DNA from: Eledone cirrhosa
Lineage: Eukaryota
Assembly: GCA_964016885.1 (NCBI GenBank)
Contig: OZ024742.1
Span: 45,508,001 to 45,572,000, forward strand
Reading direction: 5' to 3'
DNA length: 64,000 nucleotides
Shown: piece by piece, positions 1 to 64,000 of the stretch
How positions within the stretch are numbered: the first letter of the stretch is position 1
How the letters are laid out: every line of letters begins with the position of its first letter
Made by a program: the position numbers and the translations under genes
Notes under the pieces: model-generated
What the model was told of the DNA's origin: nothing
Database searches by the model: none
Seen by the model: the letters and a program-made list of their open reading frames with translations, nothing else

Positions 1-544
1 ATAGGAACCAAGCCAGAAACAGTTCTGTATGAGCAATGCATGGTCACCTCATGCTAGCATGGAAAATGAACATTAAATGATGATGATGGTTGATGTGATT
101 ACTGCTGTTATTGTTTTGGGAGCCTAGAGGCTCATCAAGACACATTCTTCATATTGTCTTAGTCTTTCTTTTGTAACTAAGAAAATCAAACAAAACTTTC
201 ACATTTAACTCTAGTGAATGTGGAAATTTAATGTGGAAAATGTTTTTGACTTCACTTAAAGATTTTTGTCTAAAGTTTACATGTATTTATGATGTCTGTC
301 TTTGAGAATCTCCAAATATCCTCTTGGTATATAGTATCAATAGTGCTGTGAATAAGTTACTAACTAGGACCCTGATTCCTTCAGGGAAGTGGCCTTGCTC
401 AATATATAAAAAAGGGGTAGACATAAATTTTCTACGATGTACACAATGTAAATTTTAGTTACACAGGTGATCAGGAGTAATCAAGGGGAAGAATATCAGT
501 GATATAAACCTTTTCTAATCATGAAGGATCCATAGAAGTGGTTA

Positions 545-993
545 ATAGCTTCTGCTATCTAGGTGACCTAATGAGCAGCGGAGGAGGGTGCTCCAAGAAC
601 AATAGCTAGAATAAGGATAGGATGGAAGAGCTACTCTCACTGTTGTCAACAAAATGTTTCTCCCTGTGTACAAAAGAACAGCTGTATGATACCTGTGTGC
701 GAAGTGTGATGCTGCCTGGTAGTGAAACATGGACAGTGGCTGGAGAGAAATGAAGCTACCAGGCTTTGTTGGATGTGCAATATGTGAGAGAAAAGCAGAG
801 CTTGAATGAATCGAGGGAGAAACTGGGTTTAAGAGGAATCTGAAGTGGTGTGCAAGCTGGGTGGAGGTGGTGAGCTGATTTCAAATCGCTGAGAATCACA
901 GAAGATGATGAAGGAACGTGATGAATTGAGAGATGCTGTGCTGAAAAGGACTTGACCAAGCATGGAAAAATGAATGTAAAAATGATGATGATG
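545..993 (+). mobile_element. Degraded RTE LINE 3' fragment
   Basis: Remnants of FCYLGD, LYDTCVR..M..GSETW, and a (GAT)n tail. Confidence 0.7.
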
Positions 994-1097
994 AATTACA
1001 GGTTGCAGAATAATTGTATAAATTCATCTACTTTTATTTATGACTGAAGTTATATTTCTGGCTATAAAAAGACATTAAATGTTATTTTTACTTTCAG

Positions 1098-1204
1098 CTG
1101 GAATACTGTATGGCCCTATGCACAGCCAACAGGGTATAGACCTTTATTTGAAGGCTGTTAATGATGCTGTTGCTCAAGGAGGCAAAATTGAATATGGTGG
1201 AAAA
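1098..1204 (+). CDS. ALDH7A1: ALDH7A1 (antiquitin / alpha-aminoadipic semialdehyde dehydrogenase) internal coding exon
   Basis: tttcag acceptor and AAA|gtaggc donor. Translates (x)GILYGPMHSQQGIDLYLKAVNDAVAQGGKIEYGGK, matching the ALDH7 LYGP.H...GG...YGGK segment. Upstream exons lie outside the window. Confidence 0.93.
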
Positions 1205-1862
1205 GTAGGCCTCATCCTTGTTGTATATGTCATAGTTTAAATAAGTAGCAATATAGTATAATGTTGAGATGGGGAATTGGCAGTGTCACTAAAATATCAG
1301 ATAGAATGCTTTCCTGTATTTGTTCTGGCTCTCTGTGCCTTGAGTTCAAATCCCACTGAAGTCAGTTTTGCATGTCATCCTTTCAAGGTCAATTAAAAAA
1401 GTACCAGTCAAGTACTTGGGTTGATTCTACCTCTATCTCTCTCTCAAAGAAATCGACTGTGTTCAGACCTGGAGAGGGGATGATCTCTGCTAGATTTAAA
1501 ATGCCCAAGACATACTATATGTCACTATAGTGCCCCTGTGGATCCAACAGGAGTTATAGGCCAATACATATGTAGCATAATATTGGCAAATTAGTGATCC
1601 TATGGTAGAAAAATACACTGCTGCTCTTGAAGTATGAGAACTGTATAAATATCTTTTATTTTATCAACTTGATGTGGTATTGATTTCAAGAGGTTTTATT
1701 GACCTGGAATAGACAAGGATAAATTCCTAAATGTTTTTGTTTATGAAATTACAGTGTTACCAAGATTTTGATTCCTCTCAAATATTTTCAGATGTTTAAT
1801 ATAATAATGACAAACAATAAAAACTGGGATAATATAATACTTTGCCAACTGGCTGAATAACA

Positions 1863-2088
1863 TTAACCCTTTAACATTTACATTACTCTATATTTACTAT
1901 ATTATACTTCATGGTAAAGGTTTTACCTCACATAATTATCTCACATAATATCGAATCTGTGAGGTTTTGATATTATATATTTTGAAAACAATGCCTTATC
2001 AGTATAAGTGGCTGGTTATGGCCAGTTTGAACAGAAAGAGGTGAGAGAATTCTTGCTGGTACAGCTAGTTTAAATGCTAAAGGGTTAA
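1863..2088. mobile_element. TTAA-flanked (piggyBac-type) MITE; related copy at about 33532-33756
   Basis: TTAA|CCCTTTAACATTT ... AAATGCTAAAGGG|TTAA termini and a shared interior with the 33.5-kb copy. Confidence 0.7.
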
Positions 2089-2821
2089 TATCTGGATTTT
2101 TAATTGAAAGTTTAAAAATAAATCTACAAATTCAGGTGACATGATAAATTGAGATAGTTAATATTGATATTTGAACTTTCTACTGTGTTGTGTGTGTTGT
2201 ATCTCTGTTGGTTCTGATGATGAGTTTTCCAGTTGTTGGATCAATGGAACAACCTGTTCATGAAATTAATTGGCAGGTGACTGAGCATTCCACAATCACA
2301 CAAACCCTTAACTTTTAAATTTGAAATATTACAGTATTTTTATACTAAGTTAAATCAGAATAAATTTATTTGATCTGAACCATTTTATTGTTTCAAATAT
2401 AGGAAATAAATTATTCAAGAAATCTTTTCTTTGTTACACACACACATAAGTTTGGTTTATTGGCCTGAGAAACTCAACTTTTCAAACCACAACCAGCACA
2501 TAAATACACACAAAAGTTATATGTACACAAACAAATTAACATTGCCTGAAACTGTCTCTTGTTCTATGAACAATGACTGTTATTTTAAAATGTTCACGTT
2601 TAAAGTTAAACCTTCCATTATAATTTTTTGAAAGAACCTTTTTAAGTAATGTTTTAAACATCAACTTAATAATGAGAAACTTAGATATTTTATTAAATTC
2701 CTCAAATTCTTGATTATTCAAAAAATTATTTAAAACTGCTGGGCAGTGCATTTCATTAGAAATGTGGTAATGAAAGGGTTAATACTGTTCTTTGTTAACC
2801 TAACTTCCTTCTCTTTTTCAG

Positions 2822-2938
2822 CAAATAAAACATGAAGGAAATTTTGTTGAGCCAACCATCATAACTGGTCTTCCCCACGATGCTGAAGTAGTGCAGAGAG
2901 AAACTTTTGCCCCAATTGTCTATGTTCTTAAAACCAAA
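2822..2938 (+). CDS. ALDH7A1: ALDH7A1 internal coding exon
   Basis: ttttcag acceptor and gtaagt donor. [39 protein letters not shown] includes the ALDH 'ETFAP' motif. In frame with the previous exon. Confidence 0.95.
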
Positions 2939-3149
2939 GTAAGTCTCATCCTTTCTATTTGATTTCAATTCTTCTTTTCTTTACTTTTCTATTACATGTT
3001 CACTATATAAAACAGAGAGTTGCTATCATGATAAAGGAAAATTATTGTTTATTCAACTCATCTTTGTTTGTTTTAACTTCTGTCTTTAGTTTTTATGGTT
3101 ATCCTACACATTATTCAAAGAAATCTAAGGATGTATGCATACATGCCCT

Positions 3150-3408
3150 TGTGTGCTGCAAGCAACGTGTTGAGCCGGTGCTTATCCCGGTTTCATGGCG
3201 TGAAATGACTGAGAGTACAAGACTCCCCCCTGGACAGGACGCCAGTCAATAGCTGGGTTAAACCCCCAGCTATTGCTGGTACTCATTTTCAGCTGAGTAT
3301 ACTGGAGAAATGTGAAATGAAGTGTTTTGCTCAAGAACACGACATGCAACCCAGCCCACGACATTACGATTGTAAGTCCAACCTCCTTACCACTAGGCCA
3401 TGTGCCTT
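3150..3408 (-). mobile_element. Second tRNA-derived SINE family (heads also at about 11140, 34545 and 55815)
   Basis: Minus strand TGGCCTAGTGG A-box-like head, then CTTGAGCAAAACACTTCATTTCAC..CTCCAGT..ACTCAGCTG.AAATGAG. Confidence 0.7.
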
Positions 3409-3524
3409 CACAAATCTCAGGATAGTGGACATAAAAATGATTACAGTCAATGGAAATCTTTCGAGTCAACTCATTTGGATTATTTTGGAAAAATAAATTT
3501 CTCATCCTCCTTTTTATTGTGTGT

Positions 3525-6500
3525 ATCATCATCATCATCATCATCATCGTTTAACGTCCATGTTCCATGCTTGCATGGGTTTGGACGGGAGTTTTCCCAC
3601 TTGAGGCAAGAGTGGTTGTCTTGCTCGCATAGGACTGTCTGGCAGGTTTTCTACAGCTGGATGCCCTTCCTAACACCAACCACATTTACAGTGTGGGGCT
3701 GGGAGGTTTTTACTGTGTTGCCTACACGGCCACATTACAGCGTGGACTGTCTGGCGGGTTTTCTACAGCTGGATGCCCTTCCTTACAGTGTGGGACTGGG
3801 AGGTTTTTACCGTGTTGCCTACACGGCCACATTACAGCGTGGACTGTGTTTTTTGTCGTGGCACCTACACGATCTCATTTGTTTCGGCCTGGATGTTGTG
3901 GCACCAACATAACTTTACATTGAAAGGGGCGGTGTGGATGGGGTGGGGTGGTGGGACGGGGGTGTATTTTGTTAGAGATGCCTACTGACTGTAGTAGGTT
4001 TTACTTTGTATTTAGGTAAGGCGGGTCTTCTCTATTACTGAGTACCGCCAAAGGACTCGGTCCAGTGACATTGTCTTGGAGAGGTGTAAGTGTGTGAGGT
4101 CGGAATTTATCAGCTCGTCCCAGGTTTTTCTGGGTCTGCCTACTCCGTGGCTACCATCTATCTTTATTGCCCTGCACTTTGTTATACAGCTGTCGTCTTT
4201 CATGCACATCACGTGACCATACCAACGTAGCCTTCTCTCGAGTAAACAACATCTGATCCCTCTTATTTCTAATTTTTTCCTTAGTTCGTTTATGCTTTGC
4301 CGTTCACGTATATTATTATTACACATCCAGCGGAGCATGCAAGCTTCGTTCCTCTCTATTCTGCATATATCCTCTGCACACAATGCCCAGGTCTCACTGC
4401 CATGCAGCATTGCTGTTCGTATGCAGGCATCATACAACCTGCCTTTCATTTTTAGGGAGAACCCTTTAGCGGCTAATAGTGGTATAAGCTCTCTGAACTT
4501 TTTCCATCCAGTTCTGACTCTAGCTACTGTACTTTCAGAGCACCCTCCCCCACTGCTGATTTTGTCACCCAGGTAACGGAAGCTGTCCACTATTTCTATA
4601 GAACCCTCTGCGCAATTGAAAGAGCTAGTATTTTGTGGGCACTTGCTGCTACTTATTGCACCAGAGCATCGGCCACATGTAAAATCTATGTTCTTAGTTA
4701 GCTTACCTGTGATCCCACTACATCTTTTATGCACCCATACTTTGCATTTGGGACATAAAATGGAGTTTCTACCTATGCCTTTCCTACACACTGAGCATGG
4801 CCATTTCCCGGAAGGGACCGGCGCCTTATTTTCTTTCCTATAAACTAGAACTTTAGTCTTAGCCAGGTTAATTTTAAGGCCTTTTGATTCTAGGCCGTGC
4901 TTCCATGTTTGGAATTTCTTCTCTAGCTCGGCCATTGATTCAGCTATGAGCGTTAGATCATCTGTGTATAGGAGTTCCCATGGGCAGCCGGTCTTGAACT
5001 CCTCTGTTATAGCCTGAAGGGCAATAATAAATAGTAGGGGGCTAAGAACAGAGCCCTGATGGACACCAACTTTTACGCTAAACTCTTCACTATATTCGTT
5101 GTTAATTCTTACCTTGCTGACTGTTTCTTTATACATGGCTTGTATAGCTCTCACAAGCCATTCGTCAACACCTAGTTTTCTAAGAGCCCACCAGATAATG
5201 GAACGGGGGACTCTGTCGAAGGCTTTCTCCAAGTCGACAAAAGCTAAGTATAGGGGTTTACTTTTAGCTAGGTACTTCTCCTGTAGTTGTCGTACAATGA
5301 AAAGAGCGTCTGTGGTACTTTTGCCTGACACAAACCCGAACTGTATTTCATCTAGATCAATTCTCTCTCTGATTAGTTGCGCTATTACTTTTTCCGTGAC
5401 CTTCATGACCTGGTCGATTAATTTAATGCCTCTATAGTTACTCCTATCTAGGGCGTCTCCTTTACCCTTGTAACAGTTAACGATGATGCTGCTACGCCAG
5501 TCCTTCGGAACAACCCCATTCTGTATGACTTGGTTTACTATCCGGGTGACCATGGTGTGTCCCACCGTTCCAGAGGCTTTCAGCATCTCAGCAACTATTT
5601 CCGAAGGCCCAGCCGCCTTACCCGTCTTCATATCTTTGATTGCCTTACTTATTATACTACCTTCGACTAACACTGCTGGTCCCTTTATTGGGTCGATGTT
5701 GGTGAGACTGTCTTTCTCCCATTTATTCTCCTCATTTAGTAGCCTTTCGTAGTGACACTTCCAAGCTACCTTCTTATCAGCGTCAGTGATGGCAAGTACG
5801 CCATCATTGTTAAGTACACACTTCTCCCCGACAATATCACGGTTTTCCTTGACACATTGCCTAGCAATCCTGAACACCTCACGTTTTTGGTCCTCGCGTT
5901 GTAGAACATGCTTGAACTTTCTTTCCTCTGCTTCCCTTCTTGCGAAGTACACTTGTCTCCTAGCTTCCCTCCTGGCCACTTGACAGTCTTCTCTACTTCC
6001 CCCATCCTGCCATGCTTTCCAAGCCTGCTTTTTGGCCTTGATTGACCCCTCCACCTTACTGTTCCACCACCATGTTACTCTCCTCCTGCCTACAGGCCTG
6101 CTCCAGCCACAGACTTCGTCTGCCGCCATCAGCAGGTTTGCTTTCAGGAATTCCCACTGTTCCTCTACTTTGTACGACTCTAATTGCGCTTTCTTACTGT
6201 CGAAAGCATCAAGTAATATGCTTTGAAATTTATTTCTGGCTGTGGGATCCTTTAACTTCCATATTTTTCTCCTGAGGATAGTCCTCTTCTGCTGTCTAGT
6301 ACATCTCGTCCTGACTATGAGGTCGCTAATTATCAGTCTATGTTGGGAGGTGCATTCTTCATGGGGGAGGGATTTAGTGTTTACAACAGACACTCTGTCA
6401 CGTCTTCTGGTAAGGGTATAATCTACCTGGCTGGTATGTTCCCCTGATCTGTAGGTGATCAAGTGATTGTCTCGTTTTTTGAAGTTAGTGTTACAGATAG

Positions 6501-7540
6501 TTAGGTTGTTTGCATCACAGAATTCCAGGATTCTGGAGCCTTCCTCGTTTCTAGTACCAAACCCATAGCCTCCGTGGATTCCGTCATAGCCGTCACAATG
6601 TTGTCCAACGTGGCCATTTAGGTCGCCAGCAATAATTATATAGTCACTGTCGGTTATTTGGGAGGTAGTGAGTATCAGTGTCTCATAGAATCTGTCTTTT
6701 ATAGCGCCAGGCAGTCCGGATTGGGGCGCGTATGCAGACATTACTGTCACAGTAGTTCTGTTTAGAACAAGTCTTATTTTAATTATTCTGTCATTCACTC
6801 TATTTACATCTATTATCTTATCCACCCATTTTTCTGCTAACGTGATTCCTACCCCACCTATCCCATTGTCATTTCCCACCCAGAAAAGCTTATAGCAACG
6901 TTTTTTACCCACAATGAATCTAGCATCAACCTCCTTACGTTCAAGCAATTCTACAACCTCGTTAGAGCGGCCTTTTAAGGTGCCTACGTTCATGGTACCA
7001 ACTCTGAAGTTTTGGATTGTGTTTGGAGGATGGGGCGCAGGGAGGGGTGAGGGGAATGAGTTTGGGGTTATGTTGGCCATCCGCGACCAAAACAAAGGGG
7101 GGGGGGGCCTTGCCCTTTTGTCCGGCAGCATGAGGTGAACTTGTCGTTATCTTTGGCATTGTCATCGAGTGTTCAGATTCTTCACTCTCCAGAAATTCCC
7201 TAGTCCATCCATCATATCGAAAAGCAGCCAGTAGTGATAGCATAGGCCGTTGACTTGTGATTGGTCCAAATAGTAAAGGTGGAGAGTGGGGGCGGGAGGG
7301 AGGGATATGGGGTAGTTAGCAAAGAGAAGATTAATTAGAACAAGCGTGGAGAAGATTAATCTAGAACAGTGAGACGGAATTATAGGATAGCAACGATTGT
7401 AGATATATATGGATGAATGAACCAAGTTTTTAGGAAACAAGAAGAAAATCTGGTTTAGAATAGGCACACCATATCCATGTATGTTGTAAGAAGCAACTAA
7501 ATGGTTTGATATTATGAAGGACATTTGGCTGTAAAACATT
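3525..7540 (-). mobile_element. Near full-length RTE-clade LINE, antisense in an ALDH7A1 intron
   Basis: Single EN-RT ORF, a 3' UTR with repeated modules, and a 3' end GGACGTTAAAC(GAT)n. The 5' boundary is approximate. Confidence 0.92.
4012..7131 (-). CDS. RTE LINE ORF: APE endonuclease + reverse transcriptase with an inserted C4HC3 PHD-like finger
   Basis: Motifs VGTMNVGTL, SAYAPQ, AGDLNGHVG, SQHRL, FVDLEKAFDRV, GVHQGSVLSPLLF, YTDD, FRYLG, RLRWYGHV and GRPRKTW. Confidence 0.93.
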   Translation of the reverse strand: MLPDKRARPPPPLFWSRMANITPNSFPSPLPAPHPPNTIQNFRVGTMNVGTLKGRSNEVVELLERKEVDARFIVGKKRCYKLFWVGNDNGIGGVGITLAEKWVDKIIDVNRVNDRIIKIRLVLNRTTVTVMSAYAPQSGLPGAIKDRFYETLILTTSQITDSDYIIIAGDLNGHVGQHCDGYDGIHGGYGFGTRNEEGSRILEFCDANNLTICNTNFKKRDNHLITYRSGEHTSQVDYTLTRRRDRVSVVNTKSLPHEECTSQHRLIISDLIVRTRCTRQQKRTILRRKIWKLKDPTARNKFQSILLDAFDSKKAQLESYKVEEQWEFLKANLLMAADEVCGWSRPVGRRRVTWWWNSKVEGSIKAKKQAWKAWQDGGSREDCQVARREARRQVYFARREAEERKFKHVLQREDQKREVFRIARQCVKENRDIVGEKCVLNNDGVLAITDADKKVAWKCHYERLLNEENKWEKDSLTNIDPIKGPAVLVEGSIISKAIKDMKTGKAAGPSEIVAEMLKASGTVGHTMVTRIVNQVIQNGVVPKDWRSSIIVNCYKGKGDALDRSNYRGIKLIDQVMKVTEKVIAQLIRERIDLDEIQFGFVSGKSTTDALFIVRQLQEKYLAKSKPLYLAFVDLEKAFDRVPRSIIWWALRKLGVDEWLVRAIQAMYKETVSKVRINNEYSEEFSVKVGVHQGSVLSPLLFIIALQAITEEFKTGCPWELLYTDDLTLIAESMAELEKKFQTWKHGLESKGLKINLAKTKVLVYRKENKAPVPSGKWPCSVCRKGIGRNSILCPKCKVWVHKRCSGITGKLTKNIDFTCGRCSGAISSSKCPQNTSSFNCAEGSIEIVDSFRYLGDKISSGGGCSESTVARVRTGWKKFRELIPLLAAKGFSLKMKGRLYDACIRTAMLHGSETWALCAEDICRIERNEACMLRWMCNNNIRERQSINELRKKLEIRGIRCCLLERRLRWYGHVMCMKDDSCITKCRAIKIDGSHGVGRPRKTWDELINSDLTHLHLSKTMSLDRVLWRYSVIEKTRLT

Positions 7541-8099
7541 GCCTCAAAGAACCTGTTTAACCTATGTCAGCGCGGAAAAGTTGACGTAAAAATATCGCGT
7601 GTGCACACACACTGATAATAAAAAAAGCATCCAATCAACTTTGCCAGATGGTAATGTTGACACCATAAATGCTCTCAGTGCACGCTGTAAAGTGGTTAGT
7701 TAGGAAGGGCATCCAGGTGTAGAAATCATGTGATAAATGGAATGTATAAGCTAAACCTGGTCAATTGGCCTGTCTAGCCTCAAGGCAACAACTTGTCTAA
7801 CTCTTACAAGCATGGAAAATAGACATTAAATAGTGATGATTATGATCACGCACACACGCACGAATTTGATTTACTAGAATGCGTCTAAATTTCTTTTGTG
7901 CATTTGTTAATTTCTTTGTTTTAACATCCACCATCCACGCTAGTGCATAAAAGTGACAAATTCGGAGTAGCGGCAGTAAATAATTTGCTTTGAACAAATA
8001 AATGAACGGTATTATATGTATTGAGTATTTTTTCTCTCGTATATATTTCACCAAACCTGTATGTGTATATATTTGTATATATATTTTTCTCCATTGCAG

Positions 8100-8197
8100 T
8101 CTGTAGATGAAGCTATAAGCTGGAACAATGAAGTGAAACAAGGTCTTACGAGCAGCTTGTTTACAAAAGATTTTGGATCTATCTTTAAGTGGATTGG
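8100..8197 (+). CDS. ALDH7A1: ALDH7A1 internal coding exon
   Basis: ttgcag acceptor and gtaatt donor. SVDEAISWNNEVKQGLTSSLFTKDFGSIFKWI(G) contains the ALDH7 WNNEVKQGL.SS.FT motif. Confidence 0.95.
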
Positions 8198-8469
8198 GTA
8201 ATTATATTATTTTTAATTTCTTAAAACAAGGTATTTCAAATAATTAGCTATCGTTTGAAGAGGGAATATCCCAGAAAGTAGAAAGTCTAAAAGAACGAGA
8301 CTGAGCAGGCTTAATATTGAGCAACATAAGATTTATTCCTCAAAATTTGTCAACATTATCATACTAATTTCCTGACATTTGTACAATATTCTATGTACCA
8401 TACATGCACTTTTTGATGAGTTGTAGTGCACCTGAGCACTACACAATAATTTTCATTATTATAATTCAC

Positions 8470-8862
8470 AGGGTCGGTGGATTGGCAGTATCGGTAGAGG
8501 GTCGGACACCATGCTTTGAAGCATAGAGTTACGTCCCTTTATGATCTGAGTTCAAATCCCGCTGAGGTTAACTTTGCCTTTCATCCTTACAGAGTCGATA
8601 AAATAAAGTACCAGTAATGTACTGGGTAATTGCTGGCCTTGTGCCTAAAATAGAAACAATTATAATTCACAATGGCGGTGGATTGGCAGTATCGGTAGAG
8701 GGTCGGACACCATGCTTTGATGCATAGTTACGGCCCTTGCCATTCTGAGTTCAAACCCCACCGAGGTTGACTTTGCCTTTTATCCTTACGGGGTCGATAA
8801 AATAAAGTACTAGTAATGTACTGATTAATTGCTGGCCTTGTGCCTAAAGTAGAAACAATTAT
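8470..8862 (+). mobile_element. Tandem dimer of a tRNA-derived SINE
   Basis: Each unit has an A-box-like TGGCAGTATCGG, a B-box-like GAGTTCAAA.CC, the central GCCTTT.ATCCTTAC..GTCGATAAAATAAAGTAC (Nin/Deu-like core), and an (ATT) tail. Confidence 0.85.
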
Positions 8863-9343
8863 TATAATTCACAATAATTAGTGGTAGTTCCTGGGATATT
8901 TACATCTCAAATGGTATTTATTCTTTTGGAACACCCTGAGTGGTTAAAAAGTTAACTTAGCAATCATAAGGGGTGTCTTTTATGATAGCCTGATTTCAAC
9001 TGAAACCTTGAGAGTATAATTGGATAGATGGAAACTGTGTGGAAGCCTGTTTGATGAACTGCATTTGTAATTTAAAGGTTTTACTTTCTCAGATATTGTC
9101 ACACTGATTTCACCTGTGAATTATGTTAATGTTACATGTATCTGTAATACTCAGTCATTTGCACATTGCTTGAATTTAATATTCATCAGCATAACCAGAG
9201 AATCCAGCAATATCTTAATATTTTTTTCGATATATTTGCATATTACTTTGAATAAATCTCCATAAAAGTTCCCGTGAATTAAAAGTTATTTTTTTAAACA
9301 TTATTTCATTCATTTGTGTTGTCATTATCATTATTATTTTTAA

Positions 9344-9530
9344 GGGCGGTGAATTGGCAGTATTGGTACAGGGTCAGACATGCTTTCCAGCGTAGTTACG
9401 TCCCTTTACGATCTGAGTTCAAATCCTGCCGAGGTTAACTTTGCCTTTCATCCTTACGGGGTTGATAAAATAAAGTACCAGTAATGTTCTGGATAATTGC
9501 TGACCTTGTGCCAAAAGTAGAAACGATTAT
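9344..9530 (+). mobile_element. tRNA-derived SINE (same family)
   Basis: Same A/B boxes and core. Truncated copies occur at about 15829-15937 (+), 50945-51088 (+) and 56664-56770 (-). Confidence 0.85.
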
Positions 9531-10290
9531 CATCATTGTTTTTACATCTGTTTTTCCATGCTTTCATGGGTTGGATGGAGTGTCCTAAGCACGATATCTC
9601 GTCACTCGTCGCGTTCCTTTCTATCTCTGTGAGTCTCAGTGATTAGAGTTTAGCTTTCACAACCTCTGCCCAGATCTTTCTTGTTCATCCTCTACTACAG
9701 CTTCCTTCCACTTGTATTCCTCTTCTCCCTCAGATCATCCAAACTCTGCCTTTCTCTCACACTCCCTTTGCACATCCAACAAAGCATGGTAGCTTCATTT
9801 CTCTCCAGTCTATGCATGTCCTCTGCAGTCACAGCCCATGTTTAACTACCATGCAGCATCACACTTTACACATAGTCCTCATACAGTCATCCTTTTGTTT
9901 ATAAGGAGAAACCTTTTGTAATCAACAGTGAGAGTAACTCTCTAAACGTTTTCAATCCTCTCCTTATTCTAGCTAATATACTGTTGACACACCCTCCTCC
10001 ACTGCTAATTAAGTTACCTAGGTAGCAGAAGCTATTAACCATGTCTATGGACCCTTCCTATGACTGGAAAAGGTTTGTCACTGGCACTCTTCCTCTTGAT
10101 TACCCATGTGCATCTTCTACATACAAAGTCCTCCTTTTCCATTAGTCTACTCATTATCCCATTACATCTCTTGGGTACCCAAGACTTATATTGTGTACAT
10201 AGTATGGAGTTTATATCCACCTCTTTACATATTTAGCAGAGCCATTTCCCTGAAGGAATCAGTCCTATCTTCTTTCCTACTCATTAGCAT
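9528..10290 (-). mobile_element. Degraded RTE LINE 3' fragment, ending just upstream of an ALDH7A1 acceptor
   Basis: Minus-strand remnants of the PHD-like region (NSILCT..WVPKRC..FVCRRC), FCYLG and GSKTW, plus the RTE 3' tail. Confidence 0.75.
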
Positions 10291-10322
10291 GTTACCAAAA
10301 TATATTTCTTTTTACATTTTAG

Positions 10323-10396
10323 ACCCAAAGGATCTGACTGTGGTATTGTCAACGTTAACATTCCTACCAGTGGTGCTGAAATTGGTGGAGCATTTG
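10323..10396 (+). CDS. ALDH7A1: ALDH7A1 internal coding exon
   Basis: ttttag acceptor and gtaaat donor. (G)[24 protein letters not shown](G) is a near-invariant ALDH7A1 motif. Confidence 0.96.
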
Positions 10397-11375
10397 GTAA
10401 ATATTGAACTTAAGTTTTTACTCTTTTGTTACAACCCACACCTCCATAAGATTAGCCAACCTCCTATGAAGTTTCAACTCATAGATGGCTTCTCAGGTGC
10501 TTTAATGGTAGGGGACTCCAGTAATATCATGTCCTTAGAACTATCAGTGATCGAAAGTTGAATTTGATTTCAAAATGTATAGAGCAGAAATTGTTCCATG
10601 CTCTAAAAATTTTGGCAATTCATTGCTAATGACTGGTACTTTATCGACCTCCAAAGGATGAAAGATAAAGTTGACCATGCCAGGATTTGAACTCAGAGCA
10701 CAGAGAGCCAGAACAAATACTACAAGGTATTTAATACAGTGTTCTTTGTGGGTAGTCAAATAACATTTCATAAGGCACACATGTTGCTATGTATTTAAAC
10801 CGTTCAATCTCAACTACATAGTTCCAGGTTCAATCTTACTATGCAATACTTTGGGTGTCTTCTACCATAGCCTTGAATGAACCATTGTCTTCTGAGAAGT
10901 TTTGGTAGACAGAAACTGTGAAAGCCTGTTGTTCTAAACACCAGATTAGTGAGAAAATTTGTTATATTACTAAATTCCTCTAAATATTTTATTTTTAAAA
11001 TCATTTGAAAATCGACTGTTATTCATTAGAAGTAGTGTATCAAAAAGGTTAAGAAACATTTTAATAAGATATTTAAGCAAGTGAGATTTTTAAGAATTAT
11101 GTAAGTGAGTAATACAATAAAGTGTCTTTCATTATGTATGTGGCTTTGTGACTAGAGAATTGAATTCACAATCGTGAGGTTGTGAGTTTGATTCCTAGAC
11201 CAGGCAATGTGTTATGTCCTTGAGCAAGACACTTTATTTCACATTGCTCTTTCTGCCAGGAGTTGCATCCGATAGATAATATCTACAATGGAAAGACTAC
11301 TGGAAATATTGTTTCCTTGGTTTAATTTAACGAGTTCCGCTCTATTCAGTAAGCAAATGAGGTTTGGGATCTTGA

Positions 11376-11525
<150 letters not shown>

Positions 11526-12709
11526 TAATTTTTTTTTTTTTTAATATTTAATCAGAGCTACTGACCTCTCAGACAGACCAAAGACTTCATATTGTTTACA
11601 TACATTCCCACATATTACAAAGTGTACTGATTGAATTTTATCATGATACCTAGGAGGATGTCCATGTCCTTAATGCAACATAAGATTTGTCTCGACCCTT
11701 TGTTTAGCAAGTCTTCTACAGCTGGATGCCCTTCCTAACACCAACTACTTTACAGGGTGTACTGTGTGCATTTTCTCATGGCACCAACACTAGAGAGGTT
11801 GTTGGCCAGTGACTTGACTGAAGAGAAGGCAGGAAATAATAAGTGGATAAGATGGGAGGTAAGAAGGGTAATAAATATGATGCCATGGATAAGTGACAAT
11901 GCTTTGAACCTTTGAGCTGAGCCAACTTTTTAACTTGGTTCTCATTTCCAGTTATAACCACCAACATGTCTCCTGTAAAGCCAAATCAACTGGAGACCTA
12001 TTTTTATGTCTTCTGTACTCTCATATCTTCCATAAGACCAGATCAATTGGTGATCCTTCTGTATGACTAGATCAACTGGAGACCTATTTTATCTTTTGTA
12101 AGGCCAGATCAACTGGAGGTCCACTTGCTGTCTTTTGTATAACCAGATTTACTGGATACTTATTTTCATATGTCACTGAAATTTGATAAAAACATTGTTG
12201 TTGCCATTGACATCAGCAAAGCCATTAACTGAGTCTGACAAGTGAATCGCCTTAAAATTGCCTGCTTATGGTCTCTGTGTCTGTCATCTCTTGGATCAGT
12301 AGCTTCCTATCAGATTGCACTATAGCTCTCTCTATCAACTCTGGTGTACTGCAGGATCCTACATCAATGATGTATTAGCCTCTCTACCAAATGTCATCTG
12401 CATAGAATCTTGACATCTCATACCAAGCCTGCATTGATTCCATGAACAGATACTGCAAAAGCATCTTCCCATCGGTTCATGGCAATCTCTTTCAGTAGTA
12501 AAAAAAACAAAAAACACCAGCATTACTCTTCTCAAGTAAATCTCTCTGCACATTCTGTTTGTTGTGAATGATTTAAATATTTAAATTGACATTGGTTTTT
12601 TTCTCACCTTCTTCATCACCCCCTTTCCTTTTATTTTTTACAAGATTAAATTGGACCAACTAGTTTGTGTTGATTTTTATTAACATTTATATATTTTCTT
12701 GTTTTTCAG

Positions 12710-12764
12710 CACCATCAACTACAGCAAGGAACTGCCTCTTGCCCAGGGTATCAAGTTTGAATAA
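12710..12764 (+). CDS. ALDH7A1: ALDH7A1 last coding exon
   Basis: ttttcag acceptor. (C)TINYSKELPLAQGIKFE* is the typical ALDH7A1 C-terminus. AATAAA overlaps the stop, and another occurs near 13092. Confidence 0.95.
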
Positions 12765-13369
12765 AATGGTGTTTGACAGGCAACTCTCACACACAACCAG
12801 CATGACAAAATAATTTCATAAATTGTGAAATTATTTTTGTACCCGATTTATTATTCTCTAGGTTAAGATGTTTGATCTCGCATTTTAGACTAGATTACTG
12901 TCTGCTGCCTTGATAGATTGTCATGTCAGTTGATCTTCATACACACATACATGCATGTCCACACATACAGACATACACATTTTACTCCCTTTATAAGAAA
13001 TTTCAGTGAAATGTTGAGGGTATTAGTGAGATTAGGGCAACAATAGTGTATCAAATTTAATGACATATTTTTGTAAAAGACAATCTTTCAGAATAAAAGC
13101 TTTATAAAAATAATTTGTTTGCCATGAACTGCCTTTTTTATTTTTTTTTATTTTCCATTTTGTTTTCTTGCTTACATATAATCCCACATTCTACCAAGTG
13201 AATTTTATTGTGACACCAGCACTAGAGGTTGTCATACCTTTCATACAGCTAAAGAGTCCTCTTGACTCTACTTTGCAGGTTTCTTATGGATGGGTGCCTT
13301 TTCTATCACCAATCACTTTACAGAATGTACTGGGTGCATTTATCGTGTAGATTACCAACACGAGAAGTT

Positions 13370-15430
13370 GTTGTGCTGTTGAAACAACTGTAGGGTCTTC
13401 TCAACCTTTTTTTGCATGGTTTCTACAGCAGGGTGCCAACCCCCATACAAGGTGTACTGGGTGCATTTTTGTGGCAACAGCACTAGAGATCAGTCATTGT
13501 CTCACTGAAGAGCCCTTTCTGCCTTATGTGGGTGATACGGTTGAGGAGGAAGGTAAGCATGATATGGGTTTATGATAAATCTGGTGGGATCTCCAGTAGT
13601 GTAGGAGTGTGCCACTGATGTGCCAGTAATTTAGAGTGGGGGTGTAGTGATGGTGAGTCTAGCTGAGTGATAGAGAAGAGGAGGGCATTGTTGGGATGGA
13701 GGTGCACAAGGATTTAGAGAGTAGCTACTAAGGTGTGATAGTGGAGGGTGGTCACATTTATGCTGGTAGGTGGGCTTCGCCAGCATAGGTTAGCCCCAGT
13801 CCTTGTGGTCCTTTGTCATCTCTGTTGTAAGTTTCAGTTTCTTAAGGTCATTCTTCACTACCTCATCCTAAGTCTTCCATGAGTCACATCTACTAAAATT
13901 TCACTGCATTTCTTTATACATGCTATCTTCCATATGCAACACATGGCCATACCAGTGCAATCTCCTCTCTTGCACATTACATCCAATTCCTCTTATGCCA
14001 AGTTTTTCTCTCAGTTCACTTATGCTATGTTATTCATGCACACTAACAATTCACATCCATCAGGATATACTTGCTTCATTTCTTTCCAGCCTTCACAGGT
14101 CTTCTGTGGTTAAGGCTCATGTTTCACTGCCATGTAGCATTGCAGTTTGCATGCAGGCATCATACAGTCTACCCTTCACTCTATGAGAAGCCTCTGTTGT
14201 CAGCAAAGTTATCAGCTCTCTCAACTCTTTCCAGCCTGTTACTATCCCAGTTGTCACACATTCAGAGCATCCTCTTCCACTGCTGATTAGGTAACCATGG
14301 TAACAAAAATTGTCAACAACTTCCAAGTCACCTCCCTGGCAACTAAGGGAATCTATTTCACGTGTGTTCTTAGTGCTTGCTTCTCCTGTGCATCTGCCAC
14401 ATGCAAGGTCTATCTTTTCTGTTAACCTGCCTGCTATTGCACTATTCTTGTGCATCCATAGATTTGACTATGTGTACCTTTTATAGAGTTTCTGACCACT
14501 CCTTTTTGATATATTGAACAAGACCACCTTCCTAATGGTATTAACCTCCTGTCCTCTTTCCTATTTAAGACCTTTGTTTTTGCTAAGTTTACTCTTTGGC
14601 TTTTCAACTCTTTCTTCCATGCTTGAAAGTTTGCCTCTAACTCTCCTACAGATTCAGCTATGAGGACGAGGTCATCAGTATATAGGACTTCCCATGGAGT
14701 GTCAGTTTTAAGCTCCTCAGTGATGACCTGAAGGACAATGATAAACAGAAATGGACTGAGTACTGAGCCCTGGTGAAGACCTACTTGCACTTCAAATTCA
14801 TCACTGTACTCATTGCCAACTCTCACTTTCCTGGTTGCATGGTTTGCACGACCATCACAAGCCATTTTCTACACCTAGCATGCTAAGTACCTATCAGATT
14901 ACAAAGCATATGACCTTATCAAAAGCTTTCTCCATATCTACAAAAGCCATATACCTTACTCAGAGCTAAGTACTTTTGCTGCAGTTGTCTCACCAAAAGG
15001 AGAGCATCAATAGTATCCCTATCTGGCATAAATCCAAACTTCATTTTTTTCTAACTTAATTCTGTCCCTAATTAGTTGTGTTATGTCCCTTTCAGCAACT
15101 TTCATGACCTGGTCCATCAACTTATGCCTCTGTGGTTACTTCTCTCTAATGCATCTCCCTTGCCCTTGTAGCAATTTACAATGATACTGCTGTGTCTGTC
15201 ATTGGGTATGACACAATCCTATACTACTTGATTAATTATACATCTGACAGTATACCTGATGGTCCAGTTGCCTTATCTTCATGTGCTTAATTACTTTATG
15301 TACATATCACACTGCTGTCGACTTTTATGGCTGGTCCCGCAGTAGGGTCTACATGGGGTCGGCCCTCGCTGTCCCATTTATGCTCTTCATTCATCAGTCT
15401 TTTGTAGTAATCCTTCCATGCCGCTTTCTG
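13370..15430 (-). mobile_element. Degraded RTE LINE (RT region and 3' end)
   Basis: ORF fragments VGLHQGSVLSPFLF, YTDDL, GRLYDACMQTAMLHGSET, interrupted by frameshifts. Confidence 0.88.
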
Positions 15431-16369
15431 TGTCCTATTCCAAAAACTAGAACTTAACTTGGTTGCTATTTCTAGCGTATCAAACTACCACCGAGAAACT
15501 CTTCCTTGTTGGCTTGAATAGTCAATAATTTTATCAGTTTCAGCATAGGTTTTATTCAATATAAAAGGCAAAGAGATATGAATATATGATATATTGATTA
15601 AAGAGGTACATAACATAGAATATCTTTTATCAGTTACATCATCAAATTTCATCTAACATATGTTGCTGCTCTATTCTATTTGTTCTCAATCATACAATAA
15701 CCAATAGGTGTTCATAAGTGTAGATTCATAAGTGTAGATGTGTCTGTATGAGTGGGCAGTCTTTATACATACATTTCTAAAAACATCTCTAAGTAACGTT
15801 TTTAACTAGTGATTAGATGATTCATTATAAATCCCGCCGAGGTTAACTTTGCCTTTCATCCTTACGGGGTCGATAAAATAAAGTACCAGTAATACACTGG
15901 GTAATTGCTGGCCTTGCGCCTAACGTAGAAACAATTATTTATGGAATACACCTATACATAAGACGTTTGATTTAGCAAAGTTGTTAGAGCATTAGATATT
16001 TGTTTTAGGTCTATATGTTCTGAGTTCGGATTCCACCGACGTCCAGTTTGCCATTCATCTTTTCAGGGTTGATAAAGTACTAGCCTAGTGTTGGTGCAAC
16101 TTTCTCTCTCCTTCCAGCAGTCACATTCTGGATGTTCCACATGATCAAAATATGATGGTTTGAGAGGATGCCAGTGTCTAGTCACAACAGCATAGGTACC
16201 TAAAACCCTTAGCAGAAGGGTGGTACATATTACCAAGTCATACTTGATTGTGAGTGATGGCTGTAGTTTACATTACATATAAACATACATATTTCACTCA
16301 GCTGTAGAAATGAGTTGCGATGTCACTGGTGCCAAGTTGTATCAGCCAAAGCCTCTCCTTTATACTACA

Positions 16370-17409
16370 CTAGCAGTAAAGCCCGGCGTTGCTCGGGGTC
16401 GCTCAGTAGCTGTGTTAAAGTTACAATGTTAAGTTTCTTTTTTGGCTTAAAAACTGTAGTGTCTACTGTGCAGACTTGCATGTGGTGTTTTTGATTAATA
16501 TTCCCTCAACCAACAATATGCCTTATGAAGTTAAGAAAACATAACGATAACCCGAATGTTATAACAAAAGAGGATGCTGGGGATAGAAACTGCACTGGTT
16601 ATTTATTAACAAAGATCGAAAATGTAAACACTGCAACGCAGAGAAAAACATTAGCGTAACCAAATTATCAGTTATGTCTGTCTGCACGCCTATATCACCT
16701 CTCTGCACGACTGTCTGTCTGCACGCCTATATCACCTCTCTGCACGACTGTCTGTCTGCACGCTTATATCACCTCTCTGCACGACTGTCTGTCTGCACGA
16801 CTCTCTGTCTGCACGCCTAACGACGAAATATTTGCTTGTTTTACGTAGTCTTTAAATAGACTTGTTTTCAAGTAAAAATATTGTTTTAAAATGCTTTTAA
16901 ATGGAAATGAAGCAAAACGGGGTCGCTCAGTAGCTGTGTTAAAGTTACAATGTTAAGTTTCTTTTTTGGCTTAAAAACTGTAGTGTCTACTGTGCAGACT
17001 TGCATGTGGTGTTTTTGATTAATATTCCCTCAACCAACAATATGCCTTATGAAGTTAAGAAAACATAACGATAACCCGAATGTTATAACAAAAGAGGATG
17101 CTGGGGATAAAAACTGCACTGGTTATTTATTAACAAAGACTGAGAAAGCCAGCGTAATTTTTTACGTAAGACGCTCAATGTAAACAGAACAAAGGGAAAT
17201 AACTGATAACTTACGCTCAAAAATCAATACATTATATTCGATTTCGTCACATAGGGTGGGTCAATTTGAAATTTTTTTTTTCCGATGTCTTCGCTAGGGC
17301 TCAATGTACAAGTATAGCAATTTCGGTGCAATTCCGTGAGAGATTCTAAGAGGAGATGTGTGCCAAAAATCGATAGACAGACAGACAACCACAGTTTTAT
17401 ATATATAGA
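16370..17409 (-). mobile_element. Non-autonomous Helitron inserted into a SINE
   Basis: Minus strand starts A|TCTATATATATAAAA followed by (CTGT)n, and ends with hairpin CCCGAGCAACGCCGGG ... CTAG|T. No TSD. Confidence 0.8.
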
Positions 17410-17561
17410 TTGGAGAAGGGGACCAGTATGTATGGGTGACTGCTGGTCTTTCACAAACAACCTTGCCCAGACTTGTGCCTTAGAAGAGAACTTTCTAGGT
17501 GCAAATCTTAGTGTTATTTATAACCAAAGGGGGTCGTCACCTTTACCTTATATATATATAT

Positions 17562-20340
17562 ATCATCATCATCATCACCGTTTTACGTCCGTTCTTCCAC
17601 GCTAGCATGGGTTAGACGGGTTGTCCTGTTGTGGGCAGTATCCAGTCGGCTGACCTTGTCTTGCTCATACAGGAACTGATTCTGGCTTGATTTCTACAGC
17701 TGGGTGCCCTTCCTAACACCAACCTCATTTACAGTGAGTGCTGGGTGCTTTTTTTCCGTGGCGCCTACACGTTCACTTTACAGTGTGGGCTGGGTGCTTT
17801 TTTGCCGTGGCACCTCCACGACCACTTTGCAGTGGGAGGGAGTGGGGGCATATTGTCTATATGCTTCAGCTTCTACCTGTGGGAAGTCAGATCTTCTGTA
17901 TTACTCTATGACGCCAGAGGTCATGGTTGTCTGTCATCGCCCTTGAGAGGTGCAATTGGGTATGGTCGGCTTTTATCACCTCATCCCAGGTCTTCTTGGG
18001 TCTCCCCACTCCGCGGCTTCCATCGACTTCTAGTGCTCTGCACCTTTTTATGTGGCTATCATCCTTCATACCATTGGTGGTGCTTGTTTTCTGTGGTCGT
18101 TTGCTGCTTGCTGTCTCAGTGCAGCTGCTACATATGAAGCCTACATTCTTAGTTAAGCTTCCTGAGATCCCATAACATCTCTTGTGTACCCATTGTTTTC
18201 ATTTGGGGCACAGGATGGAGTTCCTACCTACACCTTTCCTACATACTGAACAAGGCCATTTCCCTGAAGGGATCTGCGTTCTGTTTTCTCGTCTACTTAC
18301 AAGGACCTTAGTCTTTGTCAGGTTGACTTTGAGACCCTTTCTTTCTAGTCCCTGCTTCCATGTTTGGAATTTCTTCTCTAGTTCTACCATAGATTCAGCT
18401 ATAAGTGCGAGATCATCCACATATAGGAGTTCCCATGGGCATCCGGTCTTAAACTCATCCGTTATTGCCTGCAAAACTATAATGTAACTGCCTCACAAGG
18501 AAGAGGGCATCAGTGGTGCCTTTTCTTGGTACAAACCCAAATTGCATCTCATCTAATTTCACCCGGTCCCTAATCAACTGTGCTATAACTCTTTCCGTTA
18601 CTTTCATGACCTGGTCCATCAGCTTTATACCTCTATAATTTCTTCTATCTAGTGCATCACCTTTACCCTTGAAGCAGTTGACAATGATGTTGTTGCACCA
18701 ATCCTTTGGTATGACACCCCCACCTTTATCATTCCGGATACACTACTCTCCAATGACATTATAATTCTCTCTGACACACTGCCTTGCAATCTTCAACACC
18801 TGTTTTTGGTCCTCACATTGCAAAACATGCTTGAATTTTCTATCCTCCACTTCCTTTCTAGCTAAGTATACTTGTCACCTGGCTTCCCTCCTGGTCTTTA
18901 TGTAATGTACCATGCTTCCCCTACTCTTCCAATCTTTCCATGCCTGTCTCTTAGCCTTAACTGCCTCATCTATCTTATTGTTCCACCACCAAGTCACTCT
19001 CCTCCTCCCTGTGGTCTTGCTCCAACCACAGATCTCATCCGTAACCTTTAGTAAGTTATTTTTTAGGAACTCCCAGTGCTCTTCTTCATTGAATGTCTCT
19101 ATCTGTTCTTCTTTACTGTCATAGGTGTCGAGTAAAATATCTTTAAGTCTGTTACTGGCTGAGGGGTCTTTCAGCTTCCAGATCTTTCTTCTCCAGGTTG
19201 ACTTCTGTTTCCAAGTTTGTCAAGTTTTGACAGTGAGGTCGCTGACAACTAAGTTATGTTGGGAGGTACATTCCTCACCAGGGAAGGCTTTTGTGTTTAC
19301 TATGGTCCATCTATCACTCCCTCTGATGAGGATAAAATATATCTGACTAGAATGCTCCCCTGATCTATAGGTGATCAGATGGTTGTCGGGTTTTTTGAAG
19401 CTTGTGTTACATATCGATATATCATTGGCGTCACAGAATTCCAGAAGCCTGAAGCCTTCTTCATTTCTTGTGCCAAACCTGTGGCCTCCATGGACTCTAT
19501 AGAAGCCGTCACAGTGTTTACCAATGTGTCCGTTAAAATCTCCTGCAATGATTAGGAAGTCATTGTCATTTGTTAGGGCAGTTGTATGCATTAGTGACTC
19601 GTAAAACCTATCCTTAAGTTCGTCTGGCAACCCTGATTGGGGTGCGTAAGCTGATATTATTGAGGCAATTGTTTTATTCAGGACTAGTCTGAGTTTAATG
19701 ATTCTTGCGTTCACCCTGTTCACTGAGATTACCTTATCAACCCATTTGTCAGCTAATGTATACCTACACCACCCATCCTGTTGTTATTTCCCACCCAGAA
19801 AAATTTGTAGCACTGACTTTTGCCTACAAGGACCCTAGCGGACTCTCCTCTCCAACTAGCCTCTTGCACACAGCATACATCAATTTCCTTTCGCTCTAGC
19901 ATATCTACAATTTCTCCTGCTCTTTGTTTCAAAGAATTATTTAGTGCAGGGCTAGAAGGACAGTAGTAGTAATGGCAGAGTTGGTTGGGGCTGGTAAGGG
20001 CTAGGAGTGCAGTAGTAGTAATGGCAGTGTTTGTTGGGGCTGATATTGGGTTGAGGTTTGATTGGTGAGTGGGGGTGGGAGGGAGGGAAATTGTGAGATA
20101 GGTCGCCATCACGGCGTATATCATCATAGGAGATTTGAGGGAAATAAGCCGGTGCAAGTAGGCATATTGGACAAGGCAAATATGTGTAATCTAGCTTCAT
20201 AAACATCGAAATGAATGTATGAGAGAAGATGGAGGTGATGAAAGGGGTTAGGGATGACTTTCGCAGAGACAGAAGCATAATGACCAATGTGGTGTATGTC
20301 GAAAAACAATGTTGAAGTATATAAGTTGCAGCACAGTAAA
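17562..20340 (-). mobile_element. RTE LINE with internal deletions, spanning the 5' region to the 3' tail
   Basis: EN fragments (IDVCCVQEASW, SAYAPQ, AGDFNGH), RT fragment (YVDDL), PHD-like region, GRPKKTW, and a (GAT)n tail. Confidence 0.9.
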
Positions 20341-20359
20341 TGATAACAACAACAAAAAT

Positions 20360-20548
20360 AATTGTTTCTACTTTTGGCACAAGGCCAGCAATTATCCCAG
20401 TGTATTACTGGTACTTTATTTTATCGACCCCGTAAGGATGAAAGGCAAAGTTAACCTCAGCGGGATTTGAACTCAGTCCTTAAAGGGACGTAACTGTGCT
20501 GGAAAGCATGGTGTCCAACCCTCTACCGATACTGCCAATCCACCGCCC
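20360..20548 (-). mobile_element. tRNA-derived SINE (same family)
   Basis: Reverse complement of the 8470 unit. Confidence 0.85.
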
Positions 20549-20686
20549 TTAACAACAATAATAATAATGATGTGAACAGGACATTTTGAAATTGAGGAAG
20601 GCAGATACCTGCAGGAGGAGAAATAATCTATGGATGACTGGGATAGGTTGAAAGTATTGAGGAATCCATGTATATATATATATATA

Positions 20687-21542
20687 CAAGGTGTGTCAGA
20701 AAAGTTCCAGGACTGATGTCACAAAAGATTTATTTCAAACCCAAACTTCACACTAAGAGTTTTCTCCTTCAAAGTAATCCCCCTGGAGTCTAATGCACTT
20801 TTCCATCCTTTTCTGCCACGCTTGCATGCACTCTTGGAAGGATTCTTCCGGGATCCTCCGTAGTTCCGTCGTCACAGCCTTTTTGTCATCCTCGTCTTCA
20901 AAATGGGTCCCCCTCCGGGTTGTACTCGAAGATCCATGACTCATCACCGGTGATGACTGTCCCTAACAAGTCTGGTTCGGTTTCAAGATGCTCAAGGATG
21001 TCCTGGCACACTTGCATGCGTCGACCCTTCTGGTCATCGTTCAGCAGTTTTGGCACCATCTTCAGTGAGAATCTTCCAGATGCTGTCCCGATTCATGCCC
21101 AGCTCATTTGCCATAAGTCGAACAGTCAGCCGACGATCGCTGCGCACCATCTGCCTGACGCGCTCAATGTTGACCTCAGTCCTGGTTGTTGTCCTGGGGT
21201 CATCTTCCACATCCTCGCGTCCTTCTTTAAACCTCTTGCACCACTCAAAAACACATGAGCGTGACATTGTCTCATCTCCATACACTTGCTGCAGCAGAGT
21301 TTTCTCCAACCATACCAGAAACTTCAAGTTTGTTCGTTGCTCTGTGCTCATTGCTTGACGACCTGAAACAGAGGACATGTATATAAAATTATGAAGAAAA
21401 AAGTTTGATCGCTGCAGAGAGCTAAGATTACAGTTACATACTCCAGGGGGATTACTTTGAAGGAGAAAACTCTTTGTGTGAAGTTTGGGTTTGAAATAAA
21501 TCTTTTGTGACATCAGTCCTGGAACTTTTCTGACACACCTCG
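20687..21542 (-). mobile_element. Internally deleted mariner (Tc1/mariner) DNA transposon
   Basis: 103-bp inverted termini (20687-20789 / 21440-21542) and TA flanks. Transposase remnants EQRTNLKF, VYGDETMSR..VFEW.KRFKEGREDVEDD, TGDESW, W..RMEKCI...GDYFEG. Confidence 0.92.
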
Positions 21543-21583
21543 TATGTAAAATTTGAAACTATATATATATATATATATATATA

Positions 21584-23200
21584 CTAGCTAAACTACCCGT
21601 CCTTTGGACGGTTCAAGTAGCTTTCGATGTAGCTCATTGAACTAAACAAAGTAAATTTGAATACATAGAAGAAACACGATATAACACAATCGAATGTAAA
21701 ATTAAAGATTAATTGTAAAATGTATTTGAAGTACATGTAGCGGTATAACGTTGGAAATGTACAGGGTATGTAAGTTAATAATTAAATTATGTGTCAGAAA
21801 CATAGTCTAATCAATGCGAAAAAATAGAATAATTGTAAGTCTTTGATGTATAAACCATCCTTTAGATAAATTTAAGCATAATATTATAAAAGTTATGAGA
21901 TCAGTTAATATGAACATCAACATTGAAACGATAAATTATACAATGTCAAATTTATAACTTATCTTAGTAATCTATTAGAAATTTCTGGTTGTGAAATATA
22001 CAAAATGATATTGTTATTTCTCTTTGTTTCAAGTAGAAAGAGTAAATTAAAATCCGAATGAGCCGAATTAAGAAAGATAACTCTTGATTACGAAAGATAA
22101 CTCTTGTCTTACTTAATCACGAAAATTCACACAAATAACCGAAACTTTTTTAATGTCTCCAAAGGCCCCAATATCGATTTTTGAAAGCCTTTGTAGATCA
22201 TGTACAGGTTTTGTGCAAGAAGCTCTGTACATTTTTTTAAAGAAATCGCATGAATGGTTTAGAATATATGAGCCCTCATTAAAAAATGTCGACACACATA
22301 TACACATACATACAGAAATTTTCAAATTTATATATATACAGATATATATATTGATAAATATGCTGGGTCCGTCAACCCTTATTATTACTATCTCCCAACG
22401 AACTATTGAGAGTAAGTTAAACAATTTTTCACTTTTATTGTGTTTTTGTTTTGATATGCACTCTTTTTCCTGCTATTAATTTTGTCTCTCACTCTTTTAA
22501 GTTGTGAAATAGATAATTATCTACGCATGTGGCTGACACATTTCAGCTCGCTATTATATTGCTATATAATGGATGATCGCATTTAAAGTCCATTAAAGGT
22601 TCTACCATTTATACCATCGCTTTCCTCTAGCCATGGGGCTTGGAGACGTGAACTGAATGCTACCATTCTATTTTATATCAATGTGAACTGCTATTTCTAA
22701 TGGCCATCTTTTCACCCCTTGATAATCTGTGTGTGAGACACGTTGGCTGAGAGCTTCTGACAGGAACGAAAAAATTGATTCTTTTTAGCTTCCTGTCCCC
22801 ACGTAAAATTTGAAAATCAGTGGCTAGTTGAGAGATAGAGTCCTATCGGGTGCCAGTTGCTAATAGCTTTACCATGTCAGTCGTCACAAACAGTCATGGC
22901 CGGCATAGACTGGTCTTAGGATTCTGTAGATCGATTGGTTATTGATTAGGCGATACCTGCTGATGAAGCCGCATAATATATGCAGACAGATGGTGCAGTG
23001 CACCTTACTGCTGCATTAGTGTTGCAGAAACTCGAGTCCGGGAACCTTACAGGCACCCGATTTACGTGTGTTGTGTTGAAGCAAATAACTTTGTGTATAC
23101 TCTGGTAATGTATCTTACATTGCCCATGGAGTGCGCTGAGATACAACCGGTACTGGCATTGATAAATATGCTGGGTCCGTCAACCCTTATTATATATATA
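21584..23200 (-). mobile_element. Probable non-autonomous Helitron
   Basis: Minus-strand 3' end with hairpin CCGTCCAAAGGACGG then CTAG|T into (TA)n. A 36-bp direct repeat occurs at 22350-22385 and 23158-23193. Confidence 0.55.
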
Positions 23201-24224
23201 TAGTTTCATGTTTTGACAGTATCAAGCTGACATTTTCATTGAAATATATGCTTTGCAAAAGGTATTATATATGTTATATATATATATGGACATAAAAACG
23301 ATGATGATATATATATATATATATTTCAAAGAAAATGTCAACATGATACTGGCAAAACTTGAAACTGTAGAAAAGTTAAATTTGAAGCACAAAACAGTTT
23401 TAATCATGTTTTACTGTTTATCTAACAACTCACCTTCCTTAGTGGTAAAGAAGTAAGTTATAGAGACTAAGTGAAATTTAGTTATTTTTTTATGGCTGTG
23501 TTGAACCACCATCCATTGTCTGTTTTCATATCAAACCAGCTGTAGCCACCCCTGGTTCTACGATACTAAGCTATTTTAATATATTTATCATCATCATAAC
23601 TGTTTATGTCAATTTTTCCGTGCTAGCATGGGTTAGACGAGTTGTCCTGTTGTGAGTAATACTAGGTCAGGTGACCATGTCTTGCATGTACAGAACTGAT
23701 TTAGGCTTGGTTTCTACAGCTAGATGCCCTTCCTAACACCAACCTCATTTACAGTTAGTACTGGGTGCTTTTGGTCATGTCACCAACACAACCACTTTGT
23801 GTGGACTGGGTGCTTTTTGTTGTATCACCAACACGACCACTTTACAGTGTGGGCTGGGGGCTTCACTGGATGTATACTTCGTACTGCCCTATATATATAT
23901 GTAAACTCTTCTATCATAATTTTATGTAAGAACCTTTGTAAAATTGTGTTACAGACACTAGATAATGAAAAGGTTAGTTATATTACTAAATCCAGGGTTG
24001 TTTTAACAGCATTATAGGTCCCTAGGTAAAGCAATGCATTGTGATCCTACATACATAATTACAGCATATATAAATTAGCCTTGGGCTCCTAAATATAGTG
24101 GGCTCCTGGACGTCCATGCCTTTAACTAAATTCCTCCAAATACTAAAATCTTCCATCATAATTTTATATAAGAGCCCTGAGAAAATTAATTATATCACTA
24201 AATCTTGCTAAATTCTTGATTCTT

Positions 24225-25303
24225 TTTCTTCTTCACCTACTTGTTCCTAGGAGTGTGTGGGGGGCAGAGACCTCAAACACTCCTTCCAACAGGTCCTGTC
24301 AGAAGCAACCATCTCTAACTGGTCAGGCTTGATCACCAAGCGAAACCAGCCAAGCCCATGGATCTTATCCAACCATCTTACTCGGGGTTTACCCCTGGGT
24401 CTCCTGCTGGTTGATTTTGCCTGTAAATCTGTCCAGCAATTCTTTCTTGAGACATTCTACCCACATGCCCATAGTATCGGAGCTGTGATCGCTCAATTCG
24501 GAGAAGTAGCAGCTTTACCTGGAGTGACTCTCTGATCTCTGAGCTATGCACTCTATTGAGTAATGTTACTCCAAAGACTCTTTGGAGGGACCCCATTTTG
24601 GTTGCTTGTATTCACGATCATATTCTTTTGGTCATTACTAAAGATTCATGACCATAGATAAGGGTTGTCATAAATACCAAATTTGGCTTTTACACCTACT
24701 TCCCATCTTCTGATTACTGAATTCTGAAGCTGGCACATTACTGAACCAGCTCCTGTAATTCTTGCACTTAATTCAGCCTACTACCTTCCATCACTCATGA
24801 ACATGGCCCCAGGATACTTGAACTTCTCCACCTGCTTCAGTGGAACTCCATTCCATGTAGAGGGCACTGCACAGGCTTCCTTGAGAAGTCGAGTGTCTCA
24901 GTTTTTTCAGCACTGATTTTCATTCCAGCCATGCAGCACTCGGCATCAAACCTATCAAGTGCAAGTTGGAGATCACCCTCTGTTGAGTTAAGTAACACCA
25001 TGTCATCTGCAAATTACAACCAACTGATTTTACATCTGCCAGTCATGATACCACTTCTAACTCAGCTGCACATGTCAATCCTGTTTATGTAAATAGTGAA
25101 CAGGAGAGGTAACAGTACGCAGCCTTGGCGGAGTCCGACTCTTTCATTGAATGGTTTTAATTTAGCACCATTTATCTGAACACAAATACTAGGGCGTTCA
25201 TATAGAGAAATCAGGGCAGCAAGGAGCTCACCACCAATCCCATATTCCTGTAGAACCTTCTGCAGGTCCTGAGGAATGCAATCATATGCGTTTTTGAGGT
25301 CTA
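24225..25303 (-). mobile_element. Degraded RTE-clade LINE 3' half (third family)
   Basis: Minus strand GLRQGCVL, FADD, FKYPG, IERSQLRYYGHV. Confidence 0.78.
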
Positions 25304-26350
25304 TTGTTTTCTAACTTATTTTGAAATCATAGGCAGTGTGTTTCCTTAGAAATATAGCAATGAAAAGGTTAATGATAAACTCATGGTGTCAAAAATATGT
25401 GAGTTACACACTATTCCAGAGTAATAGTATCTTGTCTCCACAGATGGTAAATAAAAAAATATTAGCAGCTACAACAGCTATTGACTTAACCCAATGTCTT
25501 TTATCTACAATGATATAATAGCTAACTTATTGACATTTGGAATACCCCACATGGTTACTCTACCTGCTAAAAATATAATCAAATATCCCTTAATATATCC
25601 AATATTAATATCCAATATTAATTGAACAGAAGATATTTAAAAACAGGTTTGTTAATTCAAATGTTCATAGTATCTTTACTAGATGTTCCCAGTATTCAAT
25701 CTGTTTACATTAATTTAACTGTTGTGTAGTAGTAGTAATAGTAGTAGTAGTAATAGTAGTAGTAGTAGTAGTAATATAGTTTTATGGATGACTCAGAGTA
25801 GGGTTGATGAAAGGGAGGAGGGTGGTGTGAATCATATGAACTGTGGTTGGAGGATATACATTGCTTCCTCTTTCATAGAAGGAACCATTATCATTATTAA
25901 CATTTTCGCTGGCAGAACTGACTCTGCTTGTTATATAACAATATTCCTAACTAATTTCTCCTACTTCTACCATGTGGTATTGTGAATTACCTAGCAGAAA
26001 TGGTGGGTACCAATGACCGAGCCTCTGTATGGTTATACATGCTACTAGAAATAGCTATAAAACATCTTCAAATCGCAGTCTACAATCTTAAAAAAAGGAT
26101 CACCTTTGATCATAAGTCTGCCAAATCCTGTTTAACCTAGGGTTAAACATCAACCAGGAATAGAATAAAGAAGACCAATAAATTGTAGCTGAACTACAAC
26201 ACATAATTCTGAGAAAGAGAAGTAATGTGAGTCATCCACAAAACTATACTACCACCACCACCACCACCACCACCACCACCACCACCACTACTACTACTAC
26301 CACCACCACCACCACCACCACCACTACTACTATTACTACTACTACTCTCT

Positions 26351-26676
26351 TACTCTCAGGTCCCAAATAATAAGGGGTATGTGGAATAAGCGGGGTGTGT
26401 GTGTGTGTGGACATTGGCTTAAATTCTTATAAGCTTGGGGAAGGGGTGGAAGAAACGGGTGGGTTGGGAAATCGGTAATTGTGTAGTGTACATTCATAAC
26501 TTGTGATCATCTGCTGTATCGGATATGAATCACTTACAATAAAATTTCACTGGAGATAGATTAGCAAAATTTAATAAGGAGGGGAGGGGGATAAAAGCGA
26601 GTTGTGGTGGTGGAAAAATATCTGAAAAATTAATAAGCGGAGTGGGGGTGGTGCGATTATTAAAGTCCTGAGATTA
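26351..26676. mobile_element. MITE-like element with imperfect TIRs; related copy at about 53305-53647
   Basis: TACTCTCAGGTCCCAAATAA / TTATTAAAGTCCTGAGATTA termini and a shared interior ATAAAATTTCAC.GGAGA..GATTAGC. Confidence 0.55.
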
Positions 26677-27219
26677 ATCCTTCATCTTCAGAACTGTATC
26701 CTTCTATAATCATTTTTTGTCTCCATTTTTTTAACAGACTCCCAACTGGCTAACATTCAAACTGAACATTAGACTACATTAATCAAAGAAGGACCTTAAA
26801 TGTTACAGCCACTGCATCTTCATCTCAGACTAAATAATTCTTTCTGATATTGGCACAAGGCCTGCAGTTTTGGGGGAAAAGGAAAGTCAATTAAATCAAC
26901 CCCAGTATGTAGGCATTTGTGTTTGTGTATATATGTGTATGAACATGTTTTGAAATATAATAGATACACTAATTCTTAAACTACACTCCCAGTGTATTAA
27001 CAATCTAGTAAACAATGTATTTTAAAAACTTTTCAGTCTTTCTTCCAATGAATCAGTCTTTCTTCCAAATAATCAAAGATATAGCTACTCCTTATAATAA
27101 TGTCTCACAAAATAGTGACCACAAAAACAACAATACAGAACGAGACACCAATAATCAAAAAGTATAGAACTGTTTCTGGCTTGGTTCTATGGCTGGTTGC
27201 CATTCCTAACACTAACCAC

Positions 27220-29638
27220 TCATCATCATCACCATTTTACGTCCATTCTTCCATGCTAGTATGGGTTAGATGGGTTGTCTTGTTGTGGGCAGTGTCCGGT
27301 CGGCTGACCTTGTCTTGTTTATATGGTAACTGATTCTGGCTTGATTTCTACAACTGCATGCCCTTCCTCACACCAATCTCATTTACAGTGAGTGCTGGGT
27401 GCTTTTTTTCCGTGGCGCCTACACGTCCACTTTGCAGTGGGAGGGGGTGGTGGCATATTGTCTATATGCTTCAGCTTCGGCTTGGGGAATCGGGTCTTCT
27501 GTATTATTGCGTGACGCCAGAGGTATTGGTCGTGTGTCATCGCCTTTGAGAGATGCAATTGGGTAAGGTCGGCTTTTATCACCTCATCCCAGGTCTTCTT
27601 GGGTCTCCCCACTCCGCGGCTTCCATCAACTTCTAGTGCTCTGCACCTTTTTATGCAGCTGTCATCCTTCATACGCATCACATGTCCATACCAACGCAAC
27701 CTTCTCTCCTGCACACAGCATTTGATTCCTCTTATGCTCAGTCTCTCTCTCAATTCGTTTATGCTTTGCCGTTCGCATATATTACTATTACACACAGCAT
27801 GCTGGCTTCGTTTCTTTCTAATCCACGCAAGTCTTCTACAGACAGCGCCCGGTCTCACTACCATGTAACATTGCTGTTCGTATATACGCATCATACAGTC
27901 TGCCTTTCATTTTGAGGGAAAAGCCTTTTGCAGCTAACAATGGCAGTAGCTCCCTTAACTTCTTCCATCCCGTTCTTACCCTAGTTATTGTACTTTCCAA
28001 ACACCCACCTCCGCTGCTAATTCGGTCACCTAGGTAGCAGAAGCTGTCTACTGTTTCTACAGAGCCCTCCCAGAGTTTGGTGGCGCTTGTTTCCTGTGGC
28101 TGTTTGCTGCTTGCTGTCCCAGCACAGCTGCTGCATGTGAAGCCTACATTCTTAGTTAAGCTTTCTGAGATTCCACTACATCTCTTGTGTACCCATTGTT
28201 TGCATTTGGGGCAGAGAATGTAGTTCCTACCTACACCTTTCCTACATACTGAACAGGGCCATTTCCCCGAGGGGATCTGGGTTCTGTTTTCTCATCTACT
28301 TACAAGGACCTTAGTCTTTGTCAGGTTGACTTTGAGACCCTTTCTTTCTAGTCTCTGCTTCCATGTTTGGAATTTCTTCTCTAGTTCTACCATAGATTCA
28401 GCTATAAGTGAGAGGTCATCCACATACAGGAGTTCCCATGGGCATCCGGTCTTAAACTCCTCCATTATTGCCTGCAAAACTCTGATGAACAGAAGAGGGC
28501 TAAGAACAGAGCCCTGGTGGACACCGACCTGTATGCTAAATTCCTTGCTATAGTCATTGCTGATCCTAACTTTGCTGACTGCTCCCCTATACATGGCTTG
28601 TACAGCTTTCACAAGCCATTCATCTACTCCTAGTTTTCCAAGAGGCCACCAGATTATAGCACGGGTTTTCCAGACTCATGCTAACATGGAAAATGGACGT
28701 TAAATGATGATGATGATGATGTGTCTCTGAAAGGCTTTCTCCAGATCAATAAATCCCAGGTAGAGCAGCTTACTTTTAGCTAGGTACTTTTCCTGTAACT
28801 GCCCCACAAGGAAGAGGGCATCAGTTGTGCTTTTCCTGACACAAACCCAAATTGCTGCACCAATACTTTGGTATGACACCTTCTAGTATTACCTGGTTAA
28901 CAATACATGTGGTTATGGTGTGACCTACCGACTCAGATGCCTTCAGCAACTCGGCAGCTATACCCGATGGACTGGTTGCCTTCCCCGTCTTCATATCTTT
29001 GATTGCCTTACTTACTACGCTGCTGCTAACTTGTACTGCTGGCCCTTCTATAGGGTCTATTTGGGGTAGGGTCTCTTCTTCCCATGCATTCTCCTCATTT
29101 AGTAATCTATCATAATGACTCTTCCATGCATCTTTCTTCTCAGCACTTGTGAGGGAAAGCTCACCTTTATCATTCCGGATACACTTCTCGCCAATGACAT
29201 CATGATTCTCTCTGACACACTGCCTTGCAGTTTTGAACACCTCCTGTTTCTGGCCCTCACGTTGCAAAACATACTTGAATTTTCTATCCTCCGCTTCCCT
29301 TCTAGCTAAGTATACTTGTCACCTGGCTTCCCTCCTGGTCTCTATGTAATGTACCCTGCTTCCCCCGTTCTTCCATTCTTTCTATGCCTGTCTCTTAACC
29401 TTAACTGCCTCATCTACCTTATTGTTCCACTACCAAGTCACTCTCCTCCTCTCTGTGGTCTTGCTCCAACCACAGATCTCGTCCGTCACCTTTAGTAAGT
29501 TATTTTTTAGGAACTCCCAGTGCTCTTCTTCATTGAATGTCTCTATCTGTTCTTCTTTACTGTCATAGGCGTCGAGTAAAATATCTTTAAATCTGTTACT
29601 GGCTGAGGGGTCTTTCGGCTTCCAGATCTTTCTTCTCT
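27220..29638 (-). mobile_element. 5'-truncated RTE LINE, same subfamily as 17562-20340
   Basis: GVHQGSVLSPLLF, YVDD, RLRWYGHV. Contains a short opposite-strand RTE tail stub at about 28665-28720. Confidence 0.9.
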
Positions 29639-30007
29639 AGAAGAACTAGACGAACATGGAACATACATATATATATATATATATGTATATATAGGAGAGA
29701 CATAAGATCCGGTATAATACTTGTTCATTACCAAATGTGAAAAAGCTCAGAGCATAATAATTTAAATCAAGTAAGAAACCAAAAATAATACTTCAAATCA
29801 TTTTTTAAATACCTACACACATTTCAATTTTAATGTTAACAGGTAACAATGAATATCCTCAGGACATCATTGTAGGATCTGGGGGATATTTTAGTGTTTC
29901 CTGTTAACATTTAAATTGAAACGTGCATAGGCGTTAATACAATGACTTTTTGGTTTGCCACTTGATTTATATATATATATATATATATATATTGTATGTA
30001 TGTATGA

Positions 30008-30572
30008 ATGTATGCATGTAAAAGTAAGAGACCACCTCACAAACCAAAGCTCCGATTCAAAGATTGTGTAAAGGACTCATTGAAAAAAACTGGTTTGATG
30101 GTGGCCGACTGGGAGATAGAAGCTCTTGAAAGAGAAACTAGGCGTGGAATGGTGAATGATGGAGTCCATACTTTGAGGACAGATGCACAGAGCATGAGAA
30201 GATCAAACGGGATGTGTGTAAGCAATGCCCTGATGTATCTCTTGAAACGAACAGTGTCTCCATTGAATTGGTGTGCCTTGAGTGTGGAAAGATTTGCTTG
30301 AGCAAATCTGGTCTCAGGAGCCACAGTCGCAACCATGTTCAAAGAGAACCAGTGAACTATGATCTCCACGGTATTGTGAAGGTTCACAGGTAACCTGATG
30401 CAAGACCTGAGGCCAGGGAGATCCATAGTTGTCATCAATGTGCGAAGGAGTGCAAATCTCTAGCAGGCTTGAAAAGCCATATCCGAGTGTCACACATCTG
30501 AATCTGACAAGCGATTGCAATACTCTTAGCAGAGTTTGCAGCCATCATGTATGTGTGTGCATGTATGTATGC
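30008..30572 (+). mobile_element. 3' end of an RTE-like LINE with C-terminal C2H2 zinc fingers and an (ATGT)n tail
   Basis: KLRFKDCVKDSLK..WE.EALER, then C..CGKICLSKSGLRSHSRNH and CHQCAKECKSLAGLKSHIRV in shifted frames. Confidence 0.72.
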
Positions 30573-30575
30573 ATT

Positions 30576-32180
30576 TCTTGTGTACCCATTGTTTGCATTT
30601 GGGACATAGGATGGAATTTCTAACTACTCCTTTTCTGCACACTAAGCAAGGCCATTTTCCTGAGGGAATCTGGGTCCCGTTTTCCTTTCTACAAACTAGA
30701 ACTTAGTCTTTGATGAGTTAACTATAAGATCTTTTGATCCTAGGTCATGCTTCCAGGTTTTGAATTACCTCTCTAATTCTGCCATAGATTCTGCTGTAAG
30801 GGTTAGGTCATCTGCATACAGGAATTCCCATGGGTAGCTAGTCTTAAACTCCTTAGTTAATGATGATAATAAATAGGAGAGGGCTAAGAATTGAGCCCTG
30901 ATGGACACTGACCTGCATGTTAAATCCTTCGCTATACTTATTGTTAATTTTGACCTTGTTGACTGTTCCTCTATACAAGCCTAGTTTTCTAAGAGTTCAG
31001 CAGATAACAGAAAGGGGAGGGACTCTGTTAAGAGTTTTCTCCAAGTCAACAAATGCCAAGTAGAGCGATTTCTTTTTAGCTACGTACTTCCCCTGTAGCT
31101 GCCTCACAAGAAAGAGGGCATCTGTGGTACTTTTACCTGGCACAAATCCAAACTGCATCTCATTTAGGTAAACTCGATCCCTAATCAGCTGTATTATAAC
31201 TCTTTCTGTGACCTTTATAACGTGGTCAAACAACTTAATGCCTCTATAGTTTGCCTGTCTGTCTAGAGCAAGCATATCAAACTGAGGGTCCTCGGGGGCC
31301 ACATGGGTCACATATGTGTTGTCTGAGGGCCCCACATAACAACTAAATGTGCACATTACAACTAACTTTTTAAATTTTATATTACTAAGAAAAAACATGC
31401 TTGCGCTGTAAAAACCTTTGTGCGGGCCGCAGGTTTACTTGTAAAGGGCCGCATGTTTGACATGCCTGGTCTAGAGCATCTCTATTGCCCTTGTAGCAGT
31501 TGACCATGCTGCTGATATGCCCATCATTGAGTATGACACCATTTTGAATTACTTAGTATACAATATGGATGATTATGGGTGACCCACTATTCCAGATGCT
31601 TTTAGAAACTATCCCAGAAAGTCCAGTTGCCTTACCTATCTTCATATCCTTGAGTGCCTTACTTGCTACACTACTGCTGACTTGTACAGCCAGTCCCACT
31701 GTTGGGTCAACTTGGGGAAAATTATTTTCTTCCCATGCATTCTCCTCATTCAGTAATCTTTCATAGAGGCACTTCCATGCTATCTTATTTTCAGCATCAG
31801 TGAGGGCAAGTACAGCATTATCATCTCAGGAACACTTCTCTCCATCAACATCACAATTTTCTCTGATGACACAAGTCTTTCAATCCTGGACACCTCACGC
31901 TTTTGGTCCTCATGCTACAGAACATGCTTAAACTATTTATTTTCTGTTTCCCTTCTTCCCTAGCTTCTCTCCTAGTATTCTGGTACTTCTCTACTTCCCC
32001 CATTCTGCCATTCTTTCTATGCCTGTCTTTTGGCCTTAATTGTCTCATCTACCCTACTATTCCACCAGAGACCTGCTGCAACCACAGATTTCGTTTGTTA
32101 CTTTCAGTAGGTTATCTTTCAGGAACTCCCACTGCTCCTCTATATTGTATGTCTCTATTTGCTCTTCCTTGCTGTCAAAG
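30576..32180 (-). mobile_element. Degraded RTE LINE internal fragment, interrupted by a hAT MITE
   Basis: NYRGIKL, QFGFVPGKSTTDALF, LAFVDLEK, YADD. Confidence 0.85.
31269..31468. mobile_element. hAT-type MITE (200 bp) with an 8-bp TSD, inserted in an RTE
   Basis: TIRs CAAGCATATCAAAC / GTTTGACATGCCTG and a perfect TSD GTCTAGAG on both sides. Confidence 0.88.
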
Positions 32181-32384
32181 TCTCAAGCAATACACCTCTA
32201 AATATGTATGCATGTATGTATGTATGTATGTATGTTTTTTTTCTCTTTTTTTGTGTGTGCGTGTGTGTGTGTGTTTTTTTTATTGTTTGATGCCATTGTT
32301 GTTGTTGTAAATGTTCATTTAATTTCATTCTGAAGCTGTTGTTGCTGTAAACATTAGTGCCGGTGTTGTTGTTGTTGTAGATGT

Positions 32385-33095
32385 TGGGGTCTATCATCTC
32401 TACTGATACATGGGAAAATGTTGCTGTTGATCGTAATAAATGGAGAAAGACTGTATATGAGGGAAAAGTTGCCTTTGGGGCATCTCAAATCGCATACAAG
32501 AAAGTAAAGCGGGATGTGATGAAGAGCATTGCTGTTGCACTTCCAGACGGTGAGGGTCCTCCTATGGTGCTGACATGCAGCGTCTGTGCGAGACTCTGCC
32601 TAAGCAAAGCTGGACTCGAAAGTCATCTTCGCAGTCATAAAGTAAGACCAGTGGTTGACTACCAGGCTGCTGGTGGAGATGCTACTCATCATGTTGCCAA
32701 ACATGTGGTAGAGAATGTAAATCAGCAGGAGGGCTCAAGCGACATGCAAAAATACACGAACTCCAACCACAGCCGACTATATTCCCAGTAAATGTTTTGG
32801 TTGTCGACTCTGTGCAAGACATTTTAGATCATTGGCTGGGCTAAAAAGCCACATTCGATCGCAGCGCTGTTAGTTGCTATCGTGTGTGTGTGTGTGTAGA
32901 TATGTTTATGTGTGTGCGCGTGTGTGTATATATATATATCATTATTGTTGTTGTTGTCGTTATTATTATTGTTGTTATTATTATTATTATTGTTATTATT
33001 ATGGTTTTTTTTCCCTCGTGCAATGGCCATATTCGATAACGAGGGGGCAGCCATCATGTACGTATGTATGTATGTATGTATGTATGCATGCATGT
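32385..33095 (+). mobile_element. 3' end of an RTE-like LINE with C2H2 zinc fingers (related to 30008-30572), interrupted by microsatellites
   Basis: WENVAVDRNKWR and CSVCARLCLSKAGLESHLRSH, with further C2H2 remnants. Shares the tail GCAGCCATCATGTA(TGTA)n. Confidence 0.72.
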
Positions 33096-34699
33096 ATAAG
33101 TGTTAATACTGATCATATCACTTATTTATTGATCCCAAAGGAATGAAAGCTAAAGTTGACCGGGCCTTAATTTGAACACAAATAAATATAGATTTATACA
33201 GTTTTTTTTTTCCTGGAAAAATACAGATGAAGGAAATGATAAATGGTGAATTAACCATAGACAAAATTTAAATTGAGAGCAATAGAAGGATATAATTAGA
33301 TATTGTAAGGTGTTTTAAATCTGGACACCTGAATATCTTAGTATTTCTTTGTCTAATACTTTTGATAGCAACTTGTTTGTGACTCCAACTGGTTTTATCA
33401 CATAAACCCTCTCATTTTAGATGGTTCATATTCAAATTTTAAATTAAAAAAACGTTTCATCATATTTTTATGTAAGAACCTTTGTTAAGTGATGTTCCAA
33501 ATACTAACTTAATAATAAAAAAGTTATTTTATTAACCCATTAGCATTTACATTACTGTATATTTACTATTGTATTTTCATGGTAAAGACTTTATCTCAGA
33601 TAATCTTAAATCATCCAAGATTTTGATGAGATTATTGTTTATTTTGAGAATGATATCTTAATGCTGGCACGAGTGGCAGGTTATGGCCAGTTTGAACAGA
33701 AAAAAGGACGAGAGAATGTTGGCCAGATATGGCTGGTTTAAATGCTAAAGGGTTAAATCCCTCCAAATTCTTCTTCTTCTTCTTCTTCTTCTTTATAGAA
33801 ATATGGTAATATAAGGGTTAAATATTGTTTTTTATTCCTATAGGAGCCCTAATAAAACAGACTTAGGATTAAAGGCTTTCCAATCATAACCAACCCACCA
33901 TTTTCTATATATATAGGATGCTATATTATCTACAGCGTCCTTTCTTTTCTCGGATGGTAAGGTGTGATTTGACTGATTTTTGGCTGTTATGTTTAGCTGG
34001 TTGAATGACTACATATACAGTTGTAATATTGTCAAGGAAATCAATTAGTAAAGAGATAATAGTTATTAAGTATAATACATATCAAAAAATATGTTTTTTT
34101 TTGTATGGAAGTGCTGTTGATATGGTAACTAAGTTACACATTACTCACAATAATCCAATAGATCATCGTCAATATTCACTTCCAATTCTTTCTGAACCAC
34201 GTAACAAATCAATAAATTTCATCGCTTCTTTTTCTATTTTGCTCAATTGATCAAACACTGCAGGCTTTCTGAAGGATTGTAGCTGCTCTTAAGTGAGATC
34301 ATAGCTATTCAATCTATTGATTAACTCAGCTCAAGGTTATTTTCTGTGAGCTTCACTATTTACTCCCTCCATCCATCCATTTATCCACCCATTCATGTAT
34401 TCAGTTATTTCTTGTGATTCAATCAACATATAATGTTGAGTGTGTGAGGGTAGTGCTGACTCCAGGATAAAATACATCCAGTATTCATTTAGTCATATTG
34501 TTGATATAACCTACAACACTTGATTGTGAAGGTTAGTGTTAGGGCTAATGGTTAATGTATGGCTCACAATCGTAAAGTTGTGGGGTTGATTCTCGATGGT
34601 GCAGTATGTTCTTGAACTAGACATTTGATTTTACATTGCTCCAGTCCTCTCACCTGGACAAAAATAAGTTGTACTTGTTCAAAGGGCCATTTTTGTTAC

Positions 34700-35222
34700 A
34701 CACTGGTGCTGTGATAAAATACATCCAGTACACTCTGTAAAGTGGTAGTGTTGGTGCCACTATAACATACAGCCAGTACTCTGTGTGGTACTGCTGGTAC
34801 CATGATAACATGCACCCAGTACACTCTGTAAAGGGGTAATGCTGGTGCCACATTAAAAGGCACCTAGTACATTCTGTAAAGTGGTAGTGCTGGTGCCACA
34901 TTAAAATGCACCTAGTACATTCTGTAAAGTGGTAGTACTGGTGCCACATTAAGATATACCCAGTAGACTCTGCAAAGTGGTATGCTGGGGCCACATTAAA
35001 ATATATCCAGTAGACTCTGTAAAGTGGTAATGCTGGGGCCACATTAAGATATACCCAGTAGACTCTGTAAAGTGGTAGTACTGGTGCCACATTAAGATAT
35101 ACCCAGTAGACTCTGTAAAGTGGTAATGCTGGTGCCATATTAAAATATATCCAGTAGACTCTGTAAAGTGGTAGTGTTGCTGTCACATTAAAATATACTC
35201 AGTAGACTCTGTAAAGTGGTTA
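34700..35222 (+). repeat. Minisatellite, ~48-bp unit x ~10, inside a SINE-like element
   Basis: Unit CCAGTAGACTCTGTAAAGTGGTAGTGCTGGTGCCACATTAAAATATA(C/T). Related to the RTE/SINE 3' module. Confidence 0.9.
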
Positions 35223-36841
35223 GCACTAGGGAGGATATCCCCATATGGAATGTATGATGAGAAAGATACGTTTCTCTAATCCAGTTGTCTCTGACCATGG
35301 CAACCCATCTAACCCTTGCTAGAATGGTAAACATGTAAAATGATGAGGGATGATCTGAGATGAAATATTGATGAAGTTGACATTGCTTTTCATCTCTTCT
35401 CTTAACTCATTAAAATAAGAACCACTCATGTACGGGGATTCATCTTATGTCCCCAGCTAACAAGGGTTGGATGAGCTGTCACAGGTCAAATCAATAACGA
35501 ATTAGAACCATTGATCTCTAAAATGGACTGGGGCCATATCTTAATTACATATGTTCCTGCACTCTGCAGAGTGCACCATGCATTTTATCAAGGCGTCTAC
35601 ACTCGGGAAGTTATCTTGTCTTTGACACAACTTTGTAACTTGTTTAGCTTATGCCTAAATCTGGCACTGATGAAGAGGTAGATATGCTGTGAGGTTAACG
35701 AGTGAAATTATTAATCCCATTAATCATAAGTTCAGATCTTACTGCTGTCAATATGTTGTGTCATTGGTCAGTGAACCTAAATCTGCTCCATTTTACCTGA
35801 GAGAACAAAAAACTTTTACTTCACAATGAAGTCGTTAACAGTTGAAAGGGTATCGAGCAGTAAAAACTTTGCCCACAGAAATTAAACCATTCCATTTATG
35901 GAAACATGGAAAAAATAGTTGTAAACAATTTAGGGAAATAAAATGAATAGTTTCTAATTAAGGTTGGGGAGAAAGTTGACTATATCAACCCCAATATTTC
36001 ACTGGTACTTTATTTTATCAACTCTAGAAGGATGAAAGGCAAAGCTGACATTGTCAGGATTTGAACACAGAAGCTAAAGAGTAGGAACAAATACCACAAA
36101 GCACTTATCCATCACTAGTAGTAGACTTTTATCTTGAAGTCATAACAAAATATGTTGAAATTGTTGTTGTTTTTTACTCTATGGTAAATATTCCACTTGT
36201 ATTTTAACATTTATTTAAAATGTAACCAAGGACTTCAAGAGATTTAGTAATATAACTTTGTGGTTATTAAACTGGTGTTTGGTTTAGATATGCACATTTT
36301 AAAACATTTTGTATCGGAATTAAAAAGTCTTTGGATGGTTGGTCAGTTGGTTGGTATGAAAATGGTCAAAGTAGAAACCAGAATTTGAAATTGCCTCAAA
36401 GAAACAGATCAAACAAAATGCATGCAAAACAACAACAACAACAAAAAACAACAACAACTCTGAATAGAAAGATTTCTTCTCTTATTTCAATTAATACTGA
36501 AGAATAGTCTACTGTAAGATATTCAGCACCACTAAGTTTATGTGTTGGGTAGAGATAAGGACACAGCTTTTAGAGTATAATAGCCTTTTGAGTGGTTGTG
36601 GTAGTAGTGTTGGTGGTTATCATCATCATCATCATCATTTTACGTCCATTTTCCACGCTAGCATGGGTTAGACAAGTTGTCCTGTTGTGGGCAATGTCAG
36701 GTCAGGTGACAATGTCTTGCTCATAGAGAACTGATTTTGGCTTGTGGTTGTTGAATGATGTGACAATAAGATCAGCTTACATTAGGAAACTCTGAGTGCC
36801 TAAGAAAGTATATGCTGGTTCACAATGTGTTTTATGTAATA

Positions 36842-37307
36842 CTAGCTGTGTATCCCGGTGCTGCACGGGTAAGAACATTGGTAATAGCACCTCCAATGAG
36901 AAATGTTTATTTGTGAGTGCCTCACGAAAATATACCAACAGGAAACTTGTTTTGTTTGGAGAAAATTAAGAAGTTGAAAGTACAGTTTAGCTGTCTACGT
37001 GCATTGTTCATAGAAATATTGTTGAGCCCCTTCTTTTCATACTCCTCAGTTTTGGCCTATTGGAGTACATATGAAAGAGAAAGTCACAGGTTAAGTTGGC
37101 AGAAGGTTCTAGTGTCATAGCAGTGAGGCTACTTACCTCAAAAGTTCATTCGCACGGTTTCCAAGTTACTCTTTCTCTCTATCCCTCTCGGTGCAGTCCC
37201 TTGCGAATTTCTCGTGTAGGCCTGGTGTAGATTTGTACCCGATCCATCTGCCCAATGCACATATCCGAATATATAAATGTTACAATCCCTATATATATAT
37301 ATAGGGA
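36842..37307 (-). mobile_element. Short non-autonomous Helitron
   Basis: Minus strand A|TCCCTATATATA start, and 3' hairpin CCCGTGCAGCACCGGG ... CTAG|T. Confidence 0.62.
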
Positions 37308-37604
37308 TATATATACACGTGTGTGTGTATTATATTATATTACATAAAGCACATTGTGAACCAGTATATATCAAATTGATATATATATATGTATATATAT
37401 AGCTCTATATACAAAACATTTTTTTCCCTTTTAGTTAGATGTGCTCCATCATCCACTTTTCTAAAAAACTATATCATACACAAAATGCCAGCATCAACAG
37501 TTTTCCAAGAGATGGCAACATGAATGGGCCTATTATTTTTCTTTAAATTTTTTTTCTTCTGATCTACCCTGCCTATCCCCTCAATCTATTTAATTTCTCA
37601 TTCT

Positions 37605-37641
37605 TTCTTCTGATGAAGGACTAGCGCATGAAACGTTAAGA
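37605..37641 (+). ncRNA. Decayed minimal hammerhead motif
   Basis: TCTT-CTGATGA-AGGACTAGCGCAT-GAAACGTT-AAGA. Stem I TCTT/AAGA and palindromic AACGTT are present, but stem II pairing is lost. Confidence 0.45.
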
Positions 37642-37763
37642 CCCTCTTACTGCTATTTCAAGCGTTAAAGTAATATATTCCTTCCATATACTGTATTGTT
37701 TATTTTGTTATTTCTGTTTAGCTTTTAGATAACCCATGCAAGCGTGGAAGATGGACGTTAAAC

Positions 37764-37796
<33 letters not shown>

Positions 37797-37819
37797 ATAT
37801 ATATATATATATATATATA

Positions 37820-39265
37820 TGTTTGAAGAACAAATTACTGAAGAGGAAAGAAGAGATATGACCAAGGATGTGAAGAACAACAAGGCCGGAGGACTTGATG
37901 AGATCTCAGCAGAGATGCTGAAGTCTGGTAAAGATAACAATATCACAGTACTGACCGGACAGATGAACCTTGTTAAACTGCTGAAGAAGGGGATCTAACA
38001 GATTGTAACAACTGCTGTGGCATCACACTGCTGTCGGTCCCAGGCAAAGTGTTCTCAGCACAGTCTTGCTATGATGGTAATGACAAGATGTAGACTCTAT
38101 GCTCAGAGAAGAACAACTGGGTTTCCGAAGCAATTGATCATGTGCTGAACAGATCTTTACACTGTACAACATCATTGAGCAGTGCATCAAGCTGCAAAAG
38201 CCACTGGCAGTCAACTTCATTGACTTTCAAAAAGCATTTGACAGTATACACAGGGAGTCACTGTGGAATATTGCTCACTTGTATGACATTCCACAGAATT
38301 TCATCACCATCTTCAAAGACCTGTACACAAACTCAAGCTGTTGTGTGAAAGCTAAATCCAGTACAACAGAGTTCTTCGATATCATCTCTGGGGTCAGACA
38401 AGGCTGCATCCTCTCTCTGCCAATGTTCCTGCTGGCAGCTGATTTTGTATAACAAAAGACTGCTGACGGAATCGGTGGGGGGATCTTGTGGACAGGAAAA
38501 TCAAGGCTGAAAGACCTGGATTTTGCTAATGGCATCACCTTGTTAGCTGAGGACAATACAAACCTGCAGGAGCTAACAACCTCCCTCTAGCTGAACACTG
38601 AGAAGATCGGATTATGAATCAACACCTAAATGAAGGTGGTAAGTGACCTTGGCCAGGTAGTTGCAGTTAAAGTGAACCAACAGGAGCTGGATGAGGTCGA
38701 CCACTTCACGTACCTTAGCAGCATCCTGAGCAACAGTGGCGACATTGATTTGGATATCAACTGCAGGGTTCGAAGGACCACAATGTTCCAACGGTCAAAT
38801 GCAGCCATCCACACATACTTCAAGCTGTGCATGTACACCAACATTGTACTTCCCATGGCTAGCTATGCCTGCAAAACATGAAAATACACTGCAAAGACGG
38901 ACAGATGTCAAAACACTTTCCATGAAAGATGCTTGTGTAATATTCTAAAGGTCATCTGGCGAGATCGAGTTAGGAATGAAGAAATCCTCAGAGAGCAGGG
39001 CTACGTACACTGCAGGATATTGTCACAGAGCGCTGGTTCTATTTTCCAAGCCACATTCTGTGCCTTCCAAAATGGCAATGACATGGACTCCATCTGAAGA
39101 CAAGCAGAAAAGAGGCCAACCGAATATGACCTGGTGGCAGACATTCCAACTAACCTACAAACCGTCAACATAACCTGGCATGGATATGAATGAGCTGCCG
39201 CCAACTGACAGTGTTGGAGACGATTGGTTAACTTATGTTCCCGATGGAATAAGCCAGACTAAGAA
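37820..39265 (+). mobile_element. Degraded RTE-clade LINE of a different family (no PHD-like insert)
   Basis: KNNKAGGLDEISAEMLK, GITLLSVPGKVF, NFIDFQKAFDSIHRESLW, GVRQGCILS, VDHFTYLSS. Confidence 0.85.
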
Positions 39266-39554
39266 CTATGAGCTAATATATATATATATATATATATATG
39301 TTAGGAAGGGCATCCAGCTGTAAAAAACCTGCCAGAGAAAAAAAACCGTGCAAGCGAGACATGGTCTGGCGACAATTCGCGCATCAAATGGAACAAAACC
39401 GTCTAACCCATGCTAGTGTGGAAGATGGACGTTAAACTATGATGATGATGATGATATTATATATATGTATATATATACTATATATAGAGTTATAAACACA
39501 AACAGTCTTTTACAATTAAATAGCTCAAAGAAAGAGATATTTCTGAGCCGTGAA

Positions 39555-39990
39555 ATACAAATTAATATAAATTAATATATGATAAACACTAATACAATTA
39601 TATAAGTGTTTGTATTGCAAATGACCAAGTTAGCTAGATTGAAAAATACTAATTAAATTAATACAGTTTGCCTGTCTCGATTTAAAATAATTCCTAAGTA
39701 TTTTGAGGTGAAACATACCAATTTTCTGGATACCTGCAGAAGAGCACAGAAATGGAATTTTCACTTATTGTTGCGAAACGGATTTAAGTTTTGAAATTTA
39801 AATTTGTCCAGGTATCACGGCTATTGCCAATATGGGTTTGTTTTTATTGATTTATTATTTTAAATCGAGACAGGCAAACTGTATTAATTTAATTAGTATT
39901 TTTCAATCTAGCTAACTTGGTCATTTGCAATACAAACACTTATATAATTGTATTAGTGTTTATCATATATTAATTTATATTAATTTGTAT
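39555..39990. repeat. 137-bp inverted repeat (39555-39691 / 39854-39990) enclosing the hammerhead
   Basis: The arms read as exact reverse complements, with (TA)-rich tracts on both sides. Confidence 0.9.
39729..39816 (+). ncRNA. Type I hammerhead ribozyme fold with long stems II/III and a variant core (CAGAAGA)
   Basis: Stem I GATACCTG/CAGGTATC (8 bp), core CAGAAGA, imperfect stem II GCA...TGC, GAAA, stem III ACGGATTTAA/TTAAATTTGT, and a GTC triplet at 39806-39808. Confidence 0.75.
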
Positions 39991-40057
39991 GTATATATAT
40001 ATATATATGTATTATATGTATATATTATCATCATCATCATCGTCATTTTAACATCTG

Positions 40058-40102
<45 letters not shown>

Positions 40103-40107
<5 letters not shown>

Positions 40108-41153
40108 CACAAGTGCAATAAGTAGCAAGTGCCCACTGGATACTAGCTCCTTCAAATGCCCAGATGGCTCTGTAGAAATAGTCAACAGTTTCCATTAGCT
40201 GGGTGACCAAATCAGCAGTGGAGAAGGGTGTTCCGACAGTACAGTAGCCAGAGTAAGAACAGGATAGAGAAAGTTCAACGAGCTACTACCACAGCTAGCT
40301 ACAAACATTTCCCCCCCTTAAATGAAGGGCAGATTGTAATATGCATGTATATGATCAACAATATTACATGGTAGTGAGACCTGATCACTGTGCGCAGAGG
40401 ACCTGTGAAGATTGGAAAGAAATGAAGCCTGCATGTTCTGATGGATGTGTAATAGTAATATACATGAACAGCAAAGCGTAAATGAACTAAAAGAGAATTT
40501 GGGCATAGGAAGGATCAGATGCAGTGTGCAAGAGAGGAAATTGCGTTGGTATGGCCATGTGATGCATATGAAGGACGACAGCTGTATAAAAAAGTGCATA
40601 GCGATATAAGTTGATGAAAACTATGGAGTAGGAAGACCTAGAAAGGCTTGGGATAGGGTGATAAAATCTGACCTTGCACAATTGCAATTTTCAAAGACAA
40701 TAACACAGGATCGAAATCTTTGGCACTACGCAGTAATGCAGAAGACCCACCTTGCCTATGTACAAAGCAAAACCTACAGTCAGTAGGCACCTGTTAACCA
40801 AATATACACCCCAATCCACTACCCCTACCCTATCCTCCCACTCCTACCAACACCACCCTCTCTCTGTAAAGTTGGTACCACAACATCCAGTCCAAATAAA
40901 TGAGATAATGAGATCGAGATCGTGTAGGTGTCACGACAAAAAAACACAGTCCACGCTGTAATGTGGACTTGTAGGTAACACGGTAAAAAGTTCCCAGTCT
41001 GCACTGTAAATGTGGTTGGTGTTAGGAAGGGCATCCAGCCGTAGAAAACCTGCCAGATAGTCCTATATGACCTTGCCTCAAGTGGGACAACACCCGTCTA
41101 ACCCATGCTAGCGTGGAAGATGGACGTTAAACGATGATGATGATGATGATGAT
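40103..41153 (+). mobile_element. RTE LINE 3' fragment
   Basis: Degraded post-RT region, the 3' UTR modules, and GGACGTTAAAC(GAT)n. Confidence 0.85.
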
Positions 41154-41245
41154 ATATATCGCCCCACCCTTGAAAGCAGGGAAAAGCGGATGTAAAATGA
41201 TGATGATGATATTATATATATATACATATATATGTATAAAACTTA

Positions 41246-41361
41246 ATATAGAAATAGTTTCTACAGGACTAGAACAGTTTCATTCGAAAGAAATCATCAG
41301 GCTTTCCTGATGATTTCTTTCGAATGAAACAGTTCTAGTCCTATAGAAACCATTTCTATAT
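41246..41361. repeat. 56-bp-arm palindrome with a hammerhead core in each arm
   Basis: Arms 41246-41301 / 41306-41361 with loop CTTT. Each reads CTGATGA-TTTCTTTCGAAT-GAAAC-(T/A)GTTCTA-GTC. Confidence 0.8.
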
Positions 41362-41782
41362 AAAATTTTGTATGTACTCTACTAATGTATTGAGTACTTC
41401 ACATACTGTGGTTACCCCTGATTGAACTCGGGACTCTCTCTCTCAACACACACACGCACATATATATTTATTAAGAACAAGGTTTCACATTAAGACCTCT
41501 ATTGATTAAGCACAGTTATGACTATTTCACAGATGAGTGACACAGGATCTGTGTCAATGTTATAGACCTTATACCAGCCCAGTCTCCTCATTGGACTTGT
41601 TAATCAAGCAAAACCAAAACCTCATCTCATATATACATTCTGGCATAGAATAGAGTGCTGATTTTGGTACCTTCTTCAGTAAACCACGAATCTTCTGAAC
41701 CAGGCAGAGAAAAGCGGACGTAAAATGATGATGATGATGATATATATATAATATATATATATATAAATATATATATAAAAAA

Positions 41783-42559
41783 AAAAAATTAGAAATAAGA
41801 GGGATCAGATGTTGTTTACTCGAGAGAAGGCTACGTTGGTACGGTCACGTGATGCGCATGAAAGACGACAGCTGTATAACAAAGTGCAGGGCAATAAAGA
41901 TAGACGGTAGCCACGGAGTAGGCAGACCCAGAAAAACATGGGACGAGCTGATAAATTCCGACCTCACACGCTTACACCTCTCCAAGACAATGTCACTGGA
42001 CCGAGACCTTTGGCGGTACTCAGTAATAGAGAAGACCCGCCTTACCTAAATACAAAGTAAAAACCTACTACAGTCAGTAGGCATCTCTATCAACCCCCCC
42101 CCCCCCCCGTCCCACCACCTCCACCCCATCCACACCGCCCCTTTCAATGTAAAGTTATGTTGGTCCCACAACATCCAGGCCGAAACAAATGAGATCGTGT
42201 AGGTGTCACGACAAAAAAACACACAGTCCACGCTGTAAATGTGGCCGTGTAGGCAACACGGTAAAAACCTCCCAGCCCCACACTGTAAATGTGGTTGGTG
42301 TTAGGAAGGGCATCCAGCTGTAGAAAACCCGCCAGACAGTCCACGCTGTAATGTGGCCGTGTAGGCAACACGGTAAAAACCTCCCAGCCCCACACTGTAA
42401 ATGTGGTTGGTGTTAGGAAGGGCATCCAACTGTAGAAAACCCGCCAGACAGTCCTATGCGAACAAGACAACCACTCTTGCCTCAAGTGGGAAAACCCCCG
42501 TCCAAAGCCATGCAAGCGTGGAACACGGACGCTAAACCTGATGATGATGATGATGATGA

Positions 42560-42563
<4 letters not shown>
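41783..42563 (+). mobile_element. Young 5'-truncated RTE LINE, near-identical to the 3' end of 3525-7540
   Basis: The C-terminal peptide MKDDSCITKCRAIKIDGSHGVGRPRKTWDELINSDLT..IEKTRLT is almost identical. It has a (GAT)n tail and sits within (TA)n. Confidence 0.92.
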
Positions 42564-42625
<62 letters not shown>

Positions 42626-42839
42626 TTATTAAAATAACAGATTAAAGTTTAAGCAAAGAATCGCTGCTTTCACCCTTAACGGATACACACACACGCACAT
42701 TTATATATACACACACACACACACACACATTTATTTTATATATATACACACACACATATATATATATACATATACACACAGATATAAAGAGGACTAGTGA
42801 AATGAAAGTGAAGGGAAACCATATGGGTACAAGGAAGAG

Positions 42840-43415
42840 CAGTTACAGATATTCAGAAATGAATATATGTGACATCACCTGCAATGAAATAGAAAAGTAG
42901 GCGGAGGTCATTTATATTTATTTCGCTCATACGACTAAACCTTTGCTGCAAAGGAGGACTGATAACTAACTTATCTTTTTCACTTTAAATGCGCATCACT
43001 TAGAAAGTAGGTCTTTGTTTTATTGTTTCATATTTATACAACACTCCCACTTTATAGCATTAATGTAAAAATACGAAGGAATTACAAGTAGTAATAATAT
43101 TAATTATAGTCAATAAAAACAACGGAAACTGATAGCGAAGAAAGACGACTGCTGTTGGATTGATTACTCATGTATATGCGTAGATGGCGAAATTATCTGT
43201 AAATTAAGTTAGCCAGGTGAAGCAACAATTTACAAACTGCAAACTGTGTAAAGTACAAACAAGTCTGTCAAGTAACGGAAGCAAAATTAGATACATTGAT
43301 GTAGTAGCATGGTGATGTGACTGAGAGACAGCTAGTTCTCTTTTTACCTGACACAAGTTGAAGCGAATCAATTAAATTTTCAGGAAATATTACATAAATA
43401 TAAAAAAAGACCTAG
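42840..43415 (+). promoter_or_regulatory. Possible promoter / 5' non-coding exon of the gene at 43928
   Basis: Unique, relatively CpG-containing sequence free of recognisable repeats, with a GC-box-like GGCGG near 42900 and a candidate donor TAG|GTAATT at 43415/43416. Confidence 0.3.
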
Positions 43416-43927
43416 GTAATTATTTAATTTATTTGTTAAAATTTTAAATACATTGTATGTATACTAAACTTCTGTCTGTCCATTTCGGTATACACACACA
43501 CATATATATATGTGTGTGTGTTATGTCATACTTCGGACACTTCAGCCTGAAAACCATCTGAAGACTACCCAGTCTAAATGGACAATTTACTATATCCAAC
43601 ACATATTTATAAAATAATCAGTGAACATTAGGCATAGAAACACCATACATGCAACACATACAAACATTCAATATCAACCATGATTTGTATCGATCTGTTG
43701 AACACGTGACTCTACAAATATAGTAAACAATAAACGCCACATTATCTTTTATTTTTCTTCCAGAGCCATGAATATATGTTGTTAATTCTTTAATGTCCGG
43801 TTTGCTGCTATTTCGCAATTAATATATCCTTCTTTATCTCGACAGAGCTTTGTACATACCCATACACACCCCAGACAAGAGTACAGTGACATAAAGTAAA
43901 TCAGGATACAACGGAATTGTTTTCAAA

Positions 43928-44299
43928 ATGATGACCGATGAAAAATTCGTGTCTGAATACCTGAGCGATGAACATCTTTCATCGGCAGATGAAAAGGAAG
44001 GTGAGTTCGTTGGTGCCACCCTAAGTTTAAAGCCAACAACAGGACCTGGTTATATCGGAGTACACACTTATCATGGTAGCAGTAATGACCCTACAGATGG
44101 TCACCCATTCATCAGTAATGACCATCGTATGCCATCTCCTATCGACAATCAAGCTATGGCTACTGACCCAAACCTTAATAGAAATCGACCTGGTAGTACA
44201 TACAGCCGTAGGAGTACTCTGAGTACGAGCAGTAGAACATCAAAGAAACGGGATATTGTCAACACAGATGAAGCGTGTGATTTATATTTTAGCTACAAG
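43928..44299 (+). CDS. Probable first coding exon (124 codons, Ser/Thr/Arg-rich, low-structure N-terminus) of an unidentified gene
   Basis: Non-repetitive ORF starting aaaATGATG and ending at a perfect phase-0 donor AAG|GTAAGT. Candidate acceptors upstream at 43763 (ttcttccag) and 43845. No downstream exon was recognised in the window. Confidence 0.62.
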
Positions 44300-45562
44300 G
44301 TAAGTACTCATAAACTATCTATCCACATGCCGTTACATTTACATACACCTTATTAAAGAAAGGTAATTATCACACTTATGAATACATTGTTAACCCATAT
44401 TTGAATTTCTACTCGATTAGATACAACTATATGTTCACACAGTTTTCTGTTTTATCTTTAACTCTTTGATAACTGGACTGACGATTAAAAAAAAAACTCT
44501 TACATTTTATGAAAGATATTGAGAAAGTTTGATAATAGGTTTAAAAACTAATATTCAAAAGGTAAGGTAGGTTAAATGGGACGTTATGGAATTTTCCAAG
44601 TGTGTTGAGGACGAAAACGAAGTGAACAAGTTATAACAGGTGAATGAAAAGGATGGACCTTGTACCGACTTCGTTCGTGTGGAGCTTACTTTTACTTAAC
44701 ATTACTGTCAGCATATATTTATAGTTGACGAAAAATAGGAAAGTTGTGACATGCATGTCACTCTTAGTAGTACCTAGTTATATTATTAAATTGATTACAT
44801 AAAGAACTATATAAACGTTCAATAAGTTTTATTCAACAATGTTTTACACAACAAATTATGTAGCGGCAGATAAGTATGTATACTTGCTTGCATGTGTTTT
44901 TATAATAACTTAACATACAACATATTTCGTACATCCTAAGTGATCTTCTACCGCTACTACAACAGCTTCTGCTCCTCTCAACTTGCCAGCTATATGAAAC
45001 TCCCATCTAAGTTGAAATTTACGACACTTGTATCATGTCTTACTTGGCTGACCCTATATTAAGCACTCGGCAATCTTCTGTTATAGTGGTGTCTCTAGCA
45101 GAACTGGTCCGCCAAATTATCGCGTGTAACACCTGCTTCATAAGTAATTGGTTAACAAATAAATCAATATTAAAACTTAAAGTAAAATCAAAAAAGCCGA
45201 ATCACCCATTGAAATTATTTCTTATTTAAAGTTACTTATATGAAAAAAAAAAAAAAAATAGAATGCTGACGGTCTGTTAGAAATAACAGCTAAATTTCCC
45301 TCAAAGTACACTCTACTGTTTCAAATAAAGCAAGGACATATTAGATAAGTTAGTCATACATACCCTAAAAAACGAGGATGGTCATGGCTGGCATGACTTT
45401 GATCATAGATCTGCTCAATCAAGACTGACCTTAGGTTAATCAGTTATAAATAGAAGACAGAAAACTAACTGCTATGTAAAAATTATTTCATAGCAACATT
45501 GAAGAGGTGAAGGGTAAAGGTTTATACATTTTAAGCTAAATATTCATATAAGGTATATAATA

Positions 45563-45750
45563 AATAATAATAATGACATTATTGTGTACAGTGCCCAGGT
45601 GCACTACAACTCATCAAAGGTGCATGTAGAGTACATAGAATAATGTATAAATGTCAGGAAAGTGAACAGTGTATGAGTCATAATATACATGTGTGCATGT
45701 GTACGGAGGGGGGATATCAGGGGTAGTGTTGGCGAATTTCAGGAAGCATG
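45563..45750 (-). mobile_element. CR1 3'-end stub (another on + at about 8345-8462)
   Basis: Matches the 3' UTR and tail of the 47876-50530 element. Confidence 0.8.
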
Positions 45751-45795
45751 GAGGTATGGAATTATAATAAACTAGTAGACACTGTAGGACATTAC

Positions 45796-45833
<38 letters not shown>

Positions 45834-46196
45834 CACACTCACACTCACACACACACACACACACGTGTGCATGCATGTATGTCCTACATACATACATACA
45901 TTGGCTGACCTCCTCAATTTAAACCACAGCAGTGTATCATCAGTGTATGATTTCTTCCTATAGTCCAGTAACCATAGATATGTCAATAAGACCTTGAGAA
46001 AAGGTGGTAAGGGAGAGGATGGACACCCCCTTCCCCATCCAAACAAAAGAGGGAATGTAATCCATATTTTAGTTACTTGAGATCATGTTTTCAGCTAAAG
46101 TTATCTAAAACTTGGTTTGATTGTATAGCTTAACATACTTAATGAGATGAGACCCACCACCATCAATTTTAATTCATTTCTTGTTATGTGATGACA

Positions 46197-46628
46197 TTGT
46201 TTGGTTGATATGTGTAGGGATCTTTAAGGTTCTAGTAGTGTTATTGTTTAGGGGAGGTGTGGTATTATTTGGTTGATATGTGTAGGGATCTTTAGGGTTC
46301 TAGTAGTGTGTTGTTGTTTAGGGGAAGTGTGATATTATTTGGTTGATATGTGTAGGGATCTTTAGAGTTCTAGTAGTGTGTTGTTGATGTTTAAGGGAGG
46401 TGTGATATTGTTTGGTTGTTATGTGTTGGGATATTTAGGGTTCTATTAGTATGTTGTTGATGTTTAAGGGAGGTGTGATATTGTTTGGTTGTTATGTGTT
46501 GGGATATTTAGGGTTCTATTAGTATGTTGTTGATGTTTAAGGGAGGTGTGATATTGTTTGGTTGTTATGTGTTGGGATATTTAGGGTTCTAGTAGTGTGT
46601 TGTTGATGTTTAAGTGAGGTGTGATATT
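46197..46628. repeat. Minisatellite, ~70-73-bp unit x ~6
   Basis: Unit TGTTTGGTTG(A/T)TATGTGT(A/T)GGGAT(C/A)TTTAGGGTTCTA..AGT.TGTTGTTGATGTTTAAGGGAGGTGTGATAT. Confidence 0.9.
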
Positions 46629-46772
46629 GAGATGGTTTGTCAGAAGATCTGTGTACCAGGCACAATCATATATTTTACTGATATCAAGTTCAATGACACA
46701 GTTTTCACCAAATATATCCAGAGCGAGGGCATACAGGCGAGTGATATAGAAGAGGATGTCTCTTGCCATTGG

Positions 46773-47376
46773 ATATGGCTTTGTGAAGGTCACTTACTAT
46801 TAGATATAGCTTTGTGAAGGTCACTTACTATTAGATATGGCTTTATGAAGGTCACTTACTATTAGATATGGCTTTATGAAGGTCATTTACTATTAGATAT
46901 GGCTTTATGAAGGTCACTTACTATTAGATATGGCTTTGTGAAGGTTGCTTGATATTAGATATGGCTTTGTGAAGGTTGCTTGATATTAGATATGGCTTTG
47001 TGAAGGTCACTTACTATTAGATATGGCTTTGTGAAGGTTGCTTGATATTAGATATGGCTTTATGAAGGTTGCTTGCTATTAGATATAGCTTCGTGAAGGT
47101 TGCTTGCTATTAGATATAGCTTTGTGAAGGTCACTTACTATTAGATATAGCTTTGTGAAGGTCACTTACTATTAGATATAGCTTTGTGAAAGTCACTTAC
47201 TATTAGATATAGCTTTGTGAAAGTCACTTACTATTAGATATAGCTTTGTGAAAGTCACTTACTATTAGATATAGCTTTGTGAAAGTCACTTACTATTAGA
47301 TATAGCTTTGTGAAGGTCACTTACTATTAGATATAGCTTTATGAAGGTCATTTACTATTAGATATGGTTTTGTGAA
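46773..47376. repeat. Minisatellite, 31-bp unit x ~19
   Basis: Unit GCTTTGTGAAGGTCACTTACTATTAGATAT(A/G) with block-wise variants. Confidence 0.95.
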
Positions 47377-47875
47377 GTTATGCTGGTGGTTGTTTAGAAG
47401 TGAATAAGGAAGGATGATAATTGGCAGGGTTAGAGGGCTGGTTGCCTTTCTTAGGAATGGCATGTTCTTCCAAAGATATAGATATACTCAGAGAGGAGGA
47501 GTGAAGAGTGTAAATTAGATATGGGTTCTTCGGTGAATTGTTTGAAGGGAACAGAAGAAACATTGTCACTACTGGTAGTTTAGTTGATTTAAAGAAACTG
47601 AAAGTATTTTCACACTTGATGTGTATGTGTAACTATAATGGCTATTCTGCTATAAGATATAATCATCAAGCGGATGTAAAATGATGATGATGAGGTAAAA
47701 AATAAAGGATAAAGCAACAAAAGAAGGGAAGAGGGGGAGGGACATATAATAATAATAATAATAATGAAATTATTGTGTACAGTGCTCAGGTGCACTACAA
47801 CTCATCAAAGGTGCATGTATAGTAAATAGAATAATGTACAAATGTCAGGAAAATGAACAGTGTATGAGTCATGAT

Positions 47876-50530
47876 ATAATAATAATAACAATAATGAAAT
47901 ATTGTGTACAGTGCCCAGGTGCACCACAACTCATCAAAAAAGTGCATGTACAGTACATAGGGCAATGCACAAACATCAGTAAAATGGACAGTGCACGAGT
48001 CATGATACACACGTGTGCATGTGTATGGAAGGGGTACATCAGGTGTAGTTTTGGCGTATTTCGGGAAGCATGAGTGTCTTAAAGGATGCAGTGTCTCGGC
48101 AGCTAACAATTGACGCAGGCAGTTTGTTCCATGCTTCAGCAACTCTGAGCGTGAAAAAATGTCTACGAAAGTCATGGGAGCTGTGCTGTTTTCTTATCTT
48201 GTAGGCATGTCCACGTGTGTTAGACACATGGAGATCAAAGAGGCGCTCAGGGTTGCAATTGGCGAGATGGTTAAAAACTTTGTGGGTATTCACCAAGTCC
48301 ATTGCCAGACGTCGGAGCTTCAATGAATCCATGCCCAGGGAAGCAAGGCGTTCAGAGTATGGTAGGTGTCTGATAGAGGGTATGCGCTTGGTTGCACGTC
48401 TCTGAACAGTTTCCAGGAGGTCAATGTTCTGAGCAAGATAGGGGTTCCAGACTGATGATGCAAATTCCAAGTGTGGTCGAACCATAGCTGTATACAGTTT
48501 TAAATAGATGGCTGGAGAGCGGCTAACAAAGATCTTGCTGAGTGATGCCAAGACACCCTCGGCCTTCTTGACAATCTTAGAGACATGCTTTGTCCAACGC
48601 AAATCGTTGCTGACAGTAATGCCCAGGTCACGTTCACAAGAGGACTTTTTGATATCAATGTTGTGGAGGGAGTATGTGGACGCTGGATTTTTCCTTCCAA
48701 AATGCATGGTGGTACACTTGTCCACAGCCAGCTTCAGTTGCCAGTCTGTGATCCATTGCTGCATTGTGTCCAGGTCTGATTGTAGGAAAGAGTTGTAAAT
48801 TTCAGGATCAGTCCTTTTGATTTCAAGGTACAGCTTGATGTCATCTGCATATTTTAGTACCGTGGCATTCTGTAAGTTGGCATCTATGTCATTAATATAT
48901 GCCACAAACAAAAGAGGACCAAGAACAGATCCCTGTGGTACACCAGATAACATCTCATATGGTGAAGAATGCTGTCCTAGAACCGTGACTACTTCTTTTC
49001 GGCTGAGAATGAAGGATTTCAACCAGTCGAAAAGATCATCCCTCACACCCATTGCAGAGAGTTTTGCCATAAGTCTTTTGTGTGGCACAGAATTAAAAGC
49101 CTTAGCAAAGTCAAGGTAAACAACATCCACCCATGAGCCGCTGTCAGTGATCCGGGTGATGTCCTCAAGGAACTTGATAAGCTGATCACAGCAGCTGGAG
49201 TTAGGGATAAATCCAAACTGTGAGGGCCGGATGAGGCTGTGAGAGCTCCAGAAGTTCCAAAGTGTTTCTCTGACACAGGATTCCATCAGTTTGGCCATAC
49301 AGCTAGTAAGACTGACTGGACGATAGTTGACAGGTGACATGCGGTTGCCCTTTTTGAACAGGAGAATGACACTGGCAGTTTTCCACTGCTCCGGAGTAGC
49401 ATCATTGTTGAGACGGTATTGAAAGAAGAAAGAAAGCTGGTGCAAAAGGAAATACCCGCCACGTTTGAGAAGCAGGTATGTCACACCATCAAGACCAGGG
49501 GAGGCATAGTTGCGCTTATTCTTAAGGTGACGTCGCAACATTGTAGGTGTAAATTCCATAGTTGTTATGGAATTTGATGTTAGAGATGGTGGAGATGGTA
49601 CATTCTGGTTTTCAACAGTAAAAATACTTGCATAGCACTCAACAATGAGTTCTGCGCATTCCTTGGGATCGTCAGTGATCTGGCTTGTGTGGGGATTGCG
49701 AAGAGGACCAACTGGAGAGTGAGGTCTCTGCTTTGAATGAACATATTTCCAGAACACCTTACTGTCAGGATTGGTTGCGATGCACTGTTCAAATTCAAGC
49801 ACTGCCTTCTTTGTCACTTGCTTGAGATGGTTAGAAGATTTATTCCGCTTTTTTCTGTTGGCATCTGATTTATGCAGTTTATATTCCCGTTCAGCGTTCC
49901 GACATTCTTTCTTGGCAAGTCGGACCGCTGAAGTTTCCCAGATTGCACTTTTGGGGTGGTTATTTTTCCGCTTCCGTGGCACTGATGCTGCACACGCTAT
50001 CCATATTGAGTCCAGGATGCTCTGGAGTATAGAGTTCACATCTCCAGAGTTATACATCTCATGCCAGTTTGGGCGCTGTAACTCAGTGCAGTACAAGTTC
50101 CAATCCGCCCTCTTCCAATCAAAGCAAGCAGATTGGAGATGGCTCTGGTTTTTGTTGCTGCCCTCAAGTGCCAGATTGGCAATGATCATAGCATGATCAG
50201 AGTCGCCTAGAGGTTCCTCAGTAGTACAACTGATAACCACTTCAGGAGTAGTGGTGAAGATCAGGTCCAAAGTGTTGTCACCTCTTGTTGGAGAGGTGAC
50301 TACTTGTGACCAGTTTGAGTCCAGCACTAGTTCAAGGAAATCGTTTGCACCTTGTGGCCAACGAAAGGTTTCCCAATCGATCTCAGGATGATTGAAGTCA
50401 CCTGCAATAAACACATAAGTGGCTGTTTTCTTGGCAGCAACTCTGAGGATATCGCAAAGCTGTGTGTCCTGATGGTAGTTTGGGGGGCGATAAACAACAC
50501 CATATACTATGACAACCTGAGCTGTTGGTC
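47876..50530 (-). mobile_element. 5'-truncated CR1-group LINE
   Basis: Long ORF2 remnant plus a 3' UTR ending in an (ATT)n tail. A second copy of the 3' end lies in tandem at about 47745-47875. Confidence 0.92.
48039..50414 (-). CDS. CR1-group ORF2 (partial APE endonuclease + RT), N-terminally truncated
   Basis: AGDFNHP, TLDLIF, SDH, NYRPVSLTS, DVVYLDFAKAF, GVPQGSVLGPLLF, YADD, ERDLGI, LY..MVRPHLE. The frame stays open upstream through GVVYRPP. Confidence 0.9.
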   Translation of the reverse strand: MFIAGDFNHPEIDWETFRWPQGANDFLELVLDSNWSQVVTSPTRGDNTLDLIFTTTPEVVISCTTEEPLGDSDHAMIIANLALEGSNKNQSHLQSACFDWKRADWNLYCTELQRPNWHEMYNSGDVNSILQSILDSIWIACAASVPRKRKNNHPKSAIWETSAVRLAKKECRNAEREYKLHKSDANRKKRNKSSNHLKQVTKKAVLEFEQCIATNPDSKVFWKYVHSKQRPHSPVGPLRNPHTSQITDDPKECAELIVECYASIFTVENQNVPSPPSLTSNSITTMEFTPTMLRRHLKNKRNYASPGLDGVTYLLLKRGGYFLLHQLSFFFQYRLNNDATPEQWKTASVILLFKKGNRMSPVNYRPVSLTSCMAKLMESCVRETLWNFWSSHSLIRPSQFGFIPNSSCCDQLIKFLEDITRITDSGSWVDVVYLDFAKAFNSVPHKRLMAKLSAMGVRDDLFDWLKSFILSRKEVVTVLGQHSSPYEMLSGVPQGSVLGPLLFVAYINDIDANLQNATVLKYADDIKLYLEIKRTDPEIYNSFLQSDLDTMQQWITDWQLKLAVDKCTTMHFGRKNPASTYSLHNIDIKKSSCERDLGITVSNDLRWTKHVSKIVKKAEGVLASLSKIFVSRSPAIYLKLYTAMVRPHLEFASSVWNPYLAQNIDLLETVQRRATKRIPSIRHLPYSERLASLGMDSLKLRRLAMDLVNTHKVFNHLANCNPERLFDLHVSNTRGHAYKIRKQHSSHDFRRHFFTLRVAEAWNKLPASIVSCRDTASFKTLMLPEIRQNYT

Positions 50531-51862
50531 AAGCTCAGGTACTTGACTATCTTCTTATCCTCCGCAGTGTGGACAGCGGAGCCCAGGTAGATGGCCAAAG
50601 CAACAAGGCTGGAGGTGGGGAATGAGTCGCTGCATGGTGTGTAGTGTGTAAAGGGGTAGTTATGGAGAATATTTACCTTGTGTGAGCAGTGAATATGGAG
50701 GATATCTCTACAGCAATACCTCTTACAGAAATATCATACTGGAAAATTGGAGGAAAGACAGATTCTATGAAATTACACCATGGCAATACTACTTACAGAA
50801 CCATGATGTTGGAGAACTGGAGAAATGTTTGCCATTCAGAACTCTATTCTCTTTTTCTTACAGAGAGAGCTGTTACATAAGAATTCAAATATTTTGAACA
50901 AAACCCTTCCAAATTTCAGCTATTATTTATGTTATGTATGCCTTCTAGCATAGTTACGTCCTTTTACAGTCAGAGTTCAAATCCCACCGAGGTTAACTTT
51001 GCCTTTCATCCTTACGGGGTCGATAAAATAAAGTACCAGTAATGTACTGAGTAATTGCTGGCCTTGTGCCTAAAGTAGAAACAATTATTTATGTTATGTA
51101 TGGACCCATAACTCCCGAGGGAGTTGTAGGAGTGCCATATTGAAATACAGCAGATTGCTTCCAGAGAAGGATAGAGAGTGAGAAAAAAGAAGTGAGAAAG
51201 AGATGTAGAAGAAAAATCAACCACAGTACTAGACTGGTACTTTTTTTTTATCGACCTCAAATGGATTTGAACTTGAGAGCAGAAAACCAGAATGAATACC
51301 ACAAAGCATTCTATCAGATGTTCTAATGACTCTGCCAGCTATTTTAACAACTTGTTAATCAATAAAAAATATGGTTAAAATGTTGACCAGTAAATACATG
51401 AACAAATTCAGCTCTAAATTTGTTAGTAAAACCTCAACTGTAATAGGAAATGTGTTGAGCATTACTGGTAATATCATCTGTTTACCCTCTTTAAAAAAAA
51501 CAAAAACTGCTTTTAACTCTAGTGAGGTCTCATATTGTAAAATGACATATGAGAAAGCATTTTCTTTCGTTAAAAATTACAAACTTCCAAACATACCAGA
51601 CTAAAATGTAGGATTGATGACAGAGTAGGTGTAAAGAGACATCTCAAGTTTCATAATTGATTTAATAATTGATTTAATAGATACGTTTTCAGCTGGAATC
51701 CTGTAATGGTTGACTTCTTTTTAATCAGTGAAATATATATCAGTAACATGCCACAATCAATGCAATCAATGTGTGTTAACTTAGCAAATTATACTAATAA
51801 CAGAAACTGACTGGAGCTACTCAACAATAGCAAAAGGTCTGCATTTCGTTTGTTTTTATTGT

Positions 51863-52174
51863 TTAACCCTTTTGATACTAAGCTGCCTGAAACCACCCTG
51901 GATTTGTGATACAAAATTGTTCATTTAAAAATATTTATCCTTATATGAAACCCTTCCACCATAATTTTATTTTAGAAATTTTTGTTAAGTAATGCTCTAA
52001 ATATCAACTTACTAATGAAAAGCTTAGTTATTTTATTTCATTCCTCCAAATGTTTCATTATTTTCAAAACGAATTTGAACATAAAAGCAGTGTATTTAAT
52101 TAGAAATATGGTAACAAAAGGGCTAATGACATAGGCAGTGTCTTTCATTAGAAATATGGAAATGAAAGGGTTAA
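51863..52174. mobile_element. TTAA-flanked MITE of a second family (remnants also near 2.6, 11.0, 23.9, 25.3 and 33.5 kb)
   Basis: TTAACCCTTT ... AAAGGGTTAA ends and a shared interior ending ATTAGAAATATGGTAA. Confidence 0.6.
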
Positions 52175-52978
52175 TCAGTGAAGGAATGGCATGCTCATGA
52201 CCTTTTCCAAGACATCTGTGGTTGGTGAGGGAGGGAAAGAGGAAGCTATTCTCAAATCGAAGACCTGGTACAAATGTTCGAAATAGAGTAGACTTTGCTG
52301 AAAGCACTCAATAGCCAAGTGGTGGTGTTAAACTAGGCAATGGATTAAGTCTACTGCCCAATAGGCCACAGTGGTATTTGAGCTGAGATTGCAAAGATCC
52401 TAAATGAATAATGTAAGGCACCTCATTAGATGTTCCAACAATTCTGCCAAGCCACAGCCCTAGAAAGGGACTTTATTTTATTGACTCTGAAAGGATGAAA
52501 CCATATTGACCATAGCAGGATTTGAACTCAGAATACAGAGAGCTGAAATAAATATTAAATCCTTCTCCAGCAGTAACCTGATGCATTTAGTGACAGACCT
52601 AAGCTTTGCTCTTCTACAAGCCGAAGATCATAAGCTTTTGAAGAATGGTCACTCTCTGATGGGTTTGTTGTTGAACCTGTAGCAATGGAGACTTCCGGCA
52701 TTCTTGGTCACTGGACCACCTCCCTCTCATTACTATCTACCAACACTAGTTCATCACACTATTGAAAAAAAAAAGTGAATATAATTAAAGATAAATTAAA
52801 GTTAACATATTTAATGCAAATGAACAGAGGCATAGCTGAGTGGTGAAGGAATCCACTTTCCTATATTTTAAATGTCTAGACAAGTCAGATACTCACTCTG
52901 TCTGAGAATTATGTTATGGGTACATGTGTCTAAGGAATACTCAGCCACTTAGATGTTAATTTAGCAAATAGGTATGTT

Positions 52979-53099
52979 CAGTGTTCGCCAACCGGTAGTC
53001 CGCGGACCAATGGTGGTCTCAGAGAAAATTTTGGTGGTCCTCGGTATTTAAAATTATGAATTTAGTGGTCCATAATGTCCGAAAGGTTGATGACCGTTG
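52979..53099. mobile_element. Old hAT-like MITE
   Basis: Degenerate CAGTGTTCGCCAACC / GGTTGATGACCGTTG termini and internal GTGGTCC repeats. No clear TSD. Confidence 0.45.
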
Positions 53100-53854
53100 A
53101 TTTAATTGATCTTACAACGGGGTGCTCATCGCGTCATTGATGCAGCATCTATCATATATTTAATGTAATAAGTATTAATTAAGCACTTGGTAAAAGATAA
53201 TATTGTTTTAATTATCAAAAAAATTATGGTGTAAACCATTTTATTAGACTTCTCCAATGAAACGGGTTTCATTCGTATTTGCCAAAGTATTGATGAGATA
53301 ACCACTGTGCTTGGGTCTTGAATAATCCCCCGCCCCCCGCGCTTATCAATTTTTCAGATTCCCTGCCCTCCTCCTTATTAAGTTTGGCTAATCTTTCTCC
53401 GGTGAAATTTTATTTCAAGTGGTAGCGGCAATTGATTTTCTTAAGACATTAAAAAAAGTTATACATGAGAAGAAAAAAAGAACATTACAAGAAATCCCAT
53501 ACGTTATAAAATAAGCAGGATGTGGTGTGGTCTCAATATGTAAACTAAACGACTAATATTGGTTTTTAAAAATATCAAGGGACTTAACCTAGAAAAATTA
53601 TCGATTTTTCAATATCACCCCATCCTATTATTTGGGACCCAAGAGTAAATGAACATACAAAATTGTACATTGTAGAAAATTAAAACCTTTACAGAATATA
53701 ACTAAATGTTCGGATATAGAAATAAAATGTGATATTCATATTTATTTCTACGGCAACAGTAGTTATGAAAAAGACGAAATAAATTTCAACTGGAAATCAA
53801 ATCAGGGACTCGACTGTTTAGAATCTTGCTTTCATCTAAAACAAACAAATCAAA

Positions 53855-54175
53855 TTATGTTCAATTACACCGGGCCCTGACTGACCGCTTCATCTTTGCA
53901 CCGGTCTACATTGAGACCTCTGGCATCCTTGGTCCCCGCACTGCTGATTTCCTCCATGTTCAATTACACCGGGGCCTGTCCGACCGCTTCATCTTTGCAA
54001 TGGTCTACATTAAGATCTCTGGCCTCCTTGGTCTCTGCACTGCTGTATTCCTCCGCAAAGTCAGAAAGATGGCGGCTCACATGAGGAGGGAACCCCGTGA
54101 GGTGGAGTGGCTGTTGCAGCGGGTGTCTCTGGTCATTCTCCACGGTAACGCTTTTGCCATTTTGTTGTGGGGGTT
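53855..54175 (+). mobile_element. CRE-like non-LTR retrotransposon C-terminal (restriction-like endonuclease) fragment with an internal tandem duplication
   Basis: FIFAPVYIETSGILGP..DFL ... EPRE.EWLLQRVSLVILHGNAFAIL fits the CRE-type F.P...ET.G..G / QR.S....GNA..I pattern. Related remnants at about 52590-52725 (EPVAMETSGILG) and 54780-55260. Confidence 0.62.
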
Positions 54176-54458
54176 GGCTGAGGCACAACTCAGACTGAGG
54201 TGTAGTGTCTTTTCTCCCCTCTCCCTTTCTTTTGTTACTTGATCCTTCTTTCCTTTTTTTTTTTTTTCCTTCATTTCCTGTTCCCTTTAATAGTGCATTT
54301 TTTTTTTATTAGATACTGCTCAATTATTTTCATATAATGTCAATGGCTTTTCATGACATTATGAAAAATGTTCTTAAAAATCTGCTAGAAATAAACAGCT
54401 GATAGAGTAAATAAAAAAAAAAAAAATTCATTTGTTTATTTTCGATAATCATTATTAT

Positions 54459-54648
54459 TGGTGGATTGGCAGTATCGGTAGAGGGTCGGACGCCATGCCT
54501 TGACGCATTGAGTTACGGCCCTTGCCATTCTGAGTTCAAATCCCGCCGAGGTTAACTTTACCTTTCATCCTTACGGGGTCGATAAAATAAAGTACCAATA
54601 ATGCACTGGGTAATTGCTGGCCTTGTGCCAAAAGTAGAAACAATTATT
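54459..54648 (+). mobile_element. tRNA-derived SINE (same family)
   Basis: Near full-length match to the 8470 unit. Confidence 0.85.
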
Positions 54649-55354
54649 ATTTTTTAAAGTGGGTTGGCTACAGCTGATGAGTTTAATTTAGTATACTAGT
54701 GGTACATATTTCATCAGCTTTGGCAACACTCAAGTCAACTTATTAAAAGTTAAGTACATAATTATTAAGCTCCTTGTGAGGTTCAGTGGTGTCGGCCTCC
54801 AATCCGCATCCGATCTGGCTCTGCCGGACTGCCTTTCCTCAATCTCCTTCAGTCGCACCCTCATCAGCGAGGTCCTCAGTAAGATGGCAGAAGCTGATTA
54901 ACCCAAGAGCTGGAGCAAGCTCTGGCCGACTTAACCAGCGAAGCTCCCTCCATCTCCCAGTATACAAATGTCCAACGTAACTGGGACGATCAAGTGCAGG
55001 TCTACTTTTGAGCAGATCGAGTCTGGCTTGGACCAACACTGCTTCGCTTCCCTCGCAGCTAAACAGTTGCGGTATGCTTCTTGATGACAAGTGCACTCGC
55101 ATCGATGTAGCTCAACGCCTCGGACTCCGTGCTCGTGAACCACATAAATGTCGTAATTTGTATCGATAGCAGCCTGTCTGAGGAAGGAGCCTCGTGTGGT
55201 GAGGTGGCTGTTGCAGCGTGTGCCATTGTCCGTGGGAACGCACTCGAAACACCACTTTGACCTAATTGTAGAGTCTGTCACCCTCTCTTCTTTCCCATCT
55301 CTTTCTTCTTTTGTCTAGTTGTCCTTCCTCTTTCTCTCCTTTTGTTCTTTTTTA

Positions 55355-57771
55355 TCCCTATATATATAAAACGGTAGATATCTGTCTGTGTGTGTGTGTA
55401 TGATTTTTATGCATTTCCACATTTCTGTACCGATGTTGATGATTTTTTTTCCAATGTGCTCCAAATTTACCAAGTCAGGTCAACGCGTAATAATTTTTGC
55501 CAAAAATTTCCTGCTTCTATGAAAAAAAAATCGATAAATCTAAATACATGCTGTAACCTTCTCTCTTACACGCTTCATTCCTCTCACTACTGCCATCAAA
55601 AATCTATGAAACTACATACATGTTGCAACTCTCTCTCTATATATCACACACACACACACACACATATACATCTAAAGAGAGAAAGTGGGATGTAGAGAGA
55701 GTGAGATAGGTCGTTATACAAGATAATCAGATAGACAGAGAGAGAGAGAGAGAGAATGGCGACAAACGCTGGTTCATACACACACACAAACAAACACATA
55801 TATATATAGACAGAGATATGGCTTAGTGGTTAGAGCATTGGCCTTGCAATCGAAAGGTTGTGAGTTCAATTCTCAGACCGGGTGATGTGTTGTTTCCTTG
55901 AGCAAGAGACTTTATTTCACATTGCTCCAGTTTACTCAGCTGTAGAAATGAGATGATAGGGACTGGGGTCTCTATCATTCCACTGCAAAGTGGTCGTGGA
56001 GGTGCCATGGCAAAAAAGCACCCAGCACTCACTGTAAATGAGGTTGGTGTTAGGAAGGGCATCCAGCTGTAGAAATCGAGCCAGAATCAGTTCCCGTCTC
56101 ACCCTTGCAAGCAGGGAAAAGTGGACGTAAAATGAAATGATGAATGAATGATGAGAGAGAGAGAGATCTGTGCTTTCTTTATTGTTCTCCATTCTGTAGA
56201 AGAGAGAGAGGGGGGGTATGAGTGAGAGAGAGAGAGAGAGGGTATGAGTGAATGAGTGAGAGAGAGAGAGAGGGTATGAGAAAAAAGAGAGAGGGGGTTG
56301 AGAAAGAAAGTTTAAGCAAAGAATCGCTGCTTTCAACATTAACGGGATCTTCTGAAACTAATAAATTCAATCTGTGAACGCAGAATTAAATATTTCGGGA
56401 AACATTGCAACCGAAGGAAAACAGGAAGATGATAGTTTGGTTCGTGAAGATGTTCCCTGTCAATGAACGGAAAAAAAGCGAGGATAATACGTCGTTATGT
56501 GGAGCGAGAAGAACAATTTCATGCAAAGACGAGACCAAGTTTATGGTATAAATGGAGTCATTAAACTAATATTCTATTTAAAATAATCGAATGATTTCCA
56601 GCCCCGGAGTTTAAGAATGATGTAAATAAAATTGTAAACGAAAATGACAGAGGTTATTAAAATAGTTGTTTCTACTTTTGGCATAAGGCTAGCATTACCC
56701 AGTACATTACTGGTAATTTATTTTATCAACCCCGTAAGGATGAAAGGCAAAGTTAACCTCGACGGGATTTTAACTTTGTCTTAAAATAGTAAAAGTAAAT
56801 AGTGAAGATTTAGGCCAGTACATACGTATGCGCCGACGGACATACACATACATATACATACGCACACACAAATACATACACACACACACACAAATACATA
56901 CACACACACACAAACACGCACGCACGTGCGTGTGTGTGTAAACCTTATACATTTCTAGAGTATTTTCACCAAACTTAAGACATAGGTTACTTATGTACTC
57001 CGGATGGTCATGGGCACTTTCATTTTTCCAGATATTGATTATAGGGCCTCCCGGCAGACAACCCCCTTCAACCACTTCCTTGAAGTCGACTGAAGCACTG
57101 CAGTGCAATGCAACAAAACGTCATAACTTCTGGAGTTCGCAACCGATTTTCACAAAACTTGACACATGGGCTACGTTTGTTCTACAGATGAATGTGAAAG
57201 GAACTTAACATTGTAACTTTAACACAGCTACTGAGCAGCCTCGAGCAACGCCGAGCTTTACTGCTATAGGCGATAAAGTTGTGCAGACACAGTCGTGCAG
57301 AGAGGTGATATAGGCGATAAAGTTGTGCAGACACAGTCGTGCAGAGAGGTGATATAGGCGATAAAGTTGTGCAGACAGACAGTCGTGCAGAGAGGTGATA
57401 GGCGATAAAATTGCATTTTTTTTTTTTTTTTCCATGTCCATCCAATTTCTTTGTTTCAAAATAACTGATATTTTGGTTACGCTGATGTTTTTCTCTGAGA
57501 CAAGTGTTGCAGTGTTTACATTTTCGATTTATGTTAATAGATTACCAGTGCAGTTTTTATCCCCAGCATCCTCTTTTGTTTTAACATTTGAGTTATGGTT
57601 GTTTTCTTAACTTCATAAGGCATATTGTTGGTTGAGTGAATATTAATCAAAAGTACCACATGAAAGTCTACATTATAGACTCTACAGTTTTTAAGCCAAG
57701 AAAGGAACTTAACATTGTAACTTTAACACAGCTATTGAGCAGCCCCGAGCAACGCCGGGCTTTACTGCTAG
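55355..57771 (+). mobile_element. Non-autonomous Helitron (3' part related to 16370-17409) with nested SINE/RTE fragments
   Basis: The 3' hairpin + CTAG|T at 57768-57772 matches the 16370 copy. Candidate 5' end A|TCCCTATATATATAAAA at 55355 is less certain. Confidence 0.65.
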
Positions 57772-58070
57772 TGACATATATAGTCCTTTCCAACACTTTT
57801 CTTTCTCTGTATAAAAGGATTCAGGGGAGACTACTGCTGGTAAATTACTAGTTATCTCCCTTAAAACTAGAATTTTCTTTACATTTTGAATAAAATATTG
57901 ATTATTTGAAAGTACGTAGACATTAAAAAATAATAATAATAAAAACCTTTAACATTTATAAAAGGGATAATTGTTTCAAATTTTTCCCGGTTATAAGTCA
58001 ATACATTATTTCATTTCATTCCAGGTTTTTAGTCTTATAATAACTGACATAATGTTATTATCGTTTTTAT

Positions 58071-58262
58071 GGCCAGTGGATTAGCAGTATCGGTAGAGGG
58101 TCGGACGCCATGCTTTGACGCATAGAGTTACGGCCCTTGCCATTCTGAGTTCAAATCCCGCCGAGGTTAACTTTGCCTTTCATCCTTATGGGGTTGATAA
58201 AATAAAGTACCAGTAATACACTGGGTAATTGCTGGCCTTGTGCCAAAAGTAGAAACAATTAT
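58071..58262 (+). mobile_element. tRNA-derived SINE (same family)
   Basis: Near full-length match to the 8470 unit. Confidence 0.85.
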
Positions 58263-58489
58263 CGTTTTTACGTCCGCATCTCCGTGTTGACATGGGTTGA
58301 CATGGGTAGTTTTTCTATGGTTAGATGTCCTTCCTGTCACTAAGTCACTCGATTTGTGAAGTATGGCATACAGCGGTCATCTTCATCAAATTACTATTGT
58401 GTAAAATGTATTGTTTATGTTGATGAGAAGGAGGGAAAACAATATATACACATACGTATACACGCATGCGCACACAACATATATGCATT

Positions 58490-59025
58490 ATAACCAGCTC
58501 AGCTCAGTCCTATACAATGATCCAGCCATGTCAAGTTCAGTCAAATTAAGCTCATCCTGATCCAGTCCACTCCAACTCAGTCTAGTCTAATCAAATCCAG
58601 TTCAAGCCAGTCTAACCCAGTCCACTCCAACATAGCCCCATCCAATCCAAATCAATCCAACCCAACACAGTCCAATCCCACCCAACCCAACCCAGTCAAA
58701 CCCTGCCTAGTCCAACCCAACCCAACCCAGTCAAACCCTGCCTAATCCAACTCAACCCAGTCAAACCCTGCCTAGTCCAACCCAAATAAACCCAACCCAA
58801 TCCAATCCAGTCCAACCCCATCCAATCCAACCCAATCAAGTCCAACCCAACCCAGTTTAACCCAATCCAACCCAACCCAGTCCAACTCAATCCAACCAAA
58901 TCCTATCCAACCCAATTCAACCCAATCCTACCTAATCCAGTCCAGTCCAACCAAATCCTACTCAATCCAGTCAAACCCAATCCTATTTAGTCCAAAACCA
59001 CTCCAACCCAGTCCACCTAGTCAAG
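58490..59025. repeat. Degenerate pentanucleotide microsatellite (CCAAC/CCAAT/CCAGT)n
   Basis: Seen directly in the sequence. Confidence 0.92.
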
Positions 59026-59332
59026 CAGAGGAATAATCATGCTCAATATGTAAAAAAGGAACTGATAGAAATTCCTTCATCATCGTTTAACGTCTATCTT
59101 CCACTCTAGCTTGGGTTAGACAAATTTGTCCCATTTGAGGCAATTTGGGTCGGTTGACCGTGTCTTGCTCTTATAGGACTGTTTCTGGCTGGTTTTCTAT
59201 GGTTGGATGTCCTTCATAATGCCAACCACATTTACAGTGTGTGCTGAGTGTTTTTTGCTGTGTCTCCATAGTGTACAAAATGTAAACTATGGGTACACGA
59301 GATCTCTGACAGGCTAATATAGAATGTAGACT

Positions 59333-60065
59333 ATAATAATAATAATGAAATTATTGTGTAAAGTGCTCAGGTCCACTACAACTCGTCAAAGGTGCATGTA
59401 TAGTACATAGAATAATATACAAATGTCAGGGAAGTGAATAGTGTATGAGTCATGATATACATGTGTGTATGTGTATGTGTATGGAGGGGGAACATAAAGG
59501 ATGCAGTGTCTCGACAGCTAACAACTGATGCAGGTAGTTTGTTCCATGCTTCAGCAACTCTGAGTGTGAAAAAATGTTTCCGAAAGTCATGGGAACTGTG
59601 CTGTTTTCTGACTTTGTGGGCATGTCCACGTGTGTTAGACACATGGAAATCAAAAAGGTACTCAGGGTTGTTGTTGGCAAGATGGTTAATAATTTTGTGG
59701 GTGCTTACCAAGTCAGTTGCCAGGCGTCGGAGCTACAATGTATCCATGCCCAAGGAAGCAAGGCGTTCAGAGTATGGTAGATGCCTGATGGAGGGTATTC
59801 GCTTGGTTGCACATTTCTGAACAGTTTCCAAGCGGTCAATGTTCTGAGCAAGATAGGGGTTCCAGACTGGTGATTTAAATTCTAAGTGTGGCCGCACCAT
59901 AGCCATGTACAGCCTTAAATAGATAGCTGGAGAGCGGCTGACAAAGGTCTTGCTGAGTGATGCTAAGACACCCTCGGCCCTCTTGACAATTTTAAAGACG
60001 TGCTTCGTCCAACACAAATCGCTGTTGACCGTAATACCCAGGTCACGTTCACAAGACGACTTCTT
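59333..60065 (-). mobile_element. CR1 3' fragment, same family as 47876-50530
   Basis: ERDLG, RSPAIYLRLYMAMVRPHLE, TRGHAHKVRKQHS, and the same 3' tail. Confidence 0.9.
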
Positions 60066-61544
60066 GTATGTGGCAAGTGCCCAGGTACAGTAAGTAACGA
60101 GCAGTCATATTATCAACTGCTTTGACAGTTCCTTAGAAGTATTTGCTTCAGATGTGGGTGTTCGAAAATTACAGTAGCTAGAGTGAGAACCAGGTGAACT
60201 GGCTATAAAGGGTTCCTTTCTCAGAATGAAAAGTAGATTGTATGATACATGTGTGAGTATTGTGATGCTGCATGGTAGTGAGGCTTGGGCTTTGAACACA
60301 GAGGATCTGCAAAGATTGACATGGGTTAGACAGGTTGTCAAGGTCTAAGGCTAGACAAGTCATAAAGACCTCATGTTGTTCATAAAATTCCACACAAATC
60401 TGAAATTGTAGGGTGACAATGATGATTTATTCCTATTTTTAACTCTGTAATATTTTAATGTCTACACACGCACAATGTAACTAATTATATATATATATAT
60501 AAAGGATTAAGAAGCACCAAAGAGTCAATATTCTTTTAAACTAACACATCTTTCAGCTGATAGAGCTTCATCTCGAGGATGTGATGTTACAAAATAAGAA
60601 ATTCTAAAAATTCTTTAAGAAAATTTTTTTTCTAAAAAAATTATTATCCAAATTTCCTTATGGTTTTATACTGTGACCATCAGGCATAGGCTCAACATCG
60701 GCATCATAACATTTCCTATTTGAAATTCTTTCTGTATATATTGTTGGAATGACCAAATTTGGTTTATTTTTCAACATAGCTCCTGGAAAGAAACAATGCA
60801 GTTATTAATAAGAAGAGTTGAAATTAATGCATGCAAGATTTCATGGCACTAGCACCACTCCTTCTTTCTCAGCTTATGAACTGTTCAGCCTACCCTCATA
60901 TTTTATATCCTCATACTTAACATTATACACTCACCCACTAATATGCCTGCTTTGCTTGAACCAAACTCAAGCTATTGTAACACTTCCTTCCTGTTGATTC
61001 ACCCCAGCCTGTGGAAATTTCTAGAATCTTTTAAGAAGGCTTTCTTTGTGTTATTGCCAGCTATTATTGTCCCCATATTTCTATTTTTATTATGATAGTG
61101 TGATTTCATTACAGAAAGGAACTAACATATCTTGTGTTCTCATCTGTCACTATTGTTATTACAGTGTTAATACATACACTCTTTTGCTTTACACACTTTC
61201 TTTCTCTTCCTTTACTTTTTCCTTTTATTTTTTATATTTTTTTCATCTTCTAGTAATTAGACAAGCACTCCATCATTGCCTTGGCTGTCCACAAACTTCA
61301 CAAACAATCACCACCTATAATAAGCAAAACAATATTTGTGAAGCAAGCAAGGCACACTTTAAAAGCAATTCAAACTTCCAAGAAAAGATGTAATGTTTAA
61401 TTAGGTCTGAACATATGCAATGATTAACCCTGAAAAAAATTCTGTGTAACTTCAGACAAGTATTTGAAAAAAAATAATAAAACAAAAAACACACAAAAAA
61501 GCTGTGGTTATTGTGATTGTTATTATAGGTATTCAATGTATGTA

Positions 61545-61615
<71 letters not shown>

Positions 61616-62248
61616 CTAGGTTTACTTTGAAGCTCTTTGATTGCAGATTTTGTTTCCATGTCTGGAACTTCTTTGCAGTTTCTCCTATGAGTGTTAGGTT
61701 ATTAGCATGGTGCTAAGTAAGCTATATATGTATTACACACACACACAGCACTCACCACACACACAAGCACACGCACACATTTTCTTTCTTACTGTAGTTT
61801 ATTTCAGTAGTTATCGAGCGATAGTCTTAACACCATATCTAATCATGGTTTAAAATAGAATTGTACAACATATGGTGTGCTGGGTGCCTGTAGCTCAGCA
61901 GGACACCATGTGCAGCCTGTGATGTATTTCGAAAAAATATTTACTTATAAGCAAATGCTAAGGGACAGCCTGTCATAAAATAACAGATAGGGAAGACATT
62001 GTGTACACAAGAGTAGAAGAAAGAACCTTAAAATGATTGTCTGCATCCCTAAACCAATGATTCATAATCTAAAATATATATGAGTCAATGTAAGCATTGC
62101 TCTGTGGTTAAGAAGTTTACTTTGAAATCATGTGGTCTTGGCTTCTATCCCACTGCATGGCACCTTGGTGGGCAAGTGTCTGTTGTTATAAACTCAGGCT
62201 GACTAATGCCTCGTGTGTGAATTTGGTAGAAGGAAACTTTAAGAAAGC

Positions 62249-62297
<49 letters not shown>

Positions 62298-62346
62298 CAA
62301 AAAGTGAAAGTCAACAGGTTTAAATTAACTTCATTTATTCATATTC

Positions 62347-62405
62347 GCTGTTATATATATTTTAGTGATATCTATTATGCAATAGCTTTGACCTCATCAG
62401 GCAGC
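62347..62405 (-). ncRNA. Decayed type I hammerhead motif
   Basis: Minus strand GCTGC-CTGATGA-GGT..(CTATT-GCAT-AATAG)..ACT-AAAA-TATATATA-ACAGC. GAAA has become AAAA, consistent with CpG decay. It lies between (TA)n tracts. Confidence 0.5.
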
Positions 62406-62526
62406 TAGAATTTGAACAGAAAAAACAGAAATACATAGCGATGGAATAGAGCTTACTTCTGTTATTTTGATCTTTTGATATGCTTAGTGCTGATGTTTGG
62501 TGTTGTTTTCCGATCTCTCGCTCTCT

Positions 62527-62758
62527 ATCTATATATCTATATCTATATATATATATATCTGTATATATATAGACATATATATATATATATATATATCTAT
62601 ATATATATATATATAGATAGATAGATAGATATATATATAGATATAGATAGATAGATATATATATAGATATAGATAGATAGATATATATATAGATATAGAT
62701 ATAGATAGATAGATATATATATAGATATAGATATATATAGATATAGATATATAGATAT

Positions 62759-62809
<51 letters not shown>

Positions 62810-63068
62810 TATATATAGATATATATAGATATATATATAGATATATATATAGATATATATATAGATATATATATATATAGATATATATATAGATATATAT
62901 ATAGATATATATATAGATATATATAGATATATATATATATAGATATATATATAGATATATATATAGATATATATATATATAGATATATATATAGATATAT
63001 ATATAGATATATATATAGATATATAGATATATATATAGATATATATATAGATATATATATAGATATAT
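62527..63068. repeat. Long (AT)n/(AGAT)n compound microsatellite
   Basis: Seen directly in the sequence. It accounts for the YI-repeat ORFs. Confidence 0.97.
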
Positions 63069-63288
63069 ACAATTAAGTTAAAGTGTACATCTACATATGT
63101 ATACGGAAGTATTAGTATGCATATAAATACACACATGTATACATATGTACATGTACTAAGTTTTTCACTAGACACTTTACAGTGAGTGTCAGCTAGTCTG
63201 TATGTAACCACACAGACGGACCGGGTTTTAGAGTCATACGAGTTTTCAAGGAAACACATTTCCTCTATTCTCCAGAGGGCCAGACAGG

Positions 63289-63333
63289 AATATTGGACTA
63301 GTTTCGATGTTATTACATCTCATCAGCAATATT
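63289..63333 (-). ncRNA. Type I hammerhead ribozyme, identical copy on the minus strand
   Basis: Exact reverse complement of 63778-63822. Confidence 0.9.
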
Positions 63334-63777
63334 TACCCATCTTCCGGCTTCTCTGGAGAATTGTAAAAGCACATATCGTTATATGCTTTTTCTATGAAAA
63401 TTAGTAGTGGGTAGACTAATTTGCATAGAACGTGAGTCATTGTACGCACCGGTTCAGCGGAAACGATAAAAACAAATAACAATATGTACATGTACATATG
63501 TATACATGTGTGTATTTATATGCATACTAATACTTCCGTATACATATGTAGATGTACACTTTAACTTAATTGTTTAAGCGTCAGTCATACAAAAGTGAGT
63601 TAGAAGCGAAACGAAATTTAATTTCGTTTCGTTATTTGTTTTTATCGTTTCCGCTGAACCGGTGCGTACAATGACTCACGTTCTATGCAAATTAGTCTAC
63701 CCACTACTAATTTTCATAGAAAAAGCATATAACGATATGTGCTTTTACAATTCTCCAGAGAAGCCGGAAGATGGGTA

Positions 63778-63822
63778 AATATTGCTGATGAGATGTAATA
63801 ACATCGAAACTAGTCCAATATT
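63778..63822 (+). ncRNA. Type I hammerhead ribozyme, consensus core
   Basis: Stem I AATATTG/CAATATT, core CTGATGA, stem II GATGT-AATA-ACATC, GAAA, palindromic mini stem III AC-TA-GT, and predicted cleavage after GTC (63815). Confidence 0.9.
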
Positions 63823-64000
63823 CCTGTCTGGCCCTCTGGAGAATAGAGGAAATGTGTTTCCTTGAAAACTCGTATGACTCTAAAACCCGGTCCGTCTGTG
63901 TGGTTACATACAGACTAGCTGACACTCACTGTAAAGTGTCTAGTGAAAAACTTAGTACATGTACATATGTATACATGTGTGTATTTATATGCATACTAAT

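Follow-up and report, generated by a model that had tools for sequence, protein, structure and literature searches.

Head-to-head insertions of a hammerhead-bearing, retrozyme-like repeat pair two different fixed 3' ends in TA microsatellites

At the right-hand end of the window—the whole 64,000-nt stretch of DNA that was analysed (G000:C3:45508001-45572000, in a 3.0-Gb genome)—we find a head-to-head insertion of a 469-nt tandem monomer set between TA tracts; comparison with its relatives points to a simple rule, in that the two arms of such insertions end at two different fixed sites, one arm at site ‘A’ and the other at site ‘B’. We assign the element with high confidence to the non-LTR retrozymes, as a non-autonomous Penelope-like element (PLE). 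The best explanation, and one that we consider probable from the comparison of copies, is that a retrozyme unit is cut by its hammerhead, likely circularized, and written into TA microsatellites by twin priming in trans. The element ends 583 nt beyond the window; sequence read past the window end (locus L013) gives a tandem period of 469 with 2.3 copies, and contains a third hammerhead motif, within the right arm. Monomer positions are numbered from +1 = 63816, the first base 3' of the predicted cut (Table 1).

Table 1. Positions of the element and its parts (window coordinates, except where L013 is given)
Feature	Position	Strand	Basis
(TA)n/(TATATATATAGA)n target tract, left flank	62526..63068	.	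sequence reading
Left arm: 412 nt, 0.88 monomer (285->469->227), 5'-truncated, 3' end at site A	63069..63480	-	
Type I hammerhead motif, left arm; predicted cut between 63296 and 63295	63289..63333	-	
Head-to-head junction: 5-nt filler within 18-nt palindrome (63482-63499)	63481..63485	.	
Right arm: 1,098 nt, 2.34 monomers (140->299), ends at site B at 64583 (L013:2583)	63486..64000 within window	+	
Site A (monomer 225-231): first of the two fixed 3' ends, here as an internal copy; putative RT start	63571..63577	+	
A-to-B ‘tail’, ~70 nt, with 13-bp hairpin	63572..63645	+	fold
Site B (monomer 295-299)	63641-63645	+	
Hairpin bearing ATGCAAAT (63685-63692); retained in sister family	63681..63719	+	
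Type I hammerhead motif, right arm; cut predicted 3' of GUC (63815)	63778..63822	+	Rfam HH9, motif string
Second TA tract, after the element	L013:2581-3207		sequence beyond window

Much of an earlier note's description of this locus holds: the inverted arms of at least 370 bp are there (63111-63480 and 63631-64000, 370 nt and 100% complementary), coding capacity is absent (the longest ATG ORF on the circular monomer is 64 aa), and a TA/TAGA tract lies beside the element on its left, where a TA/AGAT tract had been described. ‘Fold-back’, the term used for it, is the wrong picture, because the arms are pieces of the 469-nt tandem monomer that end at different fixed sites. The suggested alternative, the end of a PLE continuing past the window, does not hold either: the right arm stops at 64583 and is followed by a TA tract, no Penelope-type ORF is found beyond 64000, and neither the element nor its continuation gives a PLE-type protein match, so that the RT plus GIY-YIG ORF of an autonomous EN+ PLE is absent from the element. 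The best direct repeat across the insertion is a 19-nt TA/AG run, too simple to be called a target-site duplication (TSD). Folded as a circle, the monomer reaches -157.7 kcal/mol (z -10.7 against 60 dinucleotide shuffles), a value to which TA-rich palindromes contribute. One of its hairpins presents ATGCAAAT, which we take to be a possible snRNA-type octamer; a parallel is newt satellite-2, which is said to carry a promoter with an octamer of this type. A broken LINE-like stretch 3' of the element (L013:3900-5900, minus strand) is, judged by eye, positionally unrelated to it.

The complete hammerhead claimed for each arm is present, the quoted string occurring at both places listed in Table 1, with the type I core (CUGANGA / GAAA / NUH) and stems I–III. 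Rfam model HH9 also matches both, at 31.8 bits (E 7e-5) and thus under its gathering score of 52; at gathering level there is no Rfam match in the whole window. That each strand carries a hammerhead is correct as far as it goes, both arms carrying one sense-strand motif in opposite orientations; a search of the monomer turned up no antisense hammerhead, and the viroid-like arrangement of hammerheads in both polarities of one monomer is accordingly not seen. The description ‘minimal’ fits stem III, which comprises one or two pairs on the palindromic ACUAGU, and does not fit stem I (7 bp) or stem II (5 bp). Among relatives the cleavage triplet is GUC, GUU or GUA. Across 10 related copies, 7 of the 16 hammerhead pairs show compensatory, two-sided changes, with 92.5% of cells paired, judged against a shuffle control that takes no account of relatedness among the copies; stem III is invariant in all 10. 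The ribozyme core is altered in 1 of 720 locus-positions, versus 1.4% overall, and is intact in 190 of 205 units. Rfam matches to miRNA and snoRNA models were rejected as TA-palindrome noise below threshold.

The proposal that this is a recently mobile, non-autonomous Penelope-type ribozyme retroelement fares well at the scale of the genome. At least 27 copies are 100% identical over 320 nt, and exact 31-nt ribozyme cores number 1,463 (reversed control, 0); a looser pattern, covering the wider family, matches 23,070 times (control, 0). These counts, together with 45 head-to-head loci that have distinct junctions, dispose of the single-copy outcome that the earlier note had named as a refutation. 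Several marks of a non-LTR retrozyme are found here: a non-coding tandem unit of some hundred nucleotides, a type I hammerhead in each, and dispersed copies with TSDs of more than 4 bp where these are present; so too are several marks of a non-autonomous PLE, namely tandem and inverted 5'-truncated copies, a one-sided tail and a microsatellite target.

The evidence for fixed ends comes from 34 loci taken from the best-scoring matches and 29 among the first 100 listed cores on C1, with three long arrays and the duplicated locus L086 excluded from the count of 3' ends. Of 109 segment 3' ends, 99 fall at A (46) or B (53), two sites ~70 nt apart and distant from the ribozyme cut. We infer that the hammerhead makes the monomer yet does not set the insertion ends. 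Among the 45 head-to-head insertions, 39 pair A with B, one is B+B and five have one end outside either site; where both ends lie at A or B, the A+B pairing is seen in 22 of the 23 picked by score and in all 17 picked by position (pooled P 4e-11; P 8e-6 in the position-picked set alone). The left arm takes A in 18 of the A+B insertions and B in 21, and the lengths of A and B arms are uncorrelated (rho 0.02, n=36). The B+B exception, L034, carries an inverted flank of 206 nt, as a fold-back would leave. By eye, the rule extends to 4 of 4 older copies (L159, L165, L169, L120), to 5 of 5 sister-family copies (L130-133, L148, L155, L156, L168), and, in four autonomous Neptune-like families whose tails span 36–68 nt, to 16 of 16 inverted pairs.

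These four families encode an RT, a CxxC-type linker—on which, rather than on a tree, the label ‘Neptune-like’ rests—and, at the C terminus, a GIY-YIG; of four ORFs scanned with Pfam, all score for RT and three for GIY-YIG. Their inverted pairs number 6 (36-nt tail), 6 (68-nt tail), 1 and 3, a tail-to-tail pair at L044 being excluded and taken as two insertions. Copies of the young families, whose long open frames reach 1,289 aa, are 97–99% identical. In the youngest Neptune-like family (L113:3140-3720, minus strand; L114, L117, L123, L125), copies are up to 99.3% alike and have a hammerhead-like motif with stem III AGUACU ~130 nt upstream of the A end. Sharing target and end rule, the Neptune-like families are candidates for supplying the machinery to our element. 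The monomer does not resemble the terminal repeats of any of the six autonomous families compared (z at most 0.8), and no ORF-linked copy of the window hammerhead appeared in the GIY-YIG search (150 of 10,596 candidates scored, ~45 loci read), in 20 long-ORF stretches, in 20 stretches around variant hammerheads, or in the 5' flanks of 20 single-orientation or odd copies. At L017:4652-8391 we observe a retrozyme B arm, 41 nt of retrozyme and a 5'-truncated Neptune-like arm ending at its own A site; this possible chimera is a lead, no further, to a partner element, and is weakened as a clue since L160 adjoins old PLE debris.

At loci with informative flanks the insertions are bounded by direct TSDs of 11–33 nt, retained at L019, L035, L041, L046, L079 and L088. 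Clean junctions between arms overlap by at least 2 nt in 18 of 25 cases, against 17% under the null, the overlaps being BLAST-derived and possibly inflated; fillers occur in 10 of 36, and one junction has a 34-nt overlap.

As to the template, 88 of 99 arms cross the predicted ribozyme cut, and 5 of 99 5' ends lie no more than 10 nt away from it, about as many as the 4.2 expected; with read-through and no pile-up of 5' ends, the template is therefore not a cut linear monomer. Within a locus, the left and right arms resemble each other more closely than they do arms elsewhere (median rank 0.017 over 36 loci), and of the rare variants seen in at least two units, 43 of 49 are present in all units covering them, mostly in both arms. 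On the ribozyme strand, these all-unit private variants comprise 21 A>G versus 2 T>C of 31 (9 versus 2 loci), the long arrays and two old-subfamily copies having been dropped (25 versus 9 with those two copies), whereas single-unit variants comprise 7 A>G versus 22 T>C of 138. Ten of the 21 A>G changes come from one locus, L088 (L088:1913-3206), without which the count is 11 versus 2 (P 0.009); there they cluster at monomer 311-435 and are in every unit, yet the edits lie in one arm only, and the locus looks like the copy of a hyper-edited template. From its spectrum, we would attribute the all-unit bias to A-to-I (ADAR) editing of a sense RNA that was copied repeatedly, and the single-unit variants to RT or later errors. 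The neighbour preference of the A>G sites is weak (5' U in 12 of 25, versus 33%; no excess of 3' G), and their helix context does not discriminate (18 of 19 versus 120 of 147). Gene conversion between arms was rejected as the main source of shared variants, because the A>G spectrum differs from that of post-insertion changes (21 of 31 versus 7 of 138; P 1e-13) and because older arms differ by 1–2.6%. In long arrays, by contrast with the dispersed copies, variants are common to subsets of units; some of the tandem structure therefore stems from expansion at the DNA level.

Cut read-through would be expected equally if the template were a linear multimer, transcribed from tandem arrays and left uncleaved, or two transcripts of one source locus, in which case twin priming at A and B would be the same and the hammerhead a passenger; we regard this as unlikely, if of some weight. 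Arrays of 14 to more than 50 units do exist, carrying lineage variants that dispersed copies also have; C138T, found in most units of the 14-unit array L016, is also in the window copy, which could therefore stem from a linear array transcript. The anole PLE uses unprocessed RNA in vitro (PMC11167929), autonomous linear PLEs follow the same A/B rule, and the L017 B arm joined to a Neptune-like arm would need two RNAs if made in one event, although that Neptune arm, which is degraded, may be old debris like that at L160. What speaks for a monomer is that A>G sets identical in every unit (10 sites at L088; 9 loci) would need one as template at some generation, that units of real arrays differ mutually and subset variants are rare in dispersed insertions (6 of 49), and that the ribozyme core is conserved and its stems compensatory.

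The head-to-head plan itself might arise when one cDNA, or an antisense template, primes itself, a route put forward for rotifer Penelope elements (PMC3846280). L034 resembles such a product, with its B+B ends and inverted flank, and the window junction has its 18-nt palindrome; self-priming nonetheless predicts equal ends, where 39 of 40 insertions are A+B, the arm lengths of 12 of 35 pairs rule out fold-back from either arm, direct TSDs are kept at six loci, and the excess of A>G rather than T>C identifies the ribozyme strand as template, all of which makes this origin very improbable. Least credible is an assembly or long-read fold-back artefact, an outcome named beforehand in the earlier note, or a satellite spread by recombination only: the arms are indeed near-identical and set in simple repeats, but they are asymmetric, with different ends and flanks that are not inverted (6 nt), and the same plan recurs at the 45 loci with distinct junctions and TSDs, and in families 55–90% identical; a contig from another organism, moreover, ends in TA at site B.

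Returning to twin priming on a hammerhead-cut unit, we envisage that a tandem transcript would be cut by the hammerhead into 469-nt monomers, likely as a dimer because, as in axolotl HHR_Amex1, a palindrome forms the minimal helix III, and that the monomer would likely be ligated into a circle. This circle would be captured by a Penelope-family RT/GIY-YIG protein acting in trans; staggered nicks would be made in (TA)n, and on a single sense-strand RNA one target strand would prime at A, the other at B; each RT would roll round the circle, halting at random, after which the two cDNA 3' ends may anneal by microhomology and prime second strands, with fill-in. That a single circle serves both primers is suggested by the variants held in common by the two arms, and we think it fairly likely; the fuller picture, of a dimeric RT-endonuclease gripping one circular ribozyme RNA at two fixed sites and rolling from both nicked strands, we would put only a little above even. 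In published work, retrozyme circles have been hypothesized as copying templates (PMC7229834); against the proposed cleavage, only 1 of 9 Xenopus retrozyme dimers cleaved in vitro (bioRxiv 10.64898/2026.07.22.740005). For the anole PLE in vitro, both strands are cut and extended, by a predicted dimer, RT starts at two internal sites bounding the tail, and, less favourably to our reading, the ribozyme is dispensable for insertion (Frangieh 2024, PMC11167929).

Our element resembles described non-LTR retrozymes in its non-coding tandem unit of a few hundred nucleotides (36% GC) with one type I hammerhead each, its palindromic minimal helix III, TSDs above 4 bp, stable circular fold, and the PLEs in the same genome. 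At 469 nt the unit slightly exceeds the 150–450 bp quoted in 2020 (Cervera & de la Pena, PMC7229834) and falls within the 51–972 of 2026 (Li, Clavereau & Pollet, bioRxiv 10.64898/2026.07.22.740005), the latter work counting retrozymes among the non-autonomous PLE sequences; for retrozymes, TA targeting, two fixed ends and inverted arms are absent from the accessible text of both accounts. With EN+ PLEs (Neptune/Naiad/Poseidon) it shares partial tandems, an inverted 5'-truncated copy, a tail at one end only, (TA)n targets and two RT starts bounding the tail; unlike them it has no ORF and, as noted, no alignable homology to the six local autonomous terminal repeats. The tail is ~70 nt, versus 30–40 in EN+ PLEs, one autonomous family here having 68; and where the tail of EN+ PLEs is optional or often at one end, with inverted 5' copies (Craig 2021, PMC8557442; Arkhipova 2013, PMC3846280), in our family exactly one arm has it, near-obligately. 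MRC1 and other non-autonomous Chlamys elements are likewise non-coding PLE dependants with head-to-tail multicopy insertions, but they have no canonical hammerheads, and their 3' end resembles that of the autonomous partner (PMC8557442). The origin of inverted, one-tailed Penelope insertions is there called open (PMC8557442). The present copies are a new family within a known class, and are unusually clean genomic evidence on that question; in the open-access literature searched we found no published account of the 469-nt family, of obligate A/B pairing, or of edited circles in genomic retrozymes.

In L1 twin priming, both target strands prime, the second at a variable internal site; the resulting head-to-head inversion is joined by microhomology, the TSD is kept, and the arms do not overlap on the template. 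Our insertions share the inversion, the microhomology junction and the retained TSD, and differ in having two fixed sites and arms that are copies of one and the same sequence. If the twin-priming reading is true, it would explain the inverted pLTR with one-sided tail for all EN+ Penelope elements, provide, through ADAR edits in every unit, the first genomic evidence of animal retrozyme circles as templates, and amount to two-strand, rolling-circle TPRT occurring in nature, by which circular RNAs are written into a defined DNA target. With its two defined starts and near-obligate A+B rule, this young 469-nt family also offers a minimal template, and sharp predictions, for the existing in vitro PLE assay.

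Relatives are plentiful. A sister family of ~473 nt, with 742 candidates in the genome, aligns with the monomer at 274 of 494 columns; its copies (L120:8570-10000, L130-L149) have an internal variable (TA)n, a GUA triplet and their own A/B ends 62–65 nt apart. At least five more type I hammerhead families with palindromic stem III (UAUAUA, UGCGCA and CCACUGG types), often as inverted pairs, were seen at L030, L031, L034, L036, L044, L006 and others. Part of the 469-nt unit is present in 20 public runs from 15 studies, among which no RNA run is listed; of four runs examined, two from other organisms give many variant contigs, mostly 90–100% alike, and one of these contigs ends in TA at site B. 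Run X1 yields one 499-nt self-closing contig at depth 2.4, which fits a circle and tandem DNA alike, and run X19, guessed to be RNA, gave no contig of the unit. Some insertions have grown into satellite-like arrays (L106/L107/L109 at C1:95.62-95.65 Mb, L077, L016) with more than 50 units (the far end not reached), higher-order repeats, and an A end that still caps them. L085 and L086 (C1:55.97 and 55.99 Mb) are one insertion found twice, 17.7 kb apart, either a segmental duplication or an assembly duplicate.

Elsewhere in the window, two open frames on the minus strand (4012-7146 and 48039-50528; 1,044 and 829 aa stop to stop) contain APE endonuclease and RT domains and are LINEs, the former with a PHD finger scored directly after the RT domain. 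A degenerate (CCAAC/CCAGT)n pentamer satellite occupies 58556-59017, and a sub-threshold tRNA-like match at 55819-55876 on the plus strand is possibly the head of a SINE.
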